Shown: positions 1-64,000 of the stretch, one piece after another
Layout of the letters: the number at the start of each line of letters is the position of its first letter
How positions within the stretch are numbered: position 1 is the stretch's first letter
Assembly (NCBI GenBank): GCA_002413045.1
Contig: DHWF01000031.1
Span: forward strand, 149,241 to 213,240
Direction: 5' to 3'
Source of the DNA: Chloroflexi bacterium UBA5189
Lineage (GTDB): Bacteria; Chloroflexota; Limnocylindria; Limnocylindrales; CSP1-4
Length of the DNA: 64,000 bases
Position numbers and translations under genes: made by a program
The notes under the pieces: generated by a model
The model's database searches: none
What the model was told of the DNA's origin: nothing
What the model saw: the letters and a program-made list of their open reading frames with translations, nothing else

Positions 1-1169
1 CGATCGAAGGCGCCCCGGGCCTCAAGCCGGAGCACCTGTCGGTGTTCGACTGCGCGTTCAAGCCGGTCAACGGCGAGCGCTCGATCCACTACATGGGCCA
101 CGTCCGGATGATGTCGGCGGTCCAGCCGTTCATCTCCGGCGCGATCAGCAAGACCGTGAACATGCCGGAGGCGGCGACGGCCGAGGAGATCGAGTCGGTC
201 TACCTCGAGGGCTGGAAGCTCGGCCTGAAGGCGATCGCGATCTACCGCGACGGCAGCAAGCGCAGCCAGCCGCTCAGCACCGGCAAGAAGAAGGACGAGG
301 GTTCCGCGGAACAGCAAGCGCTCATCGTCTCGCTCCAGAAGGAGCTCGCGGAGTCGCAGGTCGAGGCGGGCAAGCCGCATCGCCGCCGGCTCCCGGCCGA
401 GCGAACCGCGGTCACCCACAAGTTCGACATCGCCGGCCACGAGGGCTACATCACCGTCGGGCTGTACCCGGACGGCCAGCCCGGCGAGATCTTCCTGAAG
501 ATGGCCAAGGAAGGCAGCACCGTCTCTGGCCTGATGGACACCTTCGCGACCACGGTCTCGGTGGCGCTCCAGTACGGCGTGCCGCTCCGCGACCTGGTCA
601 ACAAGTTCGCCCACGTCCGGTTCGAGCCCAGCGGCTTCACCGGCAACTCGGAGATCCCGATCGCCAAGAGCATCGTCGACTACATCTTCCGCTGGCTCGG
701 CTCGCGGTTCCTGACCGAGGACGACAAGGCGAGCCTCGGCCTCATCGATCGAAGTGCGACGTCCGACGCGCCGTACGGCTCGGCGCCCTCGGGCTCGATC
801 TCGTTCGCCGCACCGGCGCCGTCGATCTCGGCCAAGGCCGAGCCGATCGACCCGCCGGCGAAGGCGACCGCGGTCGGCGTCGACCAGGCGCCGAAGGCGG
901 AGCGCGTCGAGCTCGGCTACCTGGCCACGGTCGGGGCGTCGAACGGGCATGCGAATGGCCACTCGAACGGACATGCCAACGGCCACACCAATGGCAACGC
1001 GCCAAAGGCCACGAATGGCGGCGGGATCACGCTCAACCTGGGCGGCACGAAGGTCGCCTTCGCCACCCAGGCGGACGCTCCGTCGTGCATGGATTGCGGC
1101 TCGATCATGGTTCGCAACGGCTCTTGCTACAAGTGCCTCAACTGCGGCTCGACCTCCGGGTGCAGCTGA
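1..1169 (+). CDS. nrdJ: Class II (adenosylcobalamin-dependent) ribonucleotide reductase, C-terminal part, 5' end outside window
   Basis: Frame open from base 3. HYMGHVRMMSAVQPFISGAISKTVNMP and GWKLGLKAIAIYRDGSK are the conserved end of the NrdJ core. Terminal Cys cluster CMDCGS...CYKCLNCGS. NGH-repeat linker lies before it. Confidence 0.9.
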   Translation, partial: IEGAPGLKPEHLSVFDCAFKPVNGERSIHYMGHVRMMSAVQPFISGAISKTVNMPEAATAEEIESVYLEGWKLGLKAIAIYRDGSKRSQPLSTGKKKDEGSAEQQALIVSLQKELAESQVEAGKPHRRRLPAERTAVTHKFDIAGHEGYITVGLYPDGQPGEIFLKMAKEGSTVSGLMDTFATTVSVALQYGVPLRDLVNKFAHVRFEPSGFTGNSEIPIAKSIVDYIFRWLGSRFLTEDDKASLGLIDRSATSDAPYGSAPSGSISFAAPAPSISAKAEPIDPPAKATAVGVDQAPKAERVELGYLATVGASNGHANGHSNGHANGHTNGNAPKATNGGGITLNLGGTKVAFATQADAPSCMDCGSIMVRNGSCYKCLNCGSTSGCS

Positions 1170-1268
1170 GCAACCAGGGGTTTTGCCGGATTACGCCATC
1201 GACGCAGGAGGCGAGATCATCGCGGGGATGACGCGGCAAACCCCAACCCAGGCGGCATACACCGAGAC

Positions 1269-1300
1269 GAGAAGCCCCCGTTCCTCCACGGGGGCTTCTC
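1269..1300 (+). terminator. Hairpin downstream of nrdJ (possible intrinsic terminator, weak U tract)
   Basis: GAGAAGCCCCCG (1269-1280) pairs perfectly with CGGGGGCTTCTC (1289-1300), 8-nt loop, followed by CCTTCACG. Confidence 0.45.
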
Positions 1301-1360
1301 CCTTCACGTGTACGAGCCTCGGGGATCGGCTGAGCTTCGTGGCAGCCCATGGTCTCGTTC

Positions 1361-1387
1361 GGTCACGCGGCGTCAGGTCACGCGGCG
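1361..1387 (+). repeat. Perfect 12-bp direct repeat GGTCACGCGGCG x2 (period 15) just upstream of ATG 1401
   Basis: GGTCACGCGGCG at 1361-1372 and 1376-1387. A related GGTCTCG sits at 1351. TAGGGT (TANNNT-like) at 1392-1397. Confidence 0.8.
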
Positions 1388-1400
1388 CCAGATAGGGTTG

Positions 1401-2261
1401 ATGTCTGCAGTTCGACGCTTCGCCATACCCGTCATTTCGTTTCTGTTCGGCGCCGGCCTGCAAATCAGCGGTATCCAGCAACCCCTCGTAGCTGCCGGCC
1501 TGTGGGCCGTCGCTGCGATTTGGGCATTGATTGCCTTCATTACTTGGCAGCCGATCCGATCGCGAGCGTCGCACCTGAGGAGCACGCTTGGAGATCGAAG
1601 TCCGCTGTCGATAACGATCTCTCGGAGGCGGCGCCCGCCGGTGCCGGTGGATCCATCGAGCCTAGGATTCTTGGACTTCGAGGCCGAGGCCGAACGCGCC
1701 ATGAAGCGGATGACTAAGCGATTAGGCGAGATGGGAGCTGAGATCGAGCGAATCGGCGACACGTTTGGCAGGTCAGCACCGCGCATCCCAGCGCTAGCAA
1801 ACGCGTCCGCGGCAACCAAACAAAGCGAGTTGCGCGAGGTAGGCAACCGCGTCGATGGCCATGCAGCCAAGTTGGAGGCCATCCAGTCCCTTTTCCGCGT
1901 CGACATCGAGGCGATGACTACGAACTACCTTAATCGCTTGGACTACGTCGATGCGGAAGGAGCCTCCACTCTTCGGCCGACGTTTGCGGGCATGTCGGAT
2001 GCGGTCGACGGCGCTCGGCCGAGCACCGTCGGTATGCGCGACGCCGCGCTGGGACTCCGAGCAAAGAACGTCCAGCAATCCGTCAACCTTGCTTGCGAGC
2101 GGCTGGCCGACAGTCTCCAGAGGATCGTGTCGGACATGGACACCGTCAAACGGTTTACGACAGCGGCATTGCGCAAGCTCGACGACAAGATCATCTCCGC
2201 CAGCGTGGCTCGCCCAACAGGATCGGCGCCAAACCGCCACGCCCGACGACGCACGCGATGA
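1401..2261 (+). CDS. Hypothetical membrane protein, two N-terminal TM helices plus long helical region
   Basis: ATG 1401 inside ORF 1308-2261. TM-like FAIPVISFLFGAGLQISGI and AAGLWAVAAIWALIAFITW, then charged helical sequence. No family recognised. Visibly lower GC than neighbours. Confidence 0.5.
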   Translation: MSAVRRFAIPVISFLFGAGLQISGIQQPLVAAGLWAVAAIWALIAFITWQPIRSRASHLRSTLGDRSPLSITISRRRRPPVPVDPSSLGFLDFEAEAERAMKRMTKRLGEMGAEIERIGDTFGRSAPRIPALANASAATKQSELREVGNRVDGHAAKLEAIQSLFRVDIEAMTTNYLNRLDYVDAEGASTLRPTFAGMSDAVDGARPSTVGMRDAALGLRAKNVQQSVNLACERLADSLQRIVSDMDTVKRFTTAALRKLDDKIISASVARPTGSAPNRHARRRTR

Positions 2262-2368
2262 CTTAACGTCACTGACCGGCCAGGGCGTTCGCGCTGCCTA
2301 CCGCCGCCACGCGTGACGCGGCAAGCGCGCCTCGGCTGAGCTAAGGGAGATGTGGGAGGTCGCGTGCG

Positions 2369-3046
2369 TCAGGTACCGGGCGTCCAGGCCACGTAATCGA
2401 TGAGCATCGCGCGGCACGCGGCCGCGGTACCGCACGCGTTTTCGGAATAGACGAAGCGCCCAAGCACGACGACCTGCGCCGCGCCGCCGACCCACTCCAT
2501 CCCGCCCGGGGCGACGACCCCGTCCACCATCGAGGCGGTGACCGATTCGAGCCCGGCGCTGCGGGAGCCGACGCCCTCGATGCTGTCGATCACGACGGGT
2601 GCATTGGGATCCGGGCGCGGCGAGTAGAAGACGCCGGACCTGGCGCAGAACGCGTAGGGATCGACGAAACCACGAACGTTCGGTCGTGCGTCCGGCATGT
2701 AGAGCGCCGCCTGCGGCGGACAGTCGGCGATCACCATCGGGGTGTACCAACCGGAGACCGCCACGACGTCGTCGAGCCCCAGGTTCTGGATCTGGACGGT
2801 ATCGAGGCGCTGAACCTCGAAGCCGAGCACCTCCCCCGGGAAGGGCGCCTCGGACGGGCGTGCCGGCGATGGGGCAATGGTCGGAGGCGGGACGACGGCG
2901 GTTAGGTGGTCCGGGCGAGCGCCACTGATGCCCAGCAAGGCGATCGCGACGAGCACGACGACCGGCACCAGGAGGGTGGCGCGGGCGAGTCGACGCCGTC
3001 TCGGCACGATGACGGCGCGCGCCTCGAAGCCGGACCGATCGTCCAC
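2369..3046 (-). CDS. Hypothetical membrane-anchored secreted protein
   Basis: N-terminal Arg-rich stretch then TM LLVPVVVLVAIALLGISG. Non-repetitive C-terminal domain with 5 Cys. Lies downstream of the sigma/anti-sigma pair on the same strand. Confidence 0.55.
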   Translation of the reverse strand: MDDRSGFEARAVIVPRRRRLARATLLVPVVVLVAIALLGISGARPDHLTAVVPPPTIAPSPARPSEAPFPGEVLGFEVQRLDTVQIQNLGLDDVVAVSGWYTPMVIADCPPQAALYMPDARPNVRGFVDPYAFCARSGVFYSPRPDPNAPVVIDSIEGVGSRSAGLESVTASMVDGVVAPGGMEWVGGAAQVVVLGRFVYSENACGTAAACRAMLIDYVAWTPGT

Positions 3047-3125
3047 GTAGGGAGCGTAGTCCCAGCCTGAGAATCGAGAGGGCCCGGCGTGGCCGGGCCC
3101 CTCGACGATCTGCTGGTGCCCTGTG

Positions 3126-5432
3126 TCAGGGCGCGAGCGGTGGCAGCAGCTGGAAGCGGACGAGCTTGGCGTCGCCGGGTCCGCCGGGGTTTGTCACGTC
3201 CGCGACGATCAGGTCGCCGTCGAGCATGAGGAGCCCGGTTGGCCATGGCAGATCGAGCTCGCCCTGACCGTTCCCGCCGAATCCGGTGACGTAGGTGCCG
3301 TCGGCATCGAACACCAGGACGCCCGGGGAGGCACCTCGGTTGGAGCCCTGGTCGACGAACATCCGGCCGTCTGGCGTGATCGCCATCGCGCCCGGCTGCT
3401 CGTTGAACTTGCCGGCACCGAACGTCATCGTGAGCTTTCCGGTCGGATCGAACCGATCGACCTGCTCCGGGTCGATGTCGCTGACGTAGAAGTTGCCCTT
3501 GCTGTCGATGGCCAGAGCGTTCGCGGTGTTGACGCCCTTGCTCGCGTTCGGGAACGCATCGAAGGTCGCCAGGACCGTGCCGGTCTTGTCGAACCGTTCG
3601 ATCACGCCGCGCCCGTCGTCGAGGACGCAGATCGAGCCGTCCGGCGCGACGACGATCCCGACGGGATCGACGAACTGGCCGGCGTCAGGCCCGAAGGTGC
3701 CCCACGTGCGCACGAACTTCCGGTTCTTGTCGAAGGCCTGCACGCGCTCGTTGCCGACGTCCAGCACATAGAACGACCCATCCTGCGCGAACGCGACGGT
3801 TCCGTAGCCGTCCCCGTTTGCCCGCCGCAGGTTGAACTGGCCGTCACCGGTCCCGAACGTGCCCCAAGCCTCGAGGTACTTCCCGTCGGCATCGAAGATC
3901 GTGAACTCGTGGTTGTACGGATCGGCGACCCAGAGGCGGCCATCGGGCGCGAGCGCGATCGTGTTCGGGGTCCAACCGTCGACAGTCGCCTTTGCCGTCC
4001 AGCGGATGGCAACCAGTGGCGGGCCGGCGGATGCAATCGCAGCTGGTGACGCCTCGAGGGTCGGGGCGGCTGTGACGTCGGCGACCGGCGCCGGCGACAC
4101 GGCCTTCCCATCGCCACCAATCACGTACAGGTTGCCCAGGTCTGTTGCGACGAAGACGAACCCGTGTGCAACCGCGATGCAGCAGGAGTCGTGGCCGTCC
4201 ACCGGGACCTGCCAGAGCTGCCAGCCGTCGGTTGCCCGGAGGGCGTAGACACCCTGAGCGCTGTCGGCCGGGATGTACACGACACCACCCGCGACCGCTG
4301 GAGCGCGGGTGCTCGTCGCCAGCTTGACGTGCCACAACTGGCGACCCGTTCGGGCTTCGAACGCCGCGACGTCACCAAGCGGCTGGATCGTCGCGTATGC
4401 GACCCCGCCCACGACGGCCGGGGCGCCGTAGCCTTCCGGAACGTCCCACAGCAGGCTGCCCGTGGCGGCGTCGAACGCGCGGAGATGACCGGTCGACTCT
4501 TCGCTACCCGCGCCGATGTACACGATGCCGTCGGCGACGACGGCCGTGCCGAAAACGCCGGTGCCGAGATCGGCTCGCCAGTCGCTTGCGCCGGACGTCG
4601 CGTCGAGCGCGACGAGCTGGCCATTGTCGAATGCGCCGTAGACCCGGCCGTCGGCGAACGCGACGTTGTGGATCGGGCTCGTGGCGGTGGCGATCGCGGT
4701 TCGCCAACGCTGCGCCCCGGTCGTGGCATCGAGCGCCACGATGGCGCTGTCGCTGGTCCCGAAATACACCATCCCGGATCCCACGGCGATGCTCGACGCG
4801 GGCCGCGATGGCTGGGATCGCCAGCGCTCCCGTCCGGTCGTGGCATCGACCGCATAGACGATCGCCCCGCCATCGGAGACGTAGGCGAGCCCGTTGGCGA
4901 CCGAGACGTCCGACCCGATGGCGGAGGTCGGCGGCCGGAAGGACCACAGCTCGTTGCCGGTGCCGGTATCGACGGCATGGAGCACCCCGTCCGCGCTCGA
5001 GGCGTAGGCCGTCGAGCCGACGATCGCGATGCCGTTGGAGAAGTTGGCGCCGGCCTTGAACGTTGCATGGATCACGCCCTGGCCGACCGGCCCGGTCCGG
5101 GCAACGCCGTTGCGCGCGGGGCCACCGCGGAACGCGGTCCAATCGTCCGCTGCAGCGATCTGGTTCAGGAGATACGCGCCCACGGCGACCGCAGCGAGCG
5201 CGGCCAGGAGGGCGATGAGCGCAATCGCGATACGTCGCGTCGGCGAGCCGACAAGAACGTGAGACTTGGTTTGCATCGGGGTCTCCCTCAGGAGAGCCAG
5301 CCATCGCGGCCGAGGCCGCAGGCGGCCCGTCACGGAAAGTGCTTCATCGATGGCGCCGGCGGGCACGCCAGTGGCGGCCTCGTCGGCCATCCAGGAAGCG
5401 AGCTGGCGTTCGAACGACTGCGTCGTGCTCAT
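3126..5432 (-). CDS. Anti-sigma-like single-pass membrane protein with PQQ-like beta-propeller and NHL-repeat domains
   Basis: ATGA overlap with the sigma gene stop (5429-5432). One TM (IAIALIALLAALAAVAVGAYLL). Repeated blades with G.ELW/ERWR/QRWR/LLWD/QLWH motifs. C-terminal NHL-like repeats (GQF..P.G..V..DG...V.D..N.R.Q.F). Confidence 0.8.
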   Translation of the reverse strand: MSTTQSFERQLASWMADEAATGVPAGAIDEALSVTGRLRPRPRWLALLRETPMQTKSHVLVGSPTRRIAIALIALLAALAAVAVGAYLLNQIAAADDWTAFRGGPARNGVARTGPVGQGVIHATFKAGANFSNGIAIVGSTAYASSADGVLHAVDTGTGNELWSFRPPTSAIGSDVSVANGLAYVSDGGAIVYAVDATTGRERWRSQPSRPASSIAVGSGMVYFGTSDSAIVALDATTGAQRWRTAIATATSPIHNVAFADGRVYGAFDNGQLVALDATSGASDWRADLGTGVFGTAVVADGIVYIGAGSEESTGHLRAFDAATGSLLWDVPEGYGAPAVVGGVAYATIQPLGDVAAFEARTGRQLWHVKLATSTRAPAVAGGVVYIPADSAQGVYALRATDGWQLWQVPVDGHDSCCIAVAHGFVFVATDLGNLYVIGGDGKAVSPAPVADVTAAPTLEASPAAIASAGPPLVAIRWTAKATVDGWTPNTIALAPDGRLWVADPYNHEFTIFDADGKYLEAWGTFGTGDGQFNLRRANGDGYGTVAFAQDGSFYVLDVGNERVQAFDKNRKFVRTWGTFGPDAGQFVDPVGIVVAPDGSICVLDDGRGVIERFDKTGTVLATFDAFPNASKGVNTANALAIDSKGNFYVSDIDPEQVDRFDPTGKLTMTFGAGKFNEQPGAMAITPDGRMFVDQGSNRGASPGVLVFDADGTYVTGFGGNGQGELDLPWPTGLLMLDGDLIVADVTNPGGPGDAKLVRFQLLPPLAP

Positions 5433-5983
5433 GCCGATCGCTCCTGGAGGGCGGTCGGTCGGTCTGCGCCCATCGCTGAGCGCATCGCGGCCAGACCGCG
5501 GTTGAGCCGGGACTTCGCAGTCCCGACCGGGATGTCGAGGATCTCGGCGAGCTCGGTGAGGGGCAGGCCGAGGTAGAAGTGCAGGACGAGGACGGCGCGC
5601 TGGTCCACCGGGAGGCGGGCCAGCGCGCGGCCCATCTGGTCGCGGTCAACGACCGCGTTGGAAAAGTCGGTCGAGGTGTCTGCGTCTTCATCGGGCGCCA
5701 CGTGGAGCTCGACGAGATCGCGGCGCCGAACCTTCCGAACCCACCGATAGCAGGCCCGGACGGTCAGCCGGTTCAGCCAGGCATCCCACGCGTCGGCGTC
5801 CCGAAGCGCTCGAATATCTCGCCAGGCGAGCACGAGTGCCTCCTGGACCGCGTCCTGAGCGCGATCCAGGTCACGAAGGATGAGTCGGGCGACGGCGTAC
5901 AGCCGGGGATACGAGCCTCTCACCAGGACGGAGAAGGCTTCGTGATCGCCCGCTTGTGCTCGTTCGACGAGCTGTCGCTGCAT
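5429..5983 (-). CDS. ECF-family RNA polymerase sigma-70 factor
   Basis: Region 2 DAVQEALVLAWRDIRALRD and region 4 HTH LPLTELAEILDIPVGTAKSRLNRG. 184 aa. Confidence 0.9.
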   Translation of the reverse strand: MQRQLVERAQAGDHEAFSVLVRGSYPRLYAVARLILRDLDRAQDAVQEALVLAWRDIRALRDADAWDAWLNRLTVRACYRWVRKVRRRDLVELHVAPDEDADTSTDFSNAVVDRDQMGRALARLPVDQRAVLVLHFYLGLPLTELAEILDIPVGTAKSRLNRGLAAMRSAMGADRPTALQERSA

Positions 5984-6129
5984 TCCGCCACCTGTACCGC
6001 GCGGCCTGGATGGCTGCGCTCATAACGGTACGGTTCCAGGGAGGGCGAAACGGTTCCATGAATCCCGCGCCGGCGGCTGCGGACGCGGCGCGCTCGATGG
6101 CGCGGCGGGGGTTCCTCGTTCGGCGCTGC

Positions 6130-6675
6130 CTACAACGCCACGTGCTCCTCGCCGAAGAGCGCCTGCTGGCCGTAGCCGGGCGCGCCTTCGAGCTGGAGCA
6201 TGCGGCGCTTGGTCGCGAGCCCGCCCGGGGCCGAGAAGCCGGTGAGCGCGCCATTGGCCGCGACGACGCGATGGCACGGCACGATGATCGGGAACGGGTT
6301 GCGCGCGAGGGCGGCGCCGACGTCGCGGGCGCCGTCCGGGTACCCGATCGATCGCGCGACCTCGCCGTAGCTTTGCGTCGTGCCAGGCCGGATCTCGCGG
6401 GTCGCGGCGTAGACGGCTCGCCGGAACTGGTCGACGCCACGATCGTCGATCGGAACGTCGCGCAGGTCGCGCGCGACGCCTGCCATGACGGCGACCATCC
6501 CATCGATCGCCTCGCGGACGAACCGTGGGACTTGCGCACCATCCTCCAGCCGCGGCCCGGATCTACCGCCAACGGTCGGGAGCAGCACGCCGCTGATGCC
6601 CGCGTCGGTCCACCGAACGGCGCAGCGGCCGAGCTCGGTGTCGAAGGTCACGGTCGACGGCCTCACGTTGTCCAT
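6130..6675 (-). CDS. ogt: Methylated-DNA--protein-cysteine methyltransferase
   Basis: Active-site PCHRVV, SYGEVARSIG, ALARNPFPIIVPCHRVV. Start reset to ATG 6675 (MDNVRPST) because the track ORF extension overlaps the upstream gene. Confidence 0.85.
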   Translation of the reverse strand: MDNVRPSTVTFDTELGRCAVRWTDAGISGVLLPTVGGRSGPRLEDGAQVPRFVREAIDGMVAVMAGVARDLRDVPIDDRGVDQFRRAVYAATREIRPGTTQSYGEVARSIGYPDGARDVGAALARNPFPIIVPCHRVVAANGALTGFSAPGGLATKRRMLQLEGAPGYGQQALFGEEHVAL

Positions 6676-6727
6676 GATCCCTACAACACGGGCGGGCTGG
6701 TGGCGGTTGCGACGGAGGCCGCCACGA

Positions 6728-7729
6728 TCAGGCGGACTGGGACGACGCGCCAACCAGCGGACCGAGCCCCTGCGCTCGACGGGCTCGCAGGACGATCCGG
6801 ACGATCTCCCACGCCGTTGCGAGCGTCGTGCCCACCGCGATCGCGAGCATGGGGGCCCCGGCGCCGCTCCCGAGGTCGGGCCAGTGGATGACCTGGGCAA
6901 AGTCGGGGTTCACGATCCAGCCAGCAAGCGCACCCACGACGAGCGGCACGGCGAACAGGACGTGGAGCAGCACCATGCTGAACGCCAGGAAGGCCGTCCA
7001 ACGGCCGGCGTTGTAGGCCAACACGTGGCCGAACCCGCGCAAGGCGACCAGCGCGATGAGGATCGGAAGCCACACGGTCCTGAAGTCGTGATCGAGGAGC
7101 GGAACCTCGACGTTGGATGCCGTGGTGGTCGACAGGCCGCCGACGAACACGAGAATCCCAATGGTGATGAGTGACGTGGCGATCTCGCCCGCGGCCTCGC
7201 GGACCGCGATTCGACCGTCCGAGACCTTTGGGAGCCGCTCGAGGGTCCAGCGGCCGGTAGCCGCAACGAGCTCACTCCTGGCTTGCCTGGCAGGACCGGC
7301 GCGCTCGAGGAAGACGAACGTCACGGTCACCCAGAACGCGATTCCGATGCCGACGTTGATCGCAGTGGCAATGCCGCTCGCGATCGCCGCCTGGAGATCG
7401 CCGCCGCCGACAATCTTGATTGCCCCCATCACGAGGGCAGCTATCGGAACCGCGATGGCCAACAGGCGCGGCAGGAGCCGCCGGTAGAGCGGGAACAGCT
7501 CGGGCCCGATCAGGTAGCTCGGCTGACCGGTGTACGCCGCGGCCAGCGCGGTGGGATCGCCGAGGGCCTCGAGAACGGCGCGCTCGGCAGTGGGCGCGTC
7601 CATTCCGGTTGCGAGGCGCTCCTCGATGGCGTCCTCGATCGACGATCGGAGCTCGCGCTCGACGTCGGTTCGCTTCGGCTCGGGGATGCTCCGCAGCACC
7701 GCGGCGAGGTACTGCTCGGTCCAGGCCAT
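6728..7729 (-). CDS. PadR-associated polytopic membrane protein (DUF1700/HAAS-like N-terminal helical domain)
   Basis: Start ATG 7729 is 1 nt after the PadR stop. N-terminus MAWTEQYLAAVLRSIPEPKRTDVERELRSSIEDAIEE is typical of PadR-linked sensors. Several TM helices follow. Confidence 0.7.
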   Translation of the reverse strand: MAWTEQYLAAVLRSIPEPKRTDVERELRSSIEDAIEERLATGMDAPTAERAVLEALGDPTALAAAYTGQPSYLIGPELFPLYRRLLPRLLAIAVPIAALVMGAIKIVGGGDLQAAIASGIATAINVGIGIAFWVTVTFVFLERAGPARQARSELVAATGRWTLERLPKVSDGRIAVREAAGEIATSLITIGILVFVGGLSTTTASNVEVPLLDHDFRTVWLPILIALVALRGFGHVLAYNAGRWTAFLAFSMVLLHVLFAVPLVVGALAGWIVNPDFAQVIHWPDLGSGAGAPMLAIAVGTTLATAWEIVRIVLRARRAQGLGPLVGASSQSA

Positions 7730-7730
7730 T

Positions 7731-8090
7731 TCAGCTCCTTCCGTTGAGGGAATGCAGGGACGCGGTGAGGTCGGAGACATCGGTCAGCAACTGTGTGGCG
7801 AGCTCGTCGCCGGCCTCGGTCGTCGTATAGAACTTGCGGGGCCGCGATTCGTCCGTGTTCCACTCGCTCTGGAGAAGGCCGCGCTCCTCGAGTCGTCGAA
7901 GCAGCGGGTAGACCGTGTTGCCGTCGCTCGAGATGCCCGCGGCTTCGAGGGTCTTCAGCAGCCCATAGCCATAGCCGGGCTCCCGGAGCGCGAGCAGGCA
8001 TGCGAGCACGACGGTTCCCCGCCGCAGCTCCTGCCGATGGTTTCCCAGTAGCTCGTCATCAGGCATGTGGCGCACATTACTGTGCGTCAC
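7731..8090 (-). CDS. PadR-family transcriptional regulator
   Basis: Winged HTH GYGLLKTLEAAGISSDGNTVYPLLRRLEERGLLQSEW...RKFYTTTEAG. Alternative start ATG 8066. Confidence 0.85.
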   Translation of the reverse strand: MTHSNVRHMPDDELLGNHRQELRRGTVVLACLLALREPGYGYGLLKTLEAAGISSDGNTVYPLLRRLEERGLLQSEWNTDESRPRKFYTTTEAGDELATQLLTDVSDLTASLHSLNGRS

Positions 8091-8258
8091 ACACTACTGT
8101 CAAGCGAAGGTGTCAGCGATCGGCGTCCAGGAAGTTGATCGCCGCGGCGCGTTTCGACATCCAGAGCGTTGCAGACGAATTGCAACCCGGCCACCCGGGA
8201 TCGCAATCGCGCGGGCTCGGGCGCGCTGCGACAATCACCCGGCCGACAGGAGGACCCG

Positions 8259-9185
8259 ATGACCGACGCCACGATGACCGAGCCCACGACCGAACCGACG
8301 ACGATCGAGCCGACGACCACCGAGCCGATCACGCGAACGCTCGACACGCTTGGCGCAACCATCACGTACGACATCCGCCCCAATGAACGGGGTGCTCGGC
8401 CCTTCCTCATGCTGATCGGCTCACCGATGGGCGCCAGCGGGTTCCCGACCCTGGCTGGGCATTTCATCGATCGAACGGTGATCACGTACGACCCGCGCGG
8501 GGTCGATCGAAGCAAGAAGGCCGACGACCTGAGCGAGTCGACGCCGCAGCAGCATGCCGACGACATCCACCGCGTGATCGAGGCGGTCGGCGGCGGCCCG
8601 GTCGATCTCTTCGCGACCAGCGGCGGTGCCGTGAACGCGCTCGCACTCGTGGCTGCGCATCCCGAGGACGTCCGGGTCCTGGTCGCGCACGAGCCGCCGC
8701 TTGCCGGGCTCCTCCCCGACTGCGCCTCGGCCCTCGCCGCCTCGAGGGACATCCACGACACGTACATGCGTCGTGGCTTTGGTCCGGCGATGGCGAAGTT
8801 CATCAAGATCGTCAGCTTCGTCGGTCCGATCACGCCGGAGTACCACCGCGAACCTGATCCGGACCCAGCGATGTTCGGCCTGCCGACCGAGGACGATGGC
8901 TCGCGGAACGACCCGCTCCTCGGCCAGAACATGGTCTCGTCGACCCATTACGAGCCGGATCTGCCCGCGCTGCGCCGTGCATCGACCCGGATCGTGATCG
9001 CCGTCGGCGCCAAGTCCGAGGGCCAGTTCGCGCATCGCGGTGGAATCGCCATCGCGGAACGACTCGGACTGACGCCGGTCGCGTTCCCCGGCGGCCACGA
9101 CGGGTTCATGGGGGGCGAAATGGGCTCGATGGGCGAGCCAGACGCCTTCCAGGCGAAGCTCCGCGAGGCGTTCGCGACCCCGTAA
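8259..9185 (+). CDS. Alpha/beta hydrolase
   Basis: AGGAGG 8 nt upstream of ATG 8259. Nucleophile elbow ATSGG, ITYDPRGVDRS, HEPP. Typical alpha/beta-fold length. Confidence 0.8.
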   Translation: MTDATMTEPTTEPTTIEPTTTEPITRTLDTLGATITYDIRPNERGARPFLMLIGSPMGASGFPTLAGHFIDRTVITYDPRGVDRSKKADDLSESTPQQHADDIHRVIEAVGGGPVDLFATSGGAVNALALVAAHPEDVRVLVAHEPPLAGLLPDCASALAASRDIHDTYMRRGFGPAMAKFIKIVSFVGPITPEYHREPDPDPAMFGLPTEDDGSRNDPLLGQNMVSSTHYEPDLPALRRASTRIVIAVGAKSEGQFAHRGGIAIAERLGLTPVAFPGGHDGFMGGEMGSMGEPDAFQAKLREAFATP

Positions 9186-9199
9186 ACGCTCGTTGGGAC

Positions 9200-10402
9200 C
9201 TAGCGCCGCCCGACCAGGTACCAGGTCTCCATGTCGCCCTTGCCCTTGACGGGAACGGTACCGCGCGGCTCGCACACGAACTCGTCGCGGAGGAGCTCGT
9301 GGGTCGCGCTGGTGATCTGGATGCGGCCAGGCGTGCCCTGCGATTCCATCCGGCTCGCCGTGTTCACCGCGTCCCCCCATAGGTCGTACAGGAAGCGCTT
9401 GCGGCCGATGACGCCGGCCACGACGGGCCCGGAGTTCAGCCCGATCCGGAGCTCGAGCCCGAGGTCGCCGACGGCGCCGCCGGGTGCGACGCTCTCGACC
9501 ATGTCGAGCGCCAGGAGCGCGAGCGCGCGGGCGTGATCGGGGCGCGGGTCGGGAACGCCGGCGGCGACCATGTAGGCGTCGCCGATGGTCTTGATCTTCT
9601 CGAGGTCGTAGCGCTCGGCGAGCTCGTCGAAGTGGCTGAACAGTCGATCGAGCAGGCCGACGACCTCCGCGGCGGCGAGCTTGTGCGCTCGCGGCGTGAA
9701 CTCGACGACATCCGCGAACAGGACCGACACCTCGCGGAACCCGTCGGCGATCGTCTCCGGTCGCGCCTTGAGCCGCTCGGCGATCGAGCCGGGCAGGATG
9801 TTCAGCAGCAGGGTCTCGGCCCGCTCGTGCTCGCCGCGCAGGGCGACCAGGGCATCCTGGCGCTGGTTGTAGAAGATCGCGAGCAGGGTGAAGAACACGG
9901 TGCCACCGACCACGACGTTGAGCGCCAGGATCACGTTCGCGAACCACGCCGGGACCGGCGCCACGGGCCCGATGACGCTCCCGACGATGCCGGACGCGAG
10001 GAAGAGGACGACGAACGCCACGTACCAGCGAGCGCCCGATCGAACGCCGTTGAATACGAGCGCCCCGAGCGGCGCGAGCAGCCCCCACAGCCCTACCGCG
10101 CCCGATCCCAGGAACCCACCGAGCGGGGCCATCGAGATGGTCGGCGCGATCACGATGTCGAGGAGCTGGATCCGCAGGAGGACGCTCGCGTTCCCGGTGC
10201 GCGCGAACAGGACGATCGACGCAACGGAGATGGCGAGGTAGACGGCCGCGAGCAGGCCGGTCCAGCTGCCGAGCGCCAGGAACAGCGTCGCCCAGATGAA
10301 CGAGATCGGCCAGACCCCGACGGAGAGGAGGACGAGCAGCCCCTTCCGGAGCCGCGCCTCCTCGTCGTCGCCGGGAGCCGCGCCAACCCTCGCCAGTCGC
10401 AT
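9200..10402 (-). CDS. Membrane-bound class III adenylate/guanylate cyclase (about 6 TM)
   Basis: VSVLFADVVEFT, TIGDAYMVAAG, GVIGRKRFLYDLWGDAVNTASRMES. Start uncertain (ATG 10402 or GTG 10438). Confidence 0.85.
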   Translation of the reverse strand: MRLARVGAAPGDDEEARLRKGLLVLLSVGVWPISFIWATLFLALGSWTGLLAAVYLAISVASIVLFARTGNASVLLRIQLLDIVIAPTISMAPLGGFLGSGAVGLWGLLAPLGALVFNGVRSGARWYVAFVVLFLASGIVGSVIGPVAPVPAWFANVILALNVVVGGTVFFTLLAIFYNQRQDALVALRGEHERAETLLLNILPGSIAERLKARPETIADGFREVSVLFADVVEFTPRAHKLAAAEVVGLLDRLFSHFDELAERYDLEKIKTIGDAYMVAAGVPDPRPDHARALALLALDMVESVAPGGAVGDLGLELRIGLNSGPVVAGVIGRKRFLYDLWGDAVNTASRMESQGTPGRIQITSATHELLRDEFVCEPRGTVPVKGKGDMETWYLVGRR

Positions 10403-10475
10403 GATGGCCGCGTCGAACCAGGTGCGGGGCGAGATCACCCGGCGAGGATAGTCGCGAGCTGGGTGGAGCCGGCGC

Positions 10476-10862
10476 TCAGGCCCGGAGCAGCTCCGTGGCG
10501 GTCGCTGCGAGCTGCTCGAGGGCGGCGCGATCGTCGGCGGCGAGGCTCGCATCGTGCGCAACGGCCAGGACCCCGAGGCCGCCCAGCGGCAGGTGGCTGC
10601 GGAGCGCCGGGCCGCCGGGGTTCATCGGCTGCACGTCGAAGGTCGGGCCGGCGTCGTCGGCCGCGCGCGTAATGGGGTGCAGCGGGTTCTCGACCGCGGC
10701 GACGAGCCCGACAAGCGGCGGCCCCTCGATGCCAGCGGCCGCCGCGAGCGCCAATGGGGTGGAACCCTCCCGCCGCGTGAAGATCGCCGCCGATTCCACG
10801 TCACCGACGTCAAGGGCAGCCGTTGCGATGCTCTTCAGATCCGTCGCCGCTCCCTTGTCCAT
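10476..10862 (-). CDS. Small hypothetical protein (possibly GAF-like fold)
   Basis: 128-aa ORF directly upstream of the cyclase on the same strand, with coding-like composition. Fold assignment is a guess. Confidence 0.45.
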   Translation of the reverse strand: MDKGAATDLKSIATAALDVGDVESAAIFTRREGSTPLALAAAAGIEGPPLVGLVAAVENPLHPITRAADDAGPTFDVQPMNPGGPALRSHLPLGGLGVLAVAHDASLAADDRAALEQLAATATELLRA

Positions 10863-10907
10863 GCGCCAAGGATAGGGAAAGCGGCCCTGGATCTGCGCTG
10901 CGGAGGG

Positions 10908-11552
10908 TCAGGTCGGGTTCGCCTCGGACTCGTCAGTCGCAGCGTCCTCGTCCTCGGAGAGGAGCCGGTACATCTGCTTCCGAGCGTCGGTGAGGATCTT
11001 CGTCGCCTCGCCGCGCGCCCTCGGCGAGCCCATCTTGTGGACCTGGATGACGGCCGCGGCGAGCTGCATCGCGAGCTGCCGAACATCCGGCTGGCGATCG
11101 TCGTCCGCTGCCTTGTCGTCGGCCCACGGCGACCGGGTGCCGGTCTCGGCGGCCGCCTTGCGACCTTCCTCGGTCAGCGTGTAGGTCCGCCGGCCGTCGA
11201 CCTCCTCGCTCGTGACGAGGCCCTCGTCGGCGAGCTGCTGGAGTGTCGGGTAGACGGAGCCGGCGCTGGGGCGCCAGCGGCCGCCGCTCTGCGCCTCGAG
11301 CTCCTGGATCACCTCGTAGCCGTGCATCGGCTTCTTGAGCAGCGCCGCGAGGATCAGTGGCCGGATCTCGCCGCGGCGGATCGGGCCGCCGGGGCCGCCG
11401 TGGCCAAAGGTCTCGCGGAAGGAGAAGGCTGGGCGGCCGCCCCCGTGGCGGAGGTTCCGTCGGAGCTCTTCACGGAGCTGCCGGCCCATCTCGCCACGCA
11501 TATCGCCGTGGCGGTGCCGCGCGAAGGCGCGGCGGGTTTCGTTGTCGAACAT
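10908..11552 (-). CDS. PadR-family transcriptional regulator with N-terminal Arg/Gly-rich extension
   Basis: ILAALLKKPMHGYEVIQELEAQSGGRWRPSAGSVYPTLQQLADEGLV...RRTYTLTEEG. Confidence 0.8.
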   Translation of the reverse strand: MFDNETRRAFARHRHGDMRGEMGRQLREELRRNLRHGGGRPAFSFRETFGHGGPGGPIRRGEIRPLILAALLKKPMHGYEVIQELEAQSGGRWRPSAGSVYPTLQQLADEGLVTSEEVDGRRTYTLTEEGRKAAAETGTRSPWADDKAADDDRQPDVRQLAMQLAAAVIQVHKMGSPRARGEATKILTDARKQMYRLLSEDEDAATDESEANPT

Positions 11553-11610
11553 GTGCTGTGTCTGGATCCTTTCGTGGTTCCAAGCTTTGGTTGTGCGCTA
11601 TGTCGCGCGG

Positions 11611-11630
11611 CATCACGATATATCGCGATG
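11611..11630. promoter_or_regulatory. Near-perfect 20-bp palindrome, candidate PadR operator
   Basis: CATCACGATATATCGCGATG, one asymmetric position, about 60-80 nt upstream of PadR start 11552 in an AT-richer divergent intergenic region. Confidence 0.35.
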
Positions 11631-11971
11631 TTCCGCGTTGTCAACCGTTCGGGATCGGGATCATCGAGGTGAACATCCGGGACAGGAAGGCCTTGAGCGG
11701 CACCGGCATGCGCATCGGAGGCTCCCTCGGGTCCCGGAAGGCGTCACGTGCACGGTCATGTCGCGTTCCACGGTAGCCCGTTGCCGAGCCAAGGCGAATC
11801 AAGGGTCTTGCCGGATGGTCGCACTCGAAGGCGCGATCAACGATTGCGAGGTCGTACTGGGTGCACCGAGGCACCGGGCCCGGAGCAACCGCCGACGTTT
11901 TCGTAGACCGGCCGACATCCCGGCCATACACTCCCCGCCGGAGGCGGGATCTCGGGAGGGACGCGAAACTC

Positions 11972-14770
11972 GTGAGTCAGGCTCCGCGGCGAGCGATCAT
12001 CGTGCTGGCGAGCGGCGCGCTGCTGGCCGCGCTCCTGCTGACGGGCACGGTCCAGGCGTTCTCCAACTATGGCCCGCCGCCTCCCGGGGGTCCCATCCTC
12101 GTGTCGCCCGCGAACGGGGCGTCCTCCTCCGAGATCCCGACACTCACCTGGTTGCCGGCTCGCGATGCCCTGTACTACGACGTCACGGTCCGCACGCCAG
12201 GGCAGACGGTCGGCGGCTGCGGCGGCGAGGTCCGCGGTCACCTGAGCTTCCAATGCGAGGATCTCGCGCCCGGCACCTACGTCTGGAAGGTCACCTCCCA
12301 CTCGATCGAGGGCTCGCCCGGGGGCACGAGCGTCACGCGAACGTTCACGAGGACCACGCCGCCGCTGTCCGCGCCGGTGCTGACGGCGCCCGCGAACGCG
12401 GCATCGATCGACTATCCCGACGCCCTCGGGATGCTTCGCTGGCAGCCGGTGCTCGGTGCCGCCCTGTACGAGCTCGAGGTCTCGACCTCGCCGACCTTCG
12501 CCGACATTCACCCCACCGACATCGGGGGCACGGGCGATCTCAGCGCGGAGGTTCCGCGAGACCACATCGGCGTGGCGGAGTACTGGCGCGTTCGCGGCGT
12601 CAGCTCGGATCGGCTGTGGGCCGGGCCGTGGTCCCTGACGCGGTCGTTCACGGTCACCTGGACCGATGTCCCGACCCCGCTCTCGCCGGCGAACGGCGCG
12701 AGTGTCTCGAACATCATCCTCAGCTGGTCGCCGGTGAAGGGCGCCACGAACTACGACGTCCAGGTCGCAGCGATCGGCGACGTCGCGTTCGCGGACGCTG
12801 AGATGGCGTCGCCATGGCCGATCAAGACATGGCTGACGTGGGGTTCCACGCCCGCGGGTGACCTTCGCTGGCGGGTCCGTGCGCGAAACGAGTACGGCGG
12901 CACGACGGCGTGGTCCGCCGCGCGAACGCTCGTCCGTGACAACGGCGCCCCGATCACCGACCCCCCGCCACCCCTTTCCTTGCCGACGGTCCAGGTCACC
13001 AGCCCGGCAGACGGCGCCACGCTCCCGGATACCTGGGATCACCCCATCCAATGGACCATGGTCGCTGGGGCGACCCGCTACGAGGTCGAGATCGACGACC
13101 TCACGCTCGGTGGAACCGGGTCGCGGATCGTCGCGACGTCGCCGCTCCTGTGGCGGCCGGATCGCGGATCGACGGTTCGCTTCCGCGCCCGGGCACTCGG
13201 CGACAACGGCGAGGTGGGCGCCTGGTCGGCGTATCGCCAGGTGACGATCGGGCCGGTGGCGACCATCACGCTCCTCTCCCCGGCTGACGGCGCGATCATC
13301 TCGGCGGACTCGCCGCGGTTCGAGTGGGCGCCGTTCCTCGACTCCTCGTACTACCAGTTCCAGGTGAGTCGGACGACGGACTTCTCGGGCCCTTCCGAGG
13401 TCACCGTGGGCGTGCCCTACGCGAGCCCAAGAAGCGCGCTTGGGCTAGGGCGCTGGTACTGGCGGGTCGTCGCCGGGAACGGCGGGATCCTCGGGGTCTC
13501 GGCTCCGCGGGCGATCGACATCGTCGACACGCTCCCGCCCGCAGGTGGTTTCACGATCGGCGCCGGCGCATACACGCTCCAATCCACCGCTTCGGTGGGG
13601 GTTGATGCGGTCGATGACATCGGCACGGTCGATCAGGTGGGGCTCTCCGTCGACGGCGTTACCTGGGAGACGCACAACTACGACCCAGGCGCGATCCAGT
13701 GGTCGCTCACGTCGCCAGCGCACGGCGGCAGCAGCCCCGGCCAGCGGACGGTGTACGCCCGCTACGAGGACGACTCCGGGAACTGGTCGACACCCGTTGC
13801 GGCCTCGATCTGGTACGGCATGGAGCCGCCGGTCGATGAGACACCACCGATCGGGTCGGTCACGATCGCTGGTGGCGCGGCATTCACCCGATCGCTCGAT
13901 CCGGTCATCAACGTACCGGCATCGGATCCCGGCGGTGTGACGCTCGTCGCGATCTCCACTGACGGCGTCACCTGGGACGAGCGGCCGTACTGGGATCTCC
14001 AGCAGGTCACGTTGTCGCCGTCCAACGGCACGAAGACCGTCCGGGTCAAATGGCGCGACTGGGCGCTCAACTGGTCCGCCGTGGCCAGCGACACGATCGT
14101 CTTAGACACGGTTTCGCCGGTCGCGAGCGCTCCCAAGCAGACGTTTGTCAGCAGCTCGACCGTGAATGGCGGCGCCGTCCCAGTCAAATTCACGTGGACC
14201 GGCTCGGATGCCACGAGTGGTGTCGCGCGATACGAGGCCGCCCTGAGCACCGATGGCGGCGCCTGGGCCACGCTGTCCACGTCCCTCGCTACCGCATCCC
14301 TGACGCGAAACCTGACGACCGGGCATACCTACCGACTCGAGGTGCGAGCGGTCGACAGGGCCGGCAACACCGGGCCATGGGTTGGTGGCACGTCGTTCAA
14401 GGTCTCCGCGTACCAGGAGGGCTCCGGGTCGATCGTTCGGAGCGGGACCTGGTCGTTGTCGTCCAGTTCCTCGTATTGGGGTGGAGCCGAGCGATACGCA
14501 ACGTCCGCCGGTGCCTCCGCGAGGCTCACGTTCACCGGTCGATCGTTCGCCTGGATCGGCGCCGTCGGTCCGACACGCGGTTCGGCGAGGGTCTACGTCA
14601 ACGGCGTGCTGGTAACGACCGTGAGCCTGTACGCATCCTCGACCGGGTATCAGCGGGTCCTGGTTGCGCTCTCGTGGTCGACCGCGACGAGTCGCACGGT
14701 CAAGATCATCGTCGTCGGGACCTCCGGGCACTCCCGCGTCGACCTCGACGCGCTCGTGACCGGAACGTAG
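11972..14770 (+). CDS. Large secreted protein with five tandem Fn3-like repeats and a C-terminal beta-sandwich-like domain
   Basis: GGGAGGG 11 nt before GTG 11972. Signal peptide AIIVLASGALLAALLLTGTVQAFS. Five repeats starting P(A)(N/D)GA and ending Y(Y/E)(D/E/Q)(V/L/F)(T/E/Q)V. Ends in a GTWS...SYWGG...RVYVNG module. Confidence 0.75.
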   Translation: MSQAPRRAIIVLASGALLAALLLTGTVQAFSNYGPPPPGGPILVSPANGASSSEIPTLTWLPARDALYYDVTVRTPGQTVGGCGGEVRGHLSFQCEDLAPGTYVWKVTSHSIEGSPGGTSVTRTFTRTTPPLSAPVLTAPANAASIDYPDALGMLRWQPVLGAALYELEVSTSPTFADIHPTDIGGTGDLSAEVPRDHIGVAEYWRVRGVSSDRLWAGPWSLTRSFTVTWTDVPTPLSPANGASVSNIILSWSPVKGATNYDVQVAAIGDVAFADAEMASPWPIKTWLTWGSTPAGDLRWRVRARNEYGGTTAWSAARTLVRDNGAPITDPPPPLSLPTVQVTSPADGATLPDTWDHPIQWTMVAGATRYEVEIDDLTLGGTGSRIVATSPLLWRPDRGSTVRFRARALGDNGEVGAWSAYRQVTIGPVATITLLSPADGAIISADSPRFEWAPFLDSSYYQFQVSRTTDFSGPSEVTVGVPYASPRSALGLGRWYWRVVAGNGGILGVSAPRAIDIVDTLPPAGGFTIGAGAYTLQSTASVGVDAVDDIGTVDQVGLSVDGVTWETHNYDPGAIQWSLTSPAHGGSSPGQRTVYARYEDDSGNWSTPVAASIWYGMEPPVDETPPIGSVTIAGGAAFTRSLDPVINVPASDPGGVTLVAISTDGVTWDERPYWDLQQVTLSPSNGTKTVRVKWRDWALNWSAVASDTIVLDTVSPVASAPKQTFVSSSTVNGGAVPVKFTWTGSDATSGVARYEAALSTDGGAWATLSTSLATASLTRNLTTGHTYRLEVRAVDRAGNTGPWVGGTSFKVSAYQEGSGSIVRSGTWSLSSSSSYWGGAERYATSAGASARLTFTGRSFAWIGAVGPTRGSARVYVNGVLVTTVSLYASSTGYQRVLVALSWSTATSRTVKIIVVGTSGHSRVDLDALVTGT

Positions 14771-14785
14771 TGCGGCGAGCCAGGT

Positions 14786-16006
14786 CTACGCGGGGGATCT
14801 CCCCCACTCGCCGGCGCGGATGAGCCAGGCAACGGCGAAGAACCAGACGGCTGAGAGGATCGCCACGAGCCCGAGCGCGAGGAGCCACGGGGCCGGGTCG
14901 AGCCAGCCAAGCACGAGCGCGGCAACGGCACCGACCGCGAGCAGCCAGGTGAGCGGCCGGTAGACCATCTCGAGGCGGATGGCATCCGTGAGGGCGCGGG
15001 CGGTGAGGATCATCGCGAGCAGGCCGATCGCCACCGCGCCCGCGAGCAGCCACGCCGTCGCGGCAGGCGTCGTTGGATCGTGGGCATGCTCGACGAGGGT
15101 GACGATCGCGGCACCCGTGGCCGTGATCGACAGGGTGATCGGGACGTGGCTGAGCATCCAGATCGACAGCACGCCGCGATCGTCGCGCGGCATCCGTCGG
15201 CCGATCAGGTCGAAGTAGATCCACCAGTAGCCGAAGCCCACGATGAGCGCGAGCGACCCGGTACCGATCGTGATCAGGTCGCGTTGACCCGCGGACAGCC
15301 CCTCGACGACACCGAGGATCACCTCGCCGAGGACGATGATCGTGAACGCCCCGAACCGCTCGACGAGCGACTGGGTCGCGACGACGCCCTCGCTCATCCC
15401 GACCCGCGGCCGAGATGCCGCCAGCTGGATCCCGATGAACCACGACGCCGCGAAGACGGCCCAGAGCACGAGCCGCGGCTCGAGCGGCAGGAACGCGCTC
15501 GCGGCAATCAGCGCGGTCGAGACCACCAGGCCGCCGACGTAGAACTTGGTGACCGGGAGGAAGTCGGGGTTATCGACCCGATCCTGGTTTCGGACGATGT
15601 TCCATTGCCATGTCATGAGCGCAAGGAACGCCGCGTAGACGAGCGCGAAGGCCGCCCCTTCCGTGCCGGCAGCCTCCTGGGTGAACACGGCCAGCAATGC
15701 GAGGAAGCCCATCTGCGTGAACACGAGCAGGCGGGTCCGGCCGTCCTCGCGACCGTGCAGCTCCACGTACAGCGAGCCGTTGATCCACGCGATCCAGATC
15801 ATCGCGAAGACGACCGCGAACTCGGCGAAGCCGCGGATCGAGATATCGGAGGTCAGGCGGTTCGAGGCGCCGGTGATGACGGCCACGTAGACGAGGTCGT
15901 AGAACAGCTCGAGATTGCTGACCGTCCGGTCCTTGATCACGGCACCATGCGGCCGCGGCGGCGCCGTGAGCCATCGCTTGAACTCGCTCTTGCCCGAACC
16001 GGTCAC
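14786..16006 (-). CDS. Low-temperature-requirement LtrA-family membrane protein
   Basis: NLELFYDLVYVAVI motif and about 10 TM helices. GTG 16006 overlaps the upstream stop (GTGA). The track ORF N-terminus is read-through into the upstream gene. Confidence 0.8.
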   Translation of the reverse strand: MTGSGKSEFKRWLTAPPRPHGAVIKDRTVSNLELFYDLVYVAVITGASNRLTSDISIRGFAEFAVVFAMIWIAWINGSLYVELHGREDGRTRLLVFTQMGFLALLAVFTQEAAGTEGAAFALVYAAFLALMTWQWNIVRNQDRVDNPDFLPVTKFYVGGLVVSTALIAASAFLPLEPRLVLWAVFAASWFIGIQLAASRPRVGMSEGVVATQSLVERFGAFTIIVLGEVILGVVEGLSAGQRDLITIGTGSLALIVGFGYWWIYFDLIGRRMPRDDRGVLSIWMLSHVPITLSITATGAAIVTLVEHAHDPTTPAATAWLLAGAVAIGLLAMILTARALTDAIRLEMVYRPLTWLLAVGAVAALVLGWLDPAPWLLALGLVAILSAVWFFAVAWLIRAGEWGRSPA

Positions 16007-17343
16007 GGGGCGCACGTCGCGAAGAGGCGCCACTCCCCGGGAACGCCCTTGAGGACGTGGGCACCGCGATCCTCGAACGTGAGCTGCGAGCCGGTGACGA
16101 GGTCGCGCACCGTCCCCGAGACAAGCACCTCGCCAGGTTTCGCCTCGGCGGCGACCCGCGCGGCGATGTGGACGGCGATGCCGCTGATCTCGCCGCGGAG
16201 GCGCTCGCCCTCGCCGGTGTGGAGGCCGGCGCGGACCTCGAGGCCGAGCTTGCGCACGTCGTCGCGGATGGCGCAGGCGCACCGGATCGCGCGGCCAGGG
16301 CCGTCGAAGGTGGCAAAGAAGCCGTCGCCGGACGTGCCCGCCTCGACGCCGCCATGGCGCGCCAGCTGGTGCCGGACGACCGCATGGTGCTGGTCGAGGA
16401 GCCGGCGCCAGGCGACGTCGCCGAGATCGGCCGCTTTCTCCGTCGAGCCCGCGATGTCCGTGAACAGGAAGGTGCCGAGGAACATCTCGTGTTCGGTCGG
16501 GTCGGCGAGGCCACGGATGAACTGCTCGGTCTCGTCGAGCAGGACCTGGTTCGCGGCGGGATCCGCCCACGAGTAGCCGTCGACGAGCCCCGGGATTTCG
16601 CGGCGGGTCGCGCCGGGGATGTGGTGGGTCACGTAATCCGCGACGCCCGTCGACGACTGCCGATGGGTGACGAGCGTCGGAACCCGCAGCGTTGGCAGCA
16701 GGTCGATGACGTCGCCGTCCATGACCATGCGCTGGTAGGCGGCGGCTGCGCTCGGGCTGGCGCTGGAGCGCATGTGGCGCACGTACCAGGCGAGGAAGTC
16801 GGGGTCGTCGGCGACGGTGGGGCTGTAGGTGGCGAGCTCACGCTCGAACAGGCGCGTCGAGCCCCAATCGGCCGAGACCTCCGCGAGCCAGGTGCGCCAT
16901 TCGTCGTCCGTCCGCGCCCACGGATAGTCCGGGGTGCGCCGGCCACGGACCGACGGCTCGTGCAGCACGAGCCCGAGCACGCGCTCCGGGTACGTCGCCG
17001 CGAACATGATCGCGATCCGGGTGCCCTCGTGGGCGGCCATGATCGCGGCCCGCTCCACCCCGGCATCCTCCATCACCGCGCGGATGTCATCCATCCGCGA
17101 CTCGAGCGTGGGTGCGCTCCGGAGTCGATCGGACAGGCCCATGCCGCGCTTATCGAACATGAGCACGCGGCTGAACGCGGCGAGGCCCTCCACGTGGCGC
17201 ACGAACAGCGGCTGGTCCCAGACCGACGACAGCTCGGACAGGCTGCCGCGCACGACCACCAGATCGACCGGCCCGTCGCCGAACGACTGGTACGCGATGC
17301 TGACGTCGCCGCTGCGCGCGTAGCGGATCTCGGGCACGTCCAT
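16003..17343 (-). CDS. Alpha/beta-hydrolase domain fused to class III adenylate/guanylate cyclase
   Basis: N-terminal IAYQSFGDGPVDLVVVRG...FDKRGMGLSD. C-terminal FLFTDIAGST, SGDGFFATF, HTGEGE, IAVHIAARV. Confidence 0.85.
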   Translation of the reverse strand: MDVPEIRYARSGDVSIAYQSFGDGPVDLVVVRGSLSELSSVWDQPLFVRHVEGLAAFSRVLMFDKRGMGLSDRLRSAPTLESRMDDIRAVMEDAGVERAAIMAAHEGTRIAIMFAATYPERVLGLVLHEPSVRGRRTPDYPWARTDDEWRTWLAEVSADWGSTRLFERELATYSPTVADDPDFLAWYVRHMRSSASPSAAAAYQRMVMDGDVIDLLPTLRVPTLVTHRQSSTGVADYVTHHIPGATRREIPGLVDGYSWADPAANQVLLDETEQFIRGLADPTEHEMFLGTFLFTDIAGSTEKAADLGDVAWRRLLDQHHAVVRHQLARHGGVEAGTSGDGFFATFDGPGRAIRCACAIRDDVRKLGLEVRAGLHTGEGERLRGEISGIAVHIAARVAAEAKPGEVLVSGTVRDLVTGSQLTFEDRGAHVLKGVPGEWRLFATCAP

Positions 17344-17429
17344 CGCGCGCATTGTGCGGCTCGCGACGACTGCCATACCGTGGACATGGGCGCCGCCGGG
17401 GGCCTGAGGCGCCCGTACCATTCGGGCCA

Positions 17430-17900
17430 GTGTTGCCCTACCCGAACGACCCCGCGGCCTGGCAGAACTTCTACGTGATGATGGGCGGCGCCAACGCGGC
17501 GTTGACCGGACTCGTGTTCGTCGCGCTGTCGATCCACCTCCGCGAGGTGCTCGACCACCCGCTCCTTCGACCGCGGGCCGTGATCGCGCTGACGGTGCTC
17601 ACGACGCAGATCGTCATTGCCGCGATCGTGCTGGTGCCCCAGTCCGCGCAGCTCATGGGCGTCGAGATCTTCGCGGTCAACGCGGCCTTCCTGGCCGTCG
17701 ACCTGCGTAATCGGGTGCCGAACGCGCCGATCACGCGCGCGCGGCTCCTGAGCTTCCTGATCCGCATGGTGTACATCGCCTCGGCGATCAGCCTCATGGT
17801 CGGGATCGGCGGTGGCTTCTACCTGCTCGCCCTTGTCGTCACCGTGACGCTCGCGCGAACGATGTCGAGCGCGTGGGCGCTGCTCACGGCGCTCGGGTAG
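17430..17900 (+). CDS. Hypothetical 4-TM membrane protein
   Basis: Hydrophobic segments (ALTGLVFVALSI, VIALTVLTTQIVIAAIVLV, and others). Stop lies 4 nt before the sigma gene. Start uncertain (GTG 17430 or the internal MMGG). Confidence 0.5.
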   Translation: MLPYPNDPAAWQNFYVMMGGANAALTGLVFVALSIHLREVLDHPLLRPRAVIALTVLTTQIVIAAIVLVPQSAQLMGVEIFAVNAAFLAVDLRNRVPNAPITRARLLSFLIRMVYIASAISLMVGIGGGFYLLALVVTVTLARTMSSAWALLTALG

Positions 17901-17904
17901 ATCG

Positions 17905-18831
17905 ATGGCGATTGCGTCCGTCGACATCGACTCGAGCGAGGCGTTCGGCGATCTGACCGCGCCATTTCGAGGCGCGTTGCTCGCGCACTGCTACCGGATG
18001 CTCGGCTCGATCGACGACGCCGAGGACGCGGTGCAGGAGGCGCTGGTCCGGGCCTGGCGCAGTCGCGCGACGTTCACCGAGGCGGTGTCGTTCCGGGCGT
18101 GGCTGTATCGGATTGCGACGAACGTGTGCCTCGACGCGATCGAGCGACGCAAGCGGACGATCGGGTCGGCCGGGCGGATCGAGGTCCAGCCGGTGCCGGA
18201 GGACCTCATCGACGAGCCGTCGACGGGACCCGAGGCGCGCTACGACGCGCGCGAATCGATCTCGCTCGCGTTCCTCACCGCGCTCCAGGTGCTCTCGCCG
18301 CGACAGCGCGGAGTGCTACTCCTGCGGGACGTGCTCGGTTGGCGGGCGAACGAGGTGGCCGATCTCCTCGGGCTGTCGGTGCCCGCCGCGAACAGCGCGC
18401 TGCATCGCGCCCGGTTGGCGTTGGCCGGCTCGTACGCGCCGCCGAGCGCCGCCCGCGCTCCCGAGCCCGGCCGCCTGCGCAGCCTGCTCGACCGCTACGT
18501 CCGCGCCTGGGAGGCCGCCGACATCGCGGGCCTCGTTAGCCTGCTGCGCGAGGACGCGGTCGTCTCGATGCCGCCGGGACTCACGATCGCCGGCGCAGAT
18601 GCGATCGTGCGCTTCCTGGCCGACGCGGTATTCGCAGGCGGCCGCCGCATCCGGCTGCAGCCGGTGCGCACGAACGCCTCCGTGGCCTACCTGATCCGCT
18701 CCGGGCCGAGCGTGGCAGCGCTCGAACCCTTCGCGATCCTCACCGTCGACATCGATGCCGACCCGAGCGTCATTCGAATGGGCGTGTTCTCGGACCCTCG
18801 GCTCGTCGCACGGTTCGACGCGCCGGCCTGA
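17905..18831 (+). CDS. ECF sigma factor with fused C-terminal SnoaL-like domain (ECF41/SigG-SigJ type)
   Basis: LLAHCYRMLGSIDDAEDAVQEALVRAWR, region 4 RQRGVLLLRDVLGWRANEVADLLGLSVPAANSALHRAR, then a ~130-aa extension. Confidence 0.85.
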   Translation: MAIASVDIDSSEAFGDLTAPFRGALLAHCYRMLGSIDDAEDAVQEALVRAWRSRATFTEAVSFRAWLYRIATNVCLDAIERRKRTIGSAGRIEVQPVPEDLIDEPSTGPEARYDARESISLAFLTALQVLSPRQRGVLLLRDVLGWRANEVADLLGLSVPAANSALHRARLALAGSYAPPSAARAPEPGRLRSLLDRYVRAWEAADIAGLVSLLREDAVVSMPPGLTIAGADAIVRFLADAVFAGGRRIRLQPVRTNASVAYLIRSGPSVAALEPFAILTVDIDADPSVIRMGVFSDPRLVARFDAPA

Positions 18832-18838
18832 GACACGT

Positions 18839-19210
18839 TCAAGCCGCGACGGCGGCCGCGTCCTTGCGCAGGCTCAACCAGGTCCAGATCGCGAAGAGCA
18901 CGTCCAACGGCGTGAACAGCAGGATGTTCCAGGACGTGAAGCCCGCCGCTGCGAACGCGGCGAAGAACACCACGACCGCGAACCGGATCGGCACGCTGAC
19001 CATGAAGATCGCGCGGTAGTCGCTTCGGGCGGCGACGAAGTAGAAGATCGACAGGAAGATCACGGTCATCCCCGCGACCCGGATCCAGACCTCGGTGGCT
19101 TGCGGCAGCCCGAAGATCGGGAGCGGGATGTTCGGCACCAGGGTCAGGACGGCCCCCAAGCCAAAGACGTAGATCGAATAGACGAGGATGCTGCGGGCGG
19201 CTGCGGTCAT
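18839..19210 (-). CDS. Small 4-TM membrane protein
   Basis: ATG 19210 (MTAAARSILVYSIYVFGLG). 123 aa, very hydrophobic. The upstream part of the track ORF is Arg/Pro junk. Confidence 0.55.
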   Translation of the reverse strand: MTAAARSILVYSIYVFGLGAVLTLVPNIPLPIFGLPQATEVWIRVAGMTVIFLSIFYFVAARSDYRAIFMVSVPIRFAVVVFFAAFAAAGFTSWNILLFTPLDVLFAIWTWLSLRKDAAAVAA

Positions 19211-19305
19211 GGGTGCTCCCGGGTGCGGTGGCTTGATATCCGTGTAACCGCCCCGGGACCGAAAACTGTTCGCGGCCCTTGCCGCGCCGCACCGCGCCCA
19301 CGCCG

Positions 19306-19779
19306 TCAGGCGGCGTGCAGCTCGAACACCGGCCGCGTCTCGGCGGCGCGCTCCGGGTCGGACAGGATCTCCGGCGCGACGCTGCCGAACAGGATCTTCG
19401 CGAACGCGCGGCCGATCCGCGGGAAATGCGCCACGTACGCGGGCATCGTCTCGCGGAAGAAGATCGTGGCCGCCTCGCGGTCGAGCTCGGTTGCGCGGAC
19501 GTGGACGGTCTTGCCCTTGAGCTGGACGTCCGCCTCGCCTGCCGCGCGCAGGTTCTGGACCCACTGCACGGCGCCGTACGCGCCGATGATCCAGCGCTTG
19601 CCGTCCATCTCCATGATCGCGACGGCCGCGGAGCGGGGTTCACCGCTCGTCCGGCCGCGCACGGTGAGGAGTGTGTTCGGCCCCATCGGCATGCCGAGCC
19701 GGAGCAGGCCGCGAGAGAGCGGGTTGGACAGGCGAATGAGCCTGGGCGCGCGGTTCATCGATGCAATTCCCCTGGTCAT
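19306..19779 (-). CDS. DUF385 / deazaflavin (F420)-dependent nitroreductase-family oxidoreductase
   Basis: LLTVRGRTSGEPRSAAVAIMEMDGKRWIIGAYGAVQWVQNLRAAGE is the typical DUF385 core. Divergent from the sigma gene at 19851. Confidence 0.75.
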   Translation of the reverse strand: MTRGIASMNRAPRLIRLSNPLSRGLLRLGMPMGPNTLLTVRGRTSGEPRSAAVAIMEMDGKRWIIGAYGAVQWVQNLRAAGEADVQLKGKTVHVRATELDREAATIFFRETMPAYVAHFPRIGRAFAKILFGSVAPEILSDPERAAETRPVFELHAA

Positions 19780-19794
19780 GGTTCGATTTCCTCG

Positions 19795-19821
19795 GTCACG
19801 TTTGGCATGGTTGCCTTCGTC
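19795..19821 (+). promoter_or_regulatory. GTCAC-N18-CGTC motif, possible ECF41-type promoter upstream of the sigma gene
   Basis: GGTCACG at 19794-19800 and CGTC at 19818-21, about 30 nt before GTG 19851. Resembles the ECF41 TGTCACA-N16-CGTC motif as I recall it, with spacing off by one. Confidence 0.25.
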
Positions 19822-19850
19822 AACCGGGTGACGGAACCTGACCCAAGAAC

Positions 19851-20774
19851 GTGACCGGAGCCGACGACACCGTGACATCGACCGACCGCGACTGGCTCGC
19901 CACCCGCTTCGAGGAGCATCGCGGCCGCCTGCGCGCGGTCGCCTATCGGATGCTCGGCTCGATGACGGAGGCCGACGACGCGGTCCAGGAGGCATGGCTG
20001 CGAATGAACCGCAGCGACACCACAGCGGTCGACAACCTGGGCGGCTGGCTGACGACCGTCGTCGCGCGCCTGTGCCTGGATGCGCTCCGGTCGCGGGCGT
20101 CGCGGCGCGAAGACTCGATCGACGTGCGCGTGCCGGATCTCCTTGTGTCCACCGCCGACAGCGACGACCCCGAGCACGAGGCGGAGCTCGCGGATTCCGT
20201 CGGGCTGGCGATGCTCGTCGTGCTCGACACGTTGACGCCCGCCGAGCGGCTCGCGTTCGTGCTCCACGACACGTTCGGGCTGCCGTTCGACCAGATCGGC
20301 CGGATCGTGGATCGCTCCCCCACCGCGACCCGTCAGCTCGCCAGCCGCGCTCGGCGGCGCGTCCGCGGCTCGGTCGTCCCGTCCGACGTCTCGCCGGCGC
20401 GCCAGCGCGAGCTTGTCGACGCGTTCCTCGCGGCAGCGCGCGCGGGCGACTTCGAGGGCCTGCTCCGCGTCCTGGATCCAGGCGCGATCGTCCGCGGCGA
20501 GACCGGCTCCGCCGCCCCGATCCTTGGCCCGAGCCGGATCATCCGCGGCGCCGAGGCGGTCGCGCGCCAGGCGCTCGCTTTCCGCCAGCTCGCGCCCGGC
20601 GCCCGCGCCGCGACGGTCAACGGCACCGCCGGCGTGGTGGCGTTCGCCGGCGACCGACCGTTCGCCGTAGTCGGGTTCACGTTCGCGAACGACCGGATCG
20701 TCGAGCTCGACATCCTCGCCGACCCCGCGCGCCTCGCGCGCCTCGACCTCGCGGGGCTGCGACCGTCCGTGTAG
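19851..20774 (+). CDS. ECF sigma factor with fused C-terminal SnoaL-like domain (ECF41/SigJ type)
   Basis: RLRAVAYRMLGSMTEADDAVQEAWLRM, GGWLTTVVARLCLDALRSR, LAFVLHDTFGLPFDQIGRIVDRSPTATRQLASRARR. About 120-aa C-terminal extension. Confidence 0.85.
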   Translation: MTGADDTVTSTDRDWLATRFEEHRGRLRAVAYRMLGSMTEADDAVQEAWLRMNRSDTTAVDNLGGWLTTVVARLCLDALRSRASRREDSIDVRVPDLLVSTADSDDPEHEAELADSVGLAMLVVLDTLTPAERLAFVLHDTFGLPFDQIGRIVDRSPTATRQLASRARRRVRGSVVPSDVSPARQRELVDAFLAAARAGDFEGLLRVLDPGAIVRGETGSAAPILGPSRIIRGAEAVARQALAFRQLAPGARAATVNGTAGVVAFAGDRPFAVVGFTFANDRIVELDILADPARLARLDLAGLRPSV

Positions 20775-20784
20775 GCGCCGCGCG

Positions 20785-21972
20785 TTACCGGGGCGCCGAT
20801 CCCACCTTGATGATCGGCGGGGTCGACCCGTCACCGAGATCTTCGTCCGCGTCCGGCGGGGGCGGCGGACGGCGCCGGCGCAGCCGGACGACGAGGCGCA
20901 CGACGATCATGATCACGAACAGGCCGATGATCGCGACCCAGCTGTACGCATCGGGCTTGGCGGGCGCCGTGCCGCAGGCCGTGACGGCCGAGCCGTCGAA
21001 GCCGAGATGGTCGCCGAGGAACTTCGCGGCGTCGCACCAGGCCGGGGCGCTCAGATCATGGCCGGTGTCGTACCAGCTGATGCTCGACTGCGCGTTGCCC
21101 GCCGCCGCAAAGCGGGCCGCCTCTGCCGGAGTCGTGACCGTGTCCTGGGTTCCCGCCTGGAACAGCACCGGCCGCGAGGCGTTGCCGACGAAGTAGAGCG
21201 GCTCGATCGGGTCCATCGCCGCGATCCAGGCGGCACGCGCGGCTGGGGTGAGCGAAGCCAGCGGGCTCGCGTCGCCCAGCGTCGCGAAGTGCGAAACGAG
21301 GCCGCCGTCGCCGGATTCGAGGACGGACGCGGCGACGCGCGGTTCGACACCCGCGAACAGGCCGCCGATCGAGGCGCCGTAGCTCGATCCCAGAAAGCCG
21401 ATCGCGTTCTGGTCGACGCCCGGCCGCGCAACGAGGAGGTCCATGGCGCGGCGGAGGTCGACGACGAGCTGGATCTGCTCCGCCTGATCCTGCTCAGTGA
21501 AGTTCAGCGGCTGGGTCCCCGGGCCAATGCGCTGGGCGCGTGCGAACGGGGCGTCGATCAAGAGCGAGATGACGCCGGCATTCGCGAGATCGAGGGCGCG
21601 CGGCAGGAGGTCCCGCCGTGTTCCCGGCAGCCCGCCGAGCAGGATCACTGCCGGCTGTAGGTCACCCCCGGCCGGTTCGACGAGAAGCCCCGTGACCCAG
21701 CCATCGGCGCCGAAGTACAGGACGTCGGAAACCGTCGCCGTCGGGGTGCTGTCCGCGGCGTCAGGCGTGATGGCGTCGGCGACGGCGGTGCTCGTGGTAT
21801 CTGCGAAGAGCGGGATGCCGGTACTCCGGTGGGCGGCGACGACGCTGGGATCCGGCGGGTTCGCGGTGGCATCGGACGTCAGGCTGGGCCCCGGACTCGA
21901 GCTGAGGGCTGTGCACGCGGCAGCCGACGTCGCGAGCAGGAGGGCGGCGAGCGCTCGCCCGATCTTCCACAC
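20785..21972 (-). CDS. Lipoprotein alpha/beta hydrolase (dienelactone-hydrolase-like) with extra C-terminal TM anchor
   Basis: Lipobox LLLATSAAAC. Nucleophile elbow FLGSSYGA. C-terminal WVAIIGLFVIMIVVRLVV followed by RLRRRRPPPPPDADED. Confidence 0.7.
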   Translation of the reverse strand: MWKIGRALAALLLATSAAACTALSSSPGPSLTSDATANPPDPSVVAAHRSTGIPLFADTTSTAVADAITPDAADSTPTATVSDVLYFGADGWVTGLLVEPAGGDLQPAVILLGGLPGTRRDLLPRALDLANAGVISLLIDAPFARAQRIGPGTQPLNFTEQDQAEQIQLVVDLRRAMDLLVARPGVDQNAIGFLGSSYGASIGGLFAGVEPRVAASVLESGDGGLVSHFATLGDASPLASLTPAARAAWIAAMDPIEPLYFVGNASRPVLFQAGTQDTVTTPAEAARFAAAGNAQSSISWYDTGHDLSAPAWCDAAKFLGDHLGFDGSAVTACGTAPAKPDAYSWVAIIGLFVIMIVVRLVVRLRRRRPPPPPDADEDLGDGSTPPIIKVGSAPR

Positions 21973-22012
21973 GCCAGCAGTCTGGCACGCTGCGCGCCCG
22001 TGTCGCGGAGGC

Positions 22013-23656
22013 TCAGGCGGTCGGCATCTCGGTGCGGGCGACGCCGGGCGCGGTTGGCTCGACCCGCAGGAAGAGCACCAGCACGGCGGCGAGAATCGCG
22101 GCTCCGATGCTGACCCAGAACGTCGAGGCGATCGCGAGCGCGAATGCCTCGTGGAACGCCTCGACGATCTGCGGGATGAGCGGCTCGACGATCGAGCGGA
22201 ACGGCGCCGGCACGCTCTGCAGGATCTGCTGGCCGATGTCGCCGGTGCCGGTGAAGTTCAGCGCGGAGCCGCCGGACCCGCTGGTCGAGGCGAACTGATC
22301 GACCATCGCCTGTGGCAGCCCATTCGCCGTGAGGCGTCCTGGAAGCTCCTTCACCAGCGAATCCGCGAGCAGCGTGCTCGCGATCGTCAGGCCGATCGTG
22401 CCGCCGATCTGCTGGAAGAAGGTCAGGCTCGCGGTGGCCGCGCCGACGATCGCCGGCTTGACGCTGTTCTGGACCAGCGCGGTGAACACCGCGAAGGACG
22501 GGCCGACGCCGAGGCCGACGATGGCCATCCAGACCCACAGGACGTGGATGTCCGTGTCCGCTCGGAGGCCGGTCATCAGGTACAGGCCGGCGGCAAGCAC
22601 GATCATCGCGCCGAGGATCACGACCTTGTAGCGGCCGGTGCGCGCGACCACCTGGCCGCTGACCGTGGCGCCGACGATGAGGGCCATCACGAGCGGCAAC
22701 AGGTTCAGGCCGGACTCGGTGGCGCCGAGCCCGCGCACGACCTGGAGCCACTGGGGCATGAATACGATCGCGCCGAAGAACCCGAACGCCGCCAGGAACA
22801 TCGACAGGACCGAGATGGTCACCGTCCGATTGCGGAACAGGCTGAGTCGAACGATCGGATCGGCCGCCCGCGACTCCCACCACAGGAACACGCCGACCAT
22901 GACCAGCCCGAGCACGATCAGCCCGCCGACCCACGGATCGGTCCAGTCGAGCGAGCGCTTGTTGCTCAGGCCCACGAGGATCGGGCCGATGGCCGCGGCG
23001 AACAGCGCGGCGCCGACGTAGTCGATGTTGCGGCCGCTTTCGGGGTGCTTGATCGGCGGCAGCAGCCGGAAGCACACGAACAGCGAGATCAGCCCGATCG
23101 GGACGTTCACGAAGAAGATCCACGGCCAGCCGAAGTTGTCGGTCACGTAGCCGCCGAGGATCGGCCCGAGGACCGACGAGATGCCGAACACGCCCCCGAA
23201 CAGGGCGCCGTACTTCGCCCGCTCCTCCGGCGGGTACAGGTCGGCGATGACGGCCAGCGCGATCGGGAACACGGCGCCGCCGCCGAGGCCCTGGAGGCCG
23301 CGCGCGAGGATGAACTGCCACATCTCCTGGCTGAGCCCGGCGAACACCGAGGAAGCCAGGAACAGGCTGATCGCCCAGATGAAGATCGGACGCCGGCCGT
23401 ACAGGTCGGACAGCTTGCCGTAGATCGGGCCGCTGATCGTGGAGGTCAGCAGGTAGATCGTGATCGCCCACGCATAGAGCGCCTGGCCATGCAGCGCGGT
23501 CGAGATCTTCGGGAGCGCGGTGCCGACGACCGTCTGGTCGAGCGCGAACAGGAACAGCGCGAGCAGGATCGCGCCGAGGATCTCGGTCTTCTGGCGCTGG
23601 CCCAGGTTGAAGCTGTGGCCGTCGGGATGGGCCTCGACGGCGGCCGGGGACGTCAT
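22013..23656 (-). CDS. MFS transporter, DHA2 (14-TMS EmrB/QacA-like) family
   Basis: LDQTVVGTALP, motif A GKLSDLYGRRP, LQGLGGG. About 14 hydrophobic segments. Confidence 0.9.
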   Translation of the reverse strand: MTSPAAVEAHPDGHSFNLGQRQKTEILGAILLALFLFALDQTVVGTALPKISTALHGQALYAWAITIYLLTSTISGPIYGKLSDLYGRRPIFIWAISLFLASSVFAGLSQEMWQFILARGLQGLGGGAVFPIALAVIADLYPPEERAKYGALFGGVFGISSVLGPILGGYVTDNFGWPWIFFVNVPIGLISLFVCFRLLPPIKHPESGRNIDYVGAALFAAAIGPILVGLSNKRSLDWTDPWVGGLIVLGLVMVGVFLWWESRAADPIVRLSLFRNRTVTISVLSMFLAAFGFFGAIVFMPQWLQVVRGLGATESGLNLLPLVMALIVGATVSGQVVARTGRYKVVILGAMIVLAAGLYLMTGLRADTDIHVLWVWMAIVGLGVGPSFAVFTALVQNSVKPAIVGAATASLTFFQQIGGTIGLTIASTLLADSLVKELPGRLTANGLPQAMVDQFASTSGSGGSALNFTGTGDIGQQILQSVPAPFRSIVEPLIPQIVEAFHEAFALAIASTFWVSIGAAILAAVLVLFLRVEPTAPGVARTEMPTA

Positions 23657-23705
23657 TCAATTCCTCGTGGGCTCGGGGATGAAACGGACGGGCAGTATGC
23701 CCGAA

Positions 23706-24623
23706 TCAGGACGGATTGACGGGGACCGGCAGGCCCTGCCTGACCTCCAGGACGGCACGTTTCCCGAGCGGGTCGGCGAGGGTCACGGTCAGCGTCCGCG
23801 ATGCACCCACCAGCCGCGCGCAGCCCGGCGCCATGCTGCTCTGGGGTGCCTGTCGATCGATGATCACGACGATCGCGAGATCCGATTCGACGGCCTCGGC
23901 GACGTAGTCATCCGCCGCGCACCCGACAAACGACACCGAGAGCTTGCGGGAATCCTGCTTGCCGTAGGCGGCGTCGATCGAGATGCCAACCGGCGGGTTG
24001 TCGGCGTTGTATGGCGGCGGCTCGACGGTGACACTCGGGTCCACCGCCACGCGGGTCACGCGCACCGCCGTGCCCTTGATGGTGAAGACCCACACCGGCA
24101 CGTTCGCCGGCCCGACGGACGTCTGGACGAGGCCGGTGGCGAGGTTGGCATCGGTCACGACCAGCGGCGTGCAGTCGGCACAGTCGCCACCGTTGCCGCC
24201 GTCCGCGACGAGATCGGCCAGCGCCTTGGAGGCGGAGAGCACGTCGACGTCGATGCTGGACCCGTTGACCCAGGCGACCTTCCCGCGCGACGGCGCCGCG
24301 TCGGAGAGGGGCGTCGGAGCAATGACCATCCCGCTCTGCAGCGCGACCTTGTCGTTGCCGGCGACGGCCGCCTCGAAGTCACCGATCTGGCCGGTCAGCT
24401 CGCCGACAAACGTGATCGTGGCGCCGCCGCTCTGCTTGACCGCGTCGGCCCAGCGCGCGAGCGCGTCGTTGGCCTGCTGATGGATGCGATCCGCGGCCTG
24501 CGTGGCGGACGCGTCGCTGGTCGATCCGAACGGGAGGGTGCCGTTGCATCCGATCGCGACCGCCGCGATCGCGAGGACCGTCAGCACCTGTAGCGCCGGA
24601 ACCGCCGTCCGCCTCGGGATCAT
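23706..24623 (-). CDS. Hypothetical secreted lipoprotein
   Basis: Signal peptide plus lipobox VLAIAAVAIGC. No recognised family. Start ATG 24623 preferred over 24653. Confidence 0.6.
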   Translation of the reverse strand: MIPRRTAVPALQVLTVLAIAAVAIGCNGTLPFGSTSDASATQAADRIHQQANDALARWADAVKQSGGATITFVGELTGQIGDFEAAVAGNDKVALQSGMVIAPTPLSDAAPSRGKVAWVNGSSIDVDVLSASKALADLVADGGNGGDCADCTPLVVTDANLATGLVQTSVGPANVPVWVFTIKGTAVRVTRVAVDPSVTVEPPPYNADNPPVGISIDAAYGKQDSRKLSVSFVGCAADDYVAEAVESDLAIVVIIDRQAPQSSMAPGCARLVGASRTLTVTLADPLGKRAVLEVRQGLPVPVNPS

Positions 24624-24653
24624 GCGAGTTGACGGTACCATCCGCCGACCCAT

Positions 24654-25274
24654 ATGGACCTCTCACTCCCGCTCCCGCTCCGGGGCCTGATCATCGGCTT
24701 CACGATCGCCGCGGCGGTCGGCCCGATCACACTACTCGTGATCCGCCGAACCATCGCCCACGGCGGCCGGTACGGGTTTGCCTCGGGGCTCGGCGTCGCG
24801 ACGGCCGACGCGACGTACGCGGGCATTGCGGCGTTCGGGCTGACCGCGATCACGTCGGTCCTCGTCTCCGGGCACTGGCTCCTGGGCATCATCGGCGGCA
24901 CGATCATCGTCATCGTGGGCGTTCGCACGATCCGGTCGCGACCCACTGGTCCGGCCGCGGATGCCGACCGACCCGGCCTCGCCGGCGGGTTCGGCTCGAT
25001 CTACGCGCTCACGATGACCAACCCGCTGACGATCGTGCTCTACGCGGGGGTGTTCGCAGGGATCGGGCTTGTCGCCGGCTCGAGCTTCGTCGATGCCGCC
25101 GTCGTCACGCTCGCAGCCTGGCTGGGATCCACGGCGTGGTGGCTCATCCTGTGCTCGGTCGTCGCCTGGGCGCGTGGCCGGGTCTCAACCATGGCACTGC
25201 TGTGGGTCAACCGGATCTCCGGCGCCGCGCTCGTGGTCTTCGGAATCGCGGCAATCGCCTCGGTGATCGCCTAG
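24654..25274 (+). CDS. LysE/RhtB-family amino-acid exporter
   Basis: N-terminal GLIIGFTIAAAVGPITLLVIRRT. 6 TM, about 200 aa. Confidence 0.85.
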   Translation: MDLSLPLPLRGLIIGFTIAAAVGPITLLVIRRTIAHGGRYGFASGLGVATADATYAGIAAFGLTAITSVLVSGHWLLGIIGGTIIVIVGVRTIRSRPTGPAADADRPGLAGGFGSIYALTMTNPLTIVLYAGVFAGIGLVAGSSFVDAAVVTLAAWLGSTAWWLILCSVVAWARGRVSTMALLWVNRISGAALVVFGIAAIASVIA

Positions 25275-25282
25275 CTCGCGGG

Positions 25283-25729
25283 TCAGCCGGGCTTGGCTTC
25301 GCCCTGGAGCTGCTGCATCAGGGCCATCTTGTCGAACTCGTGCCAGTGCTCGATGACCTGGCCGTCGCGGATGCGGAAGACGTGGATCTCGTCGATCGAG
25401 TAGCGAGTGCCGGTCGGCTCGAGGCCCATGAACGTGCCGGTGTGCCGCGCACTCGTGGTCAGGCGCACGGCGACCCGATCGCCCTCGGCGATCATGTCGT
25501 CGATCACGAATCGCACCTGCGAGAGCCCGCTCCCGGCGCGCCGCATGCCGGCGCGGAGGCCCTCGCGGCCGGGCGGCATCGGGCCGAACGTATGCGGAAC
25601 GAATGTCGTGGCGATGAGCTCGTCGATCGCCCCGTCCTCCTGGTGCATGAAGATGCGTTCGATGACCGCCCGGGCAACGTCCTTGTTCCGCTCGAGCTCG
25701 TTGACTGGTGGGCGTGCAGAGATAGCCAT
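25283..25729 (-). CDS. SnoaL-like ester cyclase family protein
   Basis: NKDVARAVIERIF...IAEGDRVAVRLT..GTHTG.FMG..PTG......EIHVFRIRDGQVIEHW pattern. Confidence 0.8.
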   Translation of the reverse strand: MAISARPPVNELERNKDVARAVIERIFMHQEDGAIDELIATTFVPHTFGPMPPGREGLRAGMRRAGSGLSQVRFVIDDMIAEGDRVAVRLTTSARHTGTFMGLEPTGTRYSIDEIHVFRIRDGQVIEHWHEFDKMALMQQLQGEAKPG

Positions 25730-25788
25730 GTTGCAGTTGTACGCGACGCATGTCGCGCCGGCGTTGCAGCTCGGCTAGCCTGCGACGC

Positions 25789-26376
25789 ATGGACCTTCCG
25801 AACGGCCGAACCGCACGCGTGGACATCCTCCTCATCGGGTCGCTTACCTCGACGGGTGGCGGCGTGATGAGCGCGTGCACGCTCATCCGCGACGGTGATC
25901 GGGTGATCGTCGTGGACCCGGGCATGGCGCCGAGCGCGCGCTCGATCCTCGATCCGCTCGAGGCGCTCGGCGTCCGACCCGAGGATGTCACCGAGGTCGT
26001 GCTCGGCCATCACCATCCGGATCACACGATCCACGCCGGCCACTTCCCGAACGCCGCGATCCACGACCACTGGGCGATCTACCGCGGCACCGACTGGGAG
26101 GATTCCGACGCCGAGGGCCGCGTGCTGGCTCCGTCGGTGATCCTCGCTCGCACGCCGGGCCACACCGCCGAGGACATCTCGACGATCGTCGGGACCCCGG
26201 ACGGGATCGTCGTGTGCACGCACTGCTGGTTCACCGCCGAGACGACCGTCGACGACGAAGCGCCCGACGACCCCGATCAGCTCCACGCGTCCCGCGCGAG
26301 CATCCTCGCGATCGCGAACCGGATCGTTCCCGGCCACGGGCCGGCCTTCACGCCGACGGACTCGACCTCCCGCTGA
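25789..26376 (+). CDS. MBL-fold metallo-hydrolase
   Basis: VVLGHHHPDH (HxHxDH motif), VIVVDPG, later TPGHT and PGHG. Confidence 0.8.
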   Translation: MDLPNGRTARVDILLIGSLTSTGGGVMSACTLIRDGDRVIVVDPGMAPSARSILDPLEALGVRPEDVTEVVLGHHHPDHTIHAGHFPNAAIHDHWAIYRGTDWEDSDAEGRVLAPSVILARTPGHTAEDISTIVGTPDGIVVCTHCWFTAETTVDDEAPDDPDQLHASRASILAIANRIVPGHGPAFTPTDSTSR

Positions 26377-26414
26377 TCCGCGGCGCCGACCGGCGGCACG
26401 AGGCGACGCCCGCC

Positions 26415-27023
26415 TCAGCTGTCGTACGGCGCCCGGTTGATGGCCTCGAGCTTGCCGCTCGCCACCATCCTGGCCACGGTACACGTCGGCTTGCGCGCCG
26501 CCTGGTCGACGAAGAGGGCGCCGAACTCGCGCTTGAAGTCGAGCCGCGGGTAAGCGGCGAGGACCGGCGGCACGACCGCCCTGCGCACATCGGCGTAGCG
26601 ATAGCCGGTGACATCGGTGCCGGTGGAGTCCCAGAGGAGCACCACCTCCCCCGCCGTCTCCGGCGGAAGCTCGTCGGCCATGTGCAGCGCGATGACGTCG
26701 TAGATCGCTCGCGCCCGTGCTGGCGACTGGCCGGCTCCGACGGAGAATGCCTCCGCCGCGATCGCGCCGTCGATCTCGAAACAGCCGCCGATGTCGTATT
26801 CGGACACGAGCCCGATGTCGTGGAGAATCGCGCTCACGTACAGGATCTCCGCGTCGAACCGAAGATCGTCATGCAGCGCGAGCTCGACCGCCCACGCGTA
26901 GGCCCGCACCGAATGGTTGACCAGGAACGGCGGCGCGACGGTCACGATCAGCTCGCGCGCCTGCCTCGCAAACTCCGAATCGGGCACCGGCATGCCAAGG
27001 GCTCGGAGTGCCGGTTCATCCAC
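26415..27023 (-). CDS. HD-domain protein
   Basis: VNHSVRAY...SAILHDIGL (H...HD). About 200 aa. Confidence 0.7.
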   Translation of the reverse strand: MDEPALRALGMPVPDSEFARQARELIVTVAPPFLVNHSVRAYAWAVELALHDDLRFDAEILYVSAILHDIGLVSEYDIGGCFEIDGAIAAEAFSVGAGQSPARARAIYDVIALHMADELPPETAGEVVLLWDSTGTDVTGYRYADVRRAVVPPVLAAYPRLDFKREFGALFVDQAARKPTCTVARMVASGKLEAINRAPYDS

Positions 27024-27077
27024 GTCGGGACCCTAGCAGGCTCGCGCCGCCTCGTACCATCGCCGCGGAGGTGACCG

Positions 27078-27404
27078 ATGGAGACGATCGCCGTCGTGCT
27101 CAGCGTCAAACCGGACCAGGTCGAGGCCTTCGAGGCGGGCTTCCGCGAGCACGAGCTGCCGCTCTGGCAGGACTACGAGGCGGAAGGCGTGATGACGCGC
27201 GCCTCGCTCACGAAGATGGACATCTCGTCGGTGCCGCGCGGCGACGCGGTCCAGTACCTCATCGTCGTCGACTTCGCGACCGGCGAAGGCCATCACCGGC
27301 ACGACAACGATCCGCGCTTCAACGCCTGGAACCTGATCGCCGACGCTTACCAGGTCCGCGATGGCATGGCCTTCGGCGGCGAGACCATCCTCAAGGTCGG
27401 CTGA
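27078..27404 (+). CDS. Small hypothetical protein (possibly dimeric alpha-beta-barrel-like)
   Basis: 108-aa ORF with balanced composition (METIAVVLSVKPDQVEAFEAGF...). No motif recognised. Confidence 0.5.
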   Translation: METIAVVLSVKPDQVEAFEAGFREHELPLWQDYEAEGVMTRASLTKMDISSVPRGDAVQYLIVVDFATGEGHHRHDNDPRFNAWNLIADAYQVRDGMAFGGETILKVG

Positions 27405-27448
27405 TCCGTAATGTCCGACCGGATCCACGAGCGGCATACTTGCCGGAC

Positions 27449-27859
27449 ATGAACATCCACGCCCTCATGCTCGCGGACAGCGCCCAGGCGGTCGACGGCA
27501 AGCTGTACATCCTCGGCGGCGCGTGGAACGTGCTGCGCTTCCCGGAGTTCCCGGCGCAGCTGATCGTCGGGATCGCGGTCGCGATCGACGTCGACTGGAA
27601 CGAGACGAACCGGCGCCATCACCTCGACGTGCACTTCGAAGACGCCGACGGCAACGGCATGCAGCCGACGATCGGGGCCGACTTCGAGGCCGGCCGGCCA
27701 CCCGGCGCGGTTGCGGGCGCGGACCTGCGAATCGTGTTCGCGGTGAACGGGCCGCTCTCGATTCCCGGTCCCGGGTCGTACTCGGCCGTGGCATCCGTGG
27801 GCGGCGAAGTCCTCGCGCGCGCCCGCTTCCAGGCGATCCAGGTCGCCCGCCCGAGCTGA
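27449..27859 (+). CDS. Hypothetical protein
   Basis: ATG 27449 (MNIHALMLADSAQAVDGKLYILGGAW). 136 aa, beta-rich. The upstream part of the track ORF is out-of-frame junk. Confidence 0.55.
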   Translation: MNIHALMLADSAQAVDGKLYILGGAWNVLRFPEFPAQLIVGIAVAIDVDWNETNRRHHLDVHFEDADGNGMQPTIGADFEAGRPPGAVAGADLRIVFAVNGPLSIPGPGSYSAVASVGGEVLARARFQAIQVARPS

Positions 27860-27898
27860 CCCGGACGGTCCGCTGGTGCGGACCGGAGTAGTCCGATG

Positions 27899-27929
27899 GG
27901 GTCATGTGACCCGTGACCTAATCGGGTCA
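27899..27929. promoter_or_regulatory. Four GGGTCA/TGACC(C) half-sites abutting the start codon of the SpoIID-like gene
   Basis: GGGTCA 27899-27904, TGACCC 27907-27912, (G)TGACC 27913-27918, GGGTCA 27924-27929. ATG at 27929. Confidence 0.3.
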
Positions 27930-30118
27930 TGGCCGCAGGCCCCGAGGAGGGCCACGCTCTCCGAGTGCCGCATCATGCCGCGCTCGATCCTGCTGCCCCC
28001 CGCACCATCCCGCGGCGTCGCCCCTCATCCGCGGCGGCGCTGAGCGCGCTCGCGGCGGCACTTCTCCTCTTCGTCTTCAGCTCCGGCGGCACCCTCGCGG
28101 CAACGACCGCCAGCCCCAAGTGCGACGCGGTCAACCTTCGAACCGGACCCTCCACGACCTACACGAAGAAGACCAGCGTCAACACCGGCGCGGTCCTCAC
28201 CGTGGCCGCAGCGGTGACCGGCGGCAGCTACGCGACGACGTGCGCCGGCGTCTCGATGTCCGGGACGAGCTGGTACCGGTTCAGCGCGATCAACGGTAAG
28301 AGCGTCGCATCGCTCTACGGCCTCACCTATCTGTACGGCGCGAGCAAGCTGTTCAGCGCGGTGACCGCGCCGACGGCGAGCCCGACCAGGGCGCCGACCG
28401 CGGCACCTACAGCCGCGCTCACGGCTCCGCCAACTGTTGCGCCCACCGCCGTGCCAACGTCGGCACCCACGGCCGCACCGACTCCGGCACCGGCAACCCT
28501 GGCGGCGACCTGCGATTCCGTGAACCTCCGCACCGGCGCCGGCACCACGTATGCAATCAAGGCCTCTGTCGTGGCAGGGACCAGGGTCGCGTCGGTCGCG
28601 ACGATCAGCGGCGGCGCGTGGAGCACGTCGTGCGCGGGCAAGGCCCTCTCCGGTAGCACATGGCTGAAGATCGATGCCGTCAACGGCGTGAGCACGACCA
28701 CCGCCTACGGGGTCGGCTTCGTCTACGGCGCGAGTGGCCTGTTCACCGCGATCGCGACGCCGACGCCGACCCCGTCGCCGACGAGCGCACCGACGTCCAC
28801 CCCGACACCGAGCCTCGATCCGGGCGCGTCACCCGATCCGAGCGCGAGCCCCGGCGCATCCGCGAGCCCTGTCCCGTCCGCGACCCCGGGTCCCACCCCT
28901 ACCCCGAATCCGGTCACCCTCCCGGCGACGATCACGTTCTACGGCCGCGGCTACGGGCATGGCGTCGGGCTCTCGCAATACGGCGCGAAGGGTCGCGCGC
29001 TCGACGGCCAGACGGCCGAGACGATCCTCGCCCACTACTACAAGGGCACCACGATCGGCGCCATGTCGAACAGCACGGTGCGCGTCCTCGTCCTCCAGTC
29101 GTTCGCCGCAACCTCGACGAACCCGGTGCAGGTCTACGGCCGCGGCGCGACCTGGTCGATCGACGGGATCGCGAAGACCTTCCCGGTCGATGCGCGGCTG
29201 CGGTTCACCCCCACCGTCTCTGGGACGACGACGACCTGGAAGGTCCTCGTCACGGGGACGGACGGGTCGACGCTCTACAGCGGCGCCTCGGCGTCGAGCA
29301 TCCGGATCCGCTCCGGCGCCGGCACGACCCTCCAGCTGTGGTCGACGCCGTCCGCCTATGACCGCTTCCGGAGCGTCCTTCGCCTGATCGGCAACACGAA
29401 CGGCACCTCGCTCGTGAACGTGGTCAACGAGCTCCCAATGGAGTCGTACCTGCGGGGCGTCGTGCCCGCCGAGATCTCGGCCTCCTGGCCGATCGAGTCG
29501 ATCAAGGCCCAGGCGATCGCGGCCCGCTCCTACGCCGAGTACCGCCTCCACCCGACGACCGGCACGTACGACGTCTACAACGACACTCGCTCGCAGGTCT
29601 ACCTCGGCTACCTCGCCGAGAAGACCGCGACGAACAGCGCGATCACGGCGACGGCCGGCAAGGTCCTGCGAACGAGCACGGGCGCCAAGGTCACCGCGCT
29701 GTTCCACTCCTCCGACGGCGGCTGGACCGAGAACAACGAGAACGTGTTCACGTCGTCGACCGGGGCCAAGACCGCCGGCGTCTACAGCTACCTGCGCGGC
29801 TCGTCCGACCGGCGCCCCGACGGCACGTCGTACGACAGCAGCTCGCCGTATGCCACGTGGCATACGAACACCTACACGCTGGCGCAGATCCAGGCCTGGT
29901 TCGCTGCCGATTCGCGCTCGAACGTCGGCACCCTGGTTGCCCTCGACCTCCGGAACCGCGGCGTCTCCGGCCGGCTCATCAGCGTGACCCTCATTGGCGC
30001 GAACGGGACGACCAAGCAGGTCTCCGGCGCCGTGTTCGAGTCGATCTTCAACGCCCACCGGCCGTCCGGCGATCCGTCGATGCGGAGCACCCTGTTCGAC
30101 CTGATCCCGATCCCCTGA
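27929..30118 (+). CDS. SpoIID/LytB-domain cell-wall protein with two N-terminal SH3b-like domains and Pro/Thr/Ala linkers
   Basis: FYGRGYGHGVGLSQYGAKGRA. Duplicated CD(A/S)VNLRTG..T.Y modules. Linkers APTAAPTAALTAPPTVAPTAVPT and PTPTPSPTSAPTSTPTPS. Confidence 0.85.
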   Translation: MAAGPEEGHALRVPHHAALDPAAPRTIPRRRPSSAAALSALAAALLLFVFSSGGTLAATTASPKCDAVNLRTGPSTTYTKKTSVNTGAVLTVAAAVTGGSYATTCAGVSMSGTSWYRFSAINGKSVASLYGLTYLYGASKLFSAVTAPTASPTRAPTAAPTAALTAPPTVAPTAVPTSAPTAAPTPAPATLAATCDSVNLRTGAGTTYAIKASVVAGTRVASVATISGGAWSTSCAGKALSGSTWLKIDAVNGVSTTTAYGVGFVYGASGLFTAIATPTPTPSPTSAPTSTPTPSLDPGASPDPSASPGASASPVPSATPGPTPTPNPVTLPATITFYGRGYGHGVGLSQYGAKGRALDGQTAETILAHYYKGTTIGAMSNSTVRVLVLQSFAATSTNPVQVYGRGATWSIDGIAKTFPVDARLRFTPTVSGTTTTWKVLVTGTDGSTLYSGASASSIRIRSGAGTTLQLWSTPSAYDRFRSVLRLIGNTNGTSLVNVVNELPMESYLRGVVPAEISASWPIESIKAQAIAARSYAEYRLHPTTGTYDVYNDTRSQVYLGYLAEKTATNSAITATAGKVLRTSTGAKVTALFHSSDGGWTENNENVFTSSTGAKTAGVYSYLRGSSDRRPDGTSYDSSSPYATWHTNTYTLAQIQAWFAADSRSNVGTLVALDLRNRGVSGRLISVTLIGANGTTKQVSGAVFESIFNAHRPSGDPSMRSTLFDLIPIP

Positions 30119-30253
30119 CGCCCGCTCCATAGCGGTCCCGCGATGGGACAATGCCGGTCTAGATCCCCTGCATGACGGACCGCGAGCTGGCCACGCTTCG
30201 CGGGTGTCACGCGCTCACGCGCACAACACTCGGGCACCACGCGCATGAGCCGA

Positions 30254-30652
30254 TCAGGTCGACTTGGCGAACGGCCCATCCGCTTCGTCAAACCTTGGGT
30301 CCTCAGACATGGACCACTTCACCTTTCGCGCGATCGCAACTGCGGACATGGTTGTGAATGCGGCAGCCATGCTCACGAGTGGGTAGAGAAGGTCGGTTGA
30401 GGTCTTGGTGATCAGGAAGTAACGCAGGTTCCAGCCGAGAACAAGGAACGCCAGGAGCGTCACAGCCCGCAGGACCGCTTGCGATCGGCGGAACAGCAGT
30501 AGCGCACCCGCGATTCCGTAGACCACCATGAATCCGACGTTCACAGGGGTGACAAAGCGCAGCAGCGTGAGCGCAGCCAAGAGCCACAGCACGCCCGCAA
30601 GCTTGGTGCGACCCATCCAGGTGTCCACCGGCCCGCCTCCCACTGGCAGCAT
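30254..30652 (-). CDS. Hypothetical 4-TM membrane protein
   Basis: Hydrophobic 132-aa ORF. Visibly lower GC than the flanks. Alternative start ATG 30616. Confidence 0.45.
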   Translation of the reverse strand: MLPVGGGPVDTWMGRTKLAGVLWLLAALTLLRFVTPVNVGFMVVYGIAGALLLFRRSQAVLRAVTLLAFLVLGWNLRYFLITKTSTDLLYPLVSMAAAFTTMSAVAIARKVKWSMSEDPRFDEADGPFAKST

Positions 30653-30768
30653 ATCGACAATGCCAGGGCGCTAGATAGGCGTCGATGACCGCCAAGTGAT
30701 CTGCACCGTTGATAAAACGATCTGGGTCACGCCGCGGTAAGCGCCCGAGCGCGATGCCCGAACCCGGG

Positions 30769-32397
30769 TCAGGTCGGGGCGGGAGTGTCCGAGGGCGGCG
30801 GGAGCGTCGGCGTGGGTGCAGGCGTGTGGGACGGGCCGGTTGTCGGAGCCGTCGTCGGGCCGGCCGAAGGCGCGGGCGACGGCGTCGGCGTGGGCGCGGG
30901 CAGTCCGAGGAGGTTCGCGATCGCCGCTTGGATCCTGGTGATCTCCGACTTCGTCAGCCACTCCGCGTAGGTCGGCGGCACGATCCGGAGCTGCTTGACC
31001 GACGCTGCCTGGGCCTTCCCGAACAGCTCGACCAGGCTCGGTAATGACGAGCGCGGCAGATCCGTCCAGACGAAGCCCTTGGCCGCGGAGAAGAGGTCGG
31101 GCGCGTTGAGGATCGTGTCCGGCCCGATCTGCTTGCGGACCGCGAGCAGGAGCGTCTGCTGGCGGGCCATGCGGCCGTAGTCCGAGTCCTGGTGGCGGCT
31201 GCGGGCATAGAAGAGGGCGTGGCGGCCGTCGAGATGCTGCTGCCCGGCCGGAAGGGACATCGCGATGTGGCCGTAGACCGGGTCCGGGTAGTTCGCGTCG
31301 TAGACCGCCGACGGGATGTTGATGTCGATCCCGCCCATCGCGTCGACGACCTTGATCATCCCCCACAGGTCGACCACGAGGACGGCGTCGACCGGGCGGC
31401 CGGTGAGCTGCGAGACCGTCGCGCGAACCGCGCCGATGCCCGCGACCGCGCCCGTGCCGGGCCAGCGATCCGGATGGATGACCGTTGCCTCGACGTACAG
31501 CGCGTTGAGCAGGCCGCTGAAGCAACCGCAGGCGACGGCGTCGCGCGCCGCTCCCGGCGGGAACGGTGCATTGATCAGGTTTCGGGGCAGGCCGATCATC
31601 GCGACCTTGCCGGTGTTGACGTCGACCTCGACCAGGAGCATCACGTCCATGCGCCGGCTCCAGCGATCGCGGCCGGCGTCGGAGCCCATGAGCAGCAGGT
31701 CGAACCGGCCATCGCTGCCCCAGGGGACCGCGCCCGGCCGAACCCACGGGACGGACACGTTCAGGCCAGGCAGGTTGCCGGTCCCGGACCCCATCGCGAC
31801 GGGCGGGCCCTTCGTTGGGCCGACGGTCGGCGAGGCATCCGGAAGGATCGAAGCGTCGGGGTTGCTCGGCTCGGCGGTGGCGTCGCCGCCATCGTCACCC
31901 GGGTCGAACGACCAGCCCGGGGGCGGCGTGTCGAGCGGCGCGTCCGTCTCCTCGGGGCCGTTCGCGAAGGTGGAGTCGAGGAAGTCGCTGGTCGCCGCGA
32001 TCGTGGAGCCAAGCCACAGGTGCGGGACAAGCACCAGGATGAGCATCGCCGGGCCGACCACGCCGATCGCGAGCCAGGGCCGGGACGTGCGCCGGGTCGC
32101 ATCGAAGCCGGCCGCGAGCCGCCACACGGCGAGGGCGATGTTGACCACCGCGATCGCGGGCAGGACGCCTGGCGTGACCACGAAGGCGAGAATCGCGGTG
32201 AACCCGCCCGAGACGTACATCCCGAGCAGGGCCGCGATCAGCAGCGCGATGGGGGCGAACAAGAGCAGCGCGCCCCGCCTGCGCCCGAGCAGCAGGTGGC
32301 CCGCGCCCGGCAGGAGCAGATCGAGGAGCGCGGCCGCGGTCAGGCGGCGCGGGGACGGCTTCGGGGGTCGGCTTGGCGCTGGGGTTGGGTTGCTCAC
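30769..32397 (-). CDS. LytR-CpsA-Psr (LCP) family cell-envelope phosphotransferase
   Basis: N-terminal TM helices. LLVEVDVNTGKVAMIGLPRN, HALFYARSRHQDSDYGRMARQQ. C-terminal Pro/Thr/Ala-rich tail. Confidence 0.85.
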   Translation of the reverse strand: MSNPTPAPSRPPKPSPRRLTAAALLDLLLPGAGHLLLGRRRGALLLFAPIALLIAALLGMYVSGGFTAILAFVVTPGVLPAIAVVNIALAVWRLAAGFDATRRTSRPWLAIGVVGPAMLILVLVPHLWLGSTIAATSDFLDSTFANGPEETDAPLDTPPPGWSFDPGDDGGDATAEPSNPDASILPDASPTVGPTKGPPVAMGSGTGNLPGLNVSVPWVRPGAVPWGSDGRFDLLLMGSDAGRDRWSRRMDVMLLVEVDVNTGKVAMIGLPRNLINAPFPPGAARDAVACGCFSGLLNALYVEATVIHPDRWPGTGAVAGIGAVRATVSQLTGRPVDAVLVVDLWGMIKVVDAMGGIDINIPSAVYDANYPDPVYGHIAMSLPAGQQHLDGRHALFYARSRHQDSDYGRMARQQTLLLAVRKQIGPDTILNAPDLFSAAKGFVWTDLPRSSLPSLVELFGKAQAASVKQLRIVPPTYAEWLTKSEITRIQAAIANLLGLPAPTPTPSPAPSAGPTTAPTTGPSHTPAPTPTLPPPSDTPAPT

Positions 32398-32579
32398 CGG
32401 CGGAATGATGCCTTGCCTCCGGGGTCGTGTACCAGGTACGAAAGTGCCAGTCCGGTATGGGAGGGTACGGTGCGGTGTGACGCGGTGTGGTCCGGTGGGG
32501 TTACGCGCGCGTTTCGCGACTCCAGCGCCGTCAGCCTATGGATGCCGGTCGAGGCGCTTCGCGCAACTACCATTTGCCG

Positions 32580-33098
32580 ATGTCCGAGCCGACGGTCTTC
32601 CAGCTCCTCGACTACCTGTACTGGATGCGCGACCGCGTTCTTGCGGCGGCCGCCGCCCTCGACGCCGAGACATTCCAGCACACCGCGGTCGTCGGGCATC
32701 GCGACCTGCGCCAAACCCTCGCCCACGAACTCGACGTCGAGATGAGCTGGCGCGGCAAGCTTCGGGGCCAGCCACGCGAGACCTGGGGACCCGCCGCGGA
32801 GATCAAGCCGGAGTGGTTCCCGAGCATTGCCTTGCTCGCCGACTACTGGCATGGCGACGAGGCGCAGACCCAGGCGTGGGTCGGCGGGCTGTCAGCGGCA
32901 GATCTCGCGGCGCCCGTCACGGTCAACGGCCTCGATGGCCGCTCGCTCGCGACGTACCTGATGGCCGTGGTCGCGCACGGAATCACGGAGCTGGTGTGCG
33001 CAGGCGCAATCCTGGAGCAGCTCGGCCATCCCACGGGCGACCTCGGCCTCCTCAACTTCCTCGACGAGACGGCGCCGATCGCGCCCTCGGGCGCCTGA
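32580..33098 (+). CDS. DinB-family protein
   Basis: ATG 32580. LLDYLYWMRDRVLAAA...LRQTLAHELDVEMSW...VAHGITE, a four-helix DinB-like pattern. Confidence 0.7.
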   Translation: MSEPTVFQLLDYLYWMRDRVLAAAAALDAETFQHTAVVGHRDLRQTLAHELDVEMSWRGKLRGQPRETWGPAAEIKPEWFPSIALLADYWHGDEAQTQAWVGGLSAADLAAPVTVNGLDGRSLATYLMAVVAHGITELVCAGAILEQLGHPTGDLGLLNFLDETAPIAPSGA

Positions 33099-33144
33099 CG
33101 CCCGCACGGGGCACACTCAGCACCTACAGCAGACCGGAGGATCG

Positions 33145-33522
33145 ATGAGCAACCTGCAGGATCTGGCGGATCGGCCGCTCCTCGAGATCTGGGGCGACGC
33201 GGTTCGCGCCCGTCGGGTCCAGGGCGACCGGATCACGCTCGCGATCGTCGAGCTCGCCCCGAACGCGGTCGTGCCCGAGCACCGACACGCGGCCGAGCAG
33301 CTGGGCATCGTCATCCGCGGCCAGATGCACTTCACGGTCGACGGCGAGACGCGCGACCTCGGCCCGGGCGGGACGTGGCGCATCCTCGGCGATCGACCGC
33401 ACGACGTGGTCGCGGGACCCGAGGGGGCCGTCGTCATCGACGTCTTCAGCCCGATCCGCTCCGACTGGGACGAGAAGGTCGTCGTCGAGCCGTCGCCGGC
33501 GCCGAGGTGGCCAGAGGCGTGA
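33145..33522 (+). CDS. Cupin-domain protein
   Basis: VPEHRHAAEQLGIVIRGQMHFTVDGE...GGTWRILGDRPH, the two cupin motifs. Confidence 0.8.
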   Translation: MSNLQDLADRPLLEIWGDAVRARRVQGDRITLAIVELAPNAVVPEHRHAAEQLGIVIRGQMHFTVDGETRDLGPGGTWRILGDRPHDVVAGPEGAVVIDVFSPIRSDWDEKVVVEPSPAPRWPEA

Positions 33523-34379
33523 GCCTGTACCGGCTGCGCCGCGGCCTGCCCGAGCTCGTCGCGCCGACGGTGGTTGTCGCGCTCGACGGCTGGGTCGATG
33601 CCGGGAGCGCGGCCACGAACGCCGCGGCGACGCTCGCGGAGGGCGGTCGCATCCTCGCCTCGTTCGATGCCGACGAGATCTTCGACTACCGCGCTCGGCG
33701 CCCGACGCTCCAGATCGTCCATGGGCGCCCGCGCAGCCTCGACTGGCCGGAGCTGAACCTGCGCGCGACGCGGGTCGGCGAGCGCGACCTGCTCGTTCTC
33801 ACGGGCGCGGAGCCGGACTACCGCTGGCACGAGCTGTCGACGGACATCGTGGGCCTGGCGCAGAAGTTCAACGTCGCCGAGTGGATCAGCCTCGGTGCGA
33901 TCCCGGCGGCCGTGCCGCACACCCGCCCCGTCCCCATCCTCGGCACCGAGTCGCGCGCCGGCCTGCTCAGGGGCGGCACGCTGCCCGGGCCGGAGGGCAT
34001 CCTGCGCGTCCCCGCCGCCGCGATCTCGATCTTCGACATCGCGGTCGCGAAGGCGGGCATCCCGGCGGTCGGCTACTTCGCCCAGATCCCGCACTACGTT
34101 TCGGGGCCGTACCCGGAGGCGTCGATGGAGCTGCTGCGCGCGCTCGGGAAGCACCTCGACGTCGCGCTCGACATGGCTCGGCTGCCCGAGGAGGCCCGCC
34201 TCATGCGGATCCGGCTCGACGCCGCGGCCGCCCGCGAGGAGACGACGAAAACCTACGTCGAACGGCTCGAGACGCTGGTCGACGAGGCGCGCCTGCCGTC
34301 CGGCGACGACCTGATCAGCGAGATCGAGCGATTCCTCCGCGACGGCGGCAACCAGGGTGGCAGCGGGAGGCCGAATTGA
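33519..34379 (+). CDS. PAC2 (proteasome assembly chaperone 2-like) family protein
   Basis: GTG 33519 overlaps the cupin stop (GTGA). VVALDGWVDAGSAA...FDADEIFDYRARRP...LLVLTGAEPDYRWH...AVPHTRP. Confidence 0.8.
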   Translation: MSLYRLRRGLPELVAPTVVVALDGWVDAGSAATNAAATLAEGGRILASFDADEIFDYRARRPTLQIVHGRPRSLDWPELNLRATRVGERDLLVLTGAEPDYRWHELSTDIVGLAQKFNVAEWISLGAIPAAVPHTRPVPILGTESRAGLLRGGTLPGPEGILRVPAAAISIFDIAVAKAGIPAVGYFAQIPHYVSGPYPEASMELLRALGKHLDVALDMARLPEEARLMRIRLDAAAAREETTKTYVERLETLVDEARLPSGDDLISEIERFLRDGGNQGGSGRPN

Positions 34380-34669
34380 CCGACGAGCTTGGCGGGCCGG
34401 GGGAGGACCTGCGCGACTGGCCGGAGATCGTGATCCTGGGCCGCGACACCTGCGAGGACACCATCCGCTCGCGTGGCCATCTGCATACCCTCGGCGTCCC
34501 ATACGTCTATCGGAACGTCGAGCTCGACCCCGTCGCCGACGCCTGGAACCGCTCGTTCAACGACGGCGAGCGCGTCACGCCGGTCATCCTCGTCGGCGAC
34601 CCGGACAACCCTTCCGCCGTGCTCGTCGAGCCGTCCGACGAGGAGCTCCAAGCCGCGATCGGGGCATAG
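34376..34669 (+). CDS. Glutaredoxin/NrdH-like thioredoxin-fold protein with a single active-site Cys
   Basis: TTG 34376 overlaps the PAC2 stop (TTGA). Alternative GTG 34430. IVILGRDTCEDT...GVPYVYRNVELD...TPVILVGD. Confidence 0.6.
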   Translation: MTDELGGPGEDLRDWPEIVILGRDTCEDTIRSRGHLHTLGVPYVYRNVELDPVADAWNRSFNDGERVTPVILVGDPDNPSAVLVEPSDEELQAAIGA

Positions 34670-34992
34670 CTGCACTCGGAACGTGACCCGGCGCCGGTGG
34701 CGTCGGCCAGGCGAGTGCCTCTTTCGCCGACTTGCCTTCTGACGGCGGTTGTTCACCACATGAACAGATTCAGGCCTACAAGGGGCATACGGCCTGTCCA
34801 GCGTCGCCAGGAGCGCGGCCGACGCGGTTCGCCACGCACGCGGCGCGCTGATCGAGCGTTCCGGTGGCCGATTGCGGAGACACCCGACGTGCTTAGGCCC
34901 TCGCTTGCCGCGAATCTGCTCATGTCGTGAACATCGCGCGCCGCAAGCGCGCGCTGGAACCCTCGCCGGAGCCATGCCCAGGCCGCGCGAGG

Positions 34993-35550
34993 CTAGGAGC
35001 CGCCTCGGAGCTTGAGCATCGCCTGCATCGCGGCGAGCTTCGGGGCGAACTCGGTGCGGATCTGGTTGATCGAGGCGTGATCGAGGTCGAGCTCCGAGGC
35101 GATCTCCTGGAGCGTGTCCGATTCCGCCGAGGTAATCGTGTCGTCCGCCGCGCCGACGAGGTAGCAGCAGCGCAGCAGCGCGATTCGGTCGGCGTCGGTG
35201 GAGAGGTCCTTGAACTGGCGGGTCACGAGGTAGTCCTCGGTGCCGGCGTACAGCAGCGACTGGTGGCGCGCGATCTGGGCGACGAGGGTCGCCTGCGCCT
35301 CGGACAGGCCGCCGTGCTCGGCGACGAGCTTCTCGATCGCCGCCGACTCGACGGCGCTGATGTCGAGGTCCGCCGCCGCGGCGCGGGTCAGGATGTACGC
35401 GAACGAGGCCAGGAAGCGCGCCTTCTCGATCGGGATCGCCTCGAGCTGCCGGGCGATCCGGCGCACCGTCTCCGTGTCGTTGCCATCGACGCGGGCTTCG
35501 ACCGAATCACCCGGCACCCCGGCGCCGCCCAGGAACCGCCGCATCGACAT
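34993..35550 (-). CDS. TerB-like (tellurite-resistance TerB family) protein
   Basis: ATG 35550. FAYILTRAAAADLDISAVESAAIEKLV...LLRCCYLVGAADDTITSAESDTLQEIASEL, a duplicated helical acidic motif. Confidence 0.6.
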   Translation of the reverse strand: MSMRRFLGGAGVPGDSVEARVDGNDTETVRRIARQLEAIPIEKARFLASFAYILTRAAAADLDISAVESAAIEKLVAEHGGLSEAQATLVAQIARHQSLLYAGTEDYLVTRQFKDLSTDADRIALLRCCYLVGAADDTITSAESDTLQEIASELDLDHASINQIRTEFAPKLAAMQAMLKLRGGS

Positions 35551-35591
35551 GGCCCGAGTATGGCGCGCCGCTCGCGAACGGGCGTCCGCGC

Positions 35592-36632
35592 TCAGTTCGC
35601 CGTGGGCAGGAGGTCGTCCCGGACGAGCTGGTCGACCGTCACCGAGTTGGGGACCAGCCCGAGCGTCTTCATGTAGTCGATCGATGCCTGCCAGCCGGCG
35701 TGGTCGATGATCCCGAACGCGCCCCCGCCCGACGCCGGCGACCAGGTCGCGATCGTCGCGGCGAGGATTGCAGCCTGCGTGGCACGGTCCTTGCCGAGAT
35801 CGGGGACTTGGGCGATCGAGGCGTCGAGCCCAACCTTGGGGTCTGCCGCGATCTCGGTCATGGCTCGCAGCGTTGCGGCGACGAATGTCGCGATCGCGTC
35901 GCGCTTGCTGGCGATCGTCGCCGTCGAGGTGATCAGGCCCGGCCCGGGCAGCGCGACGACGTCGTCGACGTGGAGGACGACCGCTGGTGTTCCGGAGAGC
36001 TGGAGCTGGACGGGCTCGTTGTTCGCGAAGCCGGTCGCCGCATCGACAGCGCCCGCCTGGACAGCAACGCCCTGGCCGAAGTCGGGGTACTCCACGATCG
36101 TCACGTCGTCCGGCGTCAGCCCAACCGACTTGAGCAGCGCCTGAAGCATGATCCAGGAGGAGCCGTACTTGCCCGGGATGCCGATCTTCTTGCCCTTCAG
36201 GTCGGCGGCGGTCTTGATGCCGGACGATGCCTTCGCGAAGACGATCGAGGGGTAGGTGCCGTACAGCGTCGCGATGTACTGGACCGGGATGCCCTGGCTG
36301 ACGGCCGGGATGACGTCGGTGCCGTCGGCGACCGATATGTCGATCGCGCCCTGACCCGTGAGCGTGATGAGGTCGGGGTCGATCTTGTTCTCGAACGTCA
36401 CGTCGAGTCCCGCGTCGCGGTAGTAGCCGTTCTGTTGGGCGAGGTAAAACGGCGCGAACTGGACGCTCGGGATGTACCCGAGCCCGACCATGAGGGTGGT
36501 GGGCGCGGCCGTGAGCGCTCCAGGCGATTCGATCGGCGGCTCGGTCACCAGGCCAGACCCGCCGGGCTGTCCGCAGCCGGCGACGAGGATGCCGATGGCG
36601 AAGGCGGCAGCGAGGCGGTAACGGACGGGCAT
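35592..36632 (-). CDS. ABC transporter substrate-binding lipoprotein, NMT1/THI5-like (NitT/TauT family)
   Basis: Lipobox GILVAGCG. VGLGYIPSVQFAPFYLAQQNGYY...GKKIGIPGKYGSSW. Confidence 0.85.
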   Translation of the reverse strand: MPVRYRLAAAFAIGILVAGCGQPGGSGLVTEPPIESPGALTAAPTTLMVGLGYIPSVQFAPFYLAQQNGYYRDAGLDVTFENKIDPDLITLTGQGAIDISVADGTDVIPAVSQGIPVQYIATLYGTYPSIVFAKASSGIKTAADLKGKKIGIPGKYGSSWIMLQALLKSVGLTPDDVTIVEYPDFGQGVAVQAGAVDAATGFANNEPVQLQLSGTPAVVLHVDDVVALPGPGLITSTATIASKRDAIATFVAATLRAMTEIAADPKVGLDASIAQVPDLGKDRATQAAILAATIATWSPASGGGAFGIIDHAGWQASIDYMKTLGLVPNSVTVDQLVRDDLLPTAN

Positions 36633-36658
36633 GGGTGTCTCCTGGTGGTGGGTGGCGG

Positions 36659-37453
36659 TCAGCGGGCGCCGACAAGGGCGCGTTCGACGAGGACGACGAG
36701 GCCGTAGAGGACGATGCCCAGCAGGGCGATTGTCAGGAGGGTGGCGAAGAGCAGTGGGATATCGAAGAGGCTGCCGCGCGCGATGTTCACGAGCACCCCG
36801 AGCCCACGAGTGGCGCCGGTCCACTCCCCCACGATCGCCCCGACGACGGCGAGCGTCACGCCGACGCGCAGCCCGCCGAAGATCGCCGGCAGGGCGGCGG
36901 GGATCTCGAGCGTCGTGACGATCTGCCAGCGCGTTGCGCGGAGGCTGCGAGCCAGCTCGAGGAGGCGCGCGTCGACCGCTCGGACGCCGACCATCGTCGC
37001 GATCGCGACCGGGAAGAACACGATCAGCGCGCAGATCACGATCTTGGCCGTCAGCCCCGGCCCGAACCACAGCGCGAGCAGCGGCGCCAGCGCGAGGATC
37101 GGCGTCGCCTGCGCGGCAACGAGGTATGGGGACAGGAGGCGCTCGGCAAGCGGAAGCCGCGCCAGGACATAGCCGACGACCAGGGCCAGGCCAGCCCCGA
37201 TCCCGAACCCGAGCGCCACCTCGTACAGCGTCCGGAACGCGTGCGGCGCGATGGTTCCGTCGGCCCAAGCGGAGATGAACCGAGCGGCCACGAGCTCCGG
37301 CGCTGGCAGGATGAACGGCGGGTAGCCCGAGATGATCACGATCAGCTTCCAGACGGCGATGAACACGACGAGCGCGATCGCTGCGCCTGCTGCGGCAGGA
37401 ATGCGCGCCAGGCCGCCGGCCCTCGCTCGCGCGCCGGCTTGCAGCGCGGTCAT
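36659..37453 (-). CDS. ABC transporter permease (NitT/TauT family)
   Basis: EAA-loop region LARSLRATRWQIVTTLEIPAALPAIFGGLRVG. 6 TM. Confidence 0.9.
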   Translation of the reverse strand: MTALQAGARARAGGLARIPAAAGAAIALVVFIAVWKLIVIISGYPPFILPAPELVAARFISAWADGTIAPHAFRTLYEVALGFGIGAGLALVVGYVLARLPLAERLLSPYLVAAQATPILALAPLLALWFGPGLTAKIVICALIVFFPVAIATMVGVRAVDARLLELARSLRATRWQIVTTLEIPAALPAIFGGLRVGVTLAVVGAIVGEWTGATRGLGVLVNIARGSLFDIPLLFATLLTIALLGIVLYGLVVLVERALVGAR

Positions 37454-38229
37454 GCCGCGGCCTCGCCAAGCGCCGCTCGAATCTCGTGGGCGGTCGAGCT
37501 GACGACGGCTGCGTCGAGGTCGCCAAACGAGCGCGGCCGCGGCAGCGAGACGCGCAGGTCCGCTGCGACGCGGCCGGGACGCGCGGACAGCACGACGACT
37601 CGATCGGCGAGGAAGATCGCCTCCTGCACCGAGTGGGTGACGAGCACGACCGTCGTCGGGGTCCGAGCGGTGATCGCGAGCAGCTCGAGGTTCAGTCGCT
37701 CTCGCGTGAGCTCGTCGAGGGCGCTGAAGGGCTCGTCGAGGAGCAGCACCCGGGGCCCGAGTGCCAGGGTCCGGGCGAGCGCGGCGCGCTGGCGCATGCC
37801 GCCGGAGAGCTGCGACGGGACCTGCGACGCGGCGGCCTCGATGCCGACGGTGCCGAGGAGCGTGGCCACGCGCGCATCACGCTCGGCCCGGGCGACGCCG
37901 GCCAGCTCGAGCGGATAGGCGATGTTCGCGGCGGTCGTTCGCCACGGGAGGAGGCGCGGCTCCTGGAACACGAGGCCGACGCGGGGATCCGGGCCGTCGA
38001 TCGGCCGGCCGTCGATCGAAGCCGTCCCGGCATCCGGCGCGAGGAGGCCGGCCACGACGCGAAGCAACGTCGACTTGCCGCTCCCGTTCGGCCCGATGAG
38101 GGCCACGATCTGCCCGGGCTCGACGACGAGATCGACGCCGTCCAGCGCGACGAGCCGATCGTCCCGGCCGGCAGGGAACGACACGCTGATGCCTCGCAGC
38201 GCGATCCGGCCGGGCGCCGTGGCGGTCAT
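37450..38229 (-). CDS. ABC transporter ATP-binding protein (NitT/TauT family)
   Basis: Walker A GPNGSGKST, signature LSGGMRQR, Walker B LLLDEPFSALD. ATGA overlaps at both ends. Confidence 0.9.
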   Translation of the reverse strand: MTATAPGRIALRGISVSFPAGRDDRLVALDGVDLVVEPGQIVALIGPNGSGKSTLLRVVAGLLAPDAGTASIDGRPIDGPDPRVGLVFQEPRLLPWRTTAANIAYPLELAGVARAERDARVATLLGTVGIEAAASQVPSQLSGGMRQRAALARTLALGPRVLLLDEPFSALDELTRERLNLELLAITARTPTTVVLVTHSVQEAIFLADRVVVLSARPGRVAADLRVSLPRPRSFGDLDAAVVSSTAHEIRAALGEAAA

Positions 38230-39698
38230 GCCACCGCTTCCGCGCGGGCCGCCGCGAGCTCGCGCAGGATCGGCGCGACGGCGGGGTGGAGCGCCGTGTA
38301 GGCGGCGTACAGCTCGTGATAGACGCCGCGCCGGTCGGGATCCGGCTCGAACCGACGATCGATCGCGGTCATCGCGCGGATTGCCGTCGGCAGATCCGGG
38401 TGGACGCCGACACCGACCGCGGCCACGATCGCCGCGCCGACCGCGGCCGTCTCGCGCAGCCGTGGCACCTCCACCGGGAACCCCGTGACGTCGGCCTTGA
38501 TCTGGTTCCAGCCGTCGTCGCGCGCCGGGCCGCCGCACGCACGCATCGCGCGGACCTCGATCCCCGCCTCGAGCATCGGCGCGGCCACGTGGCGGATCGC
38601 CAGGGCCGCCGCCTCCAGCGTCGCGCGGACGAGGTGCGCCCGGGTGTGCCGCAACGTGAGCCCGGCGAACACGCCTCGCGCCGACGGATCCCACAGCGGC
38701 GAGCGCTCGCCGGCGAGGTATGGCAGGAAGACAAGGCCCTCCGCGCCCGGCGGAACCGTCCGCGCCTCGGCGAGGAGCGCATCGACCGTCATGGACCCGT
38801 TCAGAATCTCGCTTCCGAGCCAGTCCAGCGCGGCGCCCGTCGCGGCCATCGCGCCACCGACGGAGTACAGCCCGGGGAGCGGCGCCGGCGTCGTGAACCC
38901 ACCCGCGACCTCGATCGGCCGATCCGCGTACACGCCGAAGCCGCCGGCCGCGCCGCCAACGTCGATCGCGTCGCCCGGCTCCAGCATCCGCGCGCCGTGG
39001 AAGCTCGCGAACGCATCCACGAGCCCAACGACGATCGGGATACCGGCGCGCAGGCCCAGGTGTCGAGCGGCATCGGGCAGCAGCCCGCCGAGCACCGTCC
39101 CGACGTTCGCATCCGGCGCAACCCGATGGAGCGCCAGCCCGGATCCTGCGAGCGCGCCGCGCGGCATCCCCTGCCCACCCGGCACGACCGACGTCGCCGC
39201 GCGGCCGGTGAGCCGCAGGCCGAGCGCCTCCCACGAGTTCAGGTACCAGCGGGTGCGCGATGCGACCGCGGGCTCGTGGCGCTCCAGCCAGCGCGCGGCG
39301 GGCAGCACGCCGAGCGCCCAACCCCGGAGGCCGGTCGCGGCCTCGAGCTCCGCCCGCTCGCCGCTCGATCGGCTGTCGAGCCAGGTCATCCCGGGTCGGA
39401 CGGGGCGGCCGTCCGCGTCGACCGCGGTCAAGGTGGGACCGTGGCCCGCGATGCACAGCCCGATCGGGTCGACGTGGTCGAACCCGCCGGCCTCGGCGAC
39501 CGCCAAGGCCTCGCGAACCGCGGCGCCCACGCCGGCCCACCACGCCGCTGGATCCTGTTCGGCCCGGCCCGACGCCGGGTCGACGTCGATGCCGTATCCG
39601 ACGCGACCGAACCCAACCGGCGTCCCATCGGGGGTGAGCAGCCCGACCTTGACCCGGGTCGTCCCGAGGTCGATCCCGATGAGCACCGGCGTGCTCAC
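38226..39698 (-). CDS. FGGY-family carbohydrate kinase
   Basis: GTG 39698 overlaps the regulator stop (GTGA). IGIDLGTTRVKVGL, FLPYLAGERSPLWDP, GGPARDDGWNQIKADV. Confidence 0.85.
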   Translation of the reverse strand: MSTPVLIGIDLGTTRVKVGLLTPDGTPVGFGRVGYGIDVDPASGRAEQDPAAWWAGVGAAVREALAVAEAGGFDHVDPIGLCIAGHGPTLTAVDADGRPVRPGMTWLDSRSSGERAELEAATGLRGWALGVLPAARWLERHEPAVASRTRWYLNSWEALGLRLTGRAATSVVPGGQGMPRGALAGSGLALHRVAPDANVGTVLGGLLPDAARHLGLRAGIPIVVGLVDAFASFHGARMLEPGDAIDVGGAAGGFGVYADRPIEVAGGFTTPAPLPGLYSVGGAMAATGAALDWLGSEILNGSMTVDALLAEARTVPPGAEGLVFLPYLAGERSPLWDPSARGVFAGLTLRHTRAHLVRATLEAAALAIRHVAAPMLEAGIEVRAMRACGGPARDDGWNQIKADVTGFPVEVPRLRETAAVGAAIVAAVGVGVHPDLPTAIRAMTAIDRRFEPDPDRRGVYHELYAAYTALHPAVAPILRELAAARAEAVA

Positions 39699-40663
39699 GT
39701 CGCGGCCTCGGAGGCGAGATTCAGCACGGCCTCGGCCGTCCGAACATCGGTCACGAGGACATTGAGGAAGTGGCCGCGCAGGGCGCCGAGGATCGGCACA
39801 ACCTTGGCCGAGCCCTCCGCGACCCCGATCGCGAGCGAGACACTCGAAAGCCCGCGGGCATCGAAGGCGACGGTCCGCTGCCGCAGCGAGTCGCCGACGA
39901 GCCGGCCGTCGATCGCGAACGGCGCGATGAGCACCTCGCCGACGGCCTTGCCGGCGCTGATCTCCGCCATCGCCGCGCGCCCGACGCTGGCCTCGCTCCA
40001 GCTCGGGCCGCCGATCCCGAACAGCGCGACGTCGAGCCGCGCCCACAGGTCGATCACGCTGCGAACACCCGCGTGCGCGCACAGCGCATCACGCACGTTC
40101 GCGTCATCGAGCAGACCGGGCGCGTGCAGCGCCTGCACGCTGGCCCCGAAGGCACCGCCGATCCGGCGATATGGCTCGTCTCCGGCACCGGCTCGCCAGA
40201 ACCCGCCGCACAGCGGCACGACGGTGGCATCCACCTGCGCCCCGGCCCCGGCTCCGGCCGCGCCGACGTTGGCTCCGGCACCCGTGCCGAGCTCGTCCGC
40301 CACGGCGGACACTGATGCCCCATCCCCGATGCCGACCACCATCCCGTCGCGAATCTCGCTTCGGAGCACCTCGCCGGCAAGACGCCCGACGCGCCGTCGC
40401 GTCAGCTCGGGCGGGCCATCGAGGGTCGGCGCCACGTGGACCGCACGCAGCCCGAACCGCGCTCGTAGCGCCTCACCCGCGGACGACTCGATCGCGCTCC
40501 TGTCGACGACCCGGATTTCGACGACGCCCTGGGCCCGCGCCTCCTTGAGCAGCCGCGACACCTGCGGCCGCGTGACCCCGACCAGCGCCGCGATCGCCTC
40601 CTGGGTCTCGCCGAGCTCGTAATACAGCCGGCTCACGCGAACCAGCGTGGCGAAGTCGCTCAT
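39695..40663 (-). CDS. SorC/DeoR-type sugar-binding transcriptional regulator
   Basis: N-terminal HTH LYYELGETQEAIAALVGVTRPQVSRLLKEAR followed by a sugar-phosphate-binding-like domain. Confidence 0.85.
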   Translation of the reverse strand: MSDFATLVRVSRLYYELGETQEAIAALVGVTRPQVSRLLKEARAQGVVEIRVVDRSAIESSAGEALRARFGLRAVHVAPTLDGPPELTRRRVGRLAGEVLRSEIRDGMVVGIGDGASVSAVADELGTGAGANVGAAGAGAGAQVDATVVPLCGGFWRAGAGDEPYRRIGGAFGASVQALHAPGLLDDANVRDALCAHAGVRSVIDLWARLDVALFGIGGPSWSEASVGRAAMAEISAGKAVGEVLIAPFAIDGRLVGDSLRQRTVAFDARGLSSVSLAIGVAEGSAKVVPILGALRGHFLNVLVTDVRTAEAVLNLASEAAT

Positions 40664-40753
40664 CGCCAGCGCGCGGCTAGCGCGGCCACGGCGGCCGGCT
40701 CAGCAGTCCTCCGGCGAGGCATCCGCGGTCGCACGAACCCGCCCCGGCACGTT

Positions 40754-40786
40754 TGTTCTGAACAGATGTGCACGCGATCATGATCG
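40754..40786. promoter_or_regulatory. Two palindromes upstream of the SorC regulator gene (candidate operators)
   Basis: TGTTC-T-GAACA at 40754-40764 and perfect CGATCATGATCG at 40775-40786, about 90-120 nt upstream of start 40663. Confidence 0.3.
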
Positions 40787-40835
40787 GCCGACGGGACCCA
40801 GGCGTCAACCGTCCGGCGAACCACGGCGGCCGACA

Positions 40836-41047
40836 TCAGAGGCGCGCGTAATCGGCCGAGATGTTCCCTACGGATACGAACGCGACCACCTTCGGCCCCA
40901 CGACCGCCAGATTCCAACCCTGAACACCCTCGGGGCGCCGAATCCCGTCGATCCTGTATCCCCATGGGGACAAGTTCGACGTGGTCGGACGCCATCGCAG
41001 GCTCGAAGCGCCAAACGTCGTCGAGTTCGTAGCCCAGCGGAACATTC
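40836..41047 (-). repeat. Copy 1 of a diverged ~210-bp repeat; contains an intact 69-codon ORF (40836-41045)
   Basis: The minus strand reads GAATGTTCCGCTGGGCTACGAACTCGACGA..ACAGGATCGACGGGAT..GTCGCGTTCGTATCC..AGGGAACATCT, colinear with 44861-45068 on the plus strand. ORF is MFRWATNSTTFGASS...ADYARL. Confidence 0.7.
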
Positions 41048-41060
41048 CGCCGGGCGTTGG

Positions 41061-41120
41061 CTCAGTGGGCGGCGCGTCGTCTTAGTGGGCGGCGCGGGAG
41101 CTCAGTGGGCGGCGGCTCCG
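41061..41120. repeat. Three tandem 20-bp repeats, core CT(C/T)AGTGGGCGGCG
   Basis: Units start at 41061, 41081 and 41101. On the minus strand each reads ..GCC GCC CAC T(G/A)A, that is Ala-Ala-His-stop. The 20-bp period puts the three stops in three different frames. Confidence 0.85.
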
Positions 41121-41506
41121 TAGCCGTCGATGGTGACCTCGACGAGCGGGCTGTCGGTGAACATCACGTCGGGGTCGCGGCGCCAGGCCTTGGCAACCTG
41201 CTCGATGACCTGGCGGCGGTGGACCGGCTCGGTGACCTCGGTCGCGATTGCCGGCAGGTCCGCGTGGACGCCCTGCTTCAGGTGGAACGTGAACGACGGG
41301 TTGGCGCGCATGTTGTGCAGCCAGGCGCGGGTCCGCTCGGCGCTGGGCATGCCGCTGATGTACAGCCGCCCGCCGAAGTTGAAGAAGACGATCTCGATGC
41401 GGCGCGGCTCGCCGGACTTCCGCCCGATGGTCGTGATGTCGATCGTGTGGCCCTGGTCGAGCGCCTTGGCGATCGCGGGGTCGAGCTTGGTCGGGGTGGT
41501 GGTCAT
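41102..41506 (-). CDS. DUF385 / deazaflavin (F420)-dependent nitroreductase-family protein
   Basis: ATG 41506 (MTTTPTKL). ITTIGRKSGEPRRIEIVFFNFGGRLYISG...WLHNMRANP. Confidence 0.75.
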   Translation of the reverse strand: MTTTPTKLDPAIAKALDQGHTIDITTIGRKSGEPRRIEIVFFNFGGRLYISGMPSAERTRAWLHNMRANPSFTFHLKQGVHADLPAIATEVTEPVHRRQVIEQVAKAWRRDPDVMFTDSPLVEVTIDGYGAAAH

Positions 41507-41806
41507 GAGAAGGGTCGAGGCTCCGAACGTTGGGTCGGGCGAGTCGCGGCGAACCACCGCGAACTGATCGTTGACGACGCAACGATCTTCGCACGCCTAC
41601 CCGCTCGGCGCAAGTGCAGTTGGTCGTCTGGGTGACCGAGTTCGACGAGGTTCGACACGCCGCGCGATGAAGGTCGTCGATCTTGATCGTCCGGGCGCTC
41701 TCATTCGACCAACTTCGACGGCATCCGACGCCGCTTGGGCCGCTACCTCGTCGAATTCGTCCATCGCGGCGACCAACGCGCCGATCTCGAGCCGGCCGGC
41801 CCGCGG

Positions 41807-42373
41807 CTAGACGCGCTTGCCCTGGGCCCGGAGCTCCGCCTTGTAGGCCCGCTTGCCGGCCTGGTACGACGCGAGCGCCTCGGGCGAGTCGACATCACCC
41901 AGGGTGTGCTGCTTCGGCATGACATCGGCCATGCCTGGCAGGTCGACGCCGAAGCGTTTGCCGAGGATCGCCAGGATCGTTCGGGCCTTCATCTCGCCGA
42001 TCCCGGGCAGCTCGAGCAGCCGCGCCTGGAGGTCCCTGCCGTCCTTCGCCTCGCGCCAGATCCGCGACGCATCGCCGTCGTACTTCTCCGCGATGGCAGC
42101 GCACAGTGCGGCGACCTTGCCGGCCATCGAGCCGGGGAAGCGGTGGAGCGCCGGGCGCTCGCGGAAGATGCGATCGAGCTCGGCCGGGTCGGTTGCGGCA
42201 ATCCGGCGGGCGTCGAGATGGCCGAGCCGGCGTTGGAGCTCCCACGGGCCGGAGAACGCCTTCTGGACGGTGACCTGCTGGTCGAGCGCGAAGCCGATGA
42301 GGAGCGCGAGCGGGTCGGTCGAGAGGAGCTCGTCGGCGTCATCGTTGCCGGTGAATGGAAGTCGCGCGGTCAT
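41807..42373 (-). CDS. HhH-GPD-type base-excision DNA repair family protein
   Basis: ATG 42373 (MTARLPFTGN). LALLIGFALDQQV...LLELPGIGEMKARTILAILG, a helix-hairpin-helix. Confidence 0.75.
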   Translation of the reverse strand: MTARLPFTGNDDADELLSTDPLALLIGFALDQQVTVQKAFSGPWELQRRLGHLDARRIAATDPAELDRIFRERPALHRFPGSMAGKVAALCAAIAEKYDGDASRIWREAKDGRDLQARLLELPGIGEMKARTILAILGKRFGVDLPGMADVMPKQHTLGDVDSPEALASYQAGKRAYKAELRAQGKRV

Positions 42374-42479
42374 CGGTGGGAGCCTCCGGTCGAGGGTGCG
42401 CGCGGGCGCGCGGAAGGCCGCGATCGTAGCGCTTGCAACGGCTCTGCAAGGTTCCGGGCTTGCGCTTCGGCGGTAGGAT

Positions 42480-42795
42480 TCGGGCAACGGAGGTCTGCTC
42501 GATGACGGATCGACGCCGCTCACCGGCTCCAGAGTCCGGACGCAGGAACGGGACCCACGTGGCCCCGAACCTCGCGAGCACCGCGGACGCATCCCGAGGC
42601 GCGAGCAACCTCGCCACCGTGCCCCGCGCGGGCAACATCAGCTCCGACACCCGCGCCGGCCGCCTCGGGTGATCCGGGCCGGGGGCCGCCCGCCGGCGAA
42701 GGGGAGCCGCGCGACGACCAAGCACTCGGATCACCAACTGCAGAACGTGAATGCAACGGAAGACCCGCGCTCGCCGCGAGCGCGGGTCTGTTTAT
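42480..42795 (+). ncRNA. Candidate structured noncoding RNA of unknown class (boundaries and strand tentative)
   Basis: ~440-bp gap with no credible ORF. TAGGAT (TANNNT) at 42474-79. Long-range perfect 9-bp pairing GGTGATCCG (42668-76) / CGGATCACC (42727-35). Ends in a 13-bp perfect hairpin plus GUUUAU. Confidence 0.2.
42761..42795. terminator. Intrinsic terminator, usable in both directions
   Basis: AGACCCGCGCTCG (42761-73), loop CCG, CGAGCGCGGGTCT (42777-89), a perfect 13-bp stem. Followed by GTTTAT on the plus strand. Lies 22 nt downstream of the minus-strand stop at 42812. Confidence 0.6.
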
Positions 42796-42811
42796 GCCGG
42801 GTCGGCCCCGC

Positions 42812-43219
42812 CTATTCGAGGACGATCCGCACGCCGTCGCCATCGGAATCCTCGACGTCGAGGATCGGGCCGTGGGTGCCCGTCGTGACCGCCTCCTCCA
42901 CGTCGGCGATCTGCTCCCTGGAAAGCCCTGGCACGCGCGAGAGCGCGAACCTCCCGAGCGAGATCGGGATGCGCAGGTCGACGACGCGTCGCCCGTTCTC
43001 GCGAACCTCGATCCGGGCCCATCGGGGCGGCGTGCCGCCGGTCGTCGGCGCGGTCGGGGTCGTCGGCATGGCGGCCGTCGGCCCATCGTCGGCGGCGACG
43101 CCTGCCCACGCGGGTTGCTTGCCCCGGCTGTCGAGGGCGTCGAGGATCGGCGCCGCCTCCTCGGCCGTGAGCCGGCCCTCTGCGACGAGCTTCAGGACGC
43201 GGTCAAGCGGATCGGTCAT
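42812..43219 (-). CDS. Small acidic protein with N-terminal SHOCT-like helix
   Basis: ATGA overlap with the upstream gene. VLKLVAEGRLTAEEAAPILDAL, Pro/Thr linker, then a beta-rich C-terminal domain. Confidence 0.65.
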   Translation of the reverse strand: MTDPLDRVLKLVAEGRLTAEEAAPILDALDSRGKQPAWAGVAADDGPTAAMPTTPTAPTTGGTPPRWARIEVRENGRRVVDLRIPISLGRFALSRVPGLSREQIADVEEAVTTGTHGPILDVEDSDGDGVRIVLE

Positions 43220-44241
43220 CGGAGCACCGCGTCAAGCGAGCCGAGCTGATCGGTCGCCTCGGCGACGCTGATCTCGCCGCGCTCGAGCGCCTTGAGGATC
43301 TCGAGTCGCGCAGCGTCCAGGTCGGCGGACGCGGCAGACGACGCCGAACCGGCAGACGCCGCGGTAGCGCCGCCGGGCGCCGCCGCTGCGCCGGGCGCCG
43401 GTGGGACGGCGGGCGCAGCTGGTGGCGTCGGCGGGGCAACAGTCTCGGGTGCTGCATCGCGCGGTTCGACCACGTGGAAATCTCCTGAAACCGACTGGAA
43501 TGTCAGGGTCGGGCCGGGTCGGCCGATGGTCAGGATCTTTCGACCGGGTGCCGACTCGCGCTTGCTCGGCAGGTCGCTGTTCAGGTCGCCAGTGACCGAC
43601 TGCGCCTCGATCCGGAAGCCGGACCGGCCGACGAGGGTCACGTCGCCGCTGATCGAGCGCAGGCTGAACGGGCCATTGCCATCGAGCTGGGCGTCGAGCC
43701 AGATGTCGCCGGACGTGGTCTGCAGCTCGAGACGGCGCAGCCGCGGCACGCGCACGTGCATGTCGCCGGAGATCGACTTGGCGGACAGCTCGAGCGGCGC
43801 CTGGCCCTCGATCTCGACGTCGCCCGACACGGATTCGATGTCGACCGGCCCGGCGAGGCGCTCGAACGTCAGGTCGCCCGAGGCACTCCGGAAGCGCTTG
43901 CTGCCGCTCAGGTCCGAGGCGGCGACCTCCGCGCTCGCCGACTCGACGGACACGGTCGCGCCGTGGGGCACCTCGACCGCGATCTCCGGGGAAGCGCCGC
44001 GCGAGATCGACAGGATGCCGAGGCCGAACTTCTCGATCTGGCGCAGCTCCACGAAGTCAGCGCCGGTGCTGACGTGGAACAGCGAGTCGAGGCTGCGGTC
44101 GCCGTCGAGGGAGCGAACGCGGATCCGGTCGCCCTCGACGCCGTGGATCCGGATCTCGCCGGATGCCTGGCGGAGCGTGAACCGGCCGCGCGGGCCGACC
44201 TGGTGATCGATCGTGGTGACGTGCTCGTTGGTCTGGGTCAT
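43216..44241 (-). CDS. DUF4097 (putative adhesin/beta-helix repeat) protein with C-terminal SHOCT-like helix
   Basis: ATGA overlaps at both ends. Seven (S/T)GD(L/V/I/M/F) repeat units (ASGDLTF, VSGDVEI, ISGDMHV, TSGDIWL, ISGDVTL, VTGDLNS, VSGDFHV). Pro/Ala linker. LEILKALERGEISVAEATDQL. Confidence 0.8.
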   Translation of the reverse strand: MTQTNEHVTTIDHQVGPRGRFTLRQASGEIRIHGVEGDRIRVRSLDGDRSLDSLFHVSTGADFVELRQIEKFGLGILSISRGASPEIAVEVPHGATVSVESASAEVAASDLSGSKRFRSASGDLTFERLAGPVDIESVSGDVEIEGQAPLELSAKSISGDMHVRVPRLRRLELQTTSGDIWLDAQLDGNGPFSLRSISGDVTLVGRSGFRIEAQSVTGDLNSDLPSKRESAPGRKILTIGRPGPTLTFQSVSGDFHVVEPRDAAPETVAPPTPPAAPAVPPAPGAAAAPGGATAASAGSASSAASADLDAARLEILKALERGEISVAEATDQLGSLDAVLR

Positions 44242-44690
44242 CGATCGGTCCTTCCGAGATTCCGGATTGCGATCGCGGCCTCGTCGGCGGTGATCTCCTT
44301 GCGAGCGAGCCGCTCGAGGATTCCCTGGCGGGTCGCGGCGGCGTCCGCGGCGCTGGTGGCCGTGGCGCTTGCCACGGCTGATGCTGCGGCTGCGTCCTCG
44401 GCGGCCTCGTCGCTGTCCGCGCGAGGCCCGAAGCCGAGTGCCCGTACGAGGGCCTCGACGCGCGACCGGACGGTCGGATACGAGATCCCGAGCTCGCGCT
44501 CCATGTCGCGCAGGTTGCCGCGGGAGCGCAGGAAGCTCTCGAGCAGGAGCAGCTGCTCCCGCGTGAGCCGCCCGAACCGCCCGACACTGAACTCGCCCTC
44601 GAGGGTCGTGCCGCACGAGCGGCAGTTGAGGCGCGTGACGGTCAGCTCGCTCGAGCAGACGGGGCAGGTGGAGATGACGTCGTGAGGCAT
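44238..44690 (-). CDS. DUF2089 zinc-ribbon plus HTH protein with C-terminal SHOCT-like helix
   Basis: CPVCSSELTVTRLNCRSCGT zinc ribbon. RGNLRDMERELGISYPTVRSRVEAL HTH. ILERLARKEITADEAAIAIRNL. Confidence 0.85.
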   Translation of the reverse strand: MPHDVISTCPVCSSELTVTRLNCRSCGTTLEGEFSVGRFGRLTREQLLLLESFLRSRGNLRDMERELGISYPTVRSRVEALVRALGFGPRADSDEAAEDAAAASAVASATATSAADAAATRQGILERLARKEITADEAAIAIRNLGRTDR

Positions 44691-44715
44691 GCGGTTCCTT
44701 TCGCTGATTGGCTAG

Positions 44716-44745
44716 ACTATCGCACGCGCATTTTCACTTTGTCAA
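44716..44745 (-). promoter_or_regulatory. Sigma-70-like promoter for the DUF2089 operon
   Basis: Minus strand has TTGACA (44745-44740), an 18-nt spacer, then GATAGT (44721-44716). AAGGAA ribosome-binding site before ATG 44690. Locally AT-rich. Confidence 0.4.
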
Positions 44746-44860
44746 GCTACAGTTGCACTATTCGCATGTCACGTTGCGGAACGGCCTCGCGCGGCACCGG
44801 TTCGTCTCCGGACACATTGGTGGAACCAGGCCCGGGGCCGCGCGGCCCGTCCGGGGCTGC

Positions 44861-45068
44861 GAATGTTCCGGTGGGCTACAAACTCGACGAGCTTGCGGCT
44901 TCCCGAGGCCCCGCCCCCGCTCAAGCTGGGCGATTTGTTCCGCGTGGCGACAGGATCGACGAGGATGCGCCGGAATCGGGACCGTCGGTAGCCCTCAGAT
45001 TGCCGCGCGCCACGCGATGTCGTCGCGTTTGTATCCCAGGGCAACAATCTGCGGCTCGGCGGAGAGCC
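44861..45068 (+). repeat. Copy 2 of the diverged ~210-bp repeat (ORF broken)
   Basis: GAATGTTCCGGTGGGCTACAAACTCGACGA..ACAGGATCGACGAGGAT..GTCGCGTTTGTATCC..AGGGCAACAATCT. Same first 9 codons MFRWATNST, then frame lost, stop after 42 codons. Confidence 0.7.
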
Positions 45069-45072
45069 GGAG

Positions 45073-45588
45073 CTAGGCGACGGGGGTGGATGCCTCCTGG
45101 GCGAGGAGGCGAGCACCGGGGAAGAAGTGGCCCAGCATCAGCGTCGAGGTCACGCGATCGACGGCGTACCGGTTCACGTGGATGTACGGCCGCGCGGCGG
45201 TCGGGGCGCTGTCGTGGGTCACGAGCTCGATCGTGACGTCGCTCAGGCCGACGAACGAGCCGCTCGGGCGGGCGATGGCGCGGGCGGGGTCGAAGCCGGG
45301 GTGCGTCGCGAGCCGGCCGGAGACGCGATACGGCCCGACGTCGAGCGAAACCGAGTACCAGGCCATGTGGATCTTGAGCTCCGGCTCGGCCGTGACGATG
45401 AGCAGGATGTCGTCGGGGGCGACCGTGACGCTGCCGCGATGTGCAGCGCGGGACCCGTCGAGGGGATACCAGCGGACGTCCTCGATCGTGAACGGGCCGG
45501 CCAGATCCGGGCCGTCGTTGGTCAGCGGGATGCGGCTTGACGTCCCGACGAGCACCCCCGCCGGCGTGAAGATCTCGACCGCTGCCAC
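45073..45588 (-). CDS. Hypothetical protein
   Basis: 171-aa ORF with balanced, beta-rich composition. No motif recognised. Divergent from the GreA-fusion gene. Confidence 0.6.
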   Translation of the reverse strand: MAAVEIFTPAGVLVGTSSRIPLTNDGPDLAGPFTIEDVRWYPLDGSRAAHRGSVTVAPDDILLIVTAEPELKIHMAWYSVSLDVGPYRVSGRLATHPGFDPARAIARPSGSFVGLSDVTIELVTHDSAPTAARPYIHVNRYAVDRVTSTLMLGHFFPGARLLAQEASTPVA

Positions 45589-45686
45589 GACTCCCCCCGA
45601 AGCGTTCCCGCAGGATGTCGCGCGGGCGCGCGAACGCGAACCACCCGCCGGTACCGACTTGCAGGTCCGGTGGTACCGTCCGGCCG

Positions 45687-46982
45687 GTGACTCCCACCCA
45701 CCCCGGCGCGGCCGATCTCATTCGATCGATCGGCCTCCTTGCCGACGGCCCCGTTCGCTGGGGCGCCACGGTCCCCGCGCGGCGAGGCGGCGTCTACGTC
45801 GTGGAGCTCGGGGTGCCGCTGCCGCAGGCGCCCGTCGAGATGACCCGCGTCGGCAAGTGGCTCGAGACGGTCCCCGGGCTCCGCCTCGACGGCGAACCCC
45901 CGACGTCGAAGGCACTCCATGCCCGGCTCCTGTCCCTGTGGTGGCCGGATGCGACGGTGCTGTACGCCGGTGCCACCGCCGGCTCGATCGGCGGCCGGGT
46001 CGCCGCGCTCCTGGCGCACGTACCCGGCGAGCGCCAGCCGCACGCGGACGGCCAGTGGCTCCACCTCCTGCGCAACCTCGATGGGATCGGCCTCCGGATC
46101 TGGTGGGCCGAGACGAAGGCGCCCGAGGAATCGCTCGACGCCCTGTTCGATGCCTTCGGCGCGGCCACCGGCCTCCAGCCCATGCCCGGCCGGCCCGCCG
46201 GCGCCCTCGCGCTGCCCTGGGCCAACACCCGCCGCCCCACCGGTGAGCGGCAGGCGCATGGGATCGTTGGCGCCATCCTGCCCGAGGCGCCGAAGGCTCC
46301 CGAGCCGCCGCGACACGTGGTCGAGGTAGCGCCCGGGGACGCGGAGGGCGCGTGGGCCGAGGATCGCGGCGACGTCACGACCCGACGCGGGCCAAGCGGC
46401 GCGTCGCCCGCGCGGACACGTTCAACACGCCCTGCAGCCCGGCCGGCCCCGGGTCCGCAGCGCGCCCCGGCCGTCGCCCGGTCGTCCACCGGTGCTCGGG
46501 TCGTCCGCGGCTCGCGCGCCGCCGCGCCGGAGCCGATCCAGCTGTCCAAGGGTGCCCTCGACCGGATGACCACGGAGCTGGACGAGCTGACGCGCGTCAA
46601 GCGCCGCGAGGTGGTCGCCCGCATCAAGTCCGCGCGCGAGCACGGCGATCTCAAGGAGAACGCGGAGTACCACGCGGCGCGCGAGGAGCAGTCGTTCCTG
46701 GAGGGCCGGGTGCAGGCCCTGGAGGACCGCATTCGGCGCGCCGTCGTCGTTGACGAGGTCGCCACGGGCAAGGTCATCATCGGCTCGAAGGTCATCGTCG
46801 AGATCGGCGGCGACGAGCTCGAGTACACGATCGTCGGCAGCGCGGAGGCGGATCCGGCGAAGGGTCGGCTGAGCATGGCCTCGCCGGTCGGTGCGGCGCT
46901 CCTCGGGGCCGTCGCCGGCGCCGAGGTCGACGTTCGAACGCCGCGCGGCGCGGTTCGCTACAAGGTGCTCTCGGTCGATTAG
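45687..46982 (+). CDS. greA: GreA-type transcript-cleavage factor domain fused to an N-terminal GIY-YIG-like domain through an Arg/Pro/Ala-rich linker
   Basis: C-terminal 155 aa is canonical GreA (ARIKSAREHGDLKENAEYHAAREEQSFLEGR...GKVIIGSKV...GRLSMASPVGAALLG). One uninterrupted frame from 45615. N-terminal GVYVVE...VLYAGATAGSIGGRVAALLAH. Start GTG 45687 or 45615. Confidence 0.7.
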   Translation: MTPTHPGAADLIRSIGLLADGPVRWGATVPARRGGVYVVELGVPLPQAPVEMTRVGKWLETVPGLRLDGEPPTSKALHARLLSLWWPDATVLYAGATAGSIGGRVAALLAHVPGERQPHADGQWLHLLRNLDGIGLRIWWAETKAPEESLDALFDAFGAATGLQPMPGRPAGALALPWANTRRPTGERQAHGIVGAILPEAPKAPEPPRHVVEVAPGDAEGAWAEDRGDVTTRRGPSGASPARTRSTRPAARPAPGPQRAPAVARSSTGARVVRGSRAAAPEPIQLSKGALDRMTTELDELTRVKRREVVARIKSAREHGDLKENAEYHAAREEQSFLEGRVQALEDRIRRAVVVDEVATGKVIIGSKVIVEIGGDELEYTIVGSAEADPAKGRLSMASPVGAALLGAVAGAEVDVRTPRGAVRYKVLSVD

Positions 46983-47521
46983 GGCCGCGGCAGGCCGGCG
47001 ACGAACGCCGCGACGCGGTCGAGCACGTCGGGGAGCACGGGTTTCATCGTGTGGCCGAGGCGCGGATACGTCACCAGCTCGGCGTGGGGCAGGCGCTTGA
47101 CGGCGGCGCGGAGCAGGTCGAGCCGGGCGAATGGGTCGGCCTCGCCGGACAGCAGCAGGACCGGGCACGTGATGTCGGGGAAGTGGGCCGTCCGCTCGGC
47201 GGCTCGATCGACCCGGCCCGGCGGATGGACCGGAAAGCAGAACAGGACCAGGCCGGCGTAGCTCGCGCCCGCCGCTGCCGCGAGGGTCGACACGCGGCCG
47301 CCGTAGGATTGGCCGCCGGCCACCGTGCCGGCGCCGTCCGGCACCACGGAGCGCCAGACAGGGACCGCGTCCTCGGCTTTGCGGACCGGGAGGTCGACGG
47401 CGTCCGCGAGCAACCCTCGCGTCCGGAGGCCGTCGACGAACGGCGCCATGGTCGCGGCGTTGCCGCTCGCCCCATGCCCAAGGTAGATGTGCAGCGGCGA
47501 GGCGGCCGCCGTGCCGGCCAC
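46979..47521 (-). CDS. Alpha/beta hydrolase (dienelactone-hydrolase/KANL3-like)
   Basis: GQSYGGRV nucleophile elbow. LLLSGEADPF. C-terminal His (GHTM). GTG 47521 is 1 nt after the permease stop. Confidence 0.75.
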   Translation of the reverse strand: MAGTAAASPLHIYLGHGASGNAATMAPFVDGLRTRGLLADAVDLPVRKAEDAVPVWRSVVPDGAGTVAGGQSYGGRVSTLAAAAGASYAGLVLFCFPVHPPGRVDRAAERTAHFPDITCPVLLLSGEADPFARLDLLRAAVKRLPHAELVTYPRLGHTMKPVLPDVLDRVAAFVAGLPRP

Positions 47522-47522
47522 G

Positions 47523-48365
47523 CTACAGCTCGCGACGGCGGAGCTGGTTGACCGCGAGCGCGAGGACGAGCGTGACCCAGATCACGCTCCAGATCACGAT
47601 CGTGATCGGCGGCGGCGCGTCGGCATAGAAGGGCGACTGCGCAGCGAAGGTGTCCCCGACCAGCGTTCGCACGAGCGGCGGCTCGAGGCCGAATACGACG
47701 CCCTGCCAGAGCGCGTCGGTGGGCAGCAGGTAATGGAGCGCGTCGCCCACGCCGACGAGTGCGCCGGTCCCGAGCGCGATCCCGATCTTGCCGAGCACGC
47801 CGGCCATCCATGCGAGCCCATAGGCGACGACCGCGATCGCACCGCCGGCGATCGGGGGCAGCCGCGTCGAGAGGAGGACGGTCAGCGACAGGAGCACGAT
47901 CGCCTGGCCGGCGAGGTAGGCGATCGGCATGATCGGGTCCGGTGGCGTGTAGCCGGAGACCGCACCCACCGCGAAGATTGCGAGAAACCCGGCGACCACG
48001 GCATACCCGACGATGACGACCGCGAGCCCGAGCCAGCGACCGATCAGGTACGAGGACCGGCGCAGCGGTCGCGCGAGCATCGCCTGGGCAACGCCGCTCT
48101 CGAGATCGGTGGCGATCGCCGGCGAGCCGAAGAACGCGGCGGTCATCACCAGCACGAATCCGAACATGAACGCGATGAAGATCAGGATCTGCGACACGGC
48201 GAACTTGATCGCGAGGTCGCCGAGGCCGCGGTCCCGCGCGCCCTGGATCAGCGTGGCGACGCCAAATGTGGTGATCCCGACCGCGAGCAGCGCGAGAATC
48301 ACGAGGACCCACAGCACGCGCCGGCGGGCGGCCTCGCCGATGGTGAGCTTGGCGATGGTGATCAT
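47523..48365 (-). CDS. ABC-2-type transporter permease
   Basis: MITIAKLTIGEAARRRVLWVLVILALL and six hydrophobic segments. Downstream of the ATPase gene. Confidence 0.8.
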   Translation of the reverse strand: MITIAKLTIGEAARRRVLWVLVILALLAVGITTFGVATLIQGARDRGLGDLAIKFAVSQILIFIAFMFGFVLVMTAAFFGSPAIATDLESGVAQAMLARPLRRSSYLIGRWLGLAVVIVGYAVVAGFLAIFAVGAVSGYTPPDPIMPIAYLAGQAIVLLSLTVLLSTRLPPIAGGAIAVVAYGLAWMAGVLGKIGIALGTGALVGVGDALHYLLPTDALWQGVVFGLEPPLVRTLVGDTFAAQSPFYADAPPPITIVIWSVIWVTLVLALAVNQLRRREL

Positions 48366-48378
48366 CTGGGCCGCCGCG

Positions 48379-49335
48379 TCATCGAAGCCATTGCGCGCTG
48401 GGCGTGCCAGCCGGCGGCCGGTCCCGAGAGACGAGGGCCAGGAAGCGCTGCTCCAGCGAGATCCGTCCCGAACGGACCTCGTGAACCTTGGCGCCCATCG
48501 ACACGAGCAGGGCGACGAGATCCGGCACGCGCGCCTCGTCCATCGGGCGGACCGCGAGCAGGTCCCCGAGCAGCGTCGGCGGGCCGAACGGCTCGATTGC
48601 GGCGAGATCGCTCGAGCTGAGGCCGGTCACCCGGATCTGGGTCTCCGCCTTTCCGAGCACGTCGTCGAGGTCGCCGCTGGCGACGACGCGGCCGTGATCG
48701 ATGATCGCGACCCGATCGCAGACCTGCTCGACCTCGCTCAGGAGGTGCGAGTTCAGGAAGACGGCGGCGCCGCGGTCTGCGGCCGCCCGGACGATGCCGC
48801 GCACATCGACGCGACCGACCGGATCGAGGGCCGAGGTCGGCTCGTCGAGAACGATGAGTGCCGGCTCGCCGAGCAGGGCCGTGCCGAGCCCGAGCCGCTG
48901 CTGCATGCCCTTCGAGAACTTGCCGACCGTCTCGCCTGCCTTGTCGGCGAGGCCGACGATCCCGAGCGCCTCGTCAGCCGCGGTCCCGCGGCGGGCTCCC
49001 GGCAGCCCGATGAGCTCGCCGTGCAGCGTCAGCACCTCGCGAGCCTTGAGCCAGGGCTGGTAGCGGAACAGCTCGGGCAGGTAGCCGATCTTGCGACGGG
49101 TCGTCAGGTCGCCCATCGGGGCGCCGAGGACCTTGCCGGTGCCGCTGGTCGGCCGGGCGAGGCCCAGCAGGAGCTTGACCGTGGTCGTCTTGCCGGCGCC
49201 GTTGGGCCCGAGGAATCCGAAGACCTCGCCGCGCCCGACGGTCATGGTGAGCCCGGCCAGGGCATCGACCTGGCCGTAGCGCTTCCTCAGATCGGTCACC
49301 TCGATCGCGGGCAGGTCGAGCGAGACGCGGGGCAT
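48379..49335 (-). CDS. ABC transporter ATP-binding protein (ABC-2 subfamily)
   Basis: Walker A GPNGAGKTT, signature FSKGMQQR, Walker B LIVLDEPTSALD. Start ATG 49335 or 49356. Confidence 0.9.
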   Translation of the reverse strand: MPRVSLDLPAIEVTDLRKRYGQVDALAGLTMTVGRGEVFGFLGPNGAGKTTTVKLLLGLARPTSGTGKVLGAPMGDLTTRRKIGYLPELFRYQPWLKAREVLTLHGELIGLPGARRGTAADEALGIVGLADKAGETVGKFSKGMQQRLGLGTALLGEPALIVLDEPTSALDPVGRVDVRGIVRAAADRGAAVFLNSHLLSEVEQVCDRVAIIDHGRVVASGDLDDVLGKAETQIRVTGLSSSDLAAIEPFGPPTLLGDLLAVRPMDEARVPDLVALLVSMGAKVHEVRSGRISLEQRFLALVSRDRPPAGTPSAQWLR

Positions 49336-49387
49336 GCAAAGCATCGTGACAGACAAGCTGGCACGCCGTCAGTGCAACTTTCGGGTC

Positions 49388-49525
49388 ATGATCGAGATCG
49401 AGCTTCCGTGCTGCGGGACTGCGACGCACATTGACGAGCTGGCGGATGTCGTCGGCTGCGAGACGTGCGGCGTCGTCCTGGAGCTGGACCCGCCCACCGC
49501 CGAGGCGCTCCCCGTCGCTGCATAG
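49388..49525 (+). CDS. Possible 45-aa Cys-rich (CC...CxxC) small protein
   Basis: MIEIELPCCGTATHIDELADVVGCETCGVVLELD, zinc-ribbon-like spacing. Followed by hairpin CCGGGAG...CTCCCGG. Weak support. Confidence 0.3.
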   Translation: MIEIELPCCGTATHIDELADVVGCETCGVVLELDPPTAEALPVAA

Positions 49526-49570
49526 TTCTGGCATTCCCGGGAGGGTCCCCGAACGGGTGCTCCCGGTGGC

Positions 49571-49576
49571 TAGGAT
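49571..49576 (+). promoter_or_regulatory. -10-like TAGGAT positioned for a leaderless aldolase mRNA
   Basis: TAGGAT ends 6 nt before ATG 49583. No Shine-Dalgarno sequence in between. Confidence 0.3.
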
Positions 49577-49582
49577 TGCGCG

Positions 49583-50326
49583 ATGGCGCCCCGCTCCGCT
49601 GCCCCACTCGAGGAGATCGCCCGCCTGCGTGCCGCGATCGTCGCGGGCGGACGTCGCCTCGGCGCGCGCGGCCTGATCTCGGCCAGCGAGGGCAACATCA
49701 GCGCGCGGCTCGCGGACGGCTCGCTGCTGATCATGCCGTCCGGTCGTCGAAAGGACGAGCTCGAGCCGGACGACATTCTCGCGGTAGGCCTCGAGCCGAA
49801 CGGCCCCGACGATCCGACACATGCCGTCGGCGCACGTCCCGCGAAAGCCGGCCCGAAGCCGAGCAGCGACATCGCGATCCACCGCGCCATCTACGCCGCA
49901 CGCGCGGACGTGCTGGCCGTCGTCCATGCGCATCTGCCCGCAGCAATGGCACTGACCCTGGCCGGCGAGGTGCCGGACCCCGCCGCCCTCCCGGAGACGA
50001 CGCTGCTCCTGCCTCGCCTCCCGTTCGTGCCGTTCGCGACCCCGGGCAGTGCCGAGCTCGCTGGGCGGGTCGTTGCGGCGTTCGCGACCGGCGACGCGCC
50101 ACTCCCGGGCGCAGTGCTCCTCGAGCGCCATGGGGCAGTGGCGGTCGGGGAGACCGTCGACCAGGCGGTGAACCGGCTCGAGCTGGTTGAGGTCCTGTGC
50201 CGGACGTGGCGTGATGCGCTGCTGATCCGCGCGGCCGTGGCGAGTGCCGGACCGCGGGCTATCCTTCGCCCGTCGAGCCCCAGCCCAGGGATGCCGGCGC
50301 GAGGGAGGACTCCAGAACAGCCATGA
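49583..50326 (+). CDS. Class II aldolase/adducin-family protein
   Basis: SASEGNISARL, IMPSG, IHRAIYAARADVLAVVHAH. ATGA overlap with the next gene. Confidence 0.85.
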   Translation: MAPRSAAPLEEIARLRAAIVAGGRRLGARGLISASEGNISARLADGSLLIMPSGRRKDELEPDDILAVGLEPNGPDDPTHAVGARPAKAGPKPSSDIAIHRAIYAARADVLAVVHAHLPAAMALTLAGEVPDPAALPETTLLLPRLPFVPFATPGSAELAGRVVAAFATGDAPLPGAVLLERHGAVAVGETVDQAVNRLELVEVLCRTWRDALLIRAAVASAGPRAILRPSSPSPGMPARGRTPEQP

Positions 50327-51099
50327 ACGTCCGCGCGCTCGCCGCCGAGGCCATCGGCACCTTCATCCTCGTCCTGATGGGATCCCTCGGGGTTGCCACG
50401 GCCATCATCGCAACGGGCGGCCAGGATCCCACGGTCATCATCCTCATCATCGTGCCGTTCGCCTTCGGGCTTGGCCTGCTGGCCGCCATCGCCATCGCCG
50501 GCGAGACCTCGGGCGGGCACTTCAACCCGGCGGTCACCCTCGCGGCGCTGTTCGACAGCCGGCTCGGCTGGGTCGACGCCATCGGCTACGTCATCGCCCA
50601 GGTCTTTGGCGCCGTTGCGGCCTCGCTCACCATCCGCCTCGTGCTGACCCAGAACTTCGTGGCCGCGACCGTGAATCGCGCCGGCAATACCGCCGCCGAC
50701 GCGACGACGGCGCAGATCCACGCATTCGCGACCGAAGTCCTGCTGACCACGATCTTCATCGCGGTGATCCTGACGGTGACGAAAAGGGCGCCGAGCGCCG
50801 CCATCTTCGTGATCCCGCTGACCCTCGTCGCGATCCACTACGCGGGCATCCTCATCAGCGGCGCCTCGGTGAACCCGGCTCGGTCGCTTGGGCCGGCCGT
50901 CGTCTCCGGCGACTACGACGGGCTGTGGGTCTACGTCACCGCCCCGTTCGCCGGCTCGATCATCGGCTGGGGCATCTATCGCCTCTTCAATTCGCCCGAT
51001 GATGACGTCGACGAGCTCGACGAGGCGGACGACGACGATCTCGACGATCTCGACGACCTAGACGACCTGGATGACCAGCTGAGCGACGCCCAGGGCTGA
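50323..51099 (+). CDS. MIP-family channel (aquaporin/glycerol facilitator) with acidic repeat tail
   Basis: Two NPA boxes (SGGHFNPAVT, SGASVNPARS). C-terminus DDDVDELDEADDDDLDDLDDLDDLDDQ. Confidence 0.9.
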   Translation: MNVRALAAEAIGTFILVLMGSLGVATAIIATGGQDPTVIILIIVPFAFGLGLLAAIAIAGETSGGHFNPAVTLAALFDSRLGWVDAIGYVIAQVFGAVAASLTIRLVLTQNFVAATVNRAGNTAADATTAQIHAFATEVLLTTIFIAVILTVTKRAPSAAIFVIPLTLVAIHYAGILISGASVNPARSLGPAVVSGDYDGLWVYVTAPFAGSIIGWGIYRLFNSPDDDVDELDEADDDDLDDLDDLDDLDDQLSDAQG

Positions 51100-51130
51100 C
51101 GCCGGGGCTGCCGGCTGCGCTCGCGGCGGC

Positions 51131-52654
51131 TCAGGCGGCGGAGGCGCCCGCGGTCACGCGGTTGAGGATCGTGCCGAGCGCCCGCTTGTACGGCAGGCCG
51201 TCGAAGTCGTTGAGCGGGTCCACCTCGAGCGGGTATTCCTCGGTCTTGCCGTCGAACCGGGTGTAGACGACCGGGTAGATTGTCGCCCCATCGGATTCCA
51301 CGGTCATCGCGACCGCGTCCGGGCCGCCGCCATCGAGGAAGCGGGTCAGGGGCATGATCCCCTCGTCGCGCACGCCGGTGTCGGGATCAAGGCTGACGAC
51401 ACTCGCGAGGTAGGCCTTCTGGTGCCATAGCTCCGGCGCGTACGTCGCCTCGGCGAGGAGGTAATCCCGCAGGTCCCCGATCTTGATCTCCGGCCGATCC
51501 ATCTCGATCCCGAAGTGCCGCTCGGCGATCTCGCGGACGAGCACCCGGGCGTTGTAGCGGGACCCCTGAACGGCGCCGGAGTTGGCCGGGATGCCGTGCT
51601 TCTTCAGGCCCGCGGCTCCCTGGCCGATCGTGCCGGCGAAGAAGATGCCGGGGACGCTCGCGCTCTCCCAGAAATCCGTCTGGGCGGGCAGCTTGGACTG
51701 GCCGAAGGTGGCCACGCCGAGGGCCGGCAGGTCGCGCAGCGGACAGACGAACCCGGTCGCCGAGATGACCTCGTCCGCCTCCACGTGCATCGGCATCGCG
51801 TTGTCGCTGCGCTCGAGCTCGACGAGCAGCGCGCCCGAGGACGAGCGGCTGATGCCCTTGATGCTGGCCGCCAGGATGTCGACGCCGCCGCCGAGGATCG
51901 AGTCCTCGAACGGCTGCACGTAGCGAGCCCGCACGCCGACGAGCGAGCGCGTCTCGATCGAGGTCTTGGCAGGCTTCGGTGACGCAAGTGAGATTCGGCT
52001 CGCCCACTGGAGCAGGCCGGTCGCGAGCTCGAAGCCCGAGTTCTGCTTGCCGATGATGAACAGCCGCTTGCCGGCGTACGACTCAGCCGCCCGGGTGTCC
52101 GCGTAGTGCACCGCGAGCTCGATGCCGGGCGTGGGCGGGTTCCACGGCTCGGCCACGCCGACGGCGAAGATCGCGTACCGGCAGCGGTACTCACCGTCGC
52201 TGGTCGTCAGGATGAAGCGGTCGCCATCGGCGGTCTCCTCGCGCCGCGTCGCTTCCCAGCGGCAGCCGTACCGGATCTGGAGGCCGGCACGATCGGCGAA
52301 CGCCGTGAGCTGGGCTTCCATCTCCGGCCGTGACGGGAAGTCCGACGAGCCATCCATGAACTCGGCAGCGAGGCTGCGCAGCTCCGGCTCCCGCGCCAGG
52401 AGGCTGTTCCAGTCCCAGCGCTCGAAGGCGCGCGAGGTTTTCTCGGCAGGCGCGTACGGCTTGGTCCACGACAGGAGGCGCTGGAAGAAGGGCCACTTCC
52501 GGAACATGCCGCCCGGCCCGGAGTCCGCGGAGATGACCGCGTGCTCGATGCCGCGCCGCCCCAGGAAGTAGGAGGTCTGCAGCGCGCCGGGCCCCGACCC
52601 GACGACGACGATCGGGTACTCGCCGGGCGGATACGGCTGCGCGGTGTCCGTCAT
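51131..52654 (-). CDS. FAD/NAD(P)-binding oxidoreductase (flavin monooxygenase-like)
   Basis: N-terminal dinucleotide fold VVVGSGPGALQTSYFL. Second fold FIIGKQNSGFELA. Confidence 0.8.
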   Translation of the reverse strand: MTDTAQPYPPGEYPIVVVGSGPGALQTSYFLGRRGIEHAVISADSGPGGMFRKWPFFQRLLSWTKPYAPAEKTSRAFERWDWNSLLAREPELRSLAAEFMDGSSDFPSRPEMEAQLTAFADRAGLQIRYGCRWEATRREETADGDRFILTTSDGEYRCRYAIFAVGVAEPWNPPTPGIELAVHYADTRAAESYAGKRLFIIGKQNSGFELATGLLQWASRISLASPKPAKTSIETRSLVGVRARYVQPFEDSILGGGVDILAASIKGISRSSSGALLVELERSDNAMPMHVEADEVISATGFVCPLRDLPALGVATFGQSKLPAQTDFWESASVPGIFFAGTIGQGAAGLKKHGIPANSGAVQGSRYNARVLVREIAERHFGIEMDRPEIKIGDLRDYLLAEATYAPELWHQKAYLASVVSLDPDTGVRDEGIMPLTRFLDGGGPDAVAMTVESDGATIYPVVYTRFDGKTEEYPLEVDPLNDFDGLPYKRALGTILNRVTAGASAA

Positions 52655-53082
52655 CAGGTCTGCGCGAAGCGCCGGTTGGCGGCGCTGAGCCGGCGCGCCT
52701 GCGCCTGGAGCATCCGATACATCACCCGCGGGTGGTCGACGAGGAAGGACTCGACGTCCGGCCCGCCCAGGACGATGCAGCGCAGGGGGCGCGTCGCCAC
52801 GACATCCGCGATCGGCGGCTCGCCGAGGAGCACGCTCACCTCGCCGAAGAACTCGCCGCGGGCGAGCGTCGCCCGCTTCATGCCATCGGCGACGACGTCG
52901 GCCTCGCCTTCGAGGATCACGTAGAAGCCGGAGCCGGTCAGGCCCTGCCGGAGGACGCGCGCATCCTTCGGGAAGAACGCCTCCTCGAACCGGCTCGCGA
53001 CGCCCATCAGCTGGGGTCGCGCCAGGTCGACGAAGATCGCCATCCCTGCGATCGCATCGGCGATCTCGTCACGGGTCGCCAT
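52654..53082 (-). CDS. Stand-alone cyclic-nucleotide-binding domain protein (142 aa)
   Basis: GSGFYVILEGEADVV...LARGEFFGEVSVL...PPIADVVA, a CAP-family cNMP pocket. TGATG junction with the downstream oxidoreductase gene. Confidence 0.8.
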   Translation of the reverse strand: MATRDEIADAIAGMAIFVDLARPQLMGVASRFEEAFFPKDARVLRQGLTGSGFYVILEGEADVVADGMKRATLARGEFFGEVSVLLGEPPIADVVATRPLRCIVLGGPDVESFLVDHPRVMYRMLQAQARRLSAANRRFAQT

Positions 53083-53217
53083 CGAGCCCTCCAGGTGCAC
53101 GCGGGCGTGTCGCCAGGCTCCGATTCTGCACTCGATCGCAAGACGCTGCGCGCCGGGTTGACGGCGCGCGGGCGCACGTTCAGCATCGTGCCAGCCCACC
53201 CATCGTTGGAGGACTGG

Positions 53218-53646
53218 ATGACGCTGACCCATGACCGGCGCGCCGAGCTGCTGGCCGCCTGCCAGCTGTTCAAGGGGATCGATGCCGCCGGGCTGTCCGG
53301 CCTCGCCGACGTCGCCACGCCGGTCGACTTCCCGCCCGGCCACGTCATCGCGCGCCAGGGCGACATCGGGACGGGCTTCTTCGTGGTGATCTCCGGCCTC
53401 GTGCGCGTGGTCCGCGACGGCGAGATCGTGGCCCGCCTCGGGCCCGGCGAGTTCTTCGGCGAGCTGTCGGTGCTCGACCGTCTGCCGCGCAATGCCACGG
53501 TCGCCGCGGAGGTCGCGACGAGCTGCCTCGCCCTCGCCTCGTGGGACTTCGAGAAGGTCCTCCTCGACCAGCCGGCACTGACGCTGTCGATCCTCCGCGG
53601 CGTGGCCGCCCGCCTGCGCGCGGTGACCGACTCCACGCGCCACTGA
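53218..53646 (+). CDS. Stand-alone cyclic-nucleotide-binding domain protein (142 aa)
   Basis: GTGFFVVISGLVRVV...LGPGEFFGELSVLD..PRNATVAA. GGAGGA before ATG 53218. TGATG junction with the cyclase gene. Confidence 0.8.
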   Translation: MTLTHDRRAELLAACQLFKGIDAAGLSGLADVATPVDFPPGHVIARQGDIGTGFFVVISGLVRVVRDGEIVARLGPGEFFGELSVLDRLPRNATVAAEVATSCLALASWDFEKVLLDQPALTLSILRGVAARLRAVTDSTRH

Positions 53647-56411
53647 TGACCGGCGCGCCGCCGGCGAGCGGCGGGGTCGTAACGTTCCTGTTCTCCGACA
53701 TCGAGGGCTCGACGCGTCTGCTCGACGAGATCGGGCCGGCGGCATACAGCGCGGTCCTGGAACGGCATCGGACGATCCTGCGCACCGCCTTCGCCCGGCA
53801 CGGTGGTCGCGAACAGGGCACCGAGGGCGATTCGTTCTTCGTGATCTTCGACACCGCCCGCGAGGCCGTGCTGGCGGCGGCCGAAAGCCAGCGCGACCTC
53901 GGCACGGAACGCTGGCCGGATGGTGTCGAGGTCAACGTGCGGATGGGCCTCCACGCCGGCGAGGCGTCCGCGTCCGCGGGTGGCTTCGTCGGGCTGGACA
54001 TCCATCGGGCAGCCCGGATCGCCGCTGCCGCGCACGGCGGCCAGATCGTCGTCTCGGACGCGGTCAGGACGCTGGCGGCCGCGGAGCTCGTTCCGGACGT
54101 GTCGCTGCGCGGCCTCGGCAACCACCGGCTCAAGGACCTCCGCGAGCCGCAGCCGTTGCTCCAGGTGGTGGCCGCCGGGCTCCGCATGGAGTTCCCGCCG
54201 CTGCGCTCCATCGATGCCCGACCGAACAACCTGCCGAGGCAGCTGACCTCGTTCGTCGGGCGCGAGCGGGAGCTGGGCGAGGCGGGCCGGCTGCTCGCGG
54301 CGAACCGGCTCGTGACGCTGACGGGCCCCGGCGGAACCGGCAAGACCCGCCTCTCGCTGCAGGTCGCCGCTGATGCGGCCGAAGACTTCCCGGACGGCAT
54401 CTTCTTCGTCGCCCTCGAAACCGTCCGCGACCCGAGCCTGGTGCCGTCCCGGCTCGCGGCGGCCGTCGGGATCGCCGAGCCGGCGCGGCGCACCGCGACC
54501 GAGGTCCTCGAGGAGTGGCTCGCCGGCAAGCGGGTCCTGTTCGTCCTCGACAACTTCGAGCAGGTCCTCGACGCCGGGCCGATCATCGCCGGCTTGCTGC
54601 GGGTCGCCCCGGACCTCAAGGTGCTCGCGACGTCGCGCGCCGCGCTGCACGTCTCCGGCGAGCAGGAATACCCCGTTCCCGGCTTGCCGACCCCGCCGGA
54701 CCTGAGCCAGATGACGGCCCTCGAACGGGCGAACCTGCCCGCGAGCGAGCGCAGCCTCGATCCGGCAACCCTGTCGACGTACGAGGCGGTCCGACTGTTC
54801 GTCGCTCGCGCTCGCGCGGTAAAGCCGGGCTTCGCGGTGACGAACGAGAACGCCCCGGCGGTCGCCGCGATCTGCGTCCGACTGCACGGCATGCCGCTCG
54901 CGATCGAGCTTGCGGCGGCGCGGGTGAAGCTGCTCGCGCCAGACGCGATCCTGACCCGCCTCGAGCACCAGCTGAACGTGCTCGCGGCAGGCTCGCGCGA
55001 CCTGCCCGAGCGGCAGCAGACGCTGCGCGGCGCGATCGCCTGGAGCTACGACATCCTCGACGAGCCGTGCCGCGTGCTGCTGGACCGGCTGTCGGTCTTT
55101 GCCGGCGACATCGAGCTGGACGCGGCGGAGGCGGTGTGCGGGCCGGCGTCCGAGCTCGGCCAGGACGTCGTGGACGGCCTGTTCTCGCTCGCCAACCAGA
55201 GCCTGATCCGGACCATCGAGGATCCGAACGTCCCGCGCTTCAAGATGCTCGACACCATCCGCGAGTACGCCAGCGAGCAGCTCGAGGCGCGCGGCCAGCG
55301 AGCGGACCTCGAGGCTCGCCACGGCCATTGGTTCGTCGAGTTCGCGCGGCGCGGCGCGGCCGAGCTGAACGGCGCCGACCAGCGTCGCTGGCTGGAGGCG
55401 TTCGAGCACGCGCACGACAATATCCGGGTCGCATTCGATCGAGCGGTCGCGCGCGAGGATGACGCCACCGCGATCAACCTCGGCTTCGCCGCGTGGCGGT
55501 TCTGGCAGAAGCGCGGCCACCTGTACGAGGCCCGGCGTCGCCTCGAGGCGATCGCCGCCGCGGATTGGTCGAAGCGCGACCCGATCCTCCGGGCCCGGCT
55601 CATGGAGGCTCTCGGGGGCGTGGCCTGGTGGCAGGGCGACGTCGCGAGGATGGGCCCGGTCTACAAGGAGGCGGCCGAGATCTGGCGCTCGATGGACGAC
55701 CGCGCCGAGCTGGCCAATGCGCTCTACAACTACTCGTTCACGTTCACGGTCCCGCCCGACACGGTTGCCGGCGCGAGGATCGACGCCGATCCCACGGGCG
55801 AGGGCCGGGCGACGCTCCAGGAGGCCCTGGCGATCTACCGCGAGCTCGGCGACGAGCGCGGCGAGGCGAATGTGCTGTGGGGCCTCGGCAACCAGCGCTA
55901 TTTCGAGAACGCGATCGACTCCGGGTCGGAGGACCTCCGGCTTGCCCTTGCCAAGTTCCGCAAGGTCGGCGACCGGACGATGGAGGGCTGGACCCTGCAC
56001 ATGCTCGGCAGCGCGATGATCCGGGCTGGGCAACTCGGCGAGGCCCGCTCCGATCTCCTGGAGGCGGTTCAGCTCTTTCACGGCGCAAGCGACGCTGCGG
56101 GCCTGACCCTCGTCCTCGACGACCTGTCGTCACTCGCGATCGCGGAGGGCCAGCGCGATCGAGCCGGTCGACTGTGGGGCGCCGCCCGCAACCTCGTGGC
56201 GACGACGGGCGCGACCCTGGCCTCGTTTGTCGACGACTCCGTCGAGCTCGAGAACCGTCCGAACGTGCGGAAGTCGATCCCGCCGGACGACCTGGATCGC
56301 CTCGCCCGGGAAGGCGCGGCGATGACCCTCGACCATGTCGTTGCCTATGCCCTCGAGCAGACCGACGACGCTTCGGAAGGCATCCGGGCGGAGGGCGGCG
56401 GCGCCCTCTAG
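53646..56411 (+). CDS. Class III adenylate/guanylate cyclase fused to a STAND-type P-loop ATPase and TPR-like repeats
   Basis: VTFLFSDIEGST, EGDSFFVIF, LHAGEA. FVGRERELG, Walker A LTGPGGTGKTRL. Long helical repeat C-terminus. No LuxR HTH seen. Confidence 0.9.
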   Translation: MTGAPPASGGVVTFLFSDIEGSTRLLDEIGPAAYSAVLERHRTILRTAFARHGGREQGTEGDSFFVIFDTAREAVLAAAESQRDLGTERWPDGVEVNVRMGLHAGEASASAGGFVGLDIHRAARIAAAAHGGQIVVSDAVRTLAAAELVPDVSLRGLGNHRLKDLREPQPLLQVVAAGLRMEFPPLRSIDARPNNLPRQLTSFVGRERELGEAGRLLAANRLVTLTGPGGTGKTRLSLQVAADAAEDFPDGIFFVALETVRDPSLVPSRLAAAVGIAEPARRTATEVLEEWLAGKRVLFVLDNFEQVLDAGPIIAGLLRVAPDLKVLATSRAALHVSGEQEYPVPGLPTPPDLSQMTALERANLPASERSLDPATLSTYEAVRLFVARARAVKPGFAVTNENAPAVAAICVRLHGMPLAIELAAARVKLLAPDAILTRLEHQLNVLAAGSRDLPERQQTLRGAIAWSYDILDEPCRVLLDRLSVFAGDIELDAAEAVCGPASELGQDVVDGLFSLANQSLIRTIEDPNVPRFKMLDTIREYASEQLEARGQRADLEARHGHWFVEFARRGAAELNGADQRRWLEAFEHAHDNIRVAFDRAVAREDDATAINLGFAAWRFWQKRGHLYEARRRLEAIAAADWSKRDPILRARLMEALGGVAWWQGDVARMGPVYKEAAEIWRSMDDRAELANALYNYSFTFTVPPDTVAGARIDADPTGEGRATLQEALAIYRELGDERGEANVLWGLGNQRYFENAIDSGSEDLRLALAKFRKVGDRTMEGWTLHMLGSAMIRAGQLGEARSDLLEAVQLFHGASDAAGLTLVLDDLSSLAIAEGQRDRAGRLWGAARNLVATTGATLASFVDDSVELENRPNVRKSIPPDDLDRLAREGAAMTLDHVVAYALEQTDDASEGIRAEGGGAL

Positions 56412-56420
56412 ACTCCCGGC

Positions 56421-57284
56421 ATGACCCTGCAGCCGATGCCCAAGGAGCCCTCGGGGATCCCGAAGAACCCCGGGCGCACGGAGCTCGGGCTGAAGGCGAC
56501 GCTGCTCTTCCCGAACAAGGCGATCGTCGACCAGTACTACGTCCCGCTGATCTACACCGCGTGCCGGACGTGCTACTCGGAGCTCACCCCGGAGGACATC
56601 TTCCGGAAGGCCGCCGACGGCGAGATCGACCAGGCCAAGATGCAGCGGCTGATCTCGAACGTCATCGAATCCGGCCACGGCTCCACCATCGAGCACGTCG
56701 TCTTCACCTTCGGCATCAGCGGCGTCTCACGGACCCTGTCGCACCAGCTCGTCCGGCACCGCGCCGGCGTTGCGTTCGACCAGCAGAGCCAGCGCTACGT
56801 CACGTTCAAGAAGGCGTCGACGATGCTGCCCCAGTCGATCGCCGAGGCGGACCCCGCGATCCGGGCGGAGTACGAGGAGCAGATCGAGGGCTCGATGGCG
56901 CTGTACGGCGACCTCGTGGGCGCCGGCATCCCGGGTGAGGACGCGCGCTTCGTGTTCCCGAACGCGACGCGCACCAACCTGGTCATGACCGTCAACCTTC
57001 GCGCTCTCATCCACATGTCCGGCCTGCGGCTGTGCACGATGGCCCAGTGGGAGATCCGCCGGCTGTTCCAGCAGATCCGGCACGAGATCTTCCAGGTGTC
57101 GCCGTTCCTCGGCTCGTTCCTGGCCCCGAAGTGCGTCCCGCTCGGCTACTGCGACGAGATGAACAACCGCGACGGCCACTGCCCGATCCGGCCACACAAG
57201 GACCAGGTCCTCGAGGCGTGGGCCGAGAAGGCCAAGGCAGCCCGCGCCGCCGGGCGCGACCTGCCGCTCAACCCGATCGGCTGA
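56421..57284 (+). CDS. thyX: FAD-dependent thymidylate synthase
   Basis: ThyX motif RHRAGVAFDQQSQRY. GHGSTIEH. NLRALIHMSGLR. Confidence 0.9.
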   Translation: MTLQPMPKEPSGIPKNPGRTELGLKATLLFPNKAIVDQYYVPLIYTACRTCYSELTPEDIFRKAADGEIDQAKMQRLISNVIESGHGSTIEHVVFTFGISGVSRTLSHQLVRHRAGVAFDQQSQRYVTFKKASTMLPQSIAEADPAIRAEYEEQIEGSMALYGDLVGAGIPGEDARFVFPNATRTNLVMTVNLRALIHMSGLRLCTMAQWEIRRLFQQIRHEIFQVSPFLGSFLAPKCVPLGYCDEMNNRDGHCPIRPHKDQVLEAWAEKAKAARAAGRDLPLNPIG

Positions 57285-57312
57285 CCCACACTCGGGGCAT
57301 TGCCGGAGTCGC

Positions 57313-58263
57313 CTACTCCAGGTCGGCGACGAAGCGGCGGATGACGCGGGCGAAGCGCGGGCCGGCCTCGGCGCCGGCGGCGAGGACCTCCGCGTGGGTG
57401 AGCGGCTCGCCCGTGTAGCCGGCGCCGGCGTTCGTGACGAGCGAGATGCCGCACACCTCGAGGCCGGCCCATCGCGCCGCGATGCACTCCAGCACCGTCG
57501 ACATGCCGACGGCGTGGCCGCCCATCGACGCGAACAGGCGGACCTCCGCAGGCGTCTCGTAGTTCGGGCCGGTGAGGCCCACGTAGATGCCGTCGGCGAG
57601 CTCGACGCCCTCGGCGCGCCCTGCCTCGTGAAGCCGGGCGCGAAGCCGCCGGCTCCAGGCATCGGTCAGGTCGGTGAATCGCTCGCCGATCGCGTCCGCG
57701 TTGGGCCCGATGAGCGGGTTCAGCCCCGTCATGTTGATGTGATCGCTGATGACCATGAGCGTGCCCGGCCCGAACGACGGATCCAGGCCGCCCGCCGCGT
57801 TCGTCAGCACGACCGCCGTCGCCCCGAGCCGCCGGAACAGGAGGACCGGCTGGATCACCAGGCCGGGCGCATTGCCCTCGTACAGGTGGAGCCGCCCCTG
57901 GAGCATCACCACGGGGCGACCGGCGAGTCTGCCGAGCAGGAGGCGGCCGACATGGCCGGGCGCGGTCGCGGCCGGCCAGCCGGGCAGCTCGGCGAACGGG
58001 ATGGCGACCGCGTCCTCCAGATCGTCGGCGAGGCCGCCCAGCCCCGAGCCGAGCACGATCCCGATCTCCGGCACGAGGTCGGTGCGCGCCCGGACCGCGG
58101 CCTCCAGCGCGTCGAGGCGCGCGGACTGATCGGCTGGTGGGATGGGCGTCGCCGGGGAGACGTCAGTCACGCGGGCCTCCAGAGCTTCGTCCAGGGGCGA
58201 CGGCCGAAGGCCCGCAAGCCTCTGCGGGCCCGACGAGAGTACCGACACCGGGATGCCGGTCAC
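57313..58263 (-). CDS. punA: Purine nucleoside phosphorylase (PNP/MTAP family)
   Basis: IGIVLGSGLGGLAD, GHVGRLLLG, MLQGRLHLYEG, MSTVLECIAA. Start GTG 58263 or GTG 58170. Confidence 0.85.
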   Translation of the reverse strand: MTGIPVSVLSSGPQRLAGLRPSPLDEALEARVTDVSPATPIPPADQSARLDALEAAVRARTDLVPEIGIVLGSGLGGLADDLEDAVAIPFAELPGWPAATAPGHVGRLLLGRLAGRPVVMLQGRLHLYEGNAPGLVIQPVLLFRRLGATAVVLTNAAGGLDPSFGPGTLMVISDHINMTGLNPLIGPNADAIGERFTDLTDAWSRRLRARLHEAGRAEGVELADGIYVGLTGPNYETPAEVRLFASMGGHAVGMSTVLECIAARWAGLEVCGISLVTNAGAGYTGEPLTHAEVLAAGAEAGPRFARVIRRFVADLE

Positions 58264-58443
58264 GTCCCGCCGAGCCGCCCCAGGGACGACGCAGGAACGT
58301 CGTCGCGACCGGGTACAGAAGCGCCCGAAGCGACCGGCCCTGGCGCGAGAGTCCCCTTGATGTGATCTCGGATCCTCTCGACCTTGGCGGCCCCTTCGGG
58401 CAAGACGGATACTGCCGCCGGGGGGACCCCGGTGTCCATCGGG

Positions 58444-58518
58444 TTATCCACGACTTTTCGTGCTCCGCGGGCGTCGCTATCCACCACTTGCCGGTGCGTG
58501 TGGACAGCTGGTGGACAA
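58444..58518. promoter_or_regulatory. Cluster of four DnaA-box-like 9-mers
   Basis: Plus strand TTATCCACg (58444-52) and cTATCCACc (58477-85). Minus strand cTGTCCACA (58507-58499) and TTGTCCACc (58518-58510). Lies between the moaA stop and the punA start. Confidence 0.4.
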
Positions 58519-58535
58519 GCGTCGTTGGGTCGCCC

Positions 58536-59585
58536 TCATCCGCCGAGGGCGAACATCTCGATCTTCGGCAGGTGGTTCGTGGCGGCCGCCCGGCGCTCCG
58601 AGTAGCGATCGTCGCGGCCGGCCCAGACGCCGGTGACCAGGGCGGCGAGGTCCTCGTCCGAGAGCCCGGCCCGGAGCGGGTCGCGCAAGTCGTGCCCGAC
58701 CGCGCTGAACAGGCACGTGTACAGCTTGCCCTCCGCCGACAGGCGGGCGCGGGTGCAGTCGCCGCAGAACGGGCGCGTGACCGACGCGATGACGCCGATC
58801 TCACCCTTGCCATCGGCGTAGCGCCAGCGCTCGGCGACCTCGCCGGGGTAGCTCGGTGGCTCGGCCTCCAGCGGCCAATCCCGGCCGATCGACTCGATGA
58901 CCTCCATCGCCGGGACGACCTCGTCGAGTCGCCAGCCGTTCGTGGTCCCGACGTCCATGTATTCGATGAACCGAAGGATGTGGCCCTCGTCGCGCGCCCA
59001 GCCTGCGAGGTCGAGGATGCCGCCGTCATTCTCGCCGCGCTTCAGCACGACATTGATCTTCACCGGCCCGAGACCGGCCTGCCGCGCGGCGTCGATGCCG
59101 TCGAGGATCCTGGCGACCGGGAAGTCGACGCCGTTCATCCGCCGGAAGGTCTCGTCATCGAGCGAGTCCAGGGACACCGTCACGCGGCGGAGGCCCGCAT
59201 CGGCAAGGGGCTGGGCGAGCTGGCGCAGCGCGGAACCGTTGGTGGTCAGCGCGAGATCGAGCGGCTCGCCGTCCGGTGTCCGCAGCGCCGCGAGCTGGGC
59301 GATGAGGTCCGGCAGGCCGCGCCGAACGGTCGGCTCGCCGCCGGTGATGCGGAGCTTGTGCACGCCAAGGCCCACGAACACCGACGCGAGCCGGCGAATC
59401 TCCTCGTAGCTGAGGATCTCGTCGCGGGGGAGAAACGCGTAGTCCCGCCCGAAGACCTCGCTCGGCATGCAGTACGGGCAGCGGAAGTTGCACCGGTCGG
59501 TGACCGAGACGCGCAGGTCGCGCAGGGCACGCCCGAGTCGGTCACGTGTACCCGCGGGATTGATCGCCGGCGCCTCGTCGAGCAT
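58536..59585 (-). CDS. moaA: GTP 3',8-cyclase (molybdenum cofactor biosynthesis, radical SAM)
   Basis: LRVSVTDRCNFRCPYCMP (CxxxCxxC), LRITGGEPT. C-terminal Cys cluster FCGDCTRARL. ATG 59585. Confidence 0.9.
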   Translation of the reverse strand: MLDEAPAINPAGTRDRLGRALRDLRVSVTDRCNFRCPYCMPSEVFGRDYAFLPRDEILSYEEIRRLASVFVGLGVHKLRITGGEPTVRRGLPDLIAQLAALRTPDGEPLDLALTTNGSALRQLAQPLADAGLRRVTVSLDSLDDETFRRMNGVDFPVARILDGIDAARQAGLGPVKINVVLKRGENDGGILDLAGWARDEGHILRFIEYMDVGTTNGWRLDEVVPAMEVIESIGRDWPLEAEPPSYPGEVAERWRYADGKGEIGVIASVTRPFCGDCTRARLSAEGKLYTCLFSAVGHDLRDPLRAGLSDEDLAALVTGVWAGRDDRYSERRAAATNHLPKIEMFALGG

Positions 59586-59758
59586 TCGTACAGGGTAGCG
59601 TCGGTCCCGAATCGACCCTCCCGGGCACGGACCGGTACCTCCGGGCCGGTGCCGCGGTACCACCGGCTCACTACCCCAGACGCGACCGCACCACGACCAT
59701 CCAGTACGTCCGGCACCGGAGTAAGCCGGGCTACCACGCGCCGAGGTTCGCCCAAGCG

Positions 59759-61003
59759 ATGTCGAGCATGCAGAAACGTGGGTTCCGCCTGCCATGGGGC
59801 GCCGAGCGCGGCCCCGAAGCCGACGCGACCCCAGACCAGCTCGATGCCGCCGACGATCCGACGAGCGACGCGGCGCGCGACGACCTCGGTGAGGGTCCCT
59901 TCCACCTCGCCGACGCCACGCAACCGACCATGGACGCCGTCCCGGCCGCGTCCGACGTGCCCGAAGACACTGCCGAGGCCGCGATGATGGACGCCGAGAA
60001 CCACAGCACTCCCCTCGCCGAGGCGCCGCCGGACGTCCCGGCCGCCGACGACGGAGGCTGGCCGGTCGTCGATCGCCGGTCCACCGAGCGCCCGTTCGTT
60101 CGCCCCGAGCCGGCGCAGCGCATGCCGCGCCGCGACAACCCGCTCGTCGCCGGCCTGGTGAAGGCGATGCGCGAAGCGGCGATCGCGAGCCGCGAGGAGA
60201 CCACCGCCCGGCTGCAGGCCGAGGCCACCGCGCGCGTCGAGGCCATCCGTGCCCGCGCCACGACCGAGTCGACGGTCCTGCGCAAGCGTGCCGACGACGA
60301 CGTCATCGCGATCCGCGAGTGGTCCAAGACCGAGATCGCGCGGATCCGGCAGGAGACCGACGACAAGATCGAGTCTCGCAAGAATGAGCTCACCACCGAG
60401 AGCGAGCGCCACGCCGCCAGCGTCGGTCGCCTCGTCGACGAGGTCCAGACGACGGTCTCCGTGTTCGAGGCCGACATGGACCGTTTCTTCAAGCGACTCC
60501 TGGCCGAGGAAGACCCGGCCCGATTGGCCACGCTCGCGGAGCAGGCGCCAGATCCGCCGGACCTCCGGGGCGATGGCCCGCCCGCCGTCGACGACGACGC
60601 GCTCGAAGCGTCCGCGGCCGCCGCGGCCGAGGCCGAGGCGACCGAGGGCCTCGAGGACCTGTCCGTCGAGAGCTGGCCGGCCGCGGTCGGCGCCGCCGCG
60701 CACCGACCGGCGACGCCAACCGTGACCGCCGACGCGAACGGCCCCGAGGCCACCCGCCTCCTCGTCAACGGCCTCACCAGCGTGGCCGGGATCTCCGCCT
60801 TCAAGGGTGCCCTCGGGCAGCTGCCGGGCGTTCGCTCGGTGAGCGTGTCGTCCGGCGAGCCCGGCATGTTCGCCTTCGCCGTCAGCCACGATGCGGGCGT
60901 CGATCTCGACGCCGGCGTCGCGAGCCTGGCCGGCTTCTCCGCTCGGATCACCGACGCCACGGACGACGGCTTCACGGTCCTCGCCCACGAGCCGGCAGCC
61001 TGA
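59759..61003 (+). CDS. Hypothetical protein: acidic disordered N-terminus, coiled coil, small C-terminal alpha/beta domain
   Basis: Heptad-like REAAIASREETTARLQAEATARVEAIRARA...IARIRQETDDKIESRKNEL. C-terminal LLVNGLTSVAGISAFKGALGQLPGVRSVSV. TGATG junction with the next gene. Confidence 0.6.
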   Translation: MSSMQKRGFRLPWGAERGPEADATPDQLDAADDPTSDAARDDLGEGPFHLADATQPTMDAVPAASDVPEDTAEAAMMDAENHSTPLAEAPPDVPAADDGGWPVVDRRSTERPFVRPEPAQRMPRRDNPLVAGLVKAMREAAIASREETTARLQAEATARVEAIRARATTESTVLRKRADDDVIAIREWSKTEIARIRQETDDKIESRKNELTTESERHAASVGRLVDEVQTTVSVFEADMDRFFKRLLAEEDPARLATLAEQAPDPPDLRGDGPPAVDDDALEASAAAAAEAEATEGLEDLSVESWPAAVGAAAHRPATPTVTADANGPEATRLLVNGLTSVAGISAFKGALGQLPGVRSVSVSSGEPGMFAFAVSHDAGVDLDAGVASLAGFSARITDATDDGFTVLAHEPAA

Positions 61004-62277
61004 TGGCAACCCAAGCCATCGGGTCGGAGGCAACCCGCCCGCAGATCGCCGTCGCCATGCCCGAGCCGGAGCGCAGCGAGGTCGTCGCCGGGCTCGGCGA
61101 GGCGGGCTTCGATGCGTTCTCGATCGACCTCGATGCTCCCCTCGCCGAAGGATTCCGCCCTGGCACGGAGCACCTCCTCGCCGTCATCGACGTCTCGGGC
61201 AAGGCCGCCGCCGCGGCCGCCAACGTCGCCAACGCACGCCGCGGCCGGCCGCACGGCCTGTCTGTGGTGTTCGTCGCCACCGACCAGGACCTCGACGCCC
61301 TCCAGGCGGCCGGCATCGACCAGGCCGACGAGCTGATGCTCCGGCCGTTCAAGGTGGACGAGCTGCGCTGGCGCCTCGAGGCGATGGCGATCCGGGCCCA
61401 GGTCCCGACGAGCTCCAGCTCCGATGCGGTGCTCTCGGGCGGCGGCGTCGACTCCGGCTGGTCGCCGGCCGTTCCGGTGTTCGCCGTGTTCAATCCGAAG
61501 GGCGGCGTCGGCAAGACGACGATCGCAACCAACCTCGCGGCGGTCCTCCAGCTTCGCAAGCACATGAACGTGCTGCTGGTCGACGGCGACACCGTCACGG
61601 GTCACGTCGGCCTGTCGCTGGGACTGCCGAACGGCCGGTCGATGGCAGACAGCTGGGTCGACGAGGACGCGGGCTACGGCCACGAGTCGCTGCTCGACCT
61701 CGCGACCCTGCACAGCTCCGGCATCCGCGTCGTCGCGCTGTCGACGAACCCGCTACACCAGCCGAACCTCGTGCCGGCCCGTGTCGCCGACGCGATCCTG
61801 GAGGCGCGCCAGGGCGTGGACGCCATCGTGATCGACCTGCACCCGTCCTACAGCGAGGTCAACCTCGCCGTGTTCGCAATCGCCGATCGCATCCTCGTCC
61901 CCGTGACGCCGGACCTGCCCGCCATGCGCGCGGCGATCCAGCTCAAGGACGTCGCGGTCGAGGTCGGCGTGCGGGACCGCTTGGCGATGATCATCAACCG
62001 GGCCAACAGCGGCGTGGCCGTCGCCGACATGGAGACGACCGTTGGCATGAAGGCGATGGCCCAGATCCGCTCGGCCGGGCTCCACTTCGTGTGGTCCGCG
62101 AACGCGGGCAAGACGCTCATCGACAAGTTCCCGAAGCATCCGGCAACGGGCGACTTCGAGCAGCTCGCGGACCGGCTCCTGTCCGCCCACGCGGGCACAG
62201 CGACCGTCGACCGCCCGAAGGAATCCAGCTCGATGCTCAAGAACCTGTTCGGGCGAAAGGCGATCTCCGAAGCCTGA
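61003..62277 (+). CDS. Receiver-like domain fused to a ParA/MinD/CpaE-type P-loop ATPase
   Basis: Deviant Walker A FNPKGGVGKTTIATNLA. VDGDTVTGHV. N-terminal ~130 aa has CheY-like topology but I could not see the phospho-acceptor Asp clearly. Confidence 0.8.
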   Translation: MATQAIGSEATRPQIAVAMPEPERSEVVAGLGEAGFDAFSIDLDAPLAEGFRPGTEHLLAVIDVSGKAAAAAANVANARRGRPHGLSVVFVATDQDLDALQAAGIDQADELMLRPFKVDELRWRLEAMAIRAQVPTSSSSDAVLSGGGVDSGWSPAVPVFAVFNPKGGVGKTTIATNLAAVLQLRKHMNVLLVDGDTVTGHVGLSLGLPNGRSMADSWVDEDAGYGHESLLDLATLHSSGIRVVALSTNPLHQPNLVPARVADAILEARQGVDAIVIDLHPSYSEVNLAVFAIADRILVPVTPDLPAMRAAIQLKDVAVEVGVRDRLAMIINRANSGVAVADMETTVGMKAMAQIRSAGLHFVWSANAGKTLIDKFPKHPATGDFEQLADRLLSAHAGTATVDRPKESSSMLKNLFGRKAISEA

Positions 62278-62941
62278 CCGGCAGCTCCGCGAGGCTGTCG
62301 ACCACCAGGTCCGCGCCGGGCGGGGCCTCGCGAGGCGCGTTGATCCAGGCCCATGGCCCCCGCCTGAGGAACACGGCAACCATGCCTGCTGCGTGCGCCG
62401 GGGTGACGTCGAAGTCGGTGCGGTCGCCGACGTACGCGATCTCCGCGGGCGGCAGGTCCAGCTCGTGCGCGATCCGCGCGAAGAACGCCGCGTCCGGCTT
62501 GTGCAGGCCCCAGACGTCGGACATGCCGTTGACGGCGAGCGGGACCGGCAGCGTGGCCATCACGTCGGCGGTCGTCGGCGGCTGGTTGGCGGCCACGCCC
62601 ACGCGATAGCCGTCGGCGACGAGCGCCTGGAGGCACCCGATCGCGTCCGGGTAAAGGTCGTCCAGCGCGATCGATTCGTAGTCGCCGGTCTCGACGAGGC
62701 GACGCCACTCCGCGTCGATGTCGTAGCCCGGGTGGAACAGGTCGAACACGTTGCGGTGTGACTCGCCGCGGGCAAGCCCCGCACCCAGGGCCGCCATGAA
62801 GGTCAACCGCGTCACGCCGAGCCGATCCGCCCAGCCCGACCACACCCGCGTCTCGTCGACGAGCGTCTCGCCGACGTCGAACACCACCGCCTTGACCTGG
62901 CGCGCCGTGTCGGGGCGCGCGGCGCCGCCGATTTCCGTCAT
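62237..62941 (-). CDS. HAD-superfamily hydrolase
   Basis: Motif I-like AVVFDVGETLVD (second Asp replaced by Gly). Motif IV YVGDRTDFD. 41-nt convergent overlap with the ParA-like gene. Confidence 0.7.
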   Translation of the reverse strand: MTEIGGAARPDTARQVKAVVFDVGETLVDETRVWSGWADRLGVTRLTFMAALGAGLARGESHRNVFDLFHPGYDIDAEWRRLVETGDYESIALDDLYPDAIGCLQALVADGYRVGVAANQPPTTADVMATLPVPLAVNGMSDVWGLHKPDAAFFARIAHELDLPPAEIAYVGDRTDFDVTPAHAAGMVAVFLRRGPWAWINAPREAPPGADLVVDSLAELPVRLRRSPFARTGS

Positions 62942-63159
62942 TTGTGCTCCCGCTGCACGCTAGTCACCGAATTCCCGCCAAATTCTCGCCCTTCGCAACA
63001 TCTGGCACCGTTGCGCCCGCGATCCGTGCGTGGGCTCGCCGCGACACCCGCGCGCGGTGGTGACGAGCTTGCACCAGCGGCAAATCTGACGGGACAACCT
63101 GGGCGGATCGGCGCAGCGGGTGGCGCGTGCGATGGTCGCCGCTGAGATGTCGTTCGAGG

Positions 63160-64000
<841 letters not shown>

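Follow-up and report, generated by a model that had tools for sequence, protein, structure and literature searches.

The two inverted repeats lying 3.8 kb apart in the window (the whole 64-kb stretch of DNA that was analysed) are members of a dispersed noncoding family of about 183 bp and occupy neighbouring intergenic regions by happenstance. The family is small, previously undescribed and belongs to the Limnocylindria (Chloroflexota). Judged from its sequence, the element may form a looped complex of DNA and protein and would most likely be a MITE-like remnant of transposon ends; we hold this preference tentatively, a host architectural or regulatory binding array being a close rival.

An earlier note on this DNA had described a diverged inverted repeat pair of ~210 bp, and the pair is real. 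Repeat finding gave arms at 41018–41047 and 44861–44890 (30 nt, 93% identity) and a second, colinear pair at 40862–40889 and 45019–45046 (28 nt, 79%). In the shuffle check that had been proposed, local alignment of the reverse complement of 40830–41060 with 44850–45072 scored 57 (z = 15), compared with 18.9 ± 2.5 (maximum 33) for 500 dinucleotide shuffles. The conserved blocks and their order were recovered by MAFFT alignment, the 69-codon (40836–41045, minus strand) and 42-codon (44863–44991, plus strand) open reading frames are both present and the four long intergenic gaps match their description. The homology of the two stretches stands, but not their extent: the unit is 40856–41050 and 44858–45052, with 183 bp from one terminal hexamer to the other in each, and each single copy is itself bounded by terminal inverted repeats of ~30 bp (TGTTCCnnnnGGmTACGAACTCGACGAG). 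The 25-nt arm motif occurs four times in the window against an expectation of 0.01. A third, degenerate copy lies inside the bracketed segment (E = 6e-4); its profile-search match spans 41634–41765. The features are as follows.

40856..41050, minus strand: element copy 1; 183 bp from TGTTCC (41044) to GGAACA (40862), plus 3–6 bp of extended inverted repeat; nhmmer scores 105.6 bits forward and 65.8 reverse; stop codon of an F420H2-reductase-like gene (41102) on one side, sorC-type promoter on the other
41017..41047, minus strand: copy 1 module M1 (outer arm), GAATGTTCCGCTGGGCTACGAACTCGACGAC
40946..40981, minus strand: copy 1 module M2 (central, palindromic), GTCGAAC-TTGTCCCCATGGGGATACAGG-ATCGACG; its TGTCCC begins 72 nt past the M1 start
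40859..40889, minus strand: copy 1 module M3 (outer arm, inverted relative to M1), GTGGTCGCGTTCGTATCCGTAGGGAACATCT
41619..41777 (approximate), minus strand: degenerate third copy with subfamily arms GGTCGCCGCGATGGACGAATTCGACGAGGT / ACCTCGTCGAACTCGGTCACCCAGACGACC (pair of 33 nt, 79%), between the HhH-GPD gene and the F420H2-reductase gene
44858..45052, plus strand: element copy 2, inverted relative to copy 1; 183 bp from TGTTCC (44864) to GCAACA (45046), where copy 1 ends in GGAACA; nhmmer scores 108.6 versus 45.6 bits; stop codon of the 171-aa gene (45073) on one side, DUF2089 promoter on the other
44861..44891, plus strand: copy 2 module M1, GAATGTTCCGGTGGGCTACAAACTCGACGAG
44929..44963, plus strand: copy 2 module M2, GGCGAT-TTGTTCCGCGTGGCGACAGG-ATCGACGAG; its TGTTCC is at 44936, 72 nt past the M1 start
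45019..45049, plus strand: copy 2 module M3, GTCGTCGCGTTTGTATCCCAGGGCAACAATC

The element has a polarity and is laid out as two inverted terminal arms of ~30 bp (M1 and M3) around a central palindrome (M2), with four TCGACGAG/CTCGTCGA motifs per element arranged > < > <. About 20 further copies were found in the DNA of Limnocylindria-type MAGs; all copies are intergenic and either orientation relative to the neighbouring genes occurs. Paired arms 155–204 bp apart are present at nine loci of Chloroflexi, Limnocylindrales and 'Dormiibacterota' MAGs and on one metagenome contig, and the profile search added diverged copies, namely a second one in each of the loci L019 and L018 and the third copy of the window. 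Copies are 172–204 bp long, and each of the 13 full ones has arms of 25–31 nt; eroded copies and solo arms were found too. Copy number is low: one to three contigs per MAG have exact-arm matches and the window holds two full copies and a degenerate one. Non-orthologous pairs are all just 56–70% identical, and copies overall are 56–72% alike, with no near-identical pair among them; copies within a genome have diverged as far as copies between genomes, and pairwise identities give no sign of a recent burst.

The earlier note had offered the repeats as boundaries of an ancient insertion or inversion of 3.8 kb, or as a recombination substrate that could invert the enclosed genes. What favours such a reading is the arrangement itself, two homologous units of ~190 bp, inverted and 3.8 kb apart. 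However, the gene order GreA, 171-aa protein, DUF2089, DUF4097, SHOCT, HhH, F420H2 reductase, SorC, FGGY is identical in relatives at 91, 89, 86, 83, 81 and 69% protein identity, and the order and orientation of the genes are the same in ten related contigs, regardless of whether a contig has the repeats, has them in degenerate form or lacks them. Since relatives share the gene order, with no synteny break, though several miss one or both repeats, the repeats are not island boundaries, an outcome by which the earlier note had said that its reading would be refuted; nor is the bracketed segment inverted in any of the contigs compared. Each repeat has been gained or lost independently of its partner, and the third copy lies within the supposed island. 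The copy-1 site is filled in the window and, orthologously, in L032, empty in L033 and L038, and short and degenerate in L036. The copy-2 site is filled in the window and in L038, L039 and L040 (orthologous), degenerate in L041 and empty in L042 and L036. At the third site there is a homologous copy in L034 and a solo arm in L033, and nothing in L032 or L036. Orientation is identical at every orthologous site examined. We therefore give the island and inversion readings almost no weight.

Coding and RNA signals are likewise absent. Neither the 69-codon nor the 42-codon open reading frame has a Pfam match or a candidate homologue, and indels between orthologous copies break the frame, which bears out the suspicion that the repeats are noncoding and disposes of the suggested small-peptide genes. 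The parallel suggestion of small-RNA genes fares no better, there being no Rfam match, strand bias or convincing covariation. A related but broader proposal is that the element is a structured RNA, a long hairpin formed upon read-through, with a ~30-bp closing stem and a central hairpin, serving as an orientation-independent terminator, a 3' stabilizer or an RNase III target; ERIC and REP elements have roles of this kind. Both window copies lie 22–55 nt past a stop codon, the arms can pair in every copy, copy 1 has a folding energy of −98 kcal/mol (z = −3.6) and the central stem covaries weakly (the observed values were matched or exceeded by 7 and 15 of 500 shuffles). Yet copy 2 reaches z-scores of just −1.2 and −1.05, no Rfam match appears even at E <= 5, and neither folding energy (six copies favour each strand) nor G-U pairs (77 versus 70, summed) show a strand preference. 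Covariation of the arm helix does not exceed that of shuffles (223 of 500 reach the observed value), and when eight copies with the same layout were folded jointly with RNAalifold, neither spacer acquired structure and the covariation term was unfavourable (+2.9). The 10.5-nt steps in length within single spacers, described below, have no RNA rationale, and we regard a transcribed hairpin as unlikely.

The spacing of the modules is quantized by the helical repeat of DNA. M1-to-M2 distances are 72, 82–83, 91–93 or 104 nt, M2-to-M3 distances 78, 89, 99–100, 110–111 or 121 nt, and arm-to-arm distances 47, 108–110, 129–130, 137–141, 149–150 or 161 nt; the inner-arm distance of the degenerate third copy, 110 nt, is three helical turns below the modal 140. 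A period scan gave best periods of 10.5 (M1–M2), 11.0 (M2–M3) and 10.25 bp (arm–arm), with V-test p ≈ 0.0015 each and Monte Carlo p = 3e-4 to 1e-3. The TCGACGAG motif centres fall at 24, 65, 97 and 159, and the spacings are therefore four, three and six helical turns. Spacer sequence is free to vary, while spacer length shifts only by whole turns of ~10.5 bp, and several candidate binding sites lie in helical register, as looked for in a looped operator or nucleoprotein array. [quoted passage not shown]

The assembly of an invertasome would also be expected to show helical phasing (PMC3464196), and segments of 150–200 bp with flanking inverted repeats upstream of genes, together with an apparent reverse-complement similarity between a window copy and L038, would suit an invertible switch whose ~130-bp interior is turned round when a site-specific recombinase brings the arms into synapsis. 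That similarity arises because the element is palindromic, and the M2 offset is constant in the four orthologous copies (centre ~102 nt from the distal and ~80.5 nt from the proximal end). A single orientation at all orthologous sites examined, the lack of a promoter-like site within the element, the unmatched variable tetranucleotides of the two arms and the lack of a recombinase gene nearby also count against a switch, making it very unlikely.

Two readings then carry most of the weight. In four genomes the copy-2 site retains the modules, a total length of 182–184 bp, the M2 position and the orientation, with spacers and flanks close to random; the overall identity of these genomes is put at 81–90%, as measured for L033, L034 and L036 against the window locus L001. 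Between window copy 1 and L032 identity is 94% in M1, 78% in M2 and 76% in M3 but 52–57% in the spacers. A dead MITE would be expected to decay uniformly, and since modules outlast spacers a constraint acting in place is indicated. This module-biased conservation would suit an array selected by the host, on whose phased modules a DNA-binding oligomer (a regulator, nucleoid-associated protein or gyrase-type enzyme) would sit as an architectural or insulator element or a looped operator set, able to block read-through, set local topology or modulate a promoter. Gyrase and IHF bind the REP/BIME elements of enterobacteria in this manner. The phasing extends across all modules, copies are few with neither a sign of recent transposition nor a target-site duplication, and the site recurs just upstream of promoters, 48 nt from the −35 element of sorC and about 113 nt from that of DUF2089. 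The neighbouring genes, which from their translated ORFs we take to be uvrB/uvrA, an HspR-type regulator and Lon, a DnaJ-domain protein, pirin, a PIN toxin pair and DUF2089, lean towards stress and repair functions. The putative sites are kept at orthologous promoters in some relatives and missing in others. Against this reading, the close relatives L033, L038, L042 and L036 dispense with the element at the same promoters. Both orientations are found, there is no coherent regulon, eroded copies and solo arms resemble decay, none of the copies is linked to a candidate binding protein, and in the L011/L022 pair the modules (83%) are no better kept than the spacers (85%). We consider the host array possible, though doubtful.

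The MITE-like relic, our tentative preference, finds support in the dispersed family itself, in filled and empty sites within a conserved gene order, in intergenic copies of either orientation, in the helical phasing and in the lack of an RNA signal. The sorC and DUF2089 promoters, both conserved, are not part of the element and remain at sites from which it is missing. Termini of the form TG...CA and an internal same-sense copy of the arm may also point this way. As the earlier note had remarked, transposases and recombinases are absent, here from the bracketed segment and the called genes of L001 (window 34238–54690). The mobility evidence tells partly against the relic. None of the 13 copies checked has a target-site duplication; the inverted repeat instead runs further outward (CCGAA/TTCGG) with no direct repeat. 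Compared with the empty site of L042, the core of filled sites is flanked on either side by filler that varies and lacks homology, with neither duplication nor clean insertion. No autonomous partner emerged: the sole IS elements in the DNA examined, IS3 (L033) and an IS1380-like element (L026), have unrelated ends, arms paired 1–3 kb apart do not occur among the loci examined, and viral, plasmid and phage collections gave no match. The low copy number, the lack of a recent burst and the constraint in place are also awkward for a relic.

The REP/BIME/REPIN elements of proteobacteria combine palindromic units that alternate in orientation and are joined by linkers of fixed size, and RAYT mobilizes them; the REP unit is an imperfect palindrome of 20–40 nt headed by GTAG, is accompanied by a RAYT gene and is present in tens to hundreds of copies. 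The present elements similarly have short conserved units alternating as > < > <, less conserved linkers of discrete lengths, a location after gene ends in either orientation, and a selfish or a host role that are both possible. They differ in that the units are not strong self-hairpins (the arms have a weak internal dyad, GTTC...GAAC), GTAG is not conserved (just GTAGCC/GTATCC within the arm), copies per genome are few and the lineage is Chloroflexota; no RAYT gene was seen at the loci examined. REP/REPIN membership was accordingly rejected on the weak arm dyad, the unconserved GTAG and the low copy number. Multi-site DDE transposon ends are exemplified by Mu L1/L2–R1, Tn7 and IS21. To these we would liken the TG...CA termini and the second same-sense site about 70–100 bp inside one end, and the TTC-N10-CGAA spacing of the arm is presumably that of the MuA site consensus, a short resemblance that could be chance; unlike such ends, the element has no 5-bp duplication and no transposase gene.

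Bacterial MITEs (Nezha, Chunjie, Correia and ERIC-type) have been reviewed (PMC3184786), and the element shares with them a length below 200 bp, terminal inverted repeats around a core, no coding capacity, an intergenic location, a stable predicted hairpin and filled and empty orthologous sites (PMC3184786). In contrast to MITEs, it has no flanking direct repeats, the loci examined yielded no IS with matching ends, its filled sites contain extra variable filler, its few copies per genome are deeply diverged, and its palindromic centre and phased internal motifs set it apart, the modules persisting as the spacers diverge. In Paramecium internal eliminated sequences, as in the laboratory 'helical-twist' series of the IS50/IS1 mini-transposon, the lac/ara loop and the Hin invertasome, the distance between protein-bound ends is likewise tolerated only in steps of ~10–10.5 bp, read as a torsional alignment requirement in a short DNA loop (PMC3464196). 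The Paramecium sequences, however, are eukaryotic, number tens of thousands and have a known domesticated transposase, compared with about 20 bacterial copies and a putative protein here.

On the reading that we prefer, the element would work as double-stranded DNA built of short conserved modules, which a sequence-specific protein, probably an oligomer, would bind on one face of the helix. The bound protein may pair the two ends by bending the DNA into a tight loop of ~140 bp and would most likely be a transposase-type enzyme supplied in trans. The family would then descend from transposon ends as an old, non-autonomous group of few copies that occupies 'safe' sites between genes, past one stop codon and ahead of the following promoter, where its copies may be gained, lost and eroded over time.

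The inverted repeat described in the earlier note is real: a repeat search returned 41018–41047/44861–44890 (30 nt, 93% identity) and a second colinear pair, 40862–40889/45019–45046 (28 nt, 79%). When copy 1 (minus strand) was aligned to copy 2 (plus strand) with MAFFT, the conserved blocks appeared in the order claimed, and the local alignment score was 57, compared with 18.9 ± 2.5 (maximum 33) for 500 dinucleotide-preserving shuffles (z = 15). Each copy is itself bounded by its own inverted repeats; both full copies have a TGTTCC-to-GGAACA length of exactly 183 bp, and the 25-nt arm motif TGTTCCNNNGGNNTACNAACNCGAC is found at four positions of the 64-kb window (40862, 41044, 44864 and 45046), against 0.01 occurrences expected by chance. 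The copies, and the outer arms (M1, M3), central palindromic module (M2) and spacers (S1, S2) of which they are built, are as follows.

40856–41050, minus strand: copy 1, between the stop codon of the F420H2-reductase-like gene and the sorC promoter
44858–45052, plus strand: copy 2, between a 171-aa gene and the DUF2089 promoter
~41619–41777, minus strand: third, eroded copy, in the HhH-GPD/F420H2-reductase gap (repeat pair and profile match, E=6e-4)
M1: GAATGTTCCGCTGGGmTACGAACTCGACGAG
S1: spacer, modal length ~39 nt
M2: palindrome CTCGTCGAT-TTGTTCCGnnnGGnGACAGG-ATCGACGAG
S2: spacer, modal length ~60 nt
M3: inverse of M1

Counting TCGACGAG and its complement together, each element has four octamers in the order > < > <, centred at 24, 65, 97 and 159. 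The element is polar, every copy matching a profile built from 12 copies better by ~40 bits in one orientation. Adjoining copy 1 is a 20-bp unit repeated 2.8 times (41049–41114), so that the F420H2-reductase-like gene has its stop-codon end in triplicate (CGCCGCCCACT[G/A]A x3, minus strand); in relatives without the element this gene ends differently.

The modules are separated by distances that change in helical-turn steps. M2 starts 72 nt (six sites), 82–83 nt (four copies at three sites), 91–93 nt (two) or 104 nt (one) after the start of M1, and the distance from M2 to the end of M3 is 78, 89, 99–100, 110–111 or 121 nt, while the inner arm motifs, eroded copies included, lie 47, 108–110, 129–130, 137–141, 149–150 or 161 nt apart. 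When periods from 6 to 16 bp were scanned, the three measures peaked at 10.5, 11.0 and 10.25 bp, respectively (mean resultant length, R, 0.87–0.96); V-tests using only departures from the modal class gave p≈0.0015 each and a Monte Carlo analysis of spacing periodicity p=3e-4 to 1e-3. The modal octamer spacings of 41.5, 31 and 62.5 bp correspond to four, three and six turns, and the readable spacings of the length variants are 0.05–0.3 turn off whole turns. No comparable sequence periodicity was found in the spacers, base-composition periodicity inside the elements is only faint and the short-motif count in the window is confounded by coding sequence.

One-turn length steps are a classical sign that proteins bound at separate sites have to face one side of a short DNA loop; they are known from transposon ends (IS50, IS1), the lac and ara operators and the Hin invertasome, and the natural size distribution of Paramecium IESs has been interpreted likewise (PMC3464196). 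Such spacing indicates that the element functions as double-stranded DNA, and a looped-DNA mechanism, which a transposase-bound element and a host binding array would share, is probable. The tolerated length changes point to the action of protein-bound, looped double-stranded DNA rather than of RNA. Small palindromic intergenic repeats are common, and their mode of action is rarely legible from sequence alone.

The evidence supports neither a peptide nor a structured RNA as the product of the element. The 69- and 42-codon ORFs that had suggested small-peptide genes are present as described; they have no relatives (for the 69-aa ORF, no Pfam match and, in a search of 5.8 billion proteins, no word-sharing homologue), and orthologous copies differ by 1-nt indels, which speaks against this proposal. 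The suggestion of small RNA genes fared no better. Rfam gave no match over the whole window at gathering thresholds and, at E<=5 over 40400–45400, only two chance snoRNA-like matches, both outside the modules. The folding z-score is -3.6 for copy 1 and only -1.2 for copy 2, and neither strand is preferred across 12 copies (6 versus 6 by folding; 77 versus 70 G-U pairs). RNAalifold recovers the arm helix only, the covariation of which is reached by 223 of 500 column shuffles. The central stem lies weakly above shuffles (7/500), a level that can be obtained without structure, and covariation for the alternative pairings M1:M2-left and M2-right:M3 does not exceed shuffles. In the eight copies of identical architecture, RNAalifold leaves both spacers unstructured with an unfavourable covariation term. 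Spurious ORFs or N-terminal extensions run through element copies in three fetched contigs (L018 1–270, L031 700–948 and L023 1798–2200); their peptides MFR(W/T)ATN(S/A)T and VEFV(A/S)Q(R/Q)N (e.g. MFRWATNST, VEFVAQRNI) derive from the conserved arms. Such ORFs may mislead gene callers, and knowledge of the family helps annotation.

Orthologous loci were fetched using the DUF4097 protein as an anchor (91, 89 in three contigs, 86, 83, 81 in three contigs and 69% identity). The state of each site in these loci (L-numbers) is listed below.

Copy-1 site: filled in L032; empty in L033, L038 (114-bp gap); ~95-bp remnant in L036
Copy-2 site: filled in L038, L039 and L040; degenerate in L041; empty in L042 and L036; unrelated sequence instead in L032, L033 and L034
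Third copy: common to L034; solo arm in L033; absent from L032 and L036

At the empty copy-2 site of L042 the conserved promoter region begins 18 nt past the stop codon. Filled sites carry variable filler on both sides of the core. Across four genomes the copy-2 site retains the arms, a total length of 182–184 bp, the orientation and the position of M2 (about 102/80.5 nt), and the interiors align no better than shuffles. The surrounding DNA is 81–90% identical to the window-derived locus L001, as measured for L032, L033, L034 and L036. Between copy 1 and its L032 orthologue, identity is 94% in M1, 78% in M2 and 76% in M3 and 52–57% in the spacers; of four other intergenic regions compared in this pair, three are 94% identical and one 85%. 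The L011/L022 pair lacks this contrast between modules and spacers (83 and 85%, respectively).

The repeat pair, although genuine, is ordinary as a 'bracket'. Gene order and orientation are the same in all relatives fetched whether the element is present or missing, and this intact synteny, the outcome that the earlier note itself named as a refutation, refutes the idea of a bracketed island. Inversion of the element itself was not seen: the off-centre M2 is placed identically in all four orthologues and the profile orientation agrees. The higher reverse-complement score of the window copy against L038 is an effect of the element's own palindromy and not a flip. The four long intergenic gaps exist as claimed, as turnover hot spots of an otherwise compact genome rather than island edges.

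Other features of these gaps and their surroundings deserve mention. In the 171-aa/DUF2089 slot an unrelated variable block of ~200–270 bp (L032 9191–9460, L034 2230–2480, L039 ~5800–6010), rich in GATCGAT, CGATCAATCGTCGACCGAACG and CTCCTTCGTCCGACGATCG motifs, could represent a further repeat family or an RNA; in L039 it adjoins the element. The HhH/F420H2-reductase gap of L034 (~5700–5960) holds several tandem GCCTCGTTCCGGCCACGCGGGCG-like and GCCCCCGAGTGCGCGCCTCGTTCCGG-like units upstream of its degenerate element copy. Two promoter-like sites were found in this region: the SorC-type gene (sorC) is preceded by TTGACG-17-GATCAT and the DUF2089 gene by TTGACA-18-GATAGT. Both sites lie outside the element and are conserved wherever it is missing. 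The DUF2089 promoter is near-consensus, TTGACA-18-(TG)GATAGT (44716–44775, minus strand), and is preceded by a block, ATGCGAATAGTGCAAC, kept in all relatives examined and possibly an operator to which the DUF2089 zinc-ribbon/HTH protein binds. The 438-bp 'gap' at 42374–42811 is 94% identical to L032, above the conservation of its flanking genes. It contains a 56-aa ORF (MTDRRRSPAPESGRRNGTHVAPNL..., 42503–42673, plus strand), of unchanged length in L033 and L034, in which substitutions fall preferentially on third codon positions and which is followed by a strong intrinsic-terminator-like hairpin and T-run (approximately 42760–42795, plus strand); it belongs to no Pfam or NCBIfam family and is probably a genuine small gene, its transcription running opposite to that of the adjacent genes. 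A 455-aa GreA/GreB-domain protein (45615–46982, plus strand) has its Gre domains in residues 309–454 only, no Pfam match in the ~300-residue N-terminal part and an architecture kept in relatives (422–455 aa).

The window is matched by a 477-kb contig from JGI metagenome 3300012004, and the named relatives nearest to it are MAGs of Chloroflexota and Candidatus Limnocylindrales. A scan with the exact arm pattern, one genome per species, found 20 stretches: nine, all from 'Chloroflexi', 'Limnocylindrales' or 'Dormiibacterota' MAGs, have a second inverted arm 155–204 bp off, and the other 11 are single arms from unrelated taxa, a number close to chance expectation. The same pattern yielded only one more true copy (L031) in metagenomes and none in viral contigs, plasmid and phage BLAST searches gave no meaningful match, and a profile search added diverged copies beside known ones in L018 and L019. 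The LexA/Cheo box, HAIR, CIRCE, parS, loxP, attC and ECF -35 motifs do not appear to match the element in spacing or sequence. The copies form a small and apparently undescribed family of palindromic DNA elements, tripartite and helically phased, which occurs in Limnocylindria-type bacteria and adds a variant to the known small intergenic repeats. In L026 a copy downstream of uvrB (689–962) has an additional M1-type arm 82 bp outward of the first and is adjoined by an IS1380-like DDE transposase gene (PF13701; 1176–2504), and L033 carries an IS3-family insertion (18904–20170) with TGGACTTGACC... ends; as candidate parent transposons both were rejected, their ends being unrelated to the element.

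The evidence splits between a mobile relic and a host element, as there are points both for and against a simple MITE. The definition of a MITE (PMC3184786) fits: the element has the size, terminal inverted repeats and lack of coding capacity, sits in intergenic 'safe' positions in either orientation and is filled, empty or eroded at orthologous sites. A transposase-bound, non-autonomous (MITE-like) element is a plausible, if tentative, reading. Unlike a simple MITE, however, it shows no target-site duplication where one was looked for, carries variable filler on both sides of the core and has no parent element that we could find or near-identical copies (non-orthologous pairs are 56–70% identical), and module conservation persists in place. 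A binding array selected by the host is possible, though somewhat doubtful. A more specific proposal, which we consider unlikely, is a host-maintained or domesticated nucleoprotein element with a dedicated oligomeric protein, which would grip four to six phased motifs and close a DNA loop of ~140 bp in the interval from the end of a gene to the following promoter. The family would then be a natural 'helical-twist experiment' in bacteria, in which spacers are randomized and only whole-turn length changes survive.

Limnocylindria are an uncultured lineage abundant in soil and freshwater. The analysis provides a concrete testable target in this group, namely a protein predicted to bind TGTTCCnnnnGGmTACGAACTCGACGAG. 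If the domesticated reading is true, the family would represent a novel class of insulator or topological element in bacteria or, alternatively, the substrate of an undescribed precise-excision system comparable to ciliate IES elimination.

Follow-up and report, generated by a model that had tools for sequence, protein, structure and literature searches.

Bacteria normally rely on GreA-type factors to rescue backtracked RNA polymerase, and the links that lead from stalled polymerases to DNA repair and conflict resolution are an active question. In the window, by which we mean the whole analysed stretch of 64,000 nucleotides from Chloroflexi bacterium UBA5189, a GreA domain shares its reading frame with a large N-terminal region. 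An initial annotation related this region to GIY-YIG nucleases and suggested cleavage or repair coupled to RNA polymerase. The locus therefore raises three questions: whether the two parts are truly one protein, what the N-terminal domain is, and what such a domain might do when it is attached to a polymerase-binding factor.

The sole long frame with coding-like composition at the locus encodes 455 aa (Table 1), and the claim that it stays open back to position 45615 is borne out. GC3 along the ORF is 0.84-1.00 and falls to 0.68-0.76 at codons ~251-295 in the composition scan, which matches the dip initially reported for the Arg/Pro/Ala-rich linker, and GC2 over the same codons rises to 0.92-0.96 because of the Arg, Pro, and Ala codons found there. 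In-frame start candidates are ATG 45615, GTG 45687, GTG 45801/45813, ATG 45840, GTG 45957, ATG 46182, and GTG 46317. Downstream of the last of these, just CTG 46542 precedes ATG 46566, which lies within the first GreA helix; the GreA part is thus left without a start codon for itself, as had been noticed before. Two internal starts for a separate GreA were considered and rejected: GTG 46317 falls within the conserved segment that follows the N-terminal domain, and ATG 46566 would cost the Gre domain its first ~10 residues.

The real start of the gene is probably GTG 45687 rather than ATG 45615. Most homologues among the matches listed cover ~90% of the query (240 residues), so query residues 1 to ~24 are missing from them; a close relative (L030) carries a 1-nt indel between the two codons, and residues 1-24 are predicted to be disordered (pLDDT about 50). 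Logan contigs from two soil runs, among which the source sample possibly is, span positions 45600-47000 and 45644-47000 with neither differences nor gaps, which answers the earlier concern about an assembly error, and at 29 loci in named genomes a single frame holds both domains. The N-terminal domain and GreA are a true fusion in a single polypeptide and not an assembly error. A promoter and terminator scan around the fusion gene returned no candidate, and a search for RNA runs containing the fusion sequence found none.

Table 1. Features of the fusion gene, in window coordinates.
Feature	Position	Strand	Basis or remark
Whole ORF	45615..46982	+	455 codons starting at ATG 45615; TAG stop at 46980-46982; covers N-terminal domain, linker and GreA in-frame
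GTG, probable true start, residue 25 (431-aa product)	45687..45689	+	Homologue coverage, indel, disorder
N-terminal domain, residues 30-235, predicted divergent GIY-YIG type	45702..46319	+	AF2; hhalign with shuffle controls
'GIY' strand GVYVVE (residues 59-64; G59, Y61)	45789..45806	+	Aligns with PGcYvl of GIY_YIG_2; predicted beta strand
Insertion of ~50 residues, two helices, between GIY and YIG strands	45807..45953	+	AF2; gap versus GIY_YIG_2 in hhalign
'YIG' strand and Arg helix VLYAGATAGSIGGRVAALLAH (residues 115-135; Y117, G119, R128)	45957..46019	+	hhalign
Loop HADG (H143, G146; family motif PHxGGxWL)	46041..46052	+	Conservation
Third strand LRIWWAE and helix PEESLDALFDAF	46095..46169	+	E171, E172, D175 invariant in the window's clade
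Codon of Leu174, GIY-YIG catalytic (metal-binding) Glu position	46134..46136	+	Alignment to the Glu of UvrC LE(G/A)NL
Conserved tail LPWANTRRPTGERQAHG (N204, R212, H215)	46212..46262	+	Family conservation
Semi-conserved segment (V/I)VE(V/L)PxGDAEGA...TTRR	46296..46388	+	Conservation lines; low pLDDT
Disordered basic Arg/Pro/Ala-rich linker, net charge +9	46389..46526	+	pLDDT 40-44; GC3 dip, GC2 peak
GreA N-terminal coiled coil, residues 309-378	46539..46748	+	PF03449; long helices 312-342 and 350-375 (AF2)
Acidic tip D345...E348 (GDLKEN)	46647..46658	+	Equals E. coli GreA D41/E44, aligned to 1GRJ
GreA C-terminal globular domain, residues 384-454	46764..46976	+	PF01272; beta-rich, confident in AF2

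The last 150 residues make up a complete GreA, in agreement with the initial annotation, and score above the curated cut-offs of Pfam and NCBIfam. GreA_GreB_N (PF03449) matches with 88.5 bits (cut-off 24.5), GreA_GreB (PF01272) with 72.1 bits (cut-off 26.9), and TIGR01462 with 155.4 bits (cut-off 139), while the fused GreA domain reaches 150.8-154.9 bits on NF001263 (cut-off 145). The motif HGDLKENAEY is found at the tip of the coiled coil, and D345 and E348 show no variation among 54 fused proteins. In the AF2 model, the two long helices are followed by the beta-rich domain with pLDDT >=90. A sequence-profile search of the PDB with the fusion protein retrieved Gre-family chains only, via the Gre part. 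The genome of the window also encodes a canonical GreA of 154 aa (183 bits on NF001263), with which the fused GreA shares 47% identity and a coiled coil aligned without gaps.

The middle of the protein is a disordered linker of 50-130 aa when taken as a whole. Its first part, directly after the N-terminal domain, is better conserved than the linker proper (mean identity 0.55 vs 0.32), and the latter comprises 21-86 residues in homologues, with a positive net charge in 53 out of 54. The pTM of the AF2 model is 0.51, which points to domains without a fixed mutual arrangement.

The N-terminal domain (~205 aa) folds confidently in AF2 (pLDDT 93) and has no curated family in Pfam, NCBIfam, PHROGs, or PADLOC. 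Aligned by hhalign, it resembles GIY_YIG_2 (P 4e-5) and the N-terminal domains of its relatives' UvrC proteins (P 5e-6). With the unfused subfamily, these values become 1.8e-5 and 8.9e-7, respectively, and the GIY strand is now aligned as well. Probabilities are 86-91% for UvrC-N and 70-78% for GIY_YIG_2, and none of 100 column-shuffled controls attained the observed scores (41.9 vs 13.3 +/- 2.8 and 38.4 vs 13.5 +/- 2.9). The motifs chosen in the initial annotation, GVYVVE and VLYAGATAGSIGGRVAALLAH, lie where they were reported and would be the real GIY and YIG/Arg elements; the second aligns to vYvGKA..lr.RV of UvrC and to lYVGKAEDSI.KRV of GIY_YIG_2. Y61, Y117, and R128 are all present in the window protein and are conserved across the family, in which G59 is invariant, residue 61 is Tyr or Phe, and P201, A203, and N204 are nearly invariant; R128 is Arg in 122/122 sequences of the window's clade and in 122/123 unfused members. 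The order of secondary structure in the AF2 model is strand, strand, insertion, strand, helix, helix, strand, helix, which would fit an alpha/beta fold with a three-stranded sheet as in GIY-YIG nucleases, and the helical insertion accounts for the long gap that had been seen between the two half-motifs.

Single-sequence and structural searches gave little in comparison. The window protein has 0 matches to GIY-YIG models even at E up to 10, and a Foldseek search with the confident domain model against the PDB and the viral structures of BFVD returned nothing significant, with no E below 0.3; its top entries, likewise non-significant, were R.Eco29kI (E 1.5) and phage endonuclease II (E 6). Family members show weak single-sequence matches to GIY_YIG_2 (5/33), GIY-YIG (3/33), GIY_YIG_domain (2/33), and T5orf172 (1/33), with four unrelated families matched by one member each in the same search, and the best curated GIY-YIG match among the relatives stays below threshold (E 0.003, 18 bits, cut-off 22.4). 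A GIY_YIG_2 match in another genome of the same family (L012) was considered as an orthologue and rejected, as the matched protein is unrelated and contains two sequence motifs that resemble GIY-YIG. The assignment of the N-terminal domain as a divergent member of the GIY-YIG superfamily therefore rests on profile-profile statistics and motif logic, and on this basis we accept the relationship that was first proposed tentatively.

The proposed catalytic site did not fare as well. The acidic residues of WWAETKAPEE had been offered for this role, whereas the column that corresponds to the catalytic Glu of UvrC (E76) and I-TevI (E75) is elsewhere and is occupied by Leu174 in the window protein. 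This column is Glu in 123/123 unfused sequences with this residue and Leu in 122/122 sequences of the window's clade. On the tree, sequences with the Glu-to-Leu replacement form one clade of 128 (support 0.90), in line with a single change. In the window's clade, the other pocket residues are nearly invariant (Y61 in 121/122, R128 and H143 in 122/122, N204 in 121/122, with E171, E172, and D175 invariant), partly because this clade is shallow (>=65% identity). The Glu is kept by 44 earlier-branching fused sequences, and in these the pocket has eroded, with Y61F in 19/44, N204V in 10/44, and H143 retained in 26/44; this suggests that catalysis may have become dispensable after the fusion. Loss of the canonical Glu would not in itself prove inactivity, as the invariant E171, E172, and D175 lie to either side of this position within one helix. 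N204, in the motif LPWAN, lies ~30 residues past the Glu column, as opposed to 12 canonically, and its hhalign pairing is unconvincing.

The same architecture occurs in hundreds of homologues from Limnocylindria (Chloroflexota). Among the matches listed, 118 of 120 homologues from independent assemblies have GreA domains and 117 have both GreA domains, in proteins that range from 379 to 605 aa and in most cases measure 405-485 aa. The own family consists of uncultured soil Chloroflexota, and each of the 24 genomes listed for it (that of the window and 23 sampled relatives) carries the fusion, mostly as a single copy and always with the same N-terminal domain. Outside this family, one other genome of the class has the domain (family f3), whereas the genomes listed for the sister families f2 and f46, and otherwise for f3, lack it. 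Records with the fusion are from Chloroflexota only, and most bear the label Limnocylindrales, Chloroflexia, or Chloroflexi. Of 40 sampled family genomes with a match, 29 have two or more GreA-domain genes, usually one short and one of >=400 codons. Within Limnocylindria, the fusion gene belongs to the core of one family-level lineage, where it is found alongside a normal short GreA. The order of genes around it is conserved among the closest relatives only; its position beside a repeat-bracketed island, which the initial annotation had pointed out, consequently means little, and a function based on an operon was rejected since the neighbours differ beyond the closest relatives.

Unfused members of the N-terminal domain family occur in Bacillota, Bacteroidota, Actinomycetota, Acidobacteriota, Proteobacteria, Planctomycetota, and archaea, and retain the full GIY-YIG catalytic motif set; scans of these relatives with PHROGs, NCBIfam, and PADLOC yielded no family either. 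The four unfused loci examined all adjoin mobile-element or helicase/nuclease genes, namely a prophage terminase large subunit accompanied by a low-GC3 islet, an integrase, a WYL protein together with a DUF4011 helicase, and a UvrD/PD-(D/E)XK protein. Some relatives carry other C-terminal modules on similar linkers. These modules have no Pfam match and no sequence match in the PDB, and our guess is that they may be DNA-binding domains. The N-terminal domain probably originated in this multi-phylum family, some members of which are built of a catalytic domain, a flexible linker, and a C-terminal module, and GreA probably took the place of the C-terminal module in Limnocylindria. We infer that the N-terminal domain is a domesticated nuclease module whose targeting domain was swapped for GreA.

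How could such a protein work? For the fusion of a GIY-YIG-derived domain, a linker, and GreA, we consider it reasonably probable that the domain is delivered to the polymerase and has a role other than that of a classical nuclease. The GreA part is predicted to dock in the secondary channel of RNA polymerase as ordinary GreA does, and it probably still stimulates transcript cleavage. The N-terminus of GreA is located outside the mouth of this channel, so the basic tether would leave the nuclease-derived domain free, and the latter could then come into contact with DNA or RNA near a polymerase that has paused or backtracked. We infer that the fused GreA binds RNA polymerase and that the N-terminal domain contacts nucleic acid. 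Since the catalytic Glu is replaced by Leu while Y61, R128, H143, E171, E172, D175, N204, and R212 are nearly invariant, the N-terminal domain is most likely a sensor that binds nucleic acids or lesions, or an enzyme with altered chemistry, and not a classical Mg-dependent GIY-YIG endonuclease.

It is also conceivable, although rather unlikely, that the N-terminal domain is still an active nuclease in which E171, E172, or D175 now binds the metal. In that case the protein would act as an incision enzyme tethered to the polymerase and would nick DNA, or cut RNA, at complexes that have backtracked or stalled at a lesion; this would amount to transcription-coupled cleavage by a single polypeptide. 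The preservation of every GIY-YIG-type pocket residue but the Glu in the window's clade, the invariance of the three acidic residues, the Glu of the earlier-branching fused proteins, and the alignment with the incision domain of UvrC are all points in its favor. However, the Glu is the sole residue that is invariant in all unfused members, yet it is Leu here, and the pocket erodes (Y61F, N204V, and loss of H143) in those fused clades that keep the Glu. Cleavage coupled to RNA polymerase, the function first suggested for this locus, is a less likely reading for the window's copy because the catalytic Glu column is Leu174. A working factor for transcription-coupled surveillance or incision at backtracked or lesion-stalled polymerase must likewise be called unlikely. 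Its UvrC-related GIY-YIG domain would recognise damaged DNA, an R-loop, or extruded RNA from the end of the basic tether, and would perhaps still cut, with E171, E172, or D175 replacing the lost Glu. If this were true, one polypeptide would directly couple polymerase rescue to the processing of nucleic acids, and the bacterial family concerned retains plain GreA and UvrC as well.

The lost Glu would also fit an N-terminal domain that stays away from nucleic acid and serves as a protein-interaction or regulatory module, for example in auto-inhibition, localisation, or contact with another polymerase surface. The semi-conserved PGDAEGA...TTRR after the domain could be a docking peptide, and the fused copy may be specialised given that a normal GreA is already encoded in the genome. 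Nonetheless, residues that handle phosphate or nucleic acid (R128, H143, R212, H215, and Y61) are still conserved, nearly all homologues have a basic linker, as befits a tether with affinity for nucleic acid, and AF2 gives no confident interdomain contact (low pTM, linker pLDDT about 42), which makes this role distinctly unlikely. An anti-phage or conflict protein, whose Gre module would find polymerases hijacked by an invader and whose N-terminal effector would attack them, has parallels in known effector-TPR-GreA/B-C-PIN systems with DNase effectors (PMC8195603) and in the mobile-element and helicase/nuclease genes beside the unfused relatives examined. It is nevertheless very improbable for a gene that is restricted to Chloroflexota records and present, mostly as a single copy, in every listed genome of its family, and that encodes a complete GreA, coiled coil and acidic tip included, lacks TPR and PIN, has no PADLOC match, and has lost the catalytic Glu of the effector. 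Finally, an assembly or annotation artefact that joined two genes in the GC-rich linker, which might be suspected from frame breaks in or around the linker in the public assemblies of two relatives (L080, i.e. GWC2_73_18, and L125) and from the fact that wrong frames stay open at high GC, is effectively refuted by the same single frame in >100 independent assemblies, the named-genome loci, the identical contigs from two runs, the missing start codon of a separate GreA, and a coding-like GC3 across the linker.

The fusion provides a natural experiment on the scale of a lineage, in which a nuclease-derived domain has been hard-wired to GreA and kept across ~40 sampled genera of the family, with the canonical catalytic residue changed after the fusion. 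It may also exemplify the domestication of a mobile-element nuclease module by exchange of a DNA-binding domain for a polymerase-binding one. Public annotation conceals this architecture: the 34 named homologues among the matches listed are called 'transcription elongation factor GreA', with one partial 'hypothetical protein' as the exception, and the N-terminal family, with at least 720 clusters at 50% identity, is without a curated model. As a whole, the initial reading of the locus is partly supported.

A literature search for GreA together with GIY-YIG found no paper, and the protein can be compared with several known systems. Like E. coli GreA (PDB 1GRJ), the fusion has the coiled coil, the GDLKEN acidic tip, and the globular domain; unlike it, the fusion adds an N-terminal extension of ~300 residues, consisting of a folded, presumably nuclease-derived domain and a basic tether, and is a second, paralogous copy next to the normal 154-aa GreA. 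With the GIY-YIG superfamily, represented here by the UvrC N-terminal incision domain and GIY_YIG_2 (PF20815) and considered through the Pfam clan with PF01541, PF20815, PF19239, and PF10544, the N-terminal domain appears to share the order of GIY, YIG, Arg helix, third strand, and Glu helix. It differs in the ~50-residue helical insertion that separates GIY from YIG, in the longer spacing from Glu to Asn, and in the Leu at the catalytic Glu position, and curated models fail to recognise it. Homing endonucleases of the I-TevI type consist of a catalytic domain, a linker, and a DNA-binding domain, a layout echoed by those relatives in which a flexible linker connects the catalytic domain with a C-terminal module.

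The initial annotation was not aware of any architecture that tethers a nuclease-like module to a secondary-channel factor, and this requires some correction. Kaur, Burroughs, Iyer, and Aravind (eLife 2021; PMC8195603) described conflict proteins in which N-terminal effectors, including REase and HNH DNases, are combined with TPR, a GreA/B C-terminal domain, and PIN. [quoted passage not shown] They share with the fusion an N-terminal effector slot and a Gre-derived polymerase-binding module in one polypeptide. This precedent differs from the fusion, which contains a whole GreA with its catalytic tip, in which Pfam finds Gre domains only, and which has one fixed N-terminal domain that is core to one bacterial family. 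Long GreA proteins with a C-terminal GreA are also represented by profiles for Chlamydia (NF004969, 'transcript cleavage factor/unknown domain fusion protein', GreA at profile positions 574-703 of 718) and for spirochaetes (NF011309, positions 755-900 of 906). The fusion matches both through its GreA part only (60.5 bits vs cut-off 697 and 101 bits vs cut-off 714, respectively), and the N-terminal regions are unrelated. Judged from its sequence, the fusion would be a variant of known parts, GreA and GIY-YIG, in a new combination with a predicted function.

The GreA fusion is real, conserved, and under-annotated in public records. It occupies one open frame of 455 codons with no internal stop, as the initial annotation had proposed, and GC3 stays at 0.84–1.00 throughout, dipping to 0.68–0.76 solely at codons ~251–295. 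This agrees with the lower third-position bias already noted for the linker, where GC2 (0.92–0.96) is raised by Arg, Pro, and Ala codons. Downstream of GTG 46317, the first in-frame ATG, GTG, or TTG is ATG 46566, which lies within the first Gre helix and therefore cannot be the start of a separate GreA here. The stretch is reproduced with 0 differences and 0 gaps by Logan contigs from two soil-metagenome runs, although these runs may contain the source sample and are weak as independent support. The strong support for a genuine fusion is comparative. With residues 1–240 as query, 496 proteins were retrieved, and GreA Pfam domains occur in 118 of the 120 listed (both domains in 117); these homologues measure 379–605 aa, mostly 405–485 aa, and come from records labelled Chloroflexota, Limnocylindria, or 'Dormibacteraeota' MAGs. 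In two public assemblies, L080 (Chloroflexi bacterium GWC2_73_18) and L125, the N-terminal domain (ND) and the Gre part lie in separate frames, and in L125 ND itself is also broken across two frames; either sequencing indels in a GC-rich region or true pseudogenisation could account for these breaks.

The true start is probably GTG 45687, which would yield 431 aa. Most listed homologues cover ~90% of the 240-residue query and lack its first ~24 residues, and residues 1–24 are modelled at a pLDDT of about 50 (AF2). The ~30 nt directly 5' of this GTG differ at one position from the 91% identical locus L030, and the sequence preceding them is diverged and carries a 1-nt indel, between the counterparts of ATG 45615 and GTG 45687. 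These ~30 nt may be a conserved element of translation initiation or of the 5'UTR, although they contain no obvious Shine-Dalgarno-like GGAGG.

Coordinates of the fusion, its neighbours, and related loci (residues numbered from ATG 45615)
Feature	Location	Remark
GreA fusion	window 45615-46982 (+)	stop TAG 46980-46982
Stretch before GTG 45687	window 45655-45686; L030 1455-1490	
Confident AF2 domains	residues 30-235; 308-454	
Region between them	residues 245-302	pLDDT 40-44
GreA_GreB_N (Pfam)	residues 309-378	
GreA_GreB (Pfam)	residues 384-454	
Semi-conserved segment after ND	window 46296-46388	(V/I)VE(V/L)PxGDAEGA...TTRR
Divergent upstream neighbour	window 45073-45588 (-)	171-aa ORF
Convergent alpha/beta-hydrolase gene	window 46979-47521 (-)	stops overlap
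Unfused member with low-GC3 islet, S. zehnderi OL-4	L057 3920-6063	member opens the islet
ND + ~80-residue module	L091 3917-5014; L118 3920-5023; L099 3890-4861; L039 2-1270	Limnocylindria paralogues
ND + ~100-residue module	L106 3992-4975; L121 3992-4957; L093 3995-4978; L076 3992-4972	~328 aa
Tandem GIY-YIG-like protein	L012 676-1812	378 aa

The N-terminal domain probably descends from GIY-YIG. The GIY-YIG-like character suggested by the initial annotation is supported by profile-profile comparison, although ND has no match in Pfam, NCBIfam, PHROGs, or PADLOC, and Foldseek searches of PDB and BFVD with the ND model returned nothing significant, the GIY-YIG enzymes R.Eco29kI and phage endonuclease II appearing only amid noise. 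In hhalign, the broad ND alignment (A2) matched the GIY_YIG_2 family alignment with a probability of 70% (P 4e-5) and the UvrC N-terminal domains of the relatives' genomes with 86% (P 5e-6), and the alignment of the unfused subfamily (A4) reached 78% (P 1.8e-5) and 91% (P 8.9e-7), respectively. The A4 comparison also aligns the GIY strand and leaves an insertion of ~50 residues as a gap. Against observed scores of 41.9 and 38.4, 100 column-shuffled templates gave 13.3 +/- 2.8 and 13.5 +/- 2.9, and reversed templates had probabilities of at most 3%. An exhaustive HMMER search finds at least 720 clusters (50% identity) of the family. The weak Pfam matches of single members are foremost to GIY_YIG_2, GIY-YIG, GIY_YIG_domain, and T5orf172, while four unrelated families have one weak match to one member apiece. 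The AF2 model (pLDDT 93, 81-sequence alignment) begins with a helix and two strands, the second of them GVYVVE; after the two inserted helices come the strand VLYAGA, a helix that bears R128, a short helix, the strand RIWWAE, and a long helix. The residues G59, Y61, Y117, G119, R128, H143, G146, one Glu, N204, R212, and H215 are conserved across the family. A separate 378-aa protein in a genome of the same family (G124, locus L012) carries the tandem GIY-YIG-like motifs ...YVFSEGEAIIYVGES...RV..H and ...LYILRDSKGKALYVGET...RL..H, with a GIY_YIG_2 match spanning the region of the second; it is unrelated to the fusion.

In the hhalign pairing, the invariant Glu of the ND family corresponds to the LE(G/A)NL Glu of UvrC, which we take to be the equivalent of E76 in T. 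maritima numbering, and the conserved Glu of GIY_YIG_2 falls in the same column. The window protein has Leu174 there. Unfused proteins with the Glu (123/123) largely retain Y61 (105), Y117 (119), R128 (122), and N204 (111). Fused proteins with the Glu (44/44) have an eroded pocket, with Y61F in 19, N204V in 10, and H143 kept in just 26. The window's own clade of fused proteins has Leu in all 122, together with Y61 (121), R128 (122), H143 (122), N204 (121), R212 (122), and the acidic residues E171 (121), E172 (122), and D175 (122). In a FastTree phylogeny of 300 ND domains, GreA fusions are nested within unfused outgroups, and the Leu column defines a single clade of 128 sequences (support 0.90), consistent with one Glu-to-Leu change. 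Classical GIY-YIG catalysis thus looks dispensable once ND is fused. In the window's clade the pocket nevertheless seems to remain constrained, a point that is suggestive only because this clade is shallow (at least 65% identity).

The Gre part passes TIGR01462 and NF001263. A canonical GreA of 154 aa, encoded on another contig of the same genome, is 47% identical to it over the full length, and at least two GreA-domain genes occur in 29 of the 40 family genomes that were sampled and gave a match, usually one short frame and one of at least 400 codons. Because the pTM of the full-length model is only 0.51, the window protein is predicted to behave as beads on a string. Across 54 fused proteins the variable linker spans 21–86 residues with a mean identity of 32%, and it carries a net positive charge in 53 (+9 in the window protein). 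The segment just after ND is better conserved (0.55 vs 0.32 for the linker proper) and may be a docking motif. A similar VVEVPAGAADGA is present in Limnocylindria paralogues with another C-terminal module (L091, L118).

The ND profile matched each of the 24 listed genomes from the window's family-level group and one further genome of the class; it found none in the listed sister-family genomes and weak partial matches at most elsewhere among 401 Chloroflexota genomes. GreA-fused forms were found in Chloroflexota records only, mostly labelled Limnocylindrales, Chloroflexia, or Chloroflexi. Gene order is retained in the closest relatives only, and no conserved operon partner was seen in the related loci compared. 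The 171-aa upstream ORF has no Pfam match; it is conserved at 68% in same-genus L030 and at 41% in distant Limnocylindria L109, where it likewise lies upstream of the fusion. No terminator-like hairpin was detected between the fusion and the convergent hydrolase gene. Two family genomes, G216 (L031/L051) and G263 (L033/L052), carry two ND copies each, and an in-frame TGA is present in L052.

Unfused relatives, roughly 200 aa long, are scattered among Bacillota (e.g. Syntrophomonas zehnderi OL-4, Sedimentibacter), Bacteroidota (e.g. Butyricimonas muris), Actinomycetota (e.g. Mycolicibacterium pulveris, Paeniglutamicibacter, Solirubrobacterales), Acidobacteriota, Proteobacteria, Planctomycetota, and some archaeal MAGs. 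The S. zehnderi member lies directly 3' of a prophage terminase large-subunit gene and opens an islet of low GC3 (0.29–0.42 against 0.57–0.68 in the flanks), which resembles a free-standing insertion of homing-endonuclease type or a moron. The islet also contains a DUF1413/NikA-like gene. Neighbours at other unfused loci are an integrase, a WYL protein with a DUF4011/AAA_11 helicase, or a UvrD/PD-(D/E)XK protein, and these contexts suggest mobile DNA or DNA rich in helicase and nuclease genes. Some Limnocylindria paralogues keep the Glu and carry, behind a linker, a helical module of ~80 residues in place of GreA; P0228, a related protein, has a faint HARE-HTH match. In other proteins, ND is followed by a Ser/Thr/Pro/Arg linker and a conserved C-terminal module of ~100 residues (RVT..D...G.IRIP...WDPR...RSGV..VGR); these come from Solirubrobacterales, Paeniglutamicibacter, and two MAGs, one deltaproteobacterial and one of Chloroflexia. 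Searches of Pfam and of PDB sequences gave no match for either module. A catalytic domain, a tether, and a variable C-terminal module form the known layout of I-TevI-type GIY-YIG enzymes, and by this analogy the modular layout of the ND family suggests that GreA took the place of a targeting module.

The Gre part has all the features required for docking in the secondary channel and for promoting transcript cleavage, and we infer that it would do both. In Gre-polymerase structures the Gre N-terminus sits at the channel mouth, and a basic tether of 50–130 residues would therefore bring DNA or RNA around a paused or backtracked polymerase within range of ND. As the metal-binding Glu is replaced, we moderately favour binding or sensing, or an altered chemistry, as the role of ND. 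That ND is still an active nuclease is unlikely: the retained pocket would fit it and Leu174 speaks against it. A purely protein-interaction role, compatible with a docking motif and less so with the basic tether, is more doubtful still. A defence role, which the mobile contexts of unfused relatives might recall and the absence of a PADLOC match does not favour, is improbable, and an artefactual fusion is practically negligible in view of the homologues. For the biology of transcription and repair the interest of the fusion is moderate to high, and it is directly testable as a recombinant protein.

A literature search for GreA and GIY-YIG together found no paper. The fusion is assembled from two known kinds of module, with a predicted function. 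Its Gre part is all that it has in common with the long GreAs of Chlamydia and spirochaetes. The view that no nuclease-Gre tethering had been described needs qualification, as the effector-TPR-GreA/B-C-PIN conflict family (Kaur et al. 2021, PMC8195603) joins nucleases to a Gre module and is the closest described precedent. The defining features of that family are nevertheless absent here: the window protein lacks TPR and PIN, retains a full coiled coil, and is encoded by a core gene.
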